Of a stretch of 64,000 bases of DNA, positions 1 through 64,000 are shown piece after piece. Source of the DNA: Isurus oxyrinchus (taxonomy: Eukaryota). The stretch is taken from contig JANJGN010000019.1 in the NCBI GenBank assembly GCA_026770705.1, positions 77,996,001 to 78,060,000 on the forward strand, read 5' to 3'. A program made the translations under genes and the position numbers. The notes beneath the pieces are model-generated. The model was not told the DNA's origin. It was given only the letters and a program-made list of their open reading frames with translations, and searched no databases. Within the stretch, counting starts at the first letter, position 1. Each line of letters starts with the position of its first letter.

Positions 1-1439
1 GGCAAGGGAGTGGCACTAGGTGAATTGCTTTTGCAAAGAGCCGGCACAGAAATGTGCTTTCAACACCTTCAATTTTGTGAGCAGCTTGTTCCATACTACA
101 AGATGTCATCCATCTGAATTGGTCACAGATTAATGCATAGGATGTAATGTTTTATGAAAACACTGATGGGTTACAATAGTCACAAACTATAAAAGCAAAG
201 CTCGAGTATCTTTATTGGTGTCATCACAGCCTCAAGCTGTGTTACATCTTATGTTTGGTGTTATTCTGTACAGAAGGGTGGTGATTTGAATTTTTGTCTT
301 GGATTTGTTTTTATGTTTAGTGTATTTTAGTGGAGACTTTCTTGGTGGTTAGCAATAAATGATCAGTGTATCATATGATTAAGCCACACACAACATATTG
401 TGAGACTGTAGTATAACAAATGATGTAAAGGAGAAGCATAATTTCGATATATTAAAGCCAAAGAGCTGGTGAGGCCTGAAAGAATGCCATTCTACAGCAG
501 TGCTGTCCAATAGAAATCTCTTTAGCCATAAGTATGGTTACAACAGAATTTTATCCACGTGAACTAATTTTAGTACAAACTGTCTGACACACAATCCAGA
601 CAAATGTACAAAATGTACATTTTTTTAACAAACATCTCCCATCATTCAGTAACCAAGGAAGTCAAACACAACCATTAAAAGCACTTGTACACTTTTCTTT
701 TTATCTTAGCATTTTACCAATTATTATACAAGAAGGTTAAAATTCACATGTATGTTCTGTGTGAGTATGTGTATTGAGATCACAAAGACAGACAGATTTG
801 CATTTCTATAACGTTTTTGATGACCTCAGGATATCCCAGAGTGCTTTACAGCCAATAGTATAATCCAAAACCCAATTAATCTCATTTGGATTACCAATTT
901 AGTCACATGGCTAATGTATTGGACAACAATACTTTCTAGTATGTGCTGATCTACAACTGTAGCATCACGAATGGACACAGAAAACTGCAGTAATCAATCT
1001 AATATTTCTGGGAATGAAAAACGTCATTAATTTTTTAACATTTTAGCATAAATGTTAAATGCTATCAATACCTTGTGATGTTAGAAGTATAAACATTCAA
1101 AAAAGTTTGCTTAAGTGAATATTGTGATATCTTTAATGTAACAAAGAGAAGTGACCTGTTTTGGTATGTCTTTGCACCAGGGAATGTGAGATAAGACTTT
1201 TTGTTAACATGGTGACAATACAGAGGCCGCAATAAACTTGTGTGACTACAGTGTATTGCAGTCACAATAAATGCAGCTAGGTAAATTTTTAAAAATATTT
1301 TGTACTGAAGTTGTAACCAGGTGAGCTTGTTACACTAGTTGGGTTGCTGTATTTAAAACAAAATTATAAAGCAGCAGAGCCAAACCCAGAATTAGAAGTA
1401 AAAGTAAGAATTTAGCCACTAATTCATACTGTTTGTTTG

Positions 1440-1990
1440 AGTGGATAATCCAGACTGACGCTCCAGTGCAGTGCTGAGATGCTGCACTATTGGAGATGCT
1501 GTCTTATGGATGAGAAGTTTAACTGAAGTCCCTTATTTGGCTCCCGTGGGTGTAGAAGATCCCATGGCATTATTCAAAGAAGAGCAGGTGAGTTCTTCCT
1601 CAATGTCCTGGCCAATGTTTATCCGTCAAGTGACATCACTACCTTAATAAAAACAAAAAAAACTGCGGATGCTGGAAATCCAAAACAAAAACAGAATTAC
1701 CTGGAAAAACTCAGCAGGTCTGGCAGCATCGGCGGAGAAGAAAAGAGTTGACGTTTCGAGTCTCATGTCATGAGGACTCGAAACGTCAACTCTTTTCTTC
1801 TCCGCCGATGCTGCCAGACCTGCTGAGTTTTTCCAGGTAATTCTGTTTTTGTTTTGACATCACTACCTTGCTATGTGCAGATTGACTGTCAACTTCCAAA
1901 TTACAGCTAAAATTTAAAAAGACTAAATTGGCTGTAGGCACTATAGAAGGAGATTGTGATGGTGCAATATAAATGCAAAGTCTTTATTTC
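1440..1990 (+). mobile_element. DeuSINE (SacSINE1/AmnSINE1-like), 5'-truncated, interrupted by a Penelope palindrome
   Basis: Deu-domain-like 'gatgagaagtttaactgaagtccc...gaagatcccatggcattattcaaagaagagcagg' and L2-like tail 'atataaatgcaaagtct'; recurs at about 3967, 36327, 38450 and 40760. Confidence 0.75.
1646..1854. mobile_element. Penelope-like terminal (pLTR) fragment with inverted duplication
   Basis: Near-perfect inverted arms at about 1681-1767 and 1769-1856; 15-bp TSD tgacatcactacctt (1631-1645, 1855-1869); same sequence as the Penelope 3' end at 47488-47595. Confidence 0.85.
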
Positions 1991-2158
1991 CAAGGTTCAA
2001 AATTTAAAATTGAATTTTTTTTCTTAAAATTGCTAGCTTAAAAAAATTATAAAATGTCTCCAAGCAAGCATATTGATTTGTTTTGGGTTTTTTTTGCCTC
2101 CTTTACTGATTGTTGCTGAATGGCAATCCTCTAGTATCTGACCATTTTCATATTTCAG

Positions 2159-2386
2159 CCTTGACAGTGGTAGGTTTGTCTGTCGTGCAGGGCATTACAG
2201 GCGATCCTGATTTCTTCTGACTTGGAATCGGCGCAGTTTCCAGCAGGAATCACTGGACAGTGATTGCTGCAAGAACCCAAACTGATTATTTCTTTTACAG
2301 CAGGCATTCTGGCCTGTTCTAGAAATTTAACTGACTTGAGCAAGAAGCTCAGCATAAACCATAAGTTTTCCAACACTTTCTGCTCT
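2159..2386 (+). other. candidate non-coding (5'UTR or poison) exon of an unidentified host gene
   Basis: ctgac branch site, polypyrimidine tract and tttcag acceptor; ct|gtatgt donor; non-repetitive with retained CpGs; stops in all three frames. Confidence 0.35.
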
Positions 2387-3264
2387 GTATGTGAAACAAT
2401 AGTTGGTACAATTACCAACTAAATTGCCAGGGAAGCAGGCAGTTGGTTTTATTTAAGTTTTTAGAAGAAAGCTGTTTAAAATTATCCCAAATTAAATGTT
2501 TGGACTAAAGTAAGTAATAGATTAAAGTTTGTTGTAGGGGATAATTTGGATTTTACTTCAATAAAACGTTACAAACTAACAAGCCATTAAAACTGTAATG
2601 GCTGAGTATTTATATTTGGGCTCTGTAGTTTGTAATCTTGAGAGTGAGTTAGTGTTTTTTGGCAGTTCTGTTGAGATGCATGCATGCCAGCACCATCTGA
2701 TATGAATTATTTTTTAAAACTGAAACGTCTTGCTGAAGAAGTGGTTAACCATTGCTTTATTAGTTAGATTCTGCTTAAAACTGCCTTTCTTGGCTCGGGA
2801 CCTCTCCCTGTCTATGCTGCACAGAAGATGGATCTGTTTTCTTCATTTACTTTAAAAATAAGCACAATTCTTAAAGATTAAATTGCAATTTCATGAAGGA
2901 ATGAAAATATACCAGAAAACCCAGCAAGGACAGTTAAAAATGGTAACCGATATCCCCAGGCGCTTTCTTACGAAGTTTTTGCATCTTTTTTTAAAAACAC
3001 AAATAATTGGTTCAGCCTCTTTTGAAGAAATATTGCTTTTTAAATCATTATTAACTCTTGGTTAAAATCATCTAAATGTAGTTTTGTAGTTTTACTGAGA
3101 GATTTGTCTCTGTTTAATCCAGATTTAAAAAGGTGATGCTCAACTCCAGGAAAACACATGCTTTATTCAAATGTTCCATTCTGGGGTGGACAAACCTGGA
3201 TTTCATTGATCCCCTTTGTGTAGGTTTCTTCATCCCAGTGTATTATGTTCACCAGTTTTGTTCA

Positions 3265-3700
3265 GAGATTTACTAAAACAGTGCCAGGATGATGGGTTTC
3301 ATTTATATAGAGAGACTGGAGAAATTTGGATTGTTCTCTTTACAGCAGATAAGCTTAAGGGGAGATTTAATAGAGATATTCAAAATTGAGCGATTTTGGC
3401 AAATAAGGAGAAGTTATTTCCAGTGGCTGGAGGACACAGATTTAAGATGATTGGCAAAAGAGCCAAAAGTGAGATGAGTTTTTACCCAGTGAGTTGTGAT
3501 TATGCACTGACTGAAATGACGGTGGAAGTAGATTCATTAGTAAATTTCAAAAGGGAATTTGATACATAGTAGTAAAGGAAACATTTTCTAGGCATTGGAA
3601 AACATTTGGTGTGGGGGATTAATTGGGTAGCACTTTTCAAGTCTGTGCAGGCATGATGGGCCAAATGGGTGTCGTCCTCTGTCCTGGATTATTTTATGAA
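3265..3700 (+). mobile_element. CR1 LINE 3' end fragment
   Basis: 'gagagactggagaaatttggattgttctc...ggggagatttaatagag' ORF2 C-terminus plus CR1-type 3'UTR. Confidence 0.8.
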
Positions 3701-3838
3701 TTATGCATTTCATTTATTGTCAAATTAAACATTACCCAACCACTATCGAAATAGAGGCAGTATTATATTACTGGAAAAGAGATTTTTGTTTTCATAGAAT
3801 TGTAGAATGATGCATTTAAAAGAATATAGTTGGATGAA

Positions 3839-3941
3839 ATAAAAACAGAAAATGCTGGAAAAACTCAGCAGGTCTGGCAGCATTTGTGGCGAGAGAAGCA
3901 GAGTTAACGTTTCGAGTCCGTATGTCTCTTCCTCAGAGCAT
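3839..3941 (-). mobile_element. short Penelope-derived insertion (second subfamily) carrying a hammerhead
   Basis: 9-bp TSD ttggatgaa (3830-3838, 3942-3950); 'gctggaaaaactcagcaggtctggcagcat' shared with the other pLTR copies. Confidence 0.8.
3902..3939 (-). ncRNA. minimal type I hammerhead ribozyme
   Basis: Minus strand GCT-CTGAGGA-A-GAGAC(ATACG)GACTC-GAAA-CG-TT-AAC: canonical CUGANGA/GAAA core, stem II with one mismatch, ACGU palindromic stem III. Confidence 0.75.
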
Positions 3942-3966
3942 TTGGATGAATGTGTAATTGTCTACT

Positions 3967-4935
3967 TGGCTCAGTAGTGGCAATTTCACCTCTGAGCCAG
4001 AACTATGGTGGGATCAAGACCCATTCTAGCACTTGAGCAGATAAACTAGGCTGACGCTCGGGGCAGAATCTTATGACACTTGCAGAGGCAGAACCGGGAG
4101 TGAAATCCAAAAGACTGCTGTTGGGTTGGCAGGACAATGCATTCCTGCTTTCGGGTGATCTTGCCAGAGATGGGTAAGCAATGGAAGTGGCTACCTGCCA
4201 GCAGCAGTGGGTGGCCAATTAGGACCAGATTGGGGAGGTGCTGGGATCTTACTGATGATGGGCGGGCACCACGCTGTGGGTGAAGTCTGGCATGTCCCTA
4301 AAGGCAGCCTGGGATCCTCTTCACTCCACAATAATAGCCTCGCAGCTATAGCCACAAATAATTTTAATAATTCCACACATCTTCCGAGTGTGCCTTCACT
4401 CTCCCTGTGGCAGGACATTGCTGTGGGGTCTGTCATGGGCCCATCTGGGTATCTGTTCCCTCTGCCGCCATTAATTGGACAGTGCTCTCGGAAGCTGCTG
4501 CTTATTCGGCTGCTTTTGGTAAGATTGCACAAGTGGACAGCTAGGCATCGCTATGATGACATAGACCTGCATTTGGTCCCAACCTCAAAACCTTCAAAGG
4601 CAGTAAGATTTTGTTCTCCAATGCAGTAGTGATGAAGTTCTGCTTTGTTAGATGTGCCACCTTTCCTATGAGATGTTAAACCAAGGTCTGCTCAAGCAGT
4701 TGTAAAGCATTACACTTTGAGGAGGAGTAAGGGTGTTTTCTATGTGTCCTGTCCAACATTTGTCCTTCAATATCACTAAAAACAAATTAGCTGCTCACTT
4801 ATCACATTGACGTTTTGGTACCTTGCTGCACGCACGCACACACACACTCTGCTGGGTTTGCCTGGCGATTACATTTCAATCGTACTTCGTTTGCGGTAAA
4901 ACTCTTCAAGAGAAGAACTATATAAATGAAAGATG
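3967..4935 (+). mobile_element. DeuSINE split by a MITE
   Basis: tRNA-like head 'tggctcagtagtgg...gatcaagaccc'; body resumes at 4617 'tccaatgcagtag'; tail 'ctatataaatg'. Confidence 0.75.
4061..4616. mobile_element. non-autonomous Harbinger-type element (MITE)
   Basis: Imperfect TIRs gggcagaatctta and taagattttgttc; 3-bp flanks tcg/tcc; cleanly interrupts the SINE. Confidence 0.65.
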
Positions 4936-4959
4936 CTATCTAAATCTACATTCTTAACC

Positions 4960-5991
4960 CTGGACATTCTTCCTTTTCAGAAACAGTCTAATTCTGTTTT
5001 GAATTCCTCTATTGAACCTGCCTCATCCATACTCTCAGACAGCATACTCTGTACTTTAACTACTTACTGCATGAAAATTTTTCCTTATATTGCTTTTGCT
5101 TCTTTTGCTAACTATGTTGCATCCGTGTGTGCTCTTGTTCTCAACCCTTCTGCAAGTGGGAACAGTTTATCCCTACTCTGTCCAGACCCTTCCTGATTTT
5201 GAATACCTCTAGCAAATCTCCTCTTAGCCTTCTTTCCTCCAAGAAAAATAGTCCCAACTTCTCCAATCTGGCATCATAATGAAGTTCCTTATCCCTGGAA
5301 CCATTCTTATGAATCTTTTTTGAAATCCCTCCAGTGCCTTCACATCTTCGCCGAAAGTGTGGCTTCCAGAACTAGACGCAATACTCCAACTGATGCTGAA
5401 CTAGTGTCTTATAAAAGTTCAACACAATGTCCTTGCTTTTGTACTTTATGCCCCTATTAATTAAGCCATCCTACATTCTCTCCTTTATTCTTCCCTCACC
5501 CTCTCTCATGGCTGATATGTTTGTAGCCTTAATTCCACTTTCTTGTCTACCTCCCATAACTCTTGATTCTCCTGTGTGTCAAAAATCTGTCTAATTCAGC
5601 CTTGAATATATTCAATGCCGCAGCCTCCACTACTTTCTGGAGTAGTGGATTCTGAAGATTAATGACCCTCTGGAAGTAGAAATTCCTCTCCATCAATATT
5701 TTGATTGGAAAGCCCCTTATTCTGAAATTGTACCCCCTAGTTCGAGATTTTCCCCAAAGAGGAATCATCCTCTCAGCATCTCCCCTGTTAAGTCCCCTCA
5801 GAATCTTATGTCAATAAAATGACCTCTTTGTTCTAAACTCCAATGAGCACAAGCCCAATCTGCTCAACCTTTCCTCAGAAACAACCCCTTCATCCCTGAA
5901 GTCAGCCTAGTGAACCTTCTCTAAACTGCCCACAATGCAAATATATCTCTCCTCACATAAGGACACCAAAACCATGAGCAGTAATCTAGGT
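4960..5991 (-). mobile_element. two CR1 3'-end fragments
   Basis: Minus-strand ORF 5547-5768 'SRTRGYNFRIRG...RNFYFQRVINLQNPL...IFKAELDRFL' is a CR1 ORF2 C-terminus; a second similar piece lies at 4960-5470. Confidence 0.8.
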
Positions 5992-6340
5992 AAGATATGA
6001 GGTACATACAAATTAGGAGCAGGAGTAGGCCCCTTGAGCCTGCTCCCTCATTCAATAAGATCATGGCTGATCTGAATGTAACCTCGACCCCACATTCCTG
6101 GCTACCCCCGATAATCTTTCACCCTCCTTGTTAATCAAGAATTTATCTGGCTCTGCCTTAAAAATATTCAAGGATTCTGCTTCCATTGCTTTTTGAGGAA
6201 GAGTGTTTCAAAGACTCTCAACCCTGTGAGAGAAAAAAAATTCTCCTCATCTCTGCCTTAAATGAGCAACCACTTATTTTAAAACAGTGACTGCTAGTTC
6301 TCGATTCTCCCACAAAAGGAAACACCCTCTCCACATCCAT

Positions 6341-6498
6341 AATATATATATGAAAACAAAAAACTGCGGATGCTGGAAATCCAAAACAAAAACAGAATTA
6401 CCTGGAAAAACTCAGCAGGTCAGGCAGCATCGGCGGAGAAGAAAAGAGTTGATGTTTCGAGTCCTCGTGACCCTTCAACAGAACTAGAACTAATAGAA
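6341..6498 (-). mobile_element. short Penelope-derived insertion with hammerhead, inside CR1
   Basis: 14-bp TSD ctctccacatccat (6327-6340, 6499-6512); 5' end has agttcta micro-duplications. Confidence 0.85.
6447..6485 (-). ncRNA. minimal type I hammerhead ribozyme, CUGUUGA core variant
   Basis: Minus strand AGTT-CTGTTGA-A-GGGTC(ACGAG)GACTC-GAAA-CA-TC-AACT; stems I and II pair; stem III CG changed to CA. Confidence 0.7.
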
Positions 6499-9249
6499 CT
6501 CTCCACATCCATCCTGTCAAGACCCCTCAGGATCATAAAGGTTTAAATTAAATCATCTTACTCTTCTAAATTCCAGCAAATGCAAGTCTAACCTTTCCAG
6601 CCTTTCTTCATAAGGCAACCCACCGATTCCTGATATTAGTCTAGTAAACCTTCTCTGAACTGCTTCTGACACATTTACATTTTTCTTTAAATGAGAGCAG
6701 TGCTGCACACTGTACTCGAGATGTGGTCTCATCAATGCCCCTGTACAACTGAAGCATAACCTCCCTACTTTTGTAATTAATTCCCTTCACAATAAATGAT
6801 AACATTCTATTTGCTTTCCTAATTACCTACTGTACCTGCATACTAACCTTTTGTGATTCATGTACTAGGGCACCCAGATCCCTCTAAATCTCGGAACTCT
6901 GCAATCTCTCAGCATTTGGATAATAAGCTTTTTTATTCTTCCTGCCAAAACGAATGATTTCACATTTGCCCACATTATACTCTATTTGCCAGATCTTTGC
7001 CCACTCACTTAACCTATCTGTGTCACTTTGTAGCCTCCTTATGTCCTTTTCACAATTTACTTTCCTACCTATCTTTGTGTGGTCAGCAAATTTAGCAACC
7101 ATTCTTTTGGTCCCTTCATCCAAGTAATTTATATAAATTGTACTAAGTTGAGGCCCCAGCACTGATTACTGTGGCACACCACTGATCACATCCTGCCAAC
7201 CAGAAAAAGACCCATTTATGTCAACTCTCTGGCTAGCTAACAGGAAGCAATCTTCTATCCATGCCAATATGTTATCCCTATACCATGAGCTTTTATTTTC
7301 TGCAATAACATTTGATGTGGCACTTTATCAAATGCGTTCTGGAAATCTAAGTACATCCATCAGTTCCCTTTTATCCACAGCACATGTGACTCCTTCAAAG
7401 ATCTCCAATAAATTGGTCAAACATGACTTTCCTTCTACAAAACCATGTTGACTCTGCCTGATTGCCTTGAATTTTTCTAAGTGCCCTCATCTTTAATAAT
7501 AACTTCTAACATTTTCCCTATGACAGATGTTAGGCTAACTGCCCTGTAGTTTCCTGCTTTTTGTCTCCCTCCCTGAATAATGGAGTTACATTCGCTATTT
7601 TCCAATCTAATGGAACCTTCCCCAAATCTAGGGAATTTTGGAAAATTAAAACCAATGTATCAACTATCTCACTGGCCACTTCTTTCAAGACCTTGGGGTG
7701 AAGTCTATCCAGACCTGGAGATTTGTCAGCCCGCAGCCCCGACAATTTGCTTAATACCACTTCCCTGGTGATTGTAATTTTCCTGAGTTCCTCTCTCCCT
7801 TCCAGTTCCTGATTTACAGCTATTTCCAGGATGTTATTTGTGCCCTCTATAGTGAAGACTGAAGCAAAATACCTGTTTAATTCATCCACCATCTTTCTAC
7901 TTTCCATTATCAATTCCCCAGACATATTTTCTATCAGACCAATGCTCACTTTGTTAACTCTTTGCTTATTTAAATATCTATTGAAACTCTTACTATCTGT
8001 CTTTATATTACTAGCTAGCTTTCTCTCATACTCTCATTTTTCCCTCCTTATTAATCTTTTTTGTCATTCTTTGTTGTTCTTTATATTCTTCCCAATCTTC
8101 TGACCTGATTATGTGCTTTTTCTTTAAATTTGATACTGTCTTTAACTGTTTAGTTAATCATAGATGGTGGACCCTCCCCTTGGAATTTTTCTTTCTCATT
8201 GGAATGTATCTATTCTGTGTATTGTGAAATATCCCTTTAAATGTCTGCCACTGAGCTTCTATTGACCTATTCCTTAACCTCATTTGCCAGTTCACTTTAG
8301 CTAGCTCCGCTTTCCTGCTCTCATAATTTCTATTATTTAAGTTTAAAATACTAGCTTTGGATGCACTCATTTCTCCCTCAAAATGATTGTAAAATTTAAT
8401 CATTACGATTGCTGCAACCTAGAGGTGCCTTCACTATGAGGTTATCAATTAATCCTATCTCGTTGTGCAATACCAGGTCTAGTATAGCTTGCTCTCTGGT
8501 TGGCTCCAGAACATGCTGTTCTGAGAAACTATCCCGAAAACATTCTATGAACTCCTCATCTATGCTACCTTTGCCCATCTGATTTCTGCAGTCCACATGT
8601 AGATTTACATCCCCCATGATTATTGTTGTATCTTTCTGACAAGCTCCCATTATATCTCTTCTTTTATATTCTGCCCTACCATGTAGTTACAATTAGGGCA
8701 CCTATATACCACTCCCACAAGTGACTTCTTACCTTTATCATTCCTCATCTCAACCCAACCCACTTCTATATCCTGGTTTCCTGAACTGGTGTCAACCCTC
8801 TCTAATGTGCTAATGCCATTATTAGTTAACAAAGCTGCCCCCTCCATCTTTTCCTAACTTCCTCTCCTTCCTAAACATCACATACCCTTCAACATTCAGG
8901 TCCCAATCTATGTCATCCTGTAGCCATGTCTCTGTAATTTCTATCAGATCATGCTTATTTATTTCTATTTGCACTATCAGTTCATCTGTTTTGTTTCAAA
9001 TGCTACGTGCATTTAGATACATAGCCTTTAGTTTTGTCCTTTTATCATTTTTGTAGCATCAAGACATATCTGCTGACTTACTCTTTAGAGTTGTACTGTC
9101 CGTCCCTTCTTGTCATGGTCTGTTTATCATTTCCCATATTATTATTTTTCTCTCTTGCCTTGTCTCTACTTTTTGGTTTACCACAACTCCCCAAATTTGA
9201 TCCCTTGCGCCCACTATTCCGTTTAAAACCCTTTCTACTTCCCTAGTTA

Positions 9250-10492
9250 TGTGGCTCGCGAGGATACCAGCTCCAGCACAGTTCAGGTGCAGACCGTCCC
9301 AACGGTACAGATCCCATTTTCACCAATACTGGTGCCAGTGTCCCACGAACTGGAGCCCACACCAGTCTTTGAACCACGCGTTCATCTCTCGAATCTTATT
9401 TGTCCTATGCCAATTTGCATGTAGCTTGGGTAATAATCCAGAAATTATTACTGTTAAGGTTTAGCTTCTTAATTTGCTGCCCTGCTCCTCTTACTGATTC
9501 TGCAGAGCCTCCTTCCTCATCCTGCCTATGGCATTGGTACGTACATGGACCATGACCACTGGATCCTCCCCCTCCCTGTACAAGATTGAGGGGCATGGAC
9601 AGGGTAGATAGGCAGTTCTCCTTAGTTGAAGGGTTAGTCACAAGGGGGCATAAGTTCAAGGTGAGGGGCAGGAGGTTTGGGGGGATGTGAGGAAAAACCT
9701 TTTTACCCAGAGGGTGGTGACAGCCTGGAATGCACTGCCTGGGAGGGTGGTGGAGGTGGGTTGCCTCACATCCTTTAAAAAGTACCTGGTTGAGCACTTG
9801 GCACATCATAACATTCAAGGCTATAGGCCAAGTGCTGGTAAATGGGATTAGGTAGGTAGGTCAGGTGTTTCTGACATGTCGGTGCAGACTTGATGGGCCA
9901 AAGGGCCTCTTCTGCACTGTGATTCTCCAGCCCTGAGCAGAGGCCCTGAACCCTGGCACCGGGCAGGCAACACAGCCATCTGGACTCTTGCTTTTTGCTA
10001 TAGAGAACAGTGTCAATCTCCCTCACTATACTGTCCTGTACTATCACTATGTTCCTTTTTGCTCCCCCCGCTTGGATGGCTTCCTGTACCACGGTGCCAT
10101 GGTCAAATTGCTCATCCATCCGGCAGCCCCTGCTCTCATCCAAGCAATCTAAGCGAACCTCAAACATATTGGACAATTGCAGAGGCTCACACTCCTGCCC
10201 TCTGGGTCCCCTTACCTGCATCACTCACAATCACACCCTCCTGTGCCTGGCCACTGACCACAACAGGAGACCCTATCCTAAGTGGTGTGACTGCCTCCTG
10301 GCATAAAGCATCCAGGTAACCTTTTCCCCCTCTGATGTGTTGCCGAGTCTGCAGCTCAGCCTCCAGCTCAATGACTCTGAGTTGAACTTCCTCAAGCTGT
10401 AAACACTTTCTGCAGATGTGTTTGCCCTGGATCACAAGTTTATCCAGGAGTTCCCACATGCTGTGGCCTTGACACATCACCTGTCCTGCCAC
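9250..10492 (-). pseudogene. CR1 ORF1: zinc finger/leucine zipper plus SGNH esterase
   Basis: 'MAGQVMC..MWE...HICRKCLQLEEVQLRVIELEAEL', then 'IVIVQDSIVREID..CCLPGARV' (GDS block) and degenerate GxND and DGLH blocks. Confidence 0.8.
9581..9925 (+). mobile_element. CR1 3'-end fragment inserted into ORF1 of the long CR1
   Basis: 'aagattgaggggcatggacagggtagatagg...ggccaaagggcctcttctgcactgtgattct' in opposite orientation. Confidence 0.8.
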
Positions 10493-11721
10493 CCTTCATG
10501 TGTTTTATATAATTAATTATATTAATTACTTATTTATGTTGTTTTCTTATATTTTTATTAACTTTACCACCAAGTTCTGTACTATTTTAAACATTAAGGA
10601 TAGAATAGAACGTATCCACTTACCAGATACTCACCAAACAGCTAGCTCCTTTACCTGTAGTAGAGTGGGAACCAATTTCTATGGGGTGAGAAAGATTTAA
10701 AAAAAAGGACACAAACACATCCCCCCGCACCCCACTCCCAACCTCAACCTGCTTACACAGTGCTTTCCAGCTAATTACAGACTAGATTAGATTTTAAGAA
10801 CAAAATTAACACTTAAAACTCCCCTCTCACCAAACTCTAATCTTCACTCAGTTAGCTCAGCTGCACTCCATTTGCAACTCGCTCTGTGAGTTTAAACATT
10901 AGGTGCTGGCCATGAAGACATGACATTTAAACCTTACTCCTGTACTCTGTGAACTTGTATTGAATGTTTGTTTCTGTATTGGCTAATTAGGATGGATCTC
11001 GAAAGCATGGATTGTGTCATGGCTTATATCACTATAAATGCAGAGTGTAGAGTACCTGCAATATGATTGGATTCATGACCAACTTCCTAATTTTTGTGTA
11101 CCTGATGGTGGTTAAACAGGGCCATAGAGAATATTCCATGCAAGTCAAAATACCCATTCAGACAGCTGGTTCTGGAAATTTGATTGGCAATATTCTAATT
11201 AAATGACTGCTCTGTTCACCTGCAGCTAGGTTATGTTATATAGAGTTTAGGAATAATAACTGTAGGAAATGGAATTACATCTAATACTACATAGCAATTA
11301 CAGCATAGGAGCAGACTGTTCAGTCTAACTGGTCTGTGCTGGTATTTATGCTTTTTCGTTTAACTCGATCGGCATATCCTTGTATTCCTTTCTCTGTCAT
11401 GATTATCTTGTTTCTACCTTTTCCAATAAAACCACAGTAACGTTATGGGCGGAATTGTCCCAGATTTGTACCAAGTGTGGTAATGGGCGGGTAAAATGAC
11501 ATTTTACCTGCCGGCTACAATGGCGGCTTTTCACGCTATATCATCCCAAACCCGTCGCATTAATTATGCATTCCTGCAAAATACACCATTTCCATGGTGG
11601 GTGGCCTCTCATTCGCCTGCCACGCCATTATCTTGCCGTTTCATCACACCAGGTGCCGTATTTAAAGTCCAGCTGCACGCACACCTCTCAGTGCTTCCAG
11701 CCCAAGACTGCTGCAGGGGAG

Positions 11722-13316
11722 ATGTCTACGAAAGGCAAAAAGACTGCAGCCCCCAGGCTTAATGACGCATCACTGGAACTCTTTTGGACAGCGGGGAGGC
11801 CCACTGCGATGTCCTCTATTCCCTGCTCTGGCTGCAAGATAGGCAGTGGCGTGACCAACCAGGTTTGGGAAACGGTGGCAGCAGTGATCAGTGCCAACAC
11901 CATTCACAAGAGGACAGCCACCCAGTACCGCAAGACGATGAATGATGATCTTTGTTCCGCCAATGTAAGTCATTCTTCTCATCACTCTCAACTCTCACAC
12001 TCATATACCCATCTCTCACTCAATGCCAGTTCAAGGGACATCACCATTCACTCTCTTTCTCACACACCTTCGTTGCCCTCATCTCGTCTATGGGACAACT
12101 CACCATCCATTCTTGCCAGGCACGTTTATCATCTGGCTTGCCAGGCATTCTGCTTACACTCCTTCATCTCTATTTATGCAGGACAAGCTGGCAAACAACA
12201 AGAGGGAGATGTCACAGACCGGCGGAGGAATGCTTGAAATCAGGTCCTCACAGACTTGGAAAGCAGAGCCATCCAGCTGGCTGGTGAAGATCTGGACTGT
12301 TCCTGTGCTGATGGTGAGGTTGGTGGTGCTCTACCAAGTGAGGATCCAGCAGTGCAACATCCATCGGACAACCATGCTGTGACCAATGTCTCCTGTTTCA
12401 CAGGCTACTGCCTTGCATTAATTATCTCCCCTTGCTTCCACAGGTACGTCTGGGAAATAGCCAATGGAGTCCATGAACCAGGGCCTCCAATCAAGCCCCG
12501 AAGTAACCTCTGAAGAGGAATCTGGAAGCACCCTCCCTGAAGTCCCATCACAACGCTCACCCATACCCTCCACCAGCACAGAGACACGCACCTCGGTGCA
12601 ACCTAGATTTACAGTAGCCTCAGGATCACAATCTGGTGAGTACATTGCACTGTCTGATCCACAGCATGTGGTGGCAAGGACTTCCCATGTGTCCAGCACT
12701 CGGAGGACTGCTGGAGACGAGAAATTTGCTGAGTCCGAGTCAGCTGACAAGCCTCTGGACTCGGTCGTGTCACAGTTGCTGGAGCTGCAAAGGCAAGCTC
12801 AGAAACATCAGAAAAGGATGTTCGTTGCACTCAGATTGCAAGGCACGATGGAGATGTCCGTCCACCTTCAGGCTGAGGTGACCTTGCACTGCTGCGCGGG
12901 CTCAACTTCATCGTTGACGCCATAGTTGGCCTCCAACATTGTGTACGTGAAAGGGGTGCAGGCAGCTCCATCTCACTCCAGCTGCCCCTTCTCTTCAAGG
13001 AGCCAGGGACCCTTGGACACCCATAGCAAGGAGGATCAGCATGTGAACTCCCCGGGGCCATCCAGGTTCCTCCGAGAGTGTCCGGCCCATCAGAATCTCC
13101 TCTTCCTGTGACCTAAGCAGCTCCTGCTCCACGGGCCGAGGAGGGTGCCACTGCCACACAGCAGGCTTGGGCCCTCCGGGTCTCGGGCCTCCAGAGGATG
13201 CCCACTAAGATCATCCCAGACGGTGTAGCAGTCAGCGTGCTGCCTCGACCTCCACTATTGATGGCCGGGGAACACCAAGACATAGCAGCAGGGTTAGGAA
13301 AGTTAAGACGATGTAG
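11722..13316 (+). pseudogene. Harbinger Myb/SANT-like accessory protein (NAIF1/MSANTD-like), 3 exons
   Basis: MSTKGKKTAAPRLND..WETVAAVISA..RTATQYRKTMND; exon 1 ends 11964|gtaagt; exon 2 12182-12337 (DKLANNKREMSQTGGG); exon 3 from 12444; frameshifts. Confidence 0.8.
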
Positions 13317-14023
13317 GCACACAGCCTGGAGATGGGTGGTAGTCCCTTGTACCTACTGTACACTATTGTCAATATACTTCCAAGAATGTCTCCCTGCCTA
13401 TGGCTCCATGTTCTGATGAGCAGTGTTTTTGTCACTCAGATGTGAAACCTTTCTGCAGAAGATAAAAGGCAGGTGTCTCAGTCCATGGCCTCTTCCCTGT
13501 GCTCTATGCAGCCTTCAGACCAAAGTGATGGCCGGCCTCTCACTCCCTGGACACATAACTGATGCCTGCACCTCGGTGGTGCTTGTCATTGCTGCCAGAA
13601 TGTTGTGGACAGGCGTCACAGAGTACCATGATTCTCTATGTGCGCTCTCAGTACCTTTTTAAGGTGGGGCTGGCCCCCATCTCTTCAGCAACTGTGACCA
13701 GTGACGCTCTGCTCCTGAAGGAGTGAGGTGCCGAAGCCAAACAAAGGATCAGATGCTTTTAAGTTTCATGTCTGCATCCCTATGATATGATCCTGATCAC
13801 AGAGCGCAAGCTAGCTGCCCTTGGCCAGGCAAGAGTCAGACATTCTCAGAGGCTATGTGTAGATAAATGGAGTGTACTCACTGCATGTTGCCGTCATCCT
13901 CCTGCTATTGAGTGACTATTAGGGACTCCACTGCGTCTCCATGACAGGAGCATTATCACAGAGGGTATGTGTGTTGTCATAAACCAGACTGGAGTGAAAC
14001 GTTCATAGATGCAATGTGAGGAT

Positions 14024-15325
14024 CTATGATGTCTCCTCACCCTCCACAAATCTAGCAGCTGTGAGGGCTTCTCGAATGCACCTGCCTAGTCTGGCCAGTG
14101 TGAGGGCCTCATCCCCATCATCATTGCCTTCGAGGACCTCCTCATTCCCATTGATGTCCTGCTCATTGAAGGAGATCTCCAGTTCCTGCATTTCCTCAGC
14201 CAGCTTGTCTCCCCGTTGCAGCGCTAGGTTGTAAAGGGTGCAACAGGTGACGACGATACATGACACCCTCTGTGGACTATATTGCAGGGCTCCACCAGAC
14301 CGGTCCAGGCACCGGAACCTCATTTTCAGCATCCCAATGGTCTGATCCACCGAGCTGCGAGTTGTAGTATGAGCCTTGTTATACCTTCGCTCTGCTGCAG
14401 TTTGAGGCCACTGCACGGGTGTCATCAGCCATGTCCTCTGTGGGTAATCTTTTTCCCTGAGGAGCCCATCCCTGCAGCTTCTCTGGACCCTGGAAGACTT
14501 CAGCGATCTGTGACTGTCTGAGAACGTGGGAATCATGCACACTCACTGGAAACTGTGTGCATACCTGCAGGATGCATTTGTGGTGGTCACACACCAGCTG
14601 CACATTCAGTGAATGGAATCCGTTACAGTTGATATAGTTGACCGTGTGTTGCAACGGAGATCTGAGTGCCACGTGAGTGCAGTTGACGGCACCCTGCACC
14701 TTTGGGGAACCCAAGATCTGGGCAAATCCAATCGCTCTTGCATCCCGGCTGTCCTGGTCCTGGGAAAAATGCACAAAGTTGTGTGCCCTTTTGAAGATGG
14801 CATCCACGACGTCATGGATGCATTTGTGGTTGGAAGCTTGTGATATCCCACAGAGGTCACCTGTGGAACCCTGAAAGGAGCACTTTCACGGTCACTGGCA
14901 GTGGATGCCCTCCATGTCCCCGTGGCGCCAAATCCTGCAGTAGCTGGCAGATGTGACCAACCAGTTCCCTAGACATTTGCAGGTTCTTGGCCATCTGCAG
15001 GAATGAAAAGCGGCGTCTTCAGCCCTGGGTCTAACTAGGTGCCGACTGGCGATGGCACCCTGTGGCTCTTCGGTAGCATGTGCAGGAGTCCCAGCCGGTG
15101 CCTTCCAGAGTGTGCTGCTTCTCCCTCTGTGCAGCCAGGCACTTCAGTCGCTCTCTTCTCCATTGTCTTGAACATGGTACGCTCTCCAATCCCGCAATGA
15201 CCACAGAGACTCAGGCTTCCTTTTAACCGGTTTTATTCAAGCACATGCTCCCTTATTTCCCCCTAACAGTCTTCACTGTCTGTAAGCCACGAGGCATACA
15301 GCTCGTTCACCGGGCTCCATGATGT
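14024..15325 (-). pseudogene. Harbinger transposase (HARBI1-like, DDE_Tnp_4)
   Basis: GAVNCTHV, FHSLNVQLVCD, SVHDS, YNKAHTTTRSSVDQTIGMLKMRFRCL, IVVTCCTLYNLA; frameshifted, first catalytic D changed to N. Confidence 0.9.
15169..15268 (-). mobile_element. 100-bp miniature solo LTR
   Basis: TG...CA termini, 4-bp TSD gtct (15165-68, 15269-72), AATAAA on the minus strand. Confidence 0.6.
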
Positions 15326-18300
15326 ACTCCTGCAGGATGAAAGCGAAAGATACGTGGGTTAGCATGGGTGTAATAAGAATCGGTCTTGGTTAAGTCTGAA
15401 GGCCTCTTAATGCATCCCGGAGAGTGCTAGCCACCATTTGGATAGCCAGATGTTAGTGCACTGCATGGGTGTCCGAAACCCCGCCACTTCTGCCCACTCC
15501 ACCTGTCCGATTGGCGGCAGCCTTGCCTATTGGACTGCAATTTGTGCTCTCAGCTCAGGCATTCTCCTAACCTGCTCTGCAAGGCTGTGCTGTTAGCTTG
15601 AATCATGGGGGAGACTGGTCCAAACCAGGATGCTGACGTTGCAAGGGTCTGTGAGTGCCTCCACCAGTAACTGCTCCATGGACAGCTTTAACAAGGAGAT
15701 TGTACAGCGTGCCCAGTCATCTAGCTGTTCTGCAGTCCACTAAAAACGCTCATTACTTTGCAGTCTGTGCCTGAGGGGTGAAAAGCTCTGGAGCAGTTGG
15801 TGACACTTTGATGCCTCTGCGTTGTTTGAGTGGGCAGATAAGTTAGAGGCCCGACTCCAATTATATCAATGTGGCTGCACCTGAACTGTCTAAGCAGCAG
15901 AGGAGTGGTCACTTTATACAAGGTTTCCCTAATGTGTGGCCGCTTCCCTCATCCACCTTCCTGCATGTGCTTGTCTGCCATCTTCAGTGGCAGGTGAGTC
16001 CTTGTCCTCCTCCACCTCCAACATACCTCAACCTTGAAGTCCAACAGGCAACCCAGGCAAGTGCTCTGCAACATTACCATGTACCCACCTCTGACTTCCC
16101 TTCAAGTGCACGCCTTTTATATGCCGTTGTGAAACGTGTTGGCGTACAACGATGAGGTTCCCGACTTCTGATACTAGGAAACGTGGCCCGTCGTCAGCGG
16201 AGTAGACGATCACAAACTGTTTCACAACGTTGTGAAACCAATTTTTGGCCTTGTCGCCATGTTGTCCGCTTATGCCACTGAACACGCCCAACGCCAGCGG
16301 GCACAGAAAATCCCAGCCTATGTTTTTGTTTTGTTGTATGCTTCACTGCAAATGCATAAAATATTAAGGAAAAGAGGCTAGTTTTCAAGAAGAAATGTTC
16401 TTTGATTGTAAGGAAGGGGTGTCCAGTAGTAGTGGGTGTGGAATGTGAGTGCTAGTTTAGCAGTCTAAAATATTTGCAAGGCTGCATTAATTCCTTAACA
16501 TTCTGGTTCAGTTTTAAATGTCCCATAGACTGCAGAAGAATGTCTGTTTTGTGCATTAATTGAATATGGTGTCTGCTTAGATCAGTGATAGAGCATGTGG
16601 AGGCTTGAGAATATTAATATGTTGGGGGAGGGGAGTAGAAAATAAAGGTTTAACCTCTGTTTCTGAGCCAGTCTTCACTTATGTGGCCCTTTTGCAAACA
16701 AACACTTCAGACTATGCAATTCAATTGTATAATTTTCATTCCTTAACTGGATTGGCAACTTCATAAAAGTTGGAAATTTGCCTCTTGAGACTGGAGAAGA
16801 TTCTAAATTTTTTCTTTATTCTCAACATATTTTGAAATTGGTTCTCCCTTTTGCTCATGATGGGAAAAACATAGCATTTTATATTGACATTGAAAGTGAA
16901 ATTGTCCAGATAGATGTGAAGTCCCAGCCCTCTGAGTATGTATTTTCCTTGCATTGAAGCCTGTATAAGAGCAAGAGAGAAACTTTTGGTTGTGCTTGAC
17001 AGTGTGTGTATGTGTGTGTGGTTGGATTGGTAGGTGTTGGAAGGAAATGGTAATTGTTATGTAATCTTTATTAAAACTTCCTACTAGGATATTTGCTTCT
17101 TTTCTGGTTGTGTTCCTTCCATTTAAACAAAAAAAGGCACAATAGTGGCATTTGACCCATTTGCACAGTAATACTGTTGATGGAAACGTGTGCTCCACTT
17201 CTGATTCTGATAAAAGATGCTCTGAGTTCATTTACTGCATTTGGCAAGGAAAATAATATATTTGTAATTTGTTAAATTATTAATTTTAATAAAGTAAAAC
17301 ATAGGGCAACAAATGAAGATTACTGCTAGTCATTTGTTGTATAATTGTCTCCAAACATTTTTAAATTTGCAATGTTCACAAATTCAATTTTTTTTAAAGC
17401 CATTTCTACATCTAGTTTTGATTTTGTAGAGTCAGCGGTTGGTGATCGCATTGAGATAAGTGAATTACCGTCTGCTACTCTCACCTTGAGGTTGACTCCT
17501 GATTTGTGTTATTGGTTCTATAACAGCCTTGGATTCCGCCTAGTAGAATTTTTCTGGTTTCTCCTGATAATAGCCGCGACTTCTGTGCCTGATTTCTGTG
17601 TATAGCTAGAATGATGAGTAGCTTATTTTGCAGAGACCTGCAAAACATTTGTGGTGAACTAGTATCTTTATTGCATCAGTACTTATTTAAATCCCCAAAC
17701 CATGGCAGTCCATCCTTCCTTAGCCATTCCTTTCATCCCTCCCATATCATCCCATCTCACCTTCTTCCTGTGCCACCCCATGCCCAATTCCATCCCCCCC
17801 ATTCCATCCCAGCCCAATTCCACACCTCCCTGGCCATTCCCCTCCCACCTCCCATAGTGTTTCTATCCACCCCTCTCCCCGTGCCATTCCGCTTTGGATC
17901 CGTGTCACCGTCATCATGAGCGAAGTAATTGAGGCTGGAGAGTAGCGGCAGCTGGTGGCCAGTAACCTAGAGCAGGGAGTGACAAAGCCTATTGGCCAGT
18001 AGCCGAGGCTAAGGGCTGCCAGGTCCAGGGCCAGCAACTGATGCCGGGGATCGGCAGAGTCTGGGAGCCAGTAACTGTGCACGTACGTGTCAGGCTCCAC
18101 CCACCAACCAATCTGAAAACGTGGACAGACAGAAACTGTATTTAGATTGTGAGCAATTCCCGTAAGCTTTCATAAATTTTATATTGGTTTCTGTTGTTTT
18201 CCTTTCTAGTCATAAAGAAAGCATGCTTTCTTATTTTATTATTTCTTATTTCTTATATTGATGTGAATCATGCACCCAGATTAATATTTAACATTTGCAA

Positions 18301-18629
18301 TCTCCCTCTCTTTTTCTCTCTCCCTTTAATGCTCTATTCCCTCCTTGCTCCCTCCGCTCTTGTCTGCTCCTCCAACTGTGCTGTAATTTCTCCTCACTAC
18401 TCTACTACCCTCCTCCTCATTTTAACCTCTTCATCCCCTCCTCGCTTGCTGCTTCCTCCTTCCTTCACCCACTGTTGATTCACTCAGTAAGTACATTTAT
18501 CATTAAACCTCTTGTGTGCAATGTCAAGGGAGATTTGCCTTGCACGTTTAACAAAGGAACAAATTAAAGTATGCTAGGAATTAATTCAATGTTGCTTAAT
18601 CTTAATGCGGACAATTTGCATTTCTATAT

Positions 18630-20860
18630 CATAGAATCAGAAACTTACAGCACATCACATCATCTGACCTGTCATGTCTATGGTGGTGCTTTGAAAGAAC
18701 AATAGTATTTAGCTCTTTATCCCCACTTTTTGTCCACAAACCTGCAAGAGACTCCTCCTCCAGTACCTGTGCAACACCCTTTAAAAACAATTTATGGAAT
18801 CAGCTTCCATCAACTTTTCAGGTAGTGCGTTCCTGTTCCCAATAACTCTTCCCTCTAGATCTTTTGGCAACGATTTTAAATCTATGACATCTGTCATTGA
18901 TCCACTCACCAGAGAGAATAGTTTTTCTTTCTCAACCCTCTCAAAACTTCTCATCATTTTGAAAACCTTGATTAGGTAAACTCTTAACCTTCACTGCTCC
19001 AAGGAGAACAGTCCTAACCTTGCCCATTTCTCTTCATAACTGGAGTCCCTCATCCGTGGTAACATCCTGGTAAACGTTGCTGCACCCTTTCTAAGGCCTT
19101 TACATCTTTCCTGAAATTTGATGCTAAGCATTGGCAACAGTACTCCACCTGAGGCCTAACCAGTGATTTATGAAGTTTGAGCATGATCTCTGCTTTTATA
19201 TTCTATTCCTCTGTTTATAAAGCAGATTTTATAAAGTAACCCGTATTTTTTTATACCCCTTATCAACTTGTCCTGACGCACTGAAGGGCTTGTGTAGACT
19301 GACACCAAGGTCTCTGCCCACCAACTTGTTTCATTTATAGTATGCTATCTTTCCATATTACTCATCCAAAAGTGCATCACTTCACACTTCTTGCATTGAA
19401 AACCATCTGCCATGCTCCTGCCCATTTTGCCATCCTGTCTGTCATCCTGAAGTCTACAACTATTGTCACTATCTACTACTTTGCTAAGTTCCATATAATC
19501 TCCAAAACTTGACAATCCAGCTCCCTACACCCTAGGTAGTCTATAAAAATTACAATGAGTAATGGGCCCAAAACTGACCCTTGGCAGCACCACTGTAAAC
19601 TACTTCCTGTTACTGAGCCAGTTCTGTATCCATCCCGTCACTTTCCATGGTTTTCCATCTTAATAAGTCTCCTATGTGACATTTTGACTTCCAAAAATTC
19701 ATATATACAATATCTGCTGCAATACTTTGATCTACCTCTGTTATCTCATTGAAGGATTCAACAAGTTAATCAGACACTATTTACCTTTAACAAATCTATG
19801 CTGACTCTTCTTGATTAACCCATGCGTTTCCAAATTAATGTTTATTTTGTTTCCGATAATAGTTTCCAGTAACTTCCCCACTGCCAATGTAGTCTGTAGT
19901 TTCCTGCTTTATCTTGCGCTGCTTCCTTGAATAGTAGTATAACATTAGCAAGCATCCAGTCCTCCAGCAGTAATCCTGCATCTAGTGAGGATTGAAAGAT
20001 TGTGAGCAACGCCTCTGCTATTTCAACCTTCGCTCCCTTCAGCAACCTAGGATGCATTCCATCTAGACCAGGGGACTTACCAATTTTCAGTAAAGCTGAT
20101 CATTTTAGGATGTTTTCTTTATCTGTTACATTTGTGTCTATAACTTCCCTTCCTCTTTTAGTGTAACCTTCACATCATCCACTTCCTTTGTGAAGATAGA
20201 TGCAAAGTACTCATTTAATACTTTAACCATGTCCTCTGCTTCTACATGAAGATTTCCATTTAGGTTCTTAATAAGCCTTTACCCCTAGCAAACCACTTAC
20301 ACTTTATATGTTTACAAAATGTTTTAAGGTTTAATTTAATGTTATCTTAATCTCCTTTTGCCTCCATATTTTTTTAAAATCCCTCCTGTACTTTCCATGA
20401 CCTTCTGGTTATTAACTGAATATTGTTCTTAACATTTGTCATAAACCTCCCTTTTGTTTTATTTTAAATTTTATTCATCATCCAAAGCACATTATCTTTG
20501 GATGTTCTACAAAGATATTCGCTTCAAAGAAATATGCCCAGTTGGTTTCTGAACATTCTCTGAATGTGCTTCATTGCTCTGTTACTGCTTTACTCTACAA
20601 GCATCTTTTCCAATCTACCAATCTAAGGCCTTTCTTAAATCACTGAAATTAGTTCTTCCCTGGTTGAAAATTTTTACTTTTGATTTTTTATGGTCTATTT
20701 CCATAATTACTTTAAACTGAATTATGTTGTGGTCACTCTTAGCTAGATGATCTACTGTAACACATTGTACTTTCCCTACTTCACGGCGAACAGAACTCCA
20801 TACACTACTCCAGTTATGGTCTTACCATGGGTCGATACAGGTATAACATAACTTCTCTAC
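18630..20860 (-). mobile_element. old CR1 LINE ORF2/3'UTR remnants
   Basis: ORF 19842-20057 'MHPRLLKGAKVEIAEALLTIFQSSL..EDW..ANV..LFK..GNYR'. Confidence 0.85.
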
Positions 20861-20954
20861 TTGTAAACTGGGGAGATGATGGCATAGTGCTATCCAGAGG
20901 CTATTTCTCTGGGGCCATTGGTTCAAATCCCACCATGGCAGCTGGATAAAGAGA

Positions 20955-21225
20955 GTGCATAGATTTAAAGTAAATAACAAAGGAAGCAAAAGCAATATGA
21001 GGAAAAACCTTTTCACACAGCAAGTAGTTAGGGTATGGAATGCACTGCCTGAGAGCGTGGTGGAGGCAGGTTCAGTTGAGGCATTCAGGAGGGAATTGAA
21101 AAGAAACAATCTTCAGGGTTATGCAGAGAAGGCAGGAGAATGGTACTTGGTGAACTGCTCAATCAGAGAGCTGATGCAAACACAATGGGCTGAATGGCCT
21201 CCTGCACTGTAATAATACTGTGACT
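20955..21225 (+). mobile_element. CR1 3' end
   Basis: 'RKNLFTQQVVRVWNALPESVVEAGSVEAFRREL'. Confidence 0.85.
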
Positions 21226-22782
21226 TTGGTGCAGTCCCCCTCAGTATCGACTATCTGTGTCAAATTGATGTCATCTGCAAATTTATAAATTGTATTTTTG
21301 ATTCCAAAGATCAATAAATTTGGCAGCTGAACTCTTAACTGTCTAACTTGTTTTAAACTATTGAAATCCTCTCTGCTTCAATCACTAACCCCTTTAATGC
21401 ATTCCACAGCCTCACAACCTGTTAATAAAATTTCTGCTACTCTATGTCCTAAACCTCCTGCATTTAATTTTGCATGTATCTAGCTCATTGGGTATTGGGG
21501 TTAGAAATGGGCATCAGTCATTTTATAAATGGAGAATGCTGATCGTTTACAATAAAATGAGAAAATGACACATACACTGTTATCATCTGAGAAAGAAAAG
21601 TTAAATGTTTCAGTATGACCTCTTCATTACACTGGTGAAGAGCACCACCCAGAACATGAGCTTGTTTTCTCTGTTTCAGATTCTGACCAATATGCGATGC
21701 ATTTCCATCAATTGTCTTTTGTTGTGCTGTCATTAGTTTAATGTCACATGATACGTTCAAGCTTTTCTCACAGAGGGAGCTAAATTTTCCCTCTGCTGCA
21801 TGCAACTGATAATTGAAAACTTATATAGATTCTGCTTAGTAAGACACAGTTGTTCCCCCCAAAATATATTATTCCCCCTTCTCATAAATGTAATTCCAAG
21901 ATGTTGGATATGCACATGGTTCCATCATCTATCAGTGATCTTGGAAAGATGAACTGTATGGCCATACAAGCTGTGCTTAGGTGCTACATTTTGCAGGATG
22001 ATTTCTATCAAATGCACTGCCCGAAGTAAAAGAAGGAAGCAAAGATCATTTATTATTATTGATTTTGTTAAACAATCTGCACCTGCTAAGTTTTGATTTT
22101 AATTATATACTGATTTATGGTTGGATTTGTACTTTTGCTGTGGTCATGTGTAAGCACTATCTGAAGCATAAATAAGAGATTAAATGACTGAAAGATTGAA
22201 TGGACCAAAGAAAATCATAACACTGTGAGCTCAGTCAGAAATTGTCCCATCAACACAAACCCTTCATGTTATCTACTATAAATTTAGGCATCCTTGCATT
22301 TAAGAACATGTGAAGCATGAGCAGGAGTGTACTATATGGCCGCTCAAGCCTGTTGCACCATTTAATACAATCATGTCTGATCTTCAGCCTCAACTGCACT
22401 TTCCTACTCGCTCTCCATATCCCTTGATTCCCTGAGAGAGCAAGAATGTCTCTATCTAGGCCTTAAATATATTCCACACTGGAGCAGCCATAACCCTCTG
22501 GATTACAGAATTCCAAAGATTCACAGCCCTTTGAATGAAGAAATTTCTTCTCATCTCAGTCCCAAGTCATTAGCTCCTTATCCTGAGACTGTGCCCCAGT
22601 GTCCTGGATTCCCTAGCCAAGGAAAACAACCTCTGAGTTTACCCTGTCAAGCATGTTCAGAACCTTTTAATGTTTCAATGAGATCACCTCTCATCCTTCA
22701 GGGCAACCCTGTCACCTCAGGATCCAATCTCAAGAAGCTTTGCTGTATGACCTCCAATGAAAGTATAAACTTCCTTAGGTAT

Positions 22783-22953
22783 TGTTTCAAGTTCAAGGAC
22801 AACAGTGCTGCTTCACTGTTTGTCTCAGTGAGAGGTCTTTATTGAACTGTCTGTTAGGATATTTGCCTCCACAGACACAGCCTCATGGCATAATCACATG
22901 ACTATGGAAAGCCAGATGTGACATCAGACTGATTGCATTTCAAAACCCAGACA
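22783..22953 (-). repeat. 3' LTR
   Basis: Direct repeat of 25482-25654, roughly 85% identical by eye; adjacent polypurine tract. Confidence 0.9.
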
Positions 22954-23520
22954 TCCCCCTTTACATATCGAACAAAAGAAACAAACGTCCCCCTTTTCCT
23001 AGCGAACAGATGACACATTTGCATGCACGATCCTGTGTGACTGAGTTACCCAAGTTATCCACTATTTTCATGCATTAACAACTGTTTGTTTTACTAGTCA
23101 GCCACTGCACATGTATTGTATACACAGTCTTTAAATCGTGCTGGTCTCTTAATGGTATGCATGTGGGTTGGCATTGGCCGCTCATCTAAGTGATGTTCTT
23201 TGTCTGCAGAGTGTCTTTCCTCTGGCCCTTGTTGCCTTGATGACTGTTGTTGTTCCATTGTGGTTGTTGGGGATATTTGGATCTCTGGGATTGACAGTAG
23301 TTCTGTACGCAGTACCGCTGGTGAGACCCCTTCTTCTTGACTGGTCAATTGCTGTGAAGGAACAGCTTCACTAGTTGATCATATACCCCTGCGATTGTGC
23401 TGGTATATTTGGTTGCTCACTTCCACTATGTATGATCAAGGTGACAGTTTCTCTATATGTCCCAAGTTTACACGTGGGCTGACTCCTATTGAGAGCATTG
23501 AGGGTTTGTACCCTGACTGG

Positions 23521-23885
23521 CTCCTCATATTCTTCCATGGTTACATAGTGATTCTTCAAGGAATCTTTCAAGGTTGCAACTTCTTGGCGTGCCTTTTCTG
23601 TCTACTGTTTTGCCTGGCTGTACATCTGGTTGAGTTTTTTCAACTCCAACTTTGAGTTGCCAACTGTGGAATTGAGGGTTATTATTTCCTCCTGATACCT
23701 TTTGTGTTGTTTCTGAAATTTGTTTGTTCAGACCTCATACAGTTTGGTTCATTGAAGACTTCAATTTATCATGTGTTGTCAAAGGTATATATTCAGCTGA
23801 ATCTTGCCCTTCAAATCTTCCAGTTCAGCTCTGATGTGTACATTTTCCTGTAAAGCTGCTTCATTTACCTTCAACTTGTGCATTT
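23521..23885 (-). pseudogene. captured fragment resembling the UACA/RAI14/ANKRD24-family coiled coil
   Basis: Frameshift-corrected ...AELEDLKGKIQAEYIPLTTHDKLKSSMNQTV*GLNKQISETTQK and RYQEEIITLNSTVGNSKLELKKLNQMYSQAKQ*TEKARQEVATLKDSLKNHYVTMEEYEE; aligns ungapped with recalled UACA blocks. Confidence 0.7.
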
Positions 23886-23934
23886 CATTGCACTGATGTG
23901 GTCAGTAACCATCTTGTGGTTTACTTAAATATTG

Positions 23935-24048
23935 TCTCCCTTGCTCTGGAGTCTTTTGTTTCCCTCCCTCTGGGGTTTTCTGTTACCTTCTCTCTGGAGT
24001 CATTTGCTGCCCTCCCTGTGGGGTCTTTTGCTGCCCTTTCTCTGTTGG
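23935..24048. repeat. 24-bp tandem repeat, about 4.5 copies
   Basis: gtcttttgtttccctccctctggg / gttttctgttaccttctctctgga / gtcatttgctgccctccctgtggg / gtcttttgctgccctttctctgtt. Confidence 0.8.
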
Positions 24049-24049
24049 C

Positions 24050-25200
24050 ATGTTTAGGGTTACCAACCCAAGATTTAGACTTGCCCCAGCTGAGATGAGT
24101 GGCCATTGTGTCCCATTTATGATCTGGAATTCTAGACCTTCCTTCTTGCCATTGCATTGGGCTTTCGGACTAATTTGTCTTCTCGGTATGAGTATTGTGC
24201 CATCATATAGCCTCAACTTCACTTTCATTTGCGGATCGCTGTGTTGTGCCACTTTGCACAGGTCTATGAAAGTCATGATGTTGCATGATTCACCAGTGTC
24301 GCTTAATACTTTCCTTCTATGGTCATCATTGTTACAGTCACAAACCATTCATTGCCTATAGATTTGACGGAACCAACCTGTTGTATTGTGTATAGTTCTT
24401 CATCAGACTCTTCTGCCGATATTTCTCCAGTGGCCATCTGTATAAGCTTGTGTTGCTTCTTTCCAGCCAAATGCTTGTGTGTGAAATGATTCTGCTTCCT
24501 GCAGTTAAAACACTGCTCCCCCATGTTGGGCAATCCTTCTTTCCCTTCGTCCTGAACAGTATTTGCATCCAGCCCTTTGCTTGTGATTGCTCTGCTCTTT
24601 CAGCCTGGAATGTATCTCAGCATAATTTCCTGGTCTGCCCTGCCATACATGTGCTCTAGCTGAAGTTTTACAAGTTCCACATTTTATCACATATCACATG
24701 TCTCTTGCTTTCTTCAGCATCAGTTTCTCATCTTTTAGCAGACTTGCTCTCACCGAGGGCTCTCGCACGCCTAAGACTAATCAATCTTTAATCAGGTCAT
24801 CTTTTAGCTTTCTGAATTCACATGATTCTGCAAGCTGTGCTACTGCAATCATGCACTGATTTTACAGTTTCTGTCTCTCCTTGAGCTCGAGTGTTGAATA
24901 CAGAGCATTCATTCGTAACTTTCACTTGGTGTTCAAAATGTTCATTCCAGGCATTCAAAATCTCTGCTGTCTGTTTTCTTTGCTCATTGGTTGGATTTAG
25001 GATGGTATATAGCAGTCCATCACCAGCAGTGCTAAGAGTGTGGCTACTCTTATCAGTTCCAGCTTGTTAAGTTCATTGCAATCTCATAGTTTTGCCATTG
25101 CAAGTGGAAAAACTACCATTTTGCCATGTATCTCCTTTAATTTCAACTGGAGATGGGATTGGAAAGTTTACAGCAAAGATGTGACTCACTCAGTATTTTA
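24050..25200 (-). pseudogene. Gypsy gag (zinc knuckle) and aspartic protease remnants
   Basis: CKYC and CFNCRKQNHF knuckles; protease DTGESCNIM at 24274-24300; PLISAGASLNLGLV. Confidence 0.85.
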
Positions 25201-25350
25201 CTTGCAGCTTTCGGTATATGTTTACCTTTACTTGTCCTTTTCAGCAGCTTTTTGCAAATTTGAACATTTCTGTGTGCCTTTCTGAACTGTGTCTTCCATG
25301 CAGCATTTCCTGGGTTGAAAAATCTATTTTTTCTCCATTTCTCACACCAT

Positions 25351-25479
25351 GGATGCTATTTTCCACTCCTGCCCGCTGCCAGCATCTTCCGGTCCCACCG
25401 CAAGTCAATGCATTTCTGGCTGGGGCATCGCCTTGCTCACAGCAGGTCCCACCTGCGACGGGGCTAGAAAATCCTTGCC
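25351..25479. mobile_element. 129-bp Harbinger-type MITE at the LTR/PBS junction
   Basis: TSD CAT (25348-50, 25480-82); imperfect TIRs ggatgctattttcc and agaaaatccttgcc. Confidence 0.75.
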
Positions 25480-25481
25480 CA

Positions 25482-25654
25482 TGTTTCAAGTTTAAGGTCA
25501 GCAGTGCTTCTTCAGAGTCTGTCTCAGTGAGAGGTCTTTATTGAACTGCCTGTTCAGATGCCTGCCTCCAGAGATATACAACCTTGTGGCATAGTCACAT
25601 GACTACAGAAAGCCAAATGTGATATCAGACTGATTACATTTCAAAACCCAAGCA
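25482..25654 (-). repeat. 5' LTR
   Basis: Direct repeat of 22783-22953. Confidence 0.9.
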
Positions 25655-25819
25655 GAGATGGAGACCAAAACAGCACAAGGTATTCCAGGTGTGGCCTCAC
25701 CAAAGTCCTGTATAATTGTAGCAAGACTTCCTTGTTCTTGTATTCCAACCCCATTGCAACAAAGGCCAACTCGCCATTTGCCACTTTAATTACCTGTATT
25801 CCTTGTATGAGTACACCCA

Positions 25820-28208
25820 AAAGAGCTTGAACTAAGAAAGGAATTGCAAGTGCAGCTCACAACCAATCTAGAAGATCTTCAAACATTCAACTCAGTTTCA
25901 GAATGGTGAGATCAAAAAAAGTCAGCTGTACTGGATTCCTGTGCCTAGACCGTTAGGTTCAAATGCTCTCGTCACCAGGACTGGCTCGATGAAACCGATG
26001 CTCAAATATGTGACCATCTGGAACAAAAACAGCATTCTTCATTGCCTGGCAGAATAATCAACGTCGCAACTCAAGAAAGTAGCACTCCAACAGCTCAAGG
26101 CTGACACACAAAGAAGATCTGAAAAATAAAGGACATGTAGTGGGAAGAGAAAGTCCAAGAGATTTGACAATGTGCTGATCATCATGCAAAGCTTTTTTGA
26201 AGTCACTAGGGCCATCTGTAGACCATGGTGGACAAAATCCCTTTCGTCTCAGGATGGTGTTTCCCTTGAGGATGACAATGTCACCTGTTAACACCGGAAA
26301 GAATATTTTGAGCAATGCCTCAACTGTGAATCCACACCGGCAACTGATACTCTCCAGACTATCCCCTTGTGAGAACCACGCCACCCCCCCCCCCCCCCCA
26401 AACCCTGGTACCCCCCAGTACTCTGTGGTAGAATCCACGGGTGAACCACCATCAATGGGAGAGCTGCAACAAGCAATCAAACAATAAAATGCAACAAAAC
26501 CTATGGTCCTGATCGTTTTCCAGCTGAGTCCTTAAAGCAGACTTTTTCTCACGTCAAGAGTCCATGCACTTATCCAACAGATTTGGGAGGAAAAAGAACC
26601 CCACCCCGAATTCAGGAATGTGTCAATTGTAAATACCTTTAAGAAGGGAGATAAAACATGCTTTGGGGGTATTAAACAGGGAAAATCCTGACATGCATTC
26701 TCCTAAATTGCCTACTGCCTAAGGAAATCCTCCCAGAAACAATGTGGCTTTAGACCTTGCAGAGGAACCTCTGACTTGGTCTTTTTTACCAGACAAATCC
26801 AAGCAAAATGTTGTAAGTGACACCAGGAACTCTTCATTGACTAAAACATTTGACTCCGTAAACTGTGAGGCTCTGTGGATTGTGCTTCAAAATTTGGAAG
26901 TCCACAAAACTTCATCTGAATCCTGAAATTGCTTCATGATATGACTGCAACTGTCTTAAGTGAGAGAGCTGAAACAGCCTCCTTCAGAAGCTGGACTGGA
27001 GTCAAGCAAAGCTGTGTGATAGCCTCCATATATTTACAATCTACCTGACAATGGTTATTCACCTCAATAAAGATCAACTGCCCTCTGGTGTCAATATTAA
27101 ATACTGTCTAGATGGAAAACTCTTCAACCTCTGTTGCCTCCATGCCAAAACAAAACTGACCTCCATAGATATATGGTCTGCAGACGACTGCACTCTGCAC
27201 TAGATTTGCAAGCTACTCTTAATCTCTTCGATTATACAGGATACTCGGCCAGTCCTTGAATATTGCCAAAACTAAACTCAATTCACAGCTAGTCAGCCAA
27301 ATATACATTGAAGGAGAGACTCTGGAATATGGTATTTCTAATAATGCTATTTTATTCAAGAAACAAGTTCGCAGCCCAAAAGCTGAATTGCACTGTAACT
27401 TGCATCGAGAATTCATGTATAGATTAAATAATCAAGTTAAAGACATGTGACAGTCATGTAGTAACAAAAATAGACAAACAACTTCAGCAGGTAACAGGAA
27501 ATTTGTGGACAGAATATTAAAAGAAGAAATGTTGAATATGGTAAGCACTTCCCATACCTTGATAGCTACCTCTTTCAAAAGGTTGCCATTGACAAGGAGA
27601 CCCAACACCAGATCAGCTGTGCCAGTTCAGCCACCTGAAAATTATGACAGCAAGCGTTTGACAGCAAAGACCTCCATCAGTCTACAAAAGCCCTAGTGTC
27701 CAGAGCAGTTGTCATCAACACACTCCTGTACTGCAGTGAGATCTGGCGCAACTTGTGCAAAATCAATTTCAATGGACTGGCGCTGTGTCCGGATGGCCAA
27801 AAACAGCCTCCCTCCTTCCCCAATAGTTCCTGTTTTCTCAACTGCCAAATGGCCAACGTTCTAGCGGAGGACAAAGAAAACACTTTAAAGACATCCCGAA
27901 GCTCTCCTAGAAGTATGACAGCTTTGACGTTAATAACTGGAGGAGCATTCAGAATGGTAACAACTTGCCCATCGATCTGCATCATGCTTTGAGTCCTACC
28001 GCCTTAATTATAAGGCAGAGCAACAACAGAGAGAGAAAGAAATGGAAGCAAATTCTGTATTTCAGATCCCACTACCTCATGGGACTTCCTGCTCCATGTG
28101 CCCAAAGATCTGTGGGTCAAGAAGCCTGTTCAGTCACTTGAAGACCCATGGCAGAAACTTGCAACCCTGAGAGGAAGTTATCCTCGAATTGAGGGATAGC
28201 CAGTGATG
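25820..28208 (+). mobile_element. RTE-clade LINE, 5'-truncated and decayed
   Basis: RT motifs (ILPE.QCGFR, LTKTFDSVN, TGVKQSCV), C-terminal CxxC, 3' hairpin plus tga tail; TSD acaccca (25813-19, 28209-15). Confidence 0.8.
27335..27533 (-). pseudogene. putative retrocopy of an mRNA 3' end inserted in the RTE
   Basis: 10-bp TSD gaatatggta (27325-34, 27534-43); U-rich on the minus strand with AATAAA about 16 nt before the end. Confidence 0.55.
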
Positions 28209-29466
28209 ACACCCAGATGTCTTTGAACGTCAACATTTAAAAGTCTTTTAAAAGTATTCTGCTTTTCTATTCTTACTACCAAAGTGAATAACCTCACACT
28301 TCCATTTGCCATTTCCCATACTCTATTTGCCACCTTGTTGCCCACTTGCTTAGCCTTCTGGCTCTCTTTGTTGCCTCATTGTGATCTTCTCGCAGCTTGC
28401 ATTTTCACCTAGCTTTGTATTTTCAGCAAACTTAGATACCTTGCTCTGTCTCTTCATGTAAGTCATTGATATAGATCGTAAATAGCTAAGGCTCCAGCAT
28501 GGATCCTAGCGGCACTCTGGTGGTTGTGGCCTGCCAATCTTCTGTCCATTAACCAATCATCTATCAGTTTGGTGAGAACAGTCAGTTTCAGAGTGCATAT
28601 ATAATACATGATTGTCTTTTGTTATTCTCTTTCCTGCCCCCCAATTTTATAAGTCTACATTGTTCTTCGGGATGTTGTGTATATGAAATACTGGAAGTGT
28701 GGAAAACTTCCAAGTTTTATATCCCAAGGTAAAGTTTAGGCTTTAATTGCTGATGGTAGTGGGTGTGGGGGGAACTATTTCCCTTGAGAAAGTCATGTCT
28801 GCTTTTTAAAAATATTATGACCATGGATCTGAGTTTCTTATCAGCCTAAATAAGAATGTTGATTATCATTTGCAGTTTTTACATAGATGGCAGAATGAGA
28901 GCATTGGCAGACTTCACCCTTGCCATCCTATTAAACTGAAGAATGTCACCATTTTGCTCCCTGGCTGCAGGCTACGGTGCCTTACATAATTACCCAAAAC
29001 CATGCAATTACCGTCTGGGAGCCTATCGTTTTGTGGCAGTGTAGCATGGTTAATGAGGGTTTTCTGTACAATTAAACTTTGTTTTAGTCTGATATCACAT
29101 GGAGAATGATGAGAGACACATGCAACTGTTTTGAACTTTGTTTAGTAACGCTCTGAGATTACTTTTGGAGAAGCAAAATATCTTTAATAAGAGTCATGAA
29201 CATCTTGAAACAAATTACACTTCGCTGTTTTTCTACTAGACCCCTCCCATTTTTAAAATTATATTTTTAGACTTTTTCTAAAAGAGGTAGTGAGGAATCC
29301 TTTCTAATAGTTAGGGGATAGCAGAAAAAGTCATTTATTATCAGGAATCAGACTTTGAAACAACACTTCAGTTTGGTGTTTTTACTTTGTTTTTAGAGCT
29401 TAGTTCCCAAATTTAAATGAAAATGAATGTGAACAGTTGATGCAACAAATTTGTACCTCTCACTGT

Positions 29467-31010
29467 AAAGCCTCCCCACCTCCTCAATACTACCTGTCTC
29501 TCTACCTATCTTTGTATCATCTGCAAACTTAGCCAGGATGCCCTCAGTTCCTTCATCTAGATCATTATTGTATAAAATGAAAAGTTGTGGTCCCAACACT
29601 GACCCCTGTGGAACTCCACTAGTCACCGGCCACCATCCTGAGAAGCAGCTCCTTATCCCCACTCTCTGTCTCCTGCCAGACAGCCAATCTTCTATCTATG
29701 CTAGTACCTTGCCTCTAACACCATGGGCTCTTATCTTACTGAGCAGCCTCCTGTACAGCACCTTGTCAAGGGCCTTCTGGAAGTCCAAGTAGATAACATC
29801 CATTGGCTCTCCTTTGGCCAACCTGCTTGTTACCTCCTCAGAATTCTAACAGGTTTGTCAGACATGACCTCCCCTTGATGAAACCATGCTGACTTTGCCC
29901 TATTTTACCATGGACTTCCAAGTATTCTGAAATCTCATCCTTAATAATGGACTCTAAAATCTTACCAACAACCGAGGTCAGGCTAATCGGCCTGTAATTT
30001 CCCATCTTTTGCCTCACTCCCTTCTTAAACAGGGGTGGTTACGTTAGCGATTTTCCAGTCCTCTGGGACCCTCCCTGACTCCAGTGATTCCTGAAAGATC
30101 ACCACTAATGCCTCCACTATCTCTTCAGCTATCTCCTTCAGAACTCTGGGGTGTAATCCATCTGGTCCAAGTGATTTATCCACCTTCAGATCTTTCAGTT
30201 TTCCTAGCGCCTTCTCCTTGGTAATGGCCACCATACTCATCTCTGCTCTCCGACTCTCTAGAATTTTGGGGATGTTACTTGTGTCTTCCTCCGTGAAGAC
30301 TGACACAAAGTACCTATTCAGTTCCTCTGCCTTTTTTATGTTCCCCTTTATTACTTCTCCAGCATCATTTTCCAGTGGCCCAATGTCCACTTTTGCTTCT
30401 CTCTTACCCTTTATATATCTAAAAAAAATTCTTGCAATCTTCTTTTATATTACTGGCTAGTTTACCCTCATATTTAATCTTCTCCCTCCTTATTTGTTTT
30501 TTAGTGTTGGTGTTGTAGGCTTCCCAATCCCCTGGCTTCCCACTGCTCTTCGCCATATTGTATGCTTTCTCTTTAGCTTTTATGCTGTCCCTGACTTCCT
30601 TTGTTAGCCATGGTTGCCTTGTCCTCCCTTTAGTATGCTTCTTCTTCCTAGGGTTGAATTTTTGCTGTGTCTCCCAAATTACTCTCAGAAACTCCTGCCA
30701 TTGCTGCTCCACTGTCTTTCCTGCTAGGCTCATCTCCCAGTCAATTCTGACCAGCTCCTCCCTCATGCCTCTGTAGTTGCCTTTATTCAACTGTAATACC
30801 ATTACATCTGATTCCAGTTTTTTCCTCTCAAATTGCAGGGTAATTTCTATCATATTATGGTTACTTCCTCCTAAGGGTTCCTTCACCTTAAGCTCCCTTG
30901 TCAAATCTGCCTCATTACATATCACTAAATCTAGAATTGCCTGTTCCCTAGTGAGCTCCACCACAAGCTGCTCCAAAAAGCCATCTTGTAGACATTCCAC
31001 AAATTCCTTT
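29467..31010 (-). mobile_element. CR1 ORF2 internal fragment, relatively well preserved
   Basis: ORFs 30419-31000, 30025-30390 and 29393-29662 ([20 protein letters not shown]). Confidence 0.92.
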
Positions 31011-32050
31011 TGGAGGATATGATGAGGGGAGCCCTGCGGGGGATTGTGCTGGGAGCCTCAACTTTTTACAAGTTATATTAATGACTTAGATGAAGGGTGT
31101 GAAAGCATGGTAGCTAAATTTGCAGATGACACAAAGATAGGTAGGAAGTATGTTGTATGTGTGTTTATTGAAGAGGACATAAGGAGTTTGCAGATGGATA
31201 TAGGTAGGTTGAGTAAGTGGGCAAAAATCTAGCAGATGGAGTATTGTGTGGGAAAATGTGAATTTGTTCATTTTGGCAGGAAAAGTAAAAATGCAGACTA
31301 TTACTTAAATAGAGAACAACTGCAGAATTCCAAGGTGCGGAGGAATCCAGGTGTTCTCGTGCATGAGTCACAAAAAGTGAGTATGCAAGTATAGCAAGAA
31401 ATTAAGAAGGCTAATGGAGTGCTATTCTTTATTACAAGAGGGTTTAAACATAAAAGTAAGGACGCTATGCTTCAGTTATACAAGGCATTGGTGAGACCAC
31501 ATCCGAATATTGTGTGCAGTTTTGGTCTCCTTATTTAAGGAAGGGTGTAAATGCCTTGGATGCAGTTCAGAGGAGGTTTACTAGATTGATACCTGGAATG
31601 AGTGGATTGTATTATGAGGAACGGTTAGACATACTGGGCTTGTTTCTTCTGGAGTTTAGGAGAATGAGGGGTGACTTGTTTGAAATATTTAAGACCCTGA
31701 ACAGTATTGACCAGGTAGATGTGGAAAGAATGTTTCCTCCTGTGAGTGAGTCCAGAACTAAGGGGATTGTTTTAAAATTAGGGATTGCCCTTTTAGGACC
31801 AAGATGAGAATTTTTCTTTCTTCTTAAGGTTGTGCGACTTTGGAACTCTGTCTCCAAAGGTGGCGGACGCGGGTTCATTGAATATTTTTAAGGCAGAGGT
31901 AGGTAGATTTTTGTTAGGCAAGGGAATTAAAGGTTGTTGAAGGTAGATGGGAATATGGAATTTGAAACACAAACTGGTCAGCCATGACCTTGTTGATTGG
32001 TGGAAAAGGCCCGAGGGGCTGAATGGCTTATTTCTGATGCTATTTCGAAT
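31011..32050 (+). mobile_element. CR1 3' portion
   Basis: [30 protein letters not shown], and 3'UTR. Confidence 0.92.
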
Positions 32051-32122
32051 ATAACTATGCAGCCTGAAGTGGTGGACTGCATTACCTGCTGTTGGATCCT
32101 AGTCACCAGTTTGCATGCTTGT

Positions 32123-32382
32123 TGTAAGGGGTGGCCGATTTGTACTAATGATAGAGTTAATTTGCAGACACTTCATAGGAAGGAACTCTGTTTCTTTACA
32201 AAGGTACACAGCAGCAACTAAACAAGTGCTTACACTTCAAACTCTATCTCTACACTACTCTAACTACTAACTACATACTACTAACCAGAGAGGTATCCTG
32301 CGCTACTCTGCTGTTGGATACTAAATGTGATCTTCCATTATAACATTCTTCTTAAAGGTATATTGCACATCGGGTTACCACA
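32123..32382 (-). mobile_element. probable solo LTR, about 260 bp
   Basis: tgtaagg...ttaccaca termini; no convincing TSD. Confidence 0.45.
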
Positions 32383-32664
32383 ACTGCCACTATGCACAAG
32401 GTCATAACACAAAGATAGGTGGGTGTATCTTTTAGCTGATCTTAGCTCCTCTTTTCAAGAAAGAAAAGTTTTGTCATGGGATCCAACAGGTTCTTGAAGG
32501 AAGGTTATTGTTTGCATTTCTGTTGTTGAAAGTCTATTCCGGGTCCTCATATTCTGTAAAAGAATTTTTTCTGATATTGGTCGTAAATGCACCTTTGATC
32601 CAATGCCCTCTTGTCCGACGTCATGAATTAACTTGGAGTGGTACCCTAAATGCACTTTTTAAAA

Positions 32665-33220
32665 TCAGAATTAGAATCTCAGAATTGTTACATTCAAGCC
32701 CATTGTGTCTGTACCAGCTCTCCAGATGAGCAGTTCACCTAGTGCCATTCTCTGCCTTCTCCACGCAGCCCTGCATATTCTCTTTTCAGGTAACAGTCTA
32801 ATTCTCTTTTGAATGCCTCAATTGAACCTGTCTCCACCATACTGTCAGGCAGCACATTCTAGACTTTAACTACTTGCTATGTGAAAAGGGGTTTCCTCAT
32901 GTTACTTTTGCTTCCTTTGCCAATTAATTTAAATCTGAACAATCTTTTTAAAAAAAAGCCCAACTTCTCAAGTCACTGTATAGCTGCGACTCATCATTCC
33001 AGTGAATCTGTTTATATAGCACCATTGACAAAGGAAGCGGCCCCAAAGCACTGCACAGAGATGCAGTCAAAGAAAATGGGCACCAAGCTAAGGAAATTGG
33101 CTGTGGTTTTTCCTGCATTATAACCCTGACTATACTTCAGAAGCACTTCACTGGTTGTAAAGTGCTTTGAGATCGCTGAGATCATAAAAAGCTGCCCTAT
33201 AAATGCAGGACTTCACTTCC
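32665..33220. mobile_element. CR1 3'UTR (-) and DeuSINE/L2 tail fragments
   Basis: Similar to 4960-5200; 'tgtaaagtgctttgag...ctataaatgcagg' tail. Confidence 0.6.
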
Positions 33221-33965
33221 TTTATCAAAGGCCTGATTACTTTCTGATATTCCTGGTGTGCTAGTACTTAGCTATTTGTCACTGTCCTAGTTCATTCTCT
33301 GATGGTGAAGGGAGGCTGCATCCTACTTGCTCACTGGTACTTAAAAATGGATACATTGTGTTAAGATGGGCATGATTGGCATGTCCACCAAGATCAAACT
33401 AACTGGCAAGCAGTTCTGAGGAGCTGAGCAGCTTCCTCCTGTTCTTATTCATTCGTCCTAATTCATTTGAGGGAGTTATGGAGCATGATTTTACCCTGCC
33501 GCTCCACACTATAGAGTTCCCTATCACAAAAGTGATGCATGTTGTGGGGTGGTGTCGAAGCAGAGCTCAGCTGATACCATGTGAAAAGGAGAATCTAGTG
33601 ATGATGGTATCCTGTGGCAGATGGTTCACCTGACTGCTTTGTGTAACTTGGGAGGATCAGGGAATAGGGAGAAAAATAACTTGGTTTCCAAAAAAAATCC
33701 AATTTTGCTTTTGTTTGGAAGAGGCATAGAGACATCATACTTTGAAATAAAAAAAAACTCATTGCTGCTTAATGGAAGAAAGGCTTAATGACACATTTAA
33801 ATTGAATTACAAAAGTTGATATATATACACAGGAATATGTCATAGTTTCAGAAGACATTAATCATTATCACAATAAGTGTTTATTTTGGCGGCTCATTCA
33901 ACTTAGTTTCTTTTGATTGATGCTTTTTATTTCAGATAAATCCCATTTTTTTATTCTTGTTTAAG

Positions 33966-34141
33966 TCTATTTGCTGCCAAATATTTTGAAGACTTCTTGT
34001 TGTGAAGTTCTATGGTAGGGCATTAACTTCCTGGAGAAGTATTTGTTTAGTCTAGAGTACATCACAAGAGTGCATGATGTTGGGAAGGCAACTTTGTATT
34101 CAAGAACTGTGTTCAAAATCCCAGCGTCAGCCTCCATGATT
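33966..34141 (+). other. candidate host exon, UTR-like, ending in ATG ATT
   Basis: Polypyrimidine tract and tttaag acceptor; att|gtaagc donor; unique sequence. Confidence 0.3.
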
Positions 34142-34269
34142 GTAAGCATGCAAAATTCTGAATATATAAACAAACAGCTTGAATGACAGAATAGCAATGG
34201 ACCAGAGCTGATGCTGCATCATGATGGAATGCACCTGGTTCCTGTGATTCCTGGAGTGATAGGTTTCAT

Positions 34270-36205
34270 GTAATACATTTGGGGACAGTTATTAGAAACA
34301 AATAAGGAACAGGATGTTTTAGATCTAGTAATTATGTAATGAAACAGGGTGAATTAGTAATCTTATAGGAAAGGATTATTTGGGGAAGTGTGTTCTTAAT
34401 AGGACAGAATTTTATTTGAATTTGGGAGTGAGTTGGAAACTAGGGTCTTAAATTTTAAACAAAACCAATTGCATATGTATGAGGGGTGAGTTGGTTGAGG
34501 TAGATTGGTAAATTAGATTAAAAGATATGACTGTACATGAGCAGTGGTGAACCTTAAAAAAAAAATCACTTCTCAATTAACATGCATTCCATTCAGGAGC
34601 AAAAATTATTGGAAGAGTGGTCCAACTGTGTAACTGGAGAAGTTAAGGATGTATTAGATTTAAAACAAGGGACCTACAATGTTGCCAGAAATATTGGTAA
34701 ACTTGAAAATTGCAAAGTTTTAGAAATTGGCAAAGGATTAACAAAAAGTGACAAGGAAAAATGGAATATGAGAGTAAGAAATATATAACAGATTGTCAGA
34801 GATTTGTAAAAAGGAAGAGATTAGTAAGTGGGTGCCTTCGAGCAGAGATAGGAGAAATTATAATGGGGAATAAGAAAAGAAAAATATTTTGTCTGTTTTC
34901 ACAGGAGGCATTATGGGAGTATATAACAAGGGTAATGCAATAATCATAGGTGAGAGAAAATAGTTGGGAACTAAGAGCCAAATGAAAGTGAGGAAGCTAA
35001 AAGTACTAATAAAGAAAAAGCACTGGAGAAATTAATGGGACTAAAATCTGATAATTCCCTGGACCTGATGGTGTGTTTTAAGGATTGTCTTAAAGGAGGG
35101 AAAAGAGGTAGAGACACAGAGTGGTTCAGGAAAGGAATTCCATAGCTTAGGGCCTTGGCAGTTGAAGGCTCAGCCATCAATGTTGGACCGATTAAAATTG
35201 GAGATGCACAAGAGGCTAGAATTGGAGGAATGCAGATAACTCAAAAGTTGTGGAGCTGGAGAAGGTTCCAGAGACTGGGATGGACACGTCATGGAGGGAT
35301 TTGAACACAAGGATGTGAATTTTAAAATGAAAACATCACTTAACCAGAGGCCACAAGCAGTTAGGAAGGCAAGTAGTAATTTTTAGTGAACGGAGCTGGA
35401 GTATAACAGTAAGGAAATATTGTTGCAATTGTCTAGGTTCCTAGTGAGAGCGAAGTACTGTTTGCAGCTTTGGCCTTTCTATCTAAGGAAGGATACACTT
35501 GCCATATAGGGGTGTAATGAAGGTTCAAAAATACACCCATTTGATATACAATTAACACACTAGATTGATTCCTAGGATGAGAGGGCTTTCCTATGAGGGG
35601 AGATTTAGTTGAATGAAGCTCTTTACTTTCCTGTTTAATAGAATGAGAAGTAATTTAATTAAAACATGTAAGACTCTGAGGGTGTTTGACAGGCCAGTTG
35701 CTGAGGGTTGTTTCCCTGGCTGGAGAATCTAGAATTAGGGGTCGTAGTCCAAGGATGGGGGTTGGACATTTAGGACTGAGATAGGAGAAATTTCTGCACT
35801 CAAAAGGTTGTTGACGGCCAATCCTCGATTCGAGAATGTGTATTTGGGGTCTTAAGTTTACAGTCACAGAAAGATCTGTGACAGAAAGGCCAATTCTCAA
35901 CCTGCAGGTCTTTGGGCCCATGGGACAGGGCGTGCCACAAAGTAATGGGTTCCGGAGCGCAAGATTTGCTTTCTTTTCTTCTCTGCCACTGCTCTGCCTC
36001 ATCATTAAGGTGTTTGGACTCGAAGCATTTTGCAGCTTGATGGACAAGTTATTGCCATTTTGAACAATTGGTTGTGAATGCTCAGTCATTAAATATATTC
36101 AAGATGAATCACTAGGTTCCTGGGCAATAAGCAAGTCAAGGAATATGGGGATAGTGCGAGAAGTTGAGGAAAAAGATCAGCCATGACCTCATTGAATGGT
36201 GGATG
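34270..36205 (+). mobile_element. old fragmented CR1 with inserted L2 (about 35085-35350) and RTE pieces
   Basis: 'gaaattaatgggactaaaatctgataattccctggacctgatgg' and a CR1 3' end. Confidence 0.7.
35812..36069 (-). mobile_element. RTE LINE 3' end (same family as 25820-28208)
   Basis: Minus strand ends cattctcgaatcgaggattggccgtca; 'CPMGPKTCRLRIGL' C-terminal motif; flanking ggttgt direct repeat. Confidence 0.7.
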
Positions 36206-36326
36206 TACTCCAATGAAGGACAAGTCAACAGAGTTGCAGAAATTCCTTTAACTAAATACCAATATGCAAGATATCTGTGATAATTTACTTACAAGCCAGA
36301 CACACTCATTTTCCACATGAACTGCC

Positions 36327-36730
36327 TTGGCTCAGTGGTAAAAATCTTGCCTCTGAGTTAGAAGGTCATAGGTTCAAGACCTACTCCAGATGCTTGAGCA
36401 CATAATCTAGACTGACTTCCCCAGCTCAATACTGAAGGAGTGTTGCACTGTTGGGGATGCTGTCTTTTGGGTGACATGTTAAATTGAGACCCTGACTGCC
36501 TTCTCATTTGGACATAAATATTCCCATGACACTATTTCATAGTGCAATGTCCTGGCCAATCTTCATCTCTCAACCAACATAAATAAAATCAGATTGCCTG
36601 GTCATTTATCTTGTTGCTGTTTGCAGGAGCTTGCTGTACTCAAATTGGCTGCCATATATCTAAGATTATGATAGTGGCAATGCTTCAAATATGCTTAATT
36701 TGAGAAAAAGTGCTTTGTGACATTCTGTGG
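36327..36730 (+). mobile_element. DeuSINE, near full length
   Basis: A box tggctcagtggt, B box ggttcaagacc, Deu domain. Confidence 0.85.
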
Positions 36731-38449
36731 TTACTAGATTAATACAAGTCTTGCTCCCCACCCCCCCCCAACTTTTCCCCCATTGTTCAGTGAATTTAAA
36801 AAGTGAGTGGATGAACCCGAGAAGTCCCAGGGCTACAATTGGCCCTGTGAGGTAGGGATGGAAAATCAGCCATGGCCCCTGATCATTATTGCTATCTAAC
36901 ACCCTATGCGTGTGTGGACATGGTCAAGTTTGGTGATTCTATTTTCCCATTCTCCTCCACCTACCACCTCTTGCCGCACTTGTACAGTCTGCTGACACTC
37001 ATTGTAAGAGCTCAAGTATGAATAATGGCCACTTGGCATTAATGAAACAGTTACATAATATGGACAGGGAAGGCAAACTGTCGAGCAAAAAAATGGGGCC
37101 ATTAGTGTCACGGATATAATCATCAAACTTGGCCTTGAGTTTAGGGTTATGTTGATTTCTTAGGAATAAATCCCAGATTGAAGGATATTAAAATATTTTA
37201 ATACAATTATTATTGTTCAGTGTTTCCTTACAACGTTCTGATAACAAAGCACCTTCACACACTGATGCTCAGTTTGGTTGCTTTTTTAGATTGCTCTGGA
37301 TAGTCTCTCACCAGATTGAAATGTTGTCATGCTATGCAGGACAAGCAATTAGAGAGTTGAAAGGTGAAGCTTCAACAGGCATTCCAAACATCTGTTTTCC
37401 TGATATAAACCTCTTGGTTGGCAGGGATTTGTATGCTAAAGCAATGTTCCAGCCATGTGAGTAAGGATGCCCTTAGAAGTTAGTTAATCTGGTGCTGCCC
37501 CTCTACACATTGAGATGTAATTGGAAATTGTTTATCAAACTTAAGGGCAAATATCTGAGAAATTATTGCAATAATGCATTTCATTCTGAGCCAGGGATTG
37601 TTTCCTAATTTTTTTCACTTAAGCTTTCTGAAAATGTTGGTGAGTTTTTATACTGGCAGTTTTAGATTATTGTCATGCCTTTTTAAAACACTTTTTATGA
37701 AATCTATTTGGCCAAAGCAAGTACCCGAGGTTTCAACAAAGGAACCTCAAAATGATTTCTTTCTATTTGTGTGATCCTATTCCAGTGGACTCCAGAATTG
37801 AATGTTTTAATACATGCTTAGTACGTAGTGAGCCAAAGGCATCCCAATCCTTGCCCATGCTGGGAACACACCAATGATATGCATCACTAGATTCACACCC
37901 AACAAGCGCTAGTTTTTGAATACTTCCTTTCTAGGCTCTTGTCCCTATGAATAAGTATAGACCCCATGCTCCAGTTAGTTTGTGCTTTAAGAGTCAAGGT
38001 GACAGCACAATTGGCAGTAATCTGTTCAGGTGGTTTTGATATAGAACCCACAACTAGATTCATGCTCTGGACTGACATATTTGTTGTCATCTGCAAAAGT
38101 AAACTGTATATGAGGTAATTGCACCCCCAATGGCAATGAGATATAAAGGAAATTGCAATAAATATAATAATCTATGATTGCAATCACATGATTGGTATAA
38201 TGTGACAATATTTGTCTTACTTGTGGTAGGATACAGAAAGATGTAGAATACTTTATACCATAAACCATTTCGGCTACAAGTGTCAGCAGTATGTGTACTG
38301 AAGATTTATTGTAAAAAATAATCCTCCCTAAACTTAAACAATATTTATGAAATGTTCAATTTTTAAAGAAATTGTATTATAAACTGTATATATATTTAAC
38401 AGAGTAACATGCAGTGCGCTTTTCAGGTTTAAAAAATTGTTAAAATGGT

Positions 38450-39915
38450 ATCAGTTGTAGTTCAATGGTAACATGCTTGCCTCAGAGTCAGGAGATCGCA
38501 TGTTCTTTTCCAATTCTAGGAACTTGAGCACAAAATCTAGGCTGACATACAAGTGCACTGCTGAATGAGTGCTGCACAGCCAGAGGTGCTGTCTTTACAA
38601 TGAAATGTTAAACTGAGGCCTATATGCCCTCTCAGGTGGATGTAAAAGATCCCATGGCAGCATTTGAAGAAGACGGAGCTCCCAAGTGTCCTGGCAGTCC
38701 TGAGTTCTATTTGCTGCAGTTCCTAAGAGGCTCTTTTTAAATAAACTCTGTAAATAGATAGTAAAATAAACTTTACTATGAGCCCTACTGCAAGTCCTGC
38801 ACCGTCTCCAACTTATTGGCTGAGACAGTGCCATCAGTAGAGACTTTGAATATTTATCCCTCAACCAATGTCACTAGAATAAAATGGATTACCTGTCATT
38901 ATCACATTGCTGTTTGTTGTCATGATCCACTGAGGATCGTGCGCTGTAATATCAAGCCCCACTGTTCCCTGAGCCGCGACAAATGTAAAAAGTTTGACCA
39001 AACCGTAAAATTGCCCAATTCTACCTAAATGTTTAATTTAGGTTAACAGAATACGAACACCAGGTTTGTAAACTTAATAAGTAAATAACTGTTTATTGAA
39101 CAAATTGTCTTTAACTAGTGGCAAAAGAAAGAAATATGAACTGCTAATTCCTAACATCATAACTTAAACTCTACCCCCTTCTTAAACCACTCCCCCCACC
39201 CCCCTCCGCACACACACATGCACACATCTCAGGGTGAGATAAAACAGTTCAATAGCAACAATCTGGCGTACAGGATTCGATGGGTTGATTTTGATAGATG
39301 TCTTCCAAATTCCTTTCAGTTCTTGTTGATGACACGAGATGGTCTTCCAGCACTTTCAGTATTTAGTTCACTGGTTGAGAACTTGCTTTTCAGTGTCTCT
39401 AACAGTGGTTTCCTCCTTTTCTTTTTTTACAGGGATTTCCTCAGAGAGAGAGAGCAGATTATAGAGAAATGAGAAGAAAAGAGATGTTAGTTGTTTTCTC
39501 TTTGCAGGCCATGAGCTTTCTGCTGCACTGGTACCACACAAAACCCTGGTCATTTGGTCAGGAGCCAATTAAAATGCTGTTGTCAGGCAGCTCCCTTGGT
39601 CTAGGACTCTTTTCCGGCACCATCCTGTCTTTCATGTCACACTCTATTCCAGGACTACAATATTGTTTATATCTCTCATCCTGTCCCTGTTGACATGTTT
39701 TTCAACCTGCAGTCATTGTGATTCTACCACAGTCCAACAGAAAATAAAAAGATATGTTCTTTACAACAGTTCAGCAGAAATAAGAAGATATGTTCCTTAC
39801 GTTGTGGAAACTTGCAAATTACTGTGTTTTCTACATTACAACATTACTTTTCATTGCCTCAAATGTTTTGGAACATTTCTGAGGTTGTGAAAGGTGCTGT
39901 ATATACAAGTTCTTT
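38450..39915 (+). mobile_element. DeuSINE interrupted by an insert of about 130 bp and a solo LTR
   Basis: Head at 38455, Deu domain 38590-38700, tail resumes at 39802. Confidence 0.75.
38918..39801 (-). mobile_element. solo LTR, about 880 bp
   Basis: tgtcatga...ccttac(g) termini; 4-bp TSD ttgt (38914-17, 39802-05); AATAAA on the minus strand; terminal tandem duplication of about 32 bp. Confidence 0.75.
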
Positions 39916-40759
39916 CTAAGGTGTTTGAGAAGTATGTTGATTGCTCTCTTTCAGTTGACTCTTATTTTCTCTGACACAGTAGGAAAATAACATTTTTGCA
40001 GGTTGGGTATAGTTGTTCATTTTTGCCATTCCTAAATTAAAACACCTGAAACCTGAATTTTAGTTACTTCATGATTCTAACAGTTACATAATGTAAAAAG
40101 GTTTGAGAAAAATGTTGCCGATTAGAATTGTTGGCTATGCCAACAAAAATATTGTTTGAATTTGATATGCAGGTTAATCCAGAATACTGTACCAGAACAC
40201 ACTATCTGTTGAGAGACTTTCATGCATACAGTAAAATGAGTTGATGACTTTATTTTCTTCAAAATGGAGTGTTTTTCGTTTTATCTAAGGACAGAGATAC
40301 TGCTCTTGTTTCAACTGAAGTATAAATGAGCCACAGGAACCTGTAGACAGTATTTAAGAGGCAAAGGATTAGCCTAAATTAGCCACAGATGCCTTGGATG
40401 TAATCAAGAATGGGTAAATAACCACAGCGTTATACAGGGTCTCTAGAGGAATGGCAAAGTTGATGCAGCTACTCTCTGTTCCCTTTATTTTCTGATTGTG
40501 CTGTGAAGGAGGCACATTTCCTTTTGAGGCTCATTTGCATGCTGAGGAACAGATACTGATGTAATTTGTTCAGCATTGAAAAAAGAAAAGCAAACTAAAA
40601 CAGGAGCACAGGATTTAAAATAACATTTAGTTTGTCAAAGTTGTCCTGTTGCATAATTTTGACGGGAATTCTGGTGATCTTGAGAATGGTTTAATTTTCT
40701 AGATGTGGAAGTTCCCCAAATTGTTCATTTTTACCCATCAGAAACTTGTATCTGTCAGC

Positions 40760-42335
40760 TGCAGCCCAGTTAGTAGCACTCTTGCTTCTAGGTCAGAAGT
40801 TGTGGGTTCAAGTGCCAGTCAGTGACCGTTAACACGAAAGAGAAATCTAAACACCTTGTTTCAACCAATGGAACCACGCCACAAGATTTCACTTTTTTTT
40901 TTGACAAAGCAAACTTTATTGTATATAAAAGAATTAAAAACAAGTACCATTAACTTAACAGTATGGTTTATAACTATGGATGTTATGCACTTACTTCCCG
41001 AAGAACTCTGTTATAAGACACATCAATCTTAAAATTATTTACTTTTGTCGGGACCACCAATCAATATGTCACAGTCCTCTGGAGAATTCTCCTCAGCTGC
41101 AGTTATCCTCAGAGGTAAAACTTTCGTTTACCAGCTCTTGACTGTGGAGGTCTCTGTCCCTTGTTCTGGTTACTTTTAATTCTAAATACTTTGAAGCTAA
41201 TCTGCTTGTTGCTTTCTTCAACACAAGGGGGGACCACTGTAAGTTCTACTAGTTTTAAGGTAGGCAATCTTCCAGCTTCTGCTTCTTCACAAAATTCAAA
41301 CTGAGATTAAGCCTCACCCACATTCCAAATAGTGAATGAAGAAGTTAGGCTTTTACTCTGCTTACAGTGCAGGCCTAGCTAACTATCATTTACTTTAGCT
41401 ATCTCTGAGTGAGCTCCAAATCACACCGGCCCCAGTTGCAACTAACTCTCTCTGTAAACACCAGATAAGTTGAAACCAAAGAACCTCCCGAAGCTCCATT
41501 TATTTCCATGATAATGTAGCCTGCTCTAGGTTGTCCTCAAACTGACTTTTAGGTCCGTTAATCTCTCATTTACAATTTGCTCTTTAATTCAATGAAGTAA
41601 ATGGGTTTTACAATCTTTCAAGGTTCACTGAATGCTTTTAGATTAACTTAGCTCTAACTCCCAAAATAAAAACATTTCTCTGGAATGCCCTTGATGCAAA
41701 CATTGCAGACATCATGTCCCTAGCTCCCCAGCTAAGTGAGCCCATCTGTTGTTTTATGATCTTACCTATCTAGCTACTAACCTCTTAACTCAACATGCCC
41801 CCACCTTTTAATTGTAGTTGGTTCCAAGCTTGCTTTGATTGCATTTATCCCATTTTCTACAGTTAAACTTTAATTCCTAAAACTAGAAATAATATACTAA
41901 AACGCATGAATCATTACACCATGAACTAGGTATTCACATCACAATACAAGGCTTGAATATAAAAATCTAGGCTGACACCCAGTGCAGTACTGAAGGAGTG
42001 CTGCACTGCTGCAAGTCCTGTCTTCCAGTGAGATGTTAAACTGAAGTCCTGTCTGGCCCTCAGGTGGACGTAAAAATCCTATGGCATTATTTCGAAGAAG
42101 AGCAGGACAGTTATCCACAGTGACATGTCAATATTTATCCCTCAATCAACTTCACAAAAACAAATTATCTGACCATTAGCGCATTGCTGTTTGTGGGACC
42201 TTGCTGTACACAAATTGACTGCCACATTTCCTACAATAGTGACAACAATTCAAAAGTACTTAGTTGGCTGTAAAGTGCTTTGGGGACCCTGTGGTCATGA
42301 AAAAAGCTATGTAAATGCAAGGCTTTTATTTCTTC
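40760..42335 (+). mobile_element. DeuSINE interrupted by a solo LTR
   Basis: tRNA head 40760-40820, body 41944-42335. Confidence 0.85.
40821..41943 (-). mobile_element. probable solo LTR, about 1.1 kb
   Basis: (a)gtgacc...catcaca termini; clean interruption of the SINE; AATAAA on the minus strand near 40915; TSD degenerate. Confidence 0.6.
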
Positions 42336-42389
42336 TGAGACCAGAGGAAACTATCCTTTTAAAATTGCACAAGAAACTGGGTAGTTGTA

Positions 42390-43020
42390 TAGTGAAAAGC
42401 TGCAATAGAGCCCAAGGAAGTGAAATTAACCCCGACAATAAAGAGTGACATAAAGGCAATAGAGAGAAAGGATCGTAGCCTGGAAAATCAGGATGTAGAA
42501 TCAGTGTGGATGGAGCTTCTAAATAGCAAACAACAGAAAACATTGGTAACAATAGTTTATAGGCCACGAACAGTAATCATCGTGTTGGACAGAGTGTTAA
42601 TCATCTAGTCAGAAGAGGGTGCAATTTTGCGGACTTGAATTCTCCTCTGGACTGGGCAAATCAAATTGGCAAAAGTAGATTGGAGGGCAAGTACATAGAT
42701 TACATTTGAGAAATATGTTGAGGAGACAAAAGTTATTTTAGATCTCGTATTGTTCAGTGAGACAGGGTTAATTAATAATCTTTATAGTCAACGATCCTTT
42801 AGGGAAGGGTGATCATAAGATAGAATACAGTCGAATTTCATATTATTTTTGAGTGTGATTAAGCCGCTCTTTATTTTAAATAATCAATTGTGGAGGTATA
42901 AAAGGTGAGTTGACTGAAAAAGATTGGAAAATTAGGTGAAAAGACATGACTGTAGATAAGCAATCAGATAACATTTAAGGAAAATTCATAATTCAAAATG
43001 AATATACATTCCCTTTAAAC
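42390..43020 (+). mobile_element. CR1 endonuclease-region fragment
   Basis: 'DVESVWMELLNSKQQKTLVTIVYRP'. Confidence 0.75.
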
Positions 43021-43024
43021 TCCA

Positions 43025-45865
43025 TTGTTCTAGAGTAGGTTCAGGTTCAAACCTGGTGACTGCCTCACCAACATGGGTCCACAGCTGATGGAGGCAGTGA
43101 CAGCCAAGGTCTCCGACATCCTGAGGACTGCTCGAGGTCAGGCCCTTGCTGATACAGAATCCGATAATAAGCCTCTGCATTTGACCCTAGCAGACCTCTT
43201 AGAGATGCAGAGTCGGGCAGGGGAACATCAGGCAGAGTTGTCAGACATTCATGCAGGTGAAGAATGTCCTAGAGGTCCACAGGTGGCTGAGCAACCCCTT
43301 CAGACATGACTGTGCATTTACAATGAGGGCCTTGATTCAGGCGAATACACCCATGCGCTATAACCTTCAGTCAGACGATTGTCAGCGTGCCTCCATTAGC
43401 CTAGACACTCACTATCAATACCCTAGTCTTGTACTAAGGTCATGACTATAAACATGGTGGCTTGTAGGCCATGATCATCACAATGGGAATATTGAAGCTT
43501 ATGTTGTGCATGTAGCTCCTGTCCAGCAGCCGTATCCCTTGATAGTTTGATCCTCCTTCCCTTTTTACATACCTCTGTCAGGAACAGATGGCCATTCAGA
43601 CCAGCCATAGCCCCAAGTCTTAATGGGTTCTCGCATTAATGTGCACCATTAATAAGGGAGCACTGGTCATTCAGTGGGCATTTGACCCTTGAAATCAGTA
43701 CTCAGCTGAGCCTTATTCTCCATGTCTTGAGCATATAGTTAATAGGGTGCCCCTTCAGTTGGCCAAAAATAGTAGTGCCAAACTCCTCCCACATGCCTGG
43801 AGACCCCTCTCATATTGTCTTTGTCAAACTTATTTTTCCAACTGCGTCATTGATCACTAAAGGCGAACATGGTGCTCCTTACCTACGTGAGTCTGGCCAA
43901 CAACTTCCAACAACCCCCCCAATCTAGTCACAAACCAAGTTCCTCCCATCCTCCTCCACAGTCACTGCCTCCTAACTCTCATCCCTCCTGTTGCTATCCA
44001 GCCTCCCTCCATTACCCTTGACCCTATCATTGTCCACGTTGATATTCCTGTTCTCCCCTGCCTAATCTCGTTCCCTTCAATGTTGATGTCCCCATGCCTT
44101 TTGTCAATCTGACTCCTCCCTTTCTCGAGGCCACATGCACCCTTATTTTCCAAGACCAACCCCCCTCATGAGAGCATTCCCCCCCACCATGGCTTTATAA
44201 TTGCTGACCTACAGAATCCAGATGCCTCCCCTCTGCTGCCCAATACTATGACTCCAACCTCCAGGAGCAAATACCTTGGTTGACTGACCACTCCCTACAC
44301 ACCATTCTGTGCATGACTGTCACTGCCTAGAGAGGCCTTCCCTCCTCCCAAGACCGGGACCAGTACAGAACCAGGGCAGTGTTTGAAACATGCCCCTTAC
44401 AACGTGGCTTTATTCCCTGGAGAGTCTCATGAACATGTCCCCCGGACAGCCTTTCAACCTTCCCTGGACTGTCTTTTAAATTTTAACCCTGGACAGTCTT
44501 TCACTCTTCCCCTCCTGTTCTTACCCCCGCTTCACCTCCCAGTCCTGCCTCCATTCCACCTTTCCCCTCCTGTCATTTCCCCCCACCAGTTCTGCCTCCG
44601 TCCCACCCCTCCCCTCTGGTTATACGTCCTGTGCCCAGCCTTGGAGCAGTTTGGTGCTACTGGCATCCGATGTATCTCAGTGATCTACTGACCTGCAAGC
44701 CTTGGATGAAGCGAAGCTTGCCGCATGTGCACCACTTATATGCAATCATAAAACAGAATGTTGTAATTAGCCATTGGTGGGGCACTTACTTTGGAAGGGG
44801 AGCATGATTCTTGTGAGTTGGCCTTTTAATAAGCGTTTATACTGAAGCAGTCCATGTCCAAATGCAGCAAGACCTGGACAGTATCTAACCTGCGCTGCCA
44901 AGTGGCAAGTAAAATTTGCGCCGTACAAGTGCCAGGTAATGACCATTTCCAACAAGAGAGAATCTAACCATCGCCCCTGAATATTCAATGGAATTCCATC
45001 ACTGAGTCACCCACTATCAACATCCTGGATGTTACCATTGACCAGAAACTGAACTGAACTAGCCATATAAATACTGTGGCTACACGAGCAGGTCAGAGGC
45101 TAGGAATCCCGAGACGAGTAACTCACCTCCTGACTCCCCAAAGCCTGTCCACCATCTGCAAGGCACAAAATAGGAGAGTGATGGAATACTCCCTGCTTTT
45201 CTGGATAAGTGCAGCTCCCACAACCCTCAAGAGGCTTGACACTGTCCAGGACCAAGCAGACCGCTTGATTGGCACCACATCTACAAGCATTCACTTCCTC
45301 CACCACCGACGCACAGTCACAGCAGTGTGTACCATCTACAAGATATGCTGCAGGGATTCACCAAAGCTCCTTAGACAGCACCTTCCAAACCCACTACCAC
45401 TACCACCTAGAAGGACAAGGGCAGCAGGTAGATGGGAACACCACCACCTGGAAGTTCCCCTTCGAGTCACTCGCCAACCTGACTTGGAAATATATCACAG
45501 TTTCTTCGCTGTCGCTGGGTCAAAATCCTGAAATTCCCTTCCTAATAGCACTGTGGGTGTGCCTAAACCACGTGGACTGCAGCGGTTCAAGAAGGCAACT
45601 CACCACCACCTTCTCAAGGGCAACTAGGGATGGGCAATAAATGCTGGCCCAGCCAGCAAAGCCCACGTCCCATGTATGAATAAAAAAAATGCTAATGAAT
45701 GCAAATGGGGTTCGTGACATTGCTCAATGAGAAACTCAACCTGCCTTGAAAGTCAGGAGAACAAAATTCCAAACTATTTTTCCGCTGGTAGGAAACTGAT
45801 TTTTTTCATTCACACCAAATTCACACCATGATTCCTGCTGCTGGTGGGAGTGGAAGATCCCAGCC
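43025..45865. mobile_element. third Harbinger remnant (Myb-gene exon 3 plus one terminus)
   Basis: 'ADTESDNKPL..LLEMQSRAGEHQAEL' matches 12720-12810 and 62158-62260; terminus ggaagatcccagcc resembles 16305-16318. Confidence 0.6.
44835..45689 (+). mobile_element. poly(A)-tailed LINE 3' end (CR1/L2/Jockey group, distinct family)
   Basis: 'ICKAQNRRVMEYS..W..AAPTTLKRLDTVQ'; ends 'gaataaaaaaa'; second copy at 52870-55002. Confidence 0.8.
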
Positions 45866-46300
45866 ATGAAGAGAGACTGGATAGGCTAGGGTTGCTTTCC
45901 TTAGAGCAGAGAAGGCTAAGGGGGGACCTGATATAGGTATACAAAATTATGAGGGGCATAGATAGGGTAGATAGGGAGAAACTTTTCCTCTTAGCAGAGG
46001 TGCCAATAACCAGGGGTCATAGATTTAAGGTAAGGGGCAGGAGGTTTAGAGGGGATTTGAGGAAAACGTTTTGCACCCAGAAGGTGATTGGAATCTGGAA
46101 CATGCTGCCTGAGGGGGTGACAGAGGCAGGAACCTTCACAACATTTAAGTAGTATTTGGATGAGCACTTGAAATGCCATAGTATATAGGGCTATGGGCCA
46201 AGAGCTGGAAAATGGGATTAGAATCGATAGGGGCTTGATGACCAGCATGAACACAGTGGGCCAAAGGGCCTGTTTCTGTGCTGTATAACTCTATGACTCT
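45866..46300 (+). mobile_element. CR1 3' end
   Basis: 'MRGIDRVDREKLF..TRGHRFKVRG' with a (ctatga)n-like tail. Confidence 0.85.
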
Positions 46301-47057
46301 ATTTCGCCCTTTGTGTCTGTCTTCACAGTAGAAGATACAAAGAACCTACTGGAAATAATGGGGGGACCAAAAGTCTAATGAGAGTGAGGAAGTTAAATTT
46401 ATTAATATTACTAAAGACAAAATACAGAATAAATTATTTGGAATAGAAGCTGACAAATCCCCTGGACCTGATGGCTTATACCCTCAGGCTTTAAGAGGTG
46501 CTGCAGTGATGATGAATGCCAAGGTTCTGAAGTTGCAACATTCCTTACTCTCTAGAACAGTCCTCCCGAATTAGAAAGCAGCAAATGTAACCCCACAGTT
46601 CAAGAAAGGAGAGTGAAAGGACATGAGGACCTTAAGCTATTTAGCCTGATATCAGTGGTAGAGAAAATTTTGTAATCTATTATTAAGATTGTGGCAACAG
46701 GGCACTTAGAAAATCACTATGATCAGGAAGAGTTAACACAGTTTTATGAAAAGGAAATAGCGTTTGACAATCTACTGGAGCTTTTTTTGAGGGTGTAACT
46801 GGCAGGGTAGATGAAGGGAACAGTAGCTGCAGTATAATTCGATCTTCAGATGGCAGTTGAGAAGGTGCCCCACAAAGGTTTTACACAAGATTAGGGCTCA
46901 TGGAATTGGAGGTAACATATTAGCATGGATTGGGGATTGGTTATGGACAGAAGTAGGGAATAGGAATAAACCGGTCATTTTTAGGTTGTTATGGTGCTGT
47001 GCCTCAGCTATTTACAGTTATGTCAATGATTTAGATAAGGAGACTGAGTTTAATGTA

Positions 47058-47595
47058 CAATGTATAAATTACAGCCTTCCGGACTGAATATTGAGTTCAA
47101 CAATTTTAGATCTTGAACTCTCTCCTCCATCCCCACCCCCTTTGCATTTCTTCCCCCTCTTTTTTGTTTTTTCCAATAATTTATATAGATTTTTCTTTTC
47201 CCATCTATTTCCATTATTTTTAACCCATTGTTTATCTCTACCTTTTAGCCCTTTTAATATTCCTTCACCCCACTCCCACTAGAGCTATCTGTACCTTGTC
47301 TGTCCTGCTTTCTACTCTTAATTAGCACATTCCTTTAGATAATATCACCACCTTCAACACCTCTTTGTCCTTTTGTCTGTGACATCTTTTGATTATCTCC
47401 ACTTATTACTAGCTGCTTGTCCCAACAATAACACCACCCCCCCCACCCTTAACCAACTTATATTTCACCCCTTTCCTATTTTTACTTAGTTCTGTTGAAG
47501 GGTCATGAGGACTCAAAACGTCAACTGTGCTCTTCTCTGCCGATGCTGCCAGACCTGCTGAGTTTATCCAGGTATTTCTGTTTCTGTTTTTGTTT
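47058..47595 (+). mobile_element. Penelope-like element 3' end (GIY-YIG C-terminus, 3'UTR, hammerhead)
   Basis: Encodes LQPSGLNIEFNNFRS*; 13-bp TSD tgagtttaatgta (47045-57, 47596-608). Confidence 0.85.
47488..47526 (+). ncRNA. hammerhead ribozyme copy, probably inactive (GAAA changed to AAAA)
   Basis: AGTT-CTGTTGA-A-GGGTC(ATGAG)GACTC-AAAA-CG-TC-AACT. Confidence 0.65.
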
Positions 47596-48489
47596 TGAGT
47601 TTAATGTATCCAGGTTTGGCTGCTGATAAAAATCTAGGTGGAAAAGTAAACTGTGAGGAGGATGCAAAGAGACTATAAAGGGATTATAGATAAGATGAGT
47701 GGGTAAGAAGGTGACAAATGTAGTATGTGAGAAAGTGTGAAATTATCCACTCGGAAGGAAAAGTGGAAAAGCAGAATATTTTCTAAAACCTGAGAGACAA
47801 GTGAATGTACTAACATTTAGAGGGAATTTGGTGTCCTTGTGCAGGAATCACAAAAAATTGACGCGCAGCAAGCAATTAGGAAGGCAAATGGTATGTTGGC
47901 CTTTAATAAGAGCAAGGAAGCCTTGTTACAATTGTATAGGGCTTTGGTGAGACCAAACCTGGAGCACTGGGTGATGTTTCGGTCTCTTTCACCAAGAAAG
48001 GATATACTTGCCTTTAAGGGGCGCAACAGAAGTTCATGCGATTGATTCCTAGGATGCAAGGCCTGAGTTATGAGGACAGGTTGAGTAGAATGGGCCTATA
48101 TTCTCTGGCGTTCATAAGAATGAAACCTATAAAATTAGTAGGCTTGACAGGATAGATGCTGAGAGGCTGTGTCCCCTGACTGGAGAATACAGGACTAGAA
48201 ATCATAGTCTGAGGATTACTGTTCAGCTATTTAGGACTGAGATAATGAGCAATTTCTTCATTCAGAGGGTAGTAAACTTTTGGAATTCTCTACCCAAGAG
48301 GATTGTAGATGCTCAGTCCATGAGCATATTTAAGACAGAGGTGGATAGATTTTAAGGTACTCAGGGAATCAATGGATAGGGCTGGAAAGCAGAGTTAATG
48401 TACAAATTTAGCCATTATCTTACTGAAAGACTGAGTAGGCTTGAGGGGCTGTATGGTCTACTCCTTCTATTTCTTATGAATCCCTAAAA

Positions 48490-49760
48490 GGTTTTTGAGA
48501 TGTGGATTTTAAGAAGACCCTTACCAGAGACAGAGGAGAGAAGAGTTTAGGGAACAAACTCTATAGTATGGGCCTATGTAACTGTTGGCAAGGCCACCAA
48601 TGGTGGGGCAAAAGCAGGGACGCACAGGGAGGCAGAGGATCAGAAATATGGCTGAGTTGGCTTGGCGGACTGGAGAAGTTTACTAAGGTGGTGAGGAATG
48701 AAGCCATTAATGGATTTAAACAGGAAAATTATCATTTTAAATTTGAGGCTTTGTATGGATGGTGAGGGTGATCAAGACCAGTGAAGATGCAGATGATGGG
48801 TGAAGGGGACTTGTTACAGCTTAGTATATGGGCAGCAGAATTTTTAATGAGCTGATTTAAAGAGGATTGATGTTTGGAGACAAGCCAGGAGAGCTTTGGA
48901 ATATACAAATCCGATGATCACATTGGCATGGATGAGGGTTACAGCAACAGGGGGCTCGGGTCAGGGCAGAGGCAGGAGATGTTTGAGGTGGAGTAGGTGA
49001 CCCTTGTGATAGTATAAAGATTTGCAGATTCAGTTTTGGGGTGAAGAACATTTTGGTTCAGCCTGAGATAATGGCTCGGGGAGGGGAATCAAATCGGTGG
49101 TGAGCATATTGCGTTTGTAGTGGGTGCCCAAGAGAGTGGCTTTGCTCTTAGCAATGTTTAGCTTGAGGACATGTGGATCATCCAAGGCCAGATGTCAGAC
49201 AAGCAGGTCGGACAATACAGAAGTATTAGAGGGGCAGAGAGAAGTGTTAAAACTGGGTGTCAGCAGCTACGTCTGGAAGCTGACCCTATCTCTAGGATTG
49301 ATGTTGCCAAGCGTATGTAGATGGGGAAGTGAAAGAGGCCAAGACGAGAAGCTGGGAGACTCTGGATGTGAAGGTTCATGCAGAAGGACAAGGTGTCAGA
49401 GGAATATCAGAAGTATAGCCAGATAGCAAATCATCAATACATAGCTAACAGGTGGCAACACCTTGCTATGTTGTAGTCAAAGCCAGGATGTCAGTGCAGC
49501 CATCCACAATAAGTTGGTAAGGAGCTTGTTCACAAGTGAATGGATATTATGTAGGGAAATGATTGATTTGCTGGTAGAGCCCAAGGGATCTGCCAGATTG
49601 GTGCAGTTCTGCACCACTTGCACTTGGAGTGAAGATGAGGACCAAGCCAGGAGGAACAACTGGGTTGGAAAGAGTGAATATTTGTTCAGGGCATCAAAGG
49701 TTGAGGTGAAGGGATGTCTGAGCAAATCAACAATTACAGAAGTGTCCTGGTCAATGGAAG
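48490..49760 (-). mobile_element. old L2-like LINE remnants
   Basis: Purine-rich antisense L2-type pattern; 'LQVQVVQN' L2 C-terminal-like motif. Confidence 0.5.
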
Positions 49761-50789
49761 GAAATTACTTAGTCAGACAGACTGACAGAATGTATTGTTG
49801 GATGTAGTTTTAGCATTGAACATGAATTTTGCTTGCACATCAACTTTGTTGCACCAGTCCAGTTAGGGTGGCGTTGTTTGGAGCAGATTAGGTGGCTTTC
49901 ATAAAATTAACTAACTGCTAATAATTTTCTACATGGTGGTTTGTCTTCTGGGACAGGCATTTTTTTTGTTGCTTTGTGCTGAGATGAAAGTCTCAATGCG
50001 ATAATATTTTAAGACCTATAGTAATTCTCACAACACACTGTCATTATTCTTCCAAAAAATAATTATAACATTCAAATACCAGAAATGAATTAGCACTGTT
50101 GCAATACCAGTGGCCAGGTATGCTCCTCACGTTTAGTTGGCTGAGATGTTAACTTTGCCAGAAATGTGACAGAAGCTCTGTTTGCACACACTAGCTGCCC
50201 ATGTTTCTGGGAGGTCAGCAGGATCAGCTACAAGGAAACTCTCAGCCTATTTGTATTTTAATGGAATTTCAGTTTGTTTTAATTATGTTATATTACATAG
50301 GAGTGTCACTCCTGTGGATATCTGTGTAGGGTGCTGTGAATTATTGAAGGCAATCATGAAGAGAAAAGGATGAGAGAAATCTAAGGAAATTTCATTTTAA
50401 CTGCACTATGAATATTTGCTAGCATCCTGTTTTGTTTCAGAAGCACAGTGTTTGAAAGAGATGTGATGGATTTTGATTTCAATCCAAGAATGATTGCTGA
50501 ACTTGTCAACACTTTTATGCTCTCTGGGTGTTGGGTGAACACTTTCCTCCATGCCCTTTTCTGTTGAAATTGCTTTTCATTTAAATACAGTGATTGAGAG
50601 GCATTTACAGAGATTGTTGAACACTAGCACTTTGGTTGGCCTGCATCTCCACGAATGAATGAATGGATGGAGCTTTTGCATTTTTCATTGACTCATGAAA
50701 GACGTCAAAAGATTTTAGATACTTTTATTGGCACTGTACTATTGTAGTGAGAGTAGTTTACTCCATCAATGGCATAATGGTGAAGACTT

Positions 50790-51115
50790 TGTCAGCTACT
50801 AATCCATATGGCCAGAAGGTTCCTGGTTCAATTTCTGGTCTGTGCCGAGTTAGTTGATTTCAGCTGAGGTGGCATACGGAATGCAACAATTGATCTCAAT
50901 ATTATTTTCCTCCCTAGCATCATGATTTCTACCTAAGTAATCATGTGTGAGGACAGGACCAGTCCCCACATCAGAGAGCCTATCATGTTCACCATCTAGA
51001 TTTAGACATGACGAATTGACAACTGGATGAGGTACTGGGGGGCTGCTGGTACCCATTGAAATAGTTTCCTGCAAGACTTAGTGCTTTCAGGAGAGGAGAG
51101 GTAAAAATTAGATTG
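50790..51115 (+). mobile_element. second tRNA-derived SINE family, decayed
   Basis: B box-like 'cctggttcaatttc'; related sequence at about 36810-37060. Confidence 0.45.
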
Positions 51116-52249
51116 AGGGAAAATGAAGAATCTGAAGTAAAGTGATTCTTCCTTACCCATCATTAAATTTCCTCTTCAGGATGTGAGTGAGAATAGCTTT
51201 GCACAAACTTTGACTCTCAAACTTTCATTTTGTTGCTTGTGAAGAAGTGCTGAGCATCTCCTCTGGGTAGCAGGGCTTAGAGTCTGTTGCAAGACTCCAC
51301 CCAATCAGCACCATCAGCAAAAATCTCCTTTAATTTTATATATTTGGTGTTTTTAAGATTGTATTGGTTTCAAGCCCTTAAAAGTATAAGTCCTGTTTAT
51401 TCATTACTGTCTTTAGGAGTAAGGACTGTGGATATGGGATGCCAGTGCTATGATATAAAACATCTGTCTGCTTTGACACCCAGTGGCCATGTCAAACTTT
51501 CCTGACTTGGATGCTTCGTAATCTTCGTGGAAGAGCATCCACTGATGCGACAGTTTCACCTTCCGCACTAGCTATCCTCATGGAAGAAGTGAGATGGGGT
51601 TACATGGCAACCAGTGTTCTGTGTTAGAAATCCATGATATTTTGAAATTGAAGAAAAACAGCAAAATCTCCTGGATAATGTTTGGAGTTTGGGACCATTT
51701 CCGGGCCTTGAAACTTCTCGGGCTAGTGATCCGCTGGCAAGTGAGATGTTCTGGGAAGTGCCTCTGTGTTTTCTGTACATTTAGGGTGGTGGGCAGAACA
51801 GGAATGTTGGAAGACCAACGGGAGGCCCACAAGAATGCGCTCCCACTGGGAGAGGTGAGCGGTACAGTGGAAGTGGGAACACTTCAAAATGGAGGCACTT
51901 GCAAAAAGTTCCAAAGTCAGCTTCAAAAAAGCATGGCACAAAACAGTGAGGGGACCTCAAAGTTCTGGGAGAATCTTTCCACAAGGCACCAGCCATGAGT
52001 GAACCTCTTTGAACCTTGCGGTTTCCTAATCCTGACATTTTATTCAGTCTCTGAGGGCCCTCCGACCTCCTGCCAAGAGGCTACCTCTGATGCATCACTG
52101 CGGTCCTGAGACAGCAGAGGACCCATTGACATGGGGGAAAATTCCATTAATATTAGAAAATGGCCCTTGATTGAGTTGTTAATTATGCTGAGAGTTTGGT
52201 CGCTTCATCACGTGAGTTACTGATTCCATTGGCAGCCTGTCCCTGGCCA

Positions 52250-52850
52250 AATGTACTTCAGCTGAGCTAACTGAGTGAATACTTGGAATTTGGCGAGAGG
52301 GAGAGTTTGGGGAAGGAGGTGTTTGTTTCCTTTTTCTATCTTTCTAACCTCATAGGAATTGATTCCCTTACAGGTAAATAGGTAAGTTCTATTCTATCCC
52401 TCAGGTTTAAAATAGTACAAAAATTGGTGGTAAAGTTAATTAAATATATTTAAAAAAACATAAATAAGTGATTCATATAATTAAGTGGTTATTTGATTCG
52501 CATTAAGGATGGCAGGATAGGTGATATGTCAAGGCTTCTGCATGTGGGAGCTCCTGCATAATGTTGTGATCCAGGGCAAGCACGTCTGCAGTAAGGGTTT
52601 GTGGCTTGAGGAGCTTCAGCTCTGAGTCATTGAGCTGGAGGCTGAGCTGCAGACTGTGCGACACATCAGGGAGGGGGAAAGTTACCTGGATGTTTTATAC
52701 CAGGAGGCAGTCACACTGCTTAGGGTTTTCTGATTTGGTCAGTGGCCAGGCACAGGTTGTGAGTGAGGCAGGAAAGGGGACCCAGAGGAGTGTCAGCCTC
52801 TGCAGTTGTCCAATAGGTTTGAGGTTCTCTCAGCTTGTTTGGATGAGAAC
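52250..52850 (+). mobile_element. CR1 5'UTR plus ORF1 N-terminus
   Basis: Homologous to 10130-10700: 'atggcaggataggtgatatgtc...gagctggaggctgagctgcagact'. Confidence 0.85.
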
Positions 52851-52869
52851 AGTATCACTACTCAGCAAC

Positions 52870-55002
52870 AATCTCCTCTCAGATGCCTAAGTTTGGATCC
52901 CTCCATGGTCACTTGGTGTCAAGAAAACAAGAAATTGTAATATTTTTCACCCGTTAATATTGCTGTCATTTTTCTTATGTACTAGAAGACAGGCGGCTGG
53001 TGTAATTGGAGTAAGAGCCAGAGTGACTGAAAGAGTCTAAAATCAACAGTAAGAAGTGATTTTGATATGTTAATGAACCAAGAGGAACTTGAATCAGAGT
53101 TTTACATAAAACAATAACAGGAGTGTTTTTGAATTGAGTTGTTTTAGTTCAAAGGAAGATATAAGCAGGTTGTAAAAGGTGCAAGTAAGGGAAAATAGGG
53201 TAGGTTTGTTTTTACAAGTCTAAGAGCTAGGATAACGAAACTTGTTTGATCAATTCTAGGAAGAAAGCATTTCTGAAGAGACTGGTTGGGACAATAGAGA
53301 AATCAAAGGGAAGGAATGCATTTAAGGAAATCCTGATGCCTAGGTGGTTGTAGCTGGTCAGATCTCCCAGAAGACAGTAGGGTAGCTGCTTAGATCTCCC
53401 AGAAGAAAGCAGGATAGCTGGGCAGAACTCCCAGAAGACAGTGTGAACAAGGCCAGACCTGAAGACCCAGTTGCTGTCAACCTCAGAGCACACCCCAAGG
53501 AAAAAAGGTACTGTGTGGTAAAAATTACTGGAATTCTATAGATTTTGCATAACACAAAAAGGGAAGGTTGACTTTAAGGGTAGTTAAGTTAAGATCTTGT
53601 GGAACTGTTTAAAGTACTGTTTACCGTGTAAAGCCATTCTTGTGTTTAAGTGTAATTGTGTTCTTTTTTCCTTTTATTCTTTTAATAAATGCTTACTGTG
53701 CTATAAAATCATCACAAGTAGTCGGGGACATCATTTCCTGATTTCAGAACCTCTCTTCATCCTGCACGAATTGCAAAAACCGTTTTGGTGGCTGTTTCAA
53801 GTTTCCCCCTGGCATTTGGGCAACTCAGCATTTACTCTCAACCATACCATAACATTGGCTCCAGACCTCTTTACAGCCTTGGTTCTAACATAGCAAAAAT
53901 AGCTGACTTCCAGAGGTGGGGTGAGAGTGACTACCCTTATTATCAAGGCAGCATTTGACTGAGTGTGGCATCAAGCAGCCCTTGTAAAATTGAAGTCAAT
54001 GGAAATTAAAGGGAGCACTCTCCACTGATTGGGGTCATACCTAGCACAAAGGAAGATGATTGCGGCTGTTGGAGGTCCATCACCTTAGTCCCGGGACATC
54101 CTGCAGGAGTTTCTTAGGCAAGTGTCCTAAGCCCAACCATCTTCAGCTGTTTCTTCAGTGACCCTTCCCACTAACATAATGTTAGAAGTGAGGGATGTTC
54201 ACTAATGATTGCAGTGTTCAGTAACATTCTTGACCTTTCAGATACTAAAGCAGGCTGTGCTCACGTTGCAGCAAGACCCAAACCGCATTCAGGCTTGAAC
54301 TGATAAATGGCAAGTAACATCGTGCCACCCAAATACCAGGCCACTGACCATCTCCAACAAGGGAGAATTCTCCACCATCAATATCGGTTGGGGGGATGGG
54401 GTGTTGTTACCATTGACCAGTAACATAACTGGACCAGCCATAAAATTCTGTGGAAAGTTACTCACCACCTGACTCCCAAAAGCTTGTCCAACACGCATAA
54501 GGCACAAGTCAGGAGTGTAATGAAATACTCTTCACTTGGAGCTTGACAACATCCAAAACAAAGAAACTTGCTTAATTGGCACTCCATCCACCACCTTAAA
54601 CATTCACTCTCTCCACTGCTGATGCACAGTGGCAGCAGTGTGTACTATTTACAAAATGCACTGCAGCAATTCACCAAGCTACCTCCGACAATACCTTCCA
54701 AACTCGTGAACTCTACCATGTAGGACAACAGGGAGAGCAGACACATGGGAACATCATCACCTGCAAACTCCCCTCCAAGCCCCCCACCATCATGACTTGG
54801 AAATGTATCGCCATTCCTTCACTTTGCTAGGTAAAAATCTTGGAATTCCCTCCCTAAAAGCATTGTGGGTGTACTGACACTACATGGACTGCAATGATTC
54901 AAGAAAGCAGCTCACTATCACCTCCCCAAAGGCAATTCAGGATGGACAATAAATGCTGGCCTTGCCAGCATCACTTACATCCCAAGAACAGATAAAAAAA
55001 AA
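52870..55002 (+). mobile_element. poly(A)-tailed LINE 3' part (family of 44835-45689) interrupted by a solo LTR
   Basis: RT motifs and 3' end 'aataaatgctggccttgccagc...aaaaaaaa'. Confidence 0.8.
53001..53854 (+). mobile_element. solo LTR, 854 bp
   Basis: TGTA...TAACA termini, TSD ctgg/ttgg, AATAAA near 53684, internal tandem repeats of about 32 bp at 53345-53470. Confidence 0.75.
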
Positions 55003-55103
55003 TAGCAATCTTTAAGTAGAGTTGTTGTGATCTGAACTGGAATGCACTGCCTGTAAAGGTCATGGAAGCAGATTCAATAATAACTTTCAACGGGGAACTG
55101 GAT

Positions 55104-56076
55104 AATGGTTTTACAACAGTAGAAGAGCTCTGCTCTTTCACCGATTCCATTAAACAGCTAGCTACAAACCACATCTGTTCCAAACATCGAGCACACCAAC
55201 AAAAGGAAATTGTAGAGAGCTGTGGGAAAGAGTGGGATAGCTCCCTCAAAGAGTAAAATGACCTCCTGTGCTGTAAGATTCTATGATTCTAACTTGCAGC
55301 TCTTGATGTTTTATTGACCTGTTGCCAGTTGCCTGTTGGAGATGTTGTATAACAAACTGTTGGGAGATTTGTGAAGGTGGCCTGGAATAACTTGTTTGCC
55401 CCTTCCCATTTCCCTTCCTGAGCTTTGATATTTTGTCTTATTGGCAGCAGATATCACGAATATAGTAAAGATGCAAACCCATATGTCTCTGTTGAAAACC
55501 TTCCTTAAATTCAGTTTCCTCAATAGCCTGTTCCAGCATGATAATAGTATTGTGTTGAGTGCAATTTGCTTTGTTCTTAAGTAATGTATCATTACTGGTA
55601 GGTAGAAAGTCAGAGCTTACAAATACTGTTAAAAGAATTAGTTACTTGTGGCCACGTTACCTCTGAAGGAAAGTTTTACCCATAACAATATTTACACCAT
55701 GTCATACATATCAGCAAGATTATTAAAACTTTGCAGAGATTTCATTTTTATACCTCAATATTGACAATATTTTCCTAGTTGGATACTTTTTAGAGCCTTG
55801 GAGCACCTTTTTTATTTTGAATCTGGCTAGTATTTTGCATATAATTCCTTCTAGCCACCCATGCACCTCAAAATTAAGATTGTGATCCACAAGAGTGATC
55901 ACTCTAAGCTTCATTTCTGCACCAAATTTGGTCTGCTTTAGTTGTGAACATAAAATTACTCAGTATTTGTGATGCTTTTGTTGGTGTGCTCAATGTTTGG
56001 AACAGATGTGGTTTGTAGCCAGCTGTTTAATGGGATCGGTGAAAGAGCAGAGCTCTTCTACTGTTGTAAAACCATT
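55104..56076. repeat. 102-bp inverted repeat pair (55104-55205 and 55975-56076)
   Basis: 3 mismatches in 102 bp; the left copy sits inside a CR1 3'UTR fragment (55015-55290). Confidence 0.92.
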
Positions 56077-58059
56077 TATAAAACGTTTCATGGCTGTTCT
56101 TTGCAATATAAATTTACCCATCTTGCAAGTGGGAGACTTAAAACAAATCTCCAGCATATGTCAATTCAAGCATTGCCTCTTCAGCCTATCTGCTGCTCTC
56201 TAGTTTCCCCCATTTGTTTTCAGTAATTTCTTTTGCTACCCAGAGGCTAGGAGTTTGGGTTCATGTCTGGGGCTGTCATGACTCGGGAACATCAGCTGGG
56301 GAAAGTCAGATTGCTCCATCATGGGCAACTAAGTGGAGCAATAAATGTTACTGACATCAGAACATTATGGGTGGAATTTTCTGGTCCCGCTAGTGGTGAG
56401 AGTTGTGGTGGGTGGGAGCTGAAAATTTGGAATGAGGCAAAAAGTCAAATTTCTGTCAGTGGGAAAACAAGTTGAAATTTTCCCCTCAGCTCTTTCACAG
56501 TGGCCTAATGGTGGGTCAACTTTCCCTGTGGTCCATGTTGGGAACCCTATTTGCATGCACTTACATGTCGTGAATGCTTATTGAAAACACAACGCACCGG
56601 AATCACGTTTTCCCTCCTAATTACGTGCCATGGCAGCGGGAAATTAAACCGGTGTGATTAACGCCCAGATATAAGTGACATGCACCTGCCAACCTTGGCT
56701 TCACTTGTAACTTACAGATGCGTGCAACTTTGAAAGTCTACCAGCAACAATGCTGCCATGACTTGTCACAGCTGCCAAAGCTGCGCTCTCAGGCAAAACA
56801 TGGGGTTCACACTGGATGCTGCAGGGCACAGGCAGGGCTGTACTCTAGCAGCAGAGATCAGCATGGGGACAGTGGGATGGGGGGAATAGGCAGAGGGAAC
56901 AGTAGACGGAGTGGGGGGATGGTTGGCAGAGGGATGACTGGGGGTGGGTGGGGAAGTTGGAGCCCAACATGGAACGGATGTATACAGATTTGGGTGGGGA
57001 TGGGCGGGTGCGTGTGGCACAAGTGGGAGGGGGTGCATGTAGACTCTGGACTAGGGGCAGGGGGTTTTGTGTTGCACAAGAGGGGAGGGCTTCACACAGA
57101 CTAGTGACTGGAGGAGGTTAGGGTTGCACAAGAGGGGAAGGGGTACACAGAGACTCATGACTGGTTGGGGGAAGGTGGTGGGTGGGTGAGCCCTGAAGGA
57201 AATGGGGGGATGAGTGTCAGACAGTTATAGTCCTGGGACTGAGGCCCAGTGGTTGGGGTGAGAAATTAACGGCAGCCTTGATGATCTGAGGACCACATTG
57301 TCAAGGTGAGAGATTAAAGGCCATCTGGGGCTTAGCTGGCCACGATACAGGGCTGTGCATGACATGAACATCATGGTCCTGGCCCAGTGCTCTGTCAGGG
57401 TCGTGAACAGCATGGTATGCAGGGCCTGGTCAATGCCTCACATGGTGGTCATGGAGGTGGCTGGCTTGCTACTGGGCTGCAGATAGAATAGTCATGGACA
57501 GGGGAGGCATCTGCAGCCTCTAAATGGGGAAATTTAATGGGGGAGTTGTGACTCGAAGCTGTCATGGTGGAGGGTGGATGTGGTGGGGATTGTCACCGTA
57601 CACACAGCCTCAAGATGGTGAGGCATGAGGTCCACATGGGGCAAGGGGACATCCCATAATGATGTGTTTGGGGGAGGGCATAAATGCCCACAACAATTGC
57701 AATGGGTTCCAAGGTTACTGGGATAGGCTGGAGAATAACCAGAGCAAGGTCTATCTGCACACCATGGGGTTCCAGGATGATTGGAGAGATGTGAACAATG
57801 ACAGGGGGAGGGGTCAAAGCTGGCCTGGAAGTAGAAGTGCAGCACCACCATGATGAGACCCTGAATCAATGACCCAATTTTAAACTGGAAAAAATCGCAA
57901 TGGAAAGGGCCTAAGGCAGTATGGGAGGAGCCCATGGCTGATCTCCAGGGCCCGGCGCCATCCAGCACAGCTCCGAGAGGAGTTATGGCCTGAGGTCCAT
58001 TGTCCAGGGGTGTCTGGGAACACCCAGAGGCTGAGGAAGTCAGACCCATCCCACGGATG

Positions 58060-60720
58060 GGACTGGCTCGACCAAGGATATAATGAAGATGCCTCCTATT
58101 TGGAGATTAGTGAGAGGCTGTGCACGTCTGCGTTTGCCAAGAGAAGTGGTGGCTAATATCTGCCATGTTCTGCAGGAAGATCTGACGCCGCATGGATAGA
58201 AGCCAGTGCACCTGAAGGTCATCATCGCACTCAATTTCTTTGCAACCAGGTAGCTCCAGGGATCCACATGGGACCTATGTGATGTACCTCAGGCCTCAAC
58301 ACACAAACGTATAAGGAAGGTGACAGATGCCCCCACAGTAAGGCTCAACATTATATAAAGTTCGTAATACAAAGAATAGATCAATAGAGATGCAGTGGTG
58401 GACATTTAAGGGGCTATTTCAGGATACACAGAATTGATGCATTCCAAGGGGAGGACCCACCATCCGTGGTTAACTAAAAAAATTACCGATAGTTTCAAAC
58501 TTAAAGGAAAAGCATATAATAATACAGAGATGGGTGGCTGGTCAGAAGATTGGATTGAATATTTAAAAAAAAACAAAGAATGACCAAAAGATTGATAAGG
58601 AAGGAAAAATTAGAGTAGAAGAGAAAGCTAGCTAGAAATATAAAGATAGATGGTAAAATTTTCTAAAGATGTTTAAAAAAGAAAAGTTAACAAAGTGAGA
58701 GTTGGTCCTATACAAAGTGAACCTGCGGAATTAATAATGGAAAATAAAGAGATGGCAGATGAATTGGATAGGTATTTTATATTGGCCTTCGCCGTAGAGG
58801 ATACAAATAACATCCCAGAAACAGCTGTAAATTGGGAAATGGAAAGGAGGGAAGAACTCAGGAAAATTACAATCACCAGGGAAGTGGTACTGAGAAAATT
58901 GTTGAAGCTGCAGACTGACAAGCCCCTAGGTCCTAATAGACTTCATTCTAGGGTCTTAAAAGAAGTGATTGGTGAGATAGTTGATGCATTGGTTTTAATT
59001 TTCCAAAATTCCATTGATTCTGGGAAGGTTCTATTATATTGCAAAATAGTGCATGTATCTCCTTTATTCAAAATGGGTGGGAGACAGAAAGCAGGAAACG
59101 ACAGGTCTGTTCGCTTAACATCTGTCATAGGAAAAATGTTAGAAGCTATTATTAAAGATGATACAAAAGGGCACTTGGGAAAAATTTAGGGTAATCAGGA
59201 AAATCGTGTTTCCCCAATTTATTGGAGTTCTTTGAAGACCTAACATATGCTGTGGATAAAGGCATTTGATAAAGTGCTACGTCAAAGGTTATTGTGGAAA
59301 ATAAAAGCTCATGGTGTAGGGAGTAACATATTGGCATGGATAGAAGATTGACTAGCTAACAAGAAATAGGGTATGCATAAATGGATTTTTTTCAGTTTGG
59401 CAAGATGTAACAAGTGTGTGCCACAGGAATTGGTGCTGGGGCCTCAACTTTTTCCAATTTATATAAATGACTTGGATGAAGGGAGTGAAGGTACGGTTGC
59501 TAAATTTGCTGTTGTCAGAAAGATAGGTAGAATAGTAAGATGTGAAGAGGACACCAGGAGGCTACAAAGGTATACAGTTAGGTTAAAGTGTATCAGTAAA
59601 GATCTGGCAAATGGAGTATAATGTGGGCAAATGTGAAATAGTCCACTATGGCAGGAAAAATTAAAAAGAAGCATATCTAAAGATGCAGAGGGATCTAGGG
59701 GTCCTAGTGCATGAATCACAACAAGCCAGTATGCAGGTACAGCAAGTAATTAGGAAAGCTGATAGAATGTTATTGTTTATTGCAAGGGGAATTGAATACA
59801 AAAGTCGGGAAGTTATAATTCAGTACAGAGCATTTGTGTGACCTCATCTGCAGTACTGCGTACGGTATTGGTCTCCATATTTAAGGAAGGATGCAAATGC
59901 GTTGGAAACAGTTCAGAAAAGGCTTACTGAACTCATACCTGGATTGGGCAGGTTGTCTTGTGAGGAAAGGTTGGACAGGCTAGACTTGTATCCGCTGGCG
60001 ACTTGATTGAAATCTTTAAGATCCTGAGGGGTCTTGATAGGATTGGTGTGGAGTGGATGTTTCCTCTTGTTGGAGAAACTAGTACTTGGGACCACTTTTT
60101 AAAAATGAGGGGTCACCCGTTTAGGGCAGAGATGAGGAGAAAAAAATTTCTGAGGTTTGAGAGTCTTTGGAACTCTCTCCCTGAAAAAGCATTGGAAGCA
60201 GAGTCTTTGAATATTTTTAAGGCAGAGGTAGATTCTTGATGAGCAAGGGGTGAAACATTGTTGGAGGTAGACGGGAATGTGGAGTTGAGGTTACAATCAG
60301 ATCAGTCATGGTCTCACCAAATGGTGGAGCAGGCTCGAAGGGCCGAGCGGCATACTACTGCTCCTAATTCGTATGTTCGTATTTATGCACGTATGGTGCA
60401 CTCTGACAGCTTCCATCATTAAACAAAACCATTAAGATCCTGAAGATGCACTTCCATTGTTTATACTATTCAAGGTAGGGCTCTGCAGTACTCTTCAGAA
60501 AGGGTGTCCCACATCATCATGGTTTGTTGCGCCCTGCACAACCTGGCACTTCAAAGGGGAGATCACTTGCCACAGGGATACATGGAGGAAGCAGAGACTT
60601 CCTCAGACAAGGAGGACTTGGAAAGCAGGAACCTGAGTAGGGTGATGATGGTCAGCTTCAATGTGAGGATGCCATCGCAGCGGCAAGATGCGGAAGATGT
60701 GCCCACGACACACTGATAGC
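58060..60720 (+). pseudogene. Harbinger transposase remnant split by CR1
   Basis: RLRLPREVVANICHVLQEDL..LKVIIALNFFAT..QGST.DLC..QASTHKRIRKVTDA (58120-58330); SHIIMVCCALHNLALQRG (60504 onward). Confidence 0.85.
58370..60385 (+). mobile_element. CR1 LINE, 5'-truncated, same family as 5992-10899
   Basis: ORF 58695-59189 is close to 7530-7949; (tatgttcg)n tail. Confidence 0.92.
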
Positions 60721-61402
60721 CGCAAGCTCCAGCAAGAGTAAGGTCCAGGCAAAGGGGCCCGAGCACATTTCTCCTGTCCCTTAGTGCCATGTCAGTGATT
60801 GGAAAGGCCTTTACAAGCAGTGACATCTCAAGCAGGGTCAGCATTTGGCCTTGGACCTGTAACCCCTGAGAATCCTGAAGCCCTCATTCTTGGAAAAGTC
60901 AGCACCCATAGCTGCATATACCCAGTGTGGGAGGTGAAAGACAGCACACCAGCATGCATCCTGCGGCAACTGCACATTGTACAGTTGTTGCTACCCAAAG
61001 GAGACACTTTCAGCAGCCAGAGAGATTTTCACATGGTTGTAGAGACCGTAATGGCTCCAGGTCATGTGTTTTCACACTCGCAATGAACACCGCTCATTGT
61101 TGATAAATCAAGCTTACATTCAACCCTCCAGTACATGAGCACACAATATCTGTGGTGTATTGCTAGGTTTAACGGATCAAATCTCAATGTGCAGACATTT
61201 TCAGGACATGGCTTGACATACCTCCCTTCCATGACACAAGGGGTGAGAGACCAACATGAGTCTGCTAAACATCACATGACTCTGAAGCACACAAAGGGAG
61301 GCAACCATGGAGTGGTAGCTTGGGTCATCCTTGCAATAAGAGGGCACATAGGTTCATATGCAAGAAGCATTCACAAGATCAGACCATTATCATGAACTCC
61401 AA

Positions 61403-61517
61403 GGTGGAATTTTACGTCTGTGAGATTGTACGGTTTCGCTGAAGTCAGCAGAGCTTTGAATGGCTTGCTGAATTTTATGGCCCCGCCCTAGGCGCAATGG
61501 GGCATAAAATTCCACCC
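61403..61517. mobile_element. 115-bp Harbinger MITE nested in Harbinger 2
   Basis: TIRs ggtggaatttta and taaaattccacc(c); TSD CAA. Confidence 0.8.
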
Positions 61518-61574
61518 CAAACATATTTACAAAAATGCATGGTATATACAGCGAGTGAACCCTCGTGCTCTCAG

Positions 61575-63135
61575 TATTTCTTAATTTTTCTCACTCTACC
61601 GCTACGTCTAAGTGCATCCTTGACATCCACAACAGAGGTGCAGGCAGCCTGTTGACTACTATGCCCTGTTGTCTATGATGACCTTGGAGGGCAGAGGCTT
61701 GGAGGGCCCTGGCCTGCTTTGGGCCTCCTGCAGGTGCATGTGCACCCTCCTTGGCTTGCGAATCTAGAGTTGATGGGGTCGCAGGCAGAAGGGATTGTGT
61801 GTGGCTGGCCACTCTCGAATTCTCCTGAGTAGATGGCCCTACGGTGTCCAGCTGATGGTCCTCCTCCCTTTGGGTGCCTGAGGGCCCCTGCCTGATTCCT
61901 TGAGCAGAAGGGGCACCTGGAGGAATGTCTAGATGCCCTACCCCCTCTTCCCTAGCTACTGACGAATCACACCTGTGCCTAGAGCGATGGGGTGCAGGTC
62001 TGAGTGCCAATCCGGCAGAAGTTGCTGGACCAAGGTCTCCAAGGTGGATGCCACTTTTCCCCTGGTGACCTTGATGCGTTCGCATGCCAGAGAGCTATGA
62101 CATCAGACATATCACAGCCGGACTCCTCCGTCCTAGTTCTAGCCTGTTCACTGCCTCTTACAACTCTGCCTGATGTTCTGCTACCTGCCTTTGCAACTCC
62201 AACATGTGTGCCACGGCCGTTTCCAGAGGTTCATCATCTGACTCTGACTCAAAAGGTGCCTGTTTTCCAGAGGTTCTGCAAGTGCCAGAGATCTGGGCTG
62301 TCACTGCCTCTGACTGCCGTGCAGGCCTGTCAATGAGGTGTCCTCCAGAAAGTGACCCTGAGCCTAATCTAGATCTAGCCCGCAAGGTGCATGTCTGTGC
62401 TGGTGGAGGATGCTGGTGAACAGGTCTTCATTGATTGGTTCCTCATCTGAGATGAGCTGGGGCTTGGGAATGATGGGCTTGCTGGACCTGTATCTGGGCC
62501 TGCTGGTGCTTGTAGGAGAGAGAAGATGGATTTAGGAAGTAACAGTGTGTAGGCAGAATGCATCATTGCATGTCACTCACTATGAATGTCAAGGTGTGAT
62601 CAACTAATGGAGGGTGCATCCATACTGGGGATGCTAATCTTGCCTTCGCAATGGGAGCAATCCCTGTCCTTCCTGCTAACTCGGCTGCCTCCTCCTTTAG
62701 GAGAATGAGTTCCTGGATGTCCGCCATCCCTCCTCTGGGATTTCAAGATGTTGTTTGTGCAGCATGATAGATGAGATAGTGGTGATAATGTATGTGAGAC
62801 AGTCAGTGCTGATGTCTCCTCCGCTAATATTGTGAAAGATCCCTGAGGAGTGTAACTCTTTGGTTGCCTGATGTGATTATGAGAGTGCATGTTTGGAGTG
62901 AACAGAAGATTGACTTACCTGGCGGAGTGGATTAGATCATTCATCCCCTTCCTGCACTACAGGGCCTTTCTTTTTTGGGTGGCAACCCTCCCAGGCCAGG
63001 TGAGGTTGGTGGACTTCCTGGTTCCATCCCTTAGGAAGAGGACATCACACCATTTGTGGACTGTGTTGAGGAGAGCCACCAGGGGGAGTCGTGACTGAAC
63101 CTAGGGGCACATGACTTCTTTCTCCTAGGGGTCAT
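61575..63135 (-). pseudogene. Harbinger Myb/SANT-like accessory gene remnant
   Basis: MTPRRKKSCAPRFS..RKGMNDLIHSAR|gtaagt (donor at 62918, same position as in element 1); 'ESESDDEPLETAVAHMLELQRQVAEHQAEL'. Confidence 0.8.
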
Positions 63136-63554
63136 CTCAGGAAATCCAGACCACACAGCTGGGCTGCAGAGAGTGAATGTGTGTGTTTGGCTGGTGTTTA
63201 AATATGGTACCAGGATCTTTGACCCCATTAAGTGATGGTGGGGCAGACAAATTGGTGCCTGCCCTGCCATGTGATTTGGAGAGCAGGTCACCAGTGCATA
63301 CAATCAGGTTGCAAACATACACTCGGGCGTGAGAACCTGCCCTGTCGTCCAGCAGGAAATGCATTGCTTATACTGCCTGCCACCAAACTTAGTCTCCAGA
63401 ATGGAAATTTCCAGCCTATATGCCATAGAATACAATATACAAGGAAGTTTGATGCAAAAAGTCTAGATAGAAAGGAACTAAGTTTGATCCACAATAAGAA
63501 TAAATTCATTCGTCACCACAACCTTGGCAGCTATTTAGTTATTCAGTTATTTAG

Positions 63555-63775
63555 GTCCTAAGCTTTGGAATTCCCTCACAAACCTCTCCATCTCTTTACC
63601 TCTCTTTTAAAATGCAGCTTAAAACCTTCCTCTAGATCAAACTTTTGATCACCTGTCCTCATGTCTCTTTACTGGGCTTTGTGTCAGTTTTTGTCAGATT
63701 ATGTTCCAATCAAGCGGCTTGGGATACTTTGCTGCGTTAAGGGTGTTGTATGATTACAAGTTGTTATTATTGAAT
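63555..63775 (+). mobile_element. L2 LINE 3' end
   Basis: 'ctttggaattccctc..cttaaaacc..ctagatcaaacttttg' with a gttgttattatt tail. Confidence 0.65.
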
Positions 63776-64000
63776 GGATACTTAATTAAAATAATGGCAG
63801 TAACAGATTATCTCATTGCTTTGTGTGAGACCTTCCTGAATGCAAATTGGTGACAAACATACAAATATGCATCTGAAATATGACAGACCAGGAAAGAGCC
63901 TCTAGTCCATGCAGCCAGTCCCAAACCATCATTTATCACAATATGTAGATTCCCCAACCTATGCAGGATGTGAGCTCCTGGGAGAAGTGTAAAATCAGTT

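Follow-up and report, generated by a model that had tools for sequence, protein, structure and literature searches.

Host sequences in LTR elements and the shark locus

Retroviral oncogene transduction places a piece of host mRNA within an LTR element, and microsimilarity is found at the fusion points. Tan et al. 2016 (PMC5131818) have described LTR-mediated retroposition in animals, in which host mRNA is captured by LTR elements. Pieces of three host genes are carried by the maize LTR element Bs1 (PMC13317346; cited in PMC5131818), the product of which is called a hybrid open reading frame in a title cited in PMC13317346. In bdelloid rotifers, acquired ORFs were swapped between retroelements and not re-captured from the host (PMC5408684).

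The element considered here lies in a 64,000-nt stretch of Isurus oxyrinchus DNA, hereafter the window. Its family, designated A, resembles the cases of Tan et al. in that internal ORFs are replaced by partial host sequence. The intron loss of those cases is found here in the TPR part of family C and D copies. Putative microsimilarity at the switch points of family A measures about 4 nt (3') and 5-8 nt (5'). Unlike the retrocopies described in that account, which are young and few per species, the shark cassette founded several families numbering in the hundreds or more, and one piece crossed to a family whose LTRs are unrelated and whose primer site is different. Bs1 is similar in having three donor genes; however, it is a plant element with enzyme-type donors as described in PMC13317346, whereas in the shark, a vertebrate, all three donors encode coiled coils and one piece was afterwards handed to another family. 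The exchange between elements is shared with the rotifers. The rotifer genes described in PMC5408684 are added ORF3s, enzyme or env-like, whereas the shark piece stands in for the pol core, and the host gene from which it came can still be recognised at about 80% DNA identity. In the capture of FAM8A1 by HERV-K (PMC5131818), part of a host mRNA likewise lies within an LTR element, and the fusion points show microsimilarity. Unlike that case and oncogene transduction, no env was seen here and the captured form was strongly amplified in the germ line.

The mechanism is already known from Tan et al. 2016 and maize Bs1; what is new is a high-copy, multi-gene form in a vertebrate that was handed between LTR families. 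Animal LTR gene capture is known mostly as isolated retrocopies, and in this genome a three-gene cassette founded several high-copy families. No shark report of such an element was found in the open literature, subscription journals, Repbase and Dfam lying outside the search. UACA, TPR and ninein go unnamed in the main texts of two retrocopy preprints with vertebrate-wide coverage and may be listed in the supplements; the top retrocopy parents given for cartilaginous fishes in one of them (10.64898/2026.06.26.734816) are MIPOL1, SUDS3, SDF2L1, SLU7 and ZNF276.

The window copy is probably best explained as a decayed non-autonomous Gypsy copy, the pol core of which was swapped by template switching from another LTR family, which moved by means of the parent's enzymes and in which the UACA sequence is mainly a passenger.

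Anatomy of the window element, its family and its parent

The window element is a decayed LTR-retrotransposon copy on the minus strand (22783-25654). Its features, all on the minus strand, are as follows.

25655..25659, minus: left copy of the target-site duplication, 3/5 bases matching the right copy
25482..25654, minus: 5' LTR (TG...CA)
25350..25481, minus: nested short repeat between LTR and primer-binding site, not in most family copies
25335..25349, minus: primer-binding site (PBS), decayed; family copies match the tRNA-Leu(CAA) 3' end
24400..25200, minus: gag remnant, broken, limits approximate; knuckle at 24471-24512
24039..24360, minus: aspartic protease remnant; DTG at 24292-24300
24039..24046, minus: 5' swap junction, from which the parent runs on into reverse transcriptase (RT) and family A into the linker
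23933..24038, minus: 24-bp tandem linker, unit number varying; also present in families B and C, with no match in the UACA stretch of the host
23872..23932, minus: spacer, matching the part upstream of UACA in family C
23701..23871, minus: UACA block 1, residues 708-765 (P0003 numbering); frameshift near 23800
23521..23700, minus: UACA block 2, residues ~800-858, after the 102-nt deletion
23520..23524, minus: 3' swap junction, with a microhomology of ~4 nt shared by UACA and the integrase tail of the parent
23110..23520, minus: pol C-terminal tail, matching the parent family
22954..22962, minus: polypurine tract (PPT)
22783..22953, minus: 3' LTR
22778..22782, minus: right copy of the target-site duplication

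The LTRs are about 171 bp long, end in TG...CA and are 86% identical (143/167; K2P 0.175). The element interrupts a very abundant LINE-like repeat (flanks 22400-22782 and 25655-25780), and the flanks overlap by 5 in 2/3 uninterrupted copies of that repeat, which gives a target duplication of 5 nt. The PBS of the window copy is pushed away from the LTR by the nested repeat of ~130 bp. In the family copies the PBS can pair with the 3' end of a CAA-anticodon tRNA, which occurs three times in the genome according to a pattern search; this tRNA has an insertion in the anticodon loop and was missed by ARAGORN but found by Rfam. A look-alike short repeat follows the 5' LTR, at the LTR/PBS border, in three different copies (window 25350-25481, L144 and L076), which suggests a target preference.

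The gag knuckle (C-x2-C-x4-H-x4-H) and the DTG protease motif are present in decayed form, and the copy shows one frameshift near 23800, several stops and no RT, RNase H or integrase. The preliminary description of the locus had listed both LTRs, the PBS, the PPT, the knuckle and the protease, and had regarded the copy as old and interrupted by stops. All of these structures were confirmed, and the copy is indeed old and broken. Pfam searches with the insert and three frames of the window gave weak coiled-coil or repeat matches only, with no gag or protease family. A representative-protein search with a single broken frame returned one match, to an unnamed 1404-aa protein, and a database search for longer proteins with the gag-protease frame found nothing. 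Stops, the frameshift and a within-family Ka/Ks of 1.0 speak against a domesticated or functional chimeric gene at this locus. A 259-nt contig identical to 23607-23865 was rejected as evidence of expression, its depth being 2 and its run being merely guessed to be RNA. Contigs of a second organism span the element-flank borders and the UACA-tail junction at ~98-99% identity, so that the insertion is older than the split from that organism.

The identity of the insert was established with a profile of nine natural copies. For 23521-23871 it gave seven matches. Five were to shark proteins named UACA and a sixth was to an unnamed one, all six at E 1e-40 to 3e-27; the seventh was to a camel UACA at E 2e-4. 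The preliminary description had expected UACA, ANKRD24, RAI14 or ANKRD35 as best hits; UACA was found, and RAI14, ANKRD24 and ANKRD35 were absent among these seven matches. The genome's own UACA gene (G000:C25:4881192-4883918) is 99% identical to P0003 and covers residues 408-1316 in one open stretch. Both window blocks are collinear with it at 79% DNA identity, and 102 nt are deleted between them; this deletion is the internal gap that had been noticed earlier, and the identity answers the proposed comparison with the species' own gene. The host stretch that matches the insert lies within one large exon of 2.7 kb, so the insert cannot show intron loss or passage through RNA.

Family A was defined as a set of 42 copies, 33 of them with the window's 3' junction and nine with another junction into the RNase H-integrase linker. 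A search of the genome (G000) with the insert gave 1561 first-look candidates, of which 40 were scored and 30 extracted; the gag-protease context of the window was present at 24/29 of the other insert loci and missing at 5/29. The protease search (1861 candidates, 150 scored) gave matches that either ran into the linker or stopped before it. Among 20 extracted matches running into the linker, UACA was carried by 18/20, 1/20 was without it and 1/20 was mis-oriented in the mapping. A 27-base junction pattern had 48 genome matches at up to two mismatches (control, 0) and was found in 12/42 family A copies and in 0/68 non-A loci. From this rate the family is estimated at no fewer than about 170 copies, a floor because of biased sampling. 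The searches being capped, the copy numbers of the families are minimum values in general. The copies are dispersed, have the same internal structure and keep the LTRs, PBS and PPT while lacking RT and integrase, and both swap junctions are common to multiple copies. Family A is a non-autonomous Gypsy-type LTR family, as had been proposed, and the window copy is no one-off event.

Nine copies form a subgroup, A2 (L004, L008, L013, L014, L021, L028, L129, L141 and L143), which has the same 5' junction and rejoins the parent in the RNase H-integrase linker. Therefore, the 3' end of family A was formed at least twice.

An autonomous partner with the same LTR and PBS is present in the same genome. 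Twenty extracted protease matches that end at query 104-107 all follow the element as far as window 24039, and UACA is missing from every one of them. Ten of these 20 parent loci rejoin the element from 23523, after a spacer of 2.0-2.7 kb in eight and a longer one in two. Since the parent matches stop at 24039 and resume at 23523, the limits of the swap are 24038-23524. Pfam searches of three whole parent copies (L075, L079 and L085) found RNase H and integrase in 3/3 and RT in 2/3 (L075 and L079). The Gypsy order PR-RT-RNaseH-IN was found in the parent family only (L075, L079), and the putative Ty3/Gypsy assignment rests on this domain order. The parent retains the RT-RNaseH-integrase part where family A carries the swap, in agreement with the replacement that had been proposed. 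The insert had been put at about 360 bp (23521-23885). The UACA part is 23521-23871, and the true swap, with the 24-bp tandem linker and ending in shark UACA residues 708-858, comprises 515 bp.

The median K of LTR pairs is 0.185 in family A (seven pairs, some mis-paired) and 0.175 in the parent (six pairs). Because these divergences are alike, the two were active together, and mobilisation of A in trans by the parent's enzymes would fit. The sequences of A and the parent coincide at the 5' junction as far as a short word, rich in purines and resembling a linker unit, with a microhomology of 5-8 nt. About four bases are common to UACA and the integrase tail at the 3' junction and, as had been read from the window alone, the UACA-to-tail join is in frame with the parent's tail.

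Source of the UACA piece and the three-gene cassette

The five insert loci without gag-protease context belong to family B, for the downstream part of which 1352 candidates were found. Its LTRs are 290 bp long and unrelated to those of A, and the PBS also differs. Family B copies match the window at 24038-23520, including the linker, and nowhere else in the element. Families C and D have 250-bp LTRs and longer UACA pieces, together covering residues 694-1210. In the C subgroup L051, L053 and L056, residues 1184-1210 sit upstream of residue 715, a common rearrangement. A further UACA-bearing element is present at L058:8900-9901, ~2 kb away from the first one of that locus and in opposite orientation to it. 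The loci L046 and L047 (G000:C3, ~0.9 Mb apart) show near-identical D-type matches, which probably represent a segmental duplication; only L046 was counted.

Families B, C and D carry an in-frame UACA-ninein-TPR cassette, of which B keeps only remnants of ninein and TPR. In C copies, UACA is followed by 270 nt of ninein and then by TPR, with a gag-like stub upstream of the cassette in B and C. The stub had no gag match in Pfam and matches the parent's gag weakly (hhalign probability 32%, E 5e-4). The ninein-containing stretch had 1885 candidates, and 150/150 of those scored were significant. All 12 of its matches were to named or annotated ninein-type proteins (best E 6e-34), and this sequence search overruled a reading of the piece as a generic coiled coil taken from protein atlas matches. 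The genome's own ninein gene is on C19, where the corresponding part lies within one large exon and is 77-83% identical in DNA to the piece. The TPR piece was recognised by Pfam (PF25481) and had no match in a search against PDB; the genome's own TPR gene is on C16. Thus, the three donors are located on three contigs, with UACA on C25. The distance between UACA and ninein is 156 nt in 17/23 copies, and that between ninein and TPR is 66 nt in 14/20.

Two further coiled-coil-looking pieces occur in the cassette, ~190 nt before UACA and ~90 nt between UACA and ninein. These pieces (L052 oriented 3909-4076 and 5432-5522; L108:3583-3673) did not match UACA, ninein or the extracted TPR region and possibly belong to a fourth captured gene.

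The TPR part spans seven consecutive host exons without introns. In nine copies, 41/41 covered junctions at six exon joins were intron-free; 13/54 cells of the junction table were uncovered, and the seventh join, which lies in a deleted part, was left out. Since the exon joins carry no introns, a spliced mRNA was captured for the C/D-type cassette. UACA and ninein could have entered at the DNA level, by gene conversion or break repair from a genomic exon or an element copy, which would limit RNA capture to TPR. Both pieces lie within one large exon each, where intron loss would be invisible, as this route requires. Their in-frame fusion to spliced TPR, their sense orientation and purely exonic content, the lack of an intron flank in any mapped copy and the origin of the three genes from three contigs make it improbable.

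The preliminary description had proposed that the window's element took up a host UACA mRNA by template switching. Switching is likely, being suggested by microhomologies of 4-8 nt. Direct capture of host mRNA by this element was not supported: the linker, the deletion and the net Ks point to family B. The net Ks is 0.08 between A and B, as against 0.25 between A and C and 0.39 between A and the host gene; on this measure B is 4-5 times nearer to A than the host is. The 102-nt UACA deletion is common to A and B, and A holds only a subset of the cassette content of B and C together with their non-host linker. In a DNA tree (FastTree), A lies among B and B among C, with weak support (0.14 at the B stem). 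From the match range, the shared linker and deletion, the net Ks and the weak nesting, the piece most likely came from a B-like element, the nearest donor in place of a host mRNA. Sequence comparison thus indicates that the UACA piece of A was probably taken second-hand. The opposite order, in which A took the piece straight from host UACA mRNA and B obtained it later or independently, agrees with the UACA identity and the in-frame swap, both of which are real. Against the content, linker, deletion and distances listed above it is very improbable, and in a protein tree computed without A copies 13/13 B, C and D copies form one clade with support 100.

This clade is sister to the host and Carcharodon (88), and its branching point is near that of Mustelus and Scyliorhinus. 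Of 23 sites that changed on the host lineage, 20 have the outgroup state in the C copies. Judged from these sequences, the capture is ancient and would be placed near or just after the split of the host lineage from Mustelus/Scyliorhinus.

The probable course, with a B-like donor, may be summarised in four steps. An ancestral element with other LTRs would have picked up pieces of host mRNA, as documented for TPR and presumed for UACA and ninein, and these would have been fused in a single frame downstream of a gag-like stub. Deletions then gave rise to families C, D and B, a step seen in the copies. The linker and UACA residues 708-858 of a B-like element would then have replaced the pol core of the autonomous family and given rise to A; here the junctions are observed and the switching is conjectural, and the explanation leaves room for DNA-level recombination. 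Finally A, with its LTRs, PBS, PPT, gag and protease, multiplied while the parent was active, an amplification apparent from the copies and presumably driven in trans.

The cassette has left a dated deletion series. One of its pieces crossed from one family to another with unrelated LTRs, which shows that distinct LTR families recombine. For annotation the copies present a hazard, as they will pass for UACA, ninein or TPR paralogues or retrocopies in sharks. By analogy with a plant review (PMC13317346), they could also yield small RNAs against the three host genes.

Reading frame and selection on the captured sequence

The frame was kept in 11/11 measurable shared rearrangements. Seven of these are deletions, namely four in UACA (102, 126, 282 and 450 nt), two in TPR (117 and 96 nt) and one in the tail (90 nt). 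Three are the UACA-ninein, ninein-TPR and UACA-tail joins, and the last is the modal distance between protease and UACA, for which 19/38 copies are in frame. Matches of 6-8 bases among these coding sequences are in frame in 52-68% of cases anyway (89% for 8-base matches within TPR), and microhomologies of at least 10 nt are in frame in 67-100% on their own. If 55-70% of microhomologies are in frame, the chance of 11/11 is 0.001-0.02. The in-frame excess is modest, because most chance microhomologies are already in frame.

Ka/Ks was calculated by Li's method (neutral baseline 1.0) after six mis-mapped blocks had been removed; the Nei-Gojobori method was dropped, as its baseline came out at 0.5-0.67. 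The within-family value is 1.00 in A and 1.04 in B, so that the copies decay neutrally. The net value between families reflects the active lineages. It is 0.34 for A-B (CI 0.11-1.39), 0.45 for A-C (CI 0.23-0.93), 0.35 for A against four undeleted C copies (0.17-0.75) and 0.56 for B-C (0.28-1.30), with 0.64 (0.38-1.16) over a longer B-C stretch. The dN/dS comparison proposed in the preliminary description thus gave 0.34-0.56 between families and 1.0 within them, and the Gag-Pro-coiled-coil protein envisaged there may be called putative. Two sets of values were set aside. The host-versus-element Ka/Ks (UACA 0.35-0.82, ninein 0.40, TPR 0.27) includes selection on the host gene, and the low gag-protease values between A subgroups (0.08-0.15) are not creditable to A, whose copies are mixed with those of the parent in a tree of poor resolution.

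UACA is a nuclear/cytoskeletal rod, ninein a centrosomal one and TPR one of the nuclear basket. A Gag(-Pro) fusion could have added a multimerising or host-docking rod that aided packaging or nuclear entry of a defective RNA, and selection would have kept such rods. All three identified captures are indeed long coiled coils in sense orientation and one frame, the shared events are all in frame, the net Ka/Ks between families is below the within-family value, and in the comparison with C the net change is lowest at second codon positions. However, the codon-position test was not significant (bootstrap 0.18-0.52), the confidence intervals include 1 for A-B and B-C, and long microhomologies are mostly in frame by themselves. 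Family B was amplified despite a stop at UACA codon 880 shared by 13/15 copies, the stub-to-UACA join is in frame in 5/16 copies, which leaves its frame ambiguous, and the captured part shrank along the series from ~500 to ~120 codons. Moreover, A- and G-rich coiled-coil mRNAs have common short words, which alone would favour switching among them. The functional role is held tentatively, as the less likely reading. Slightly more doubtful still is the broader proposal that a shark LTR lineage repeatedly collected coiled-coil rods (UACA, ninein, TPR and perhaps a fourth) because the rod aided packaging or nuclear access, and that the core passed to an unrelated family as a selected, transferable module. 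The hundreds of fossil copies provide material to ask whether captured host sequence was selected for the benefit of a selfish element.

Most likely, the coiled coil is mainly a passenger that tends to stay in frame under at most mild protein-level constraint; such a constraint while the elements were active is only suggested by the sequence comparisons. The favoured reading is a passenger, the frame of which was maintained for the sake of translation or RNA stability.
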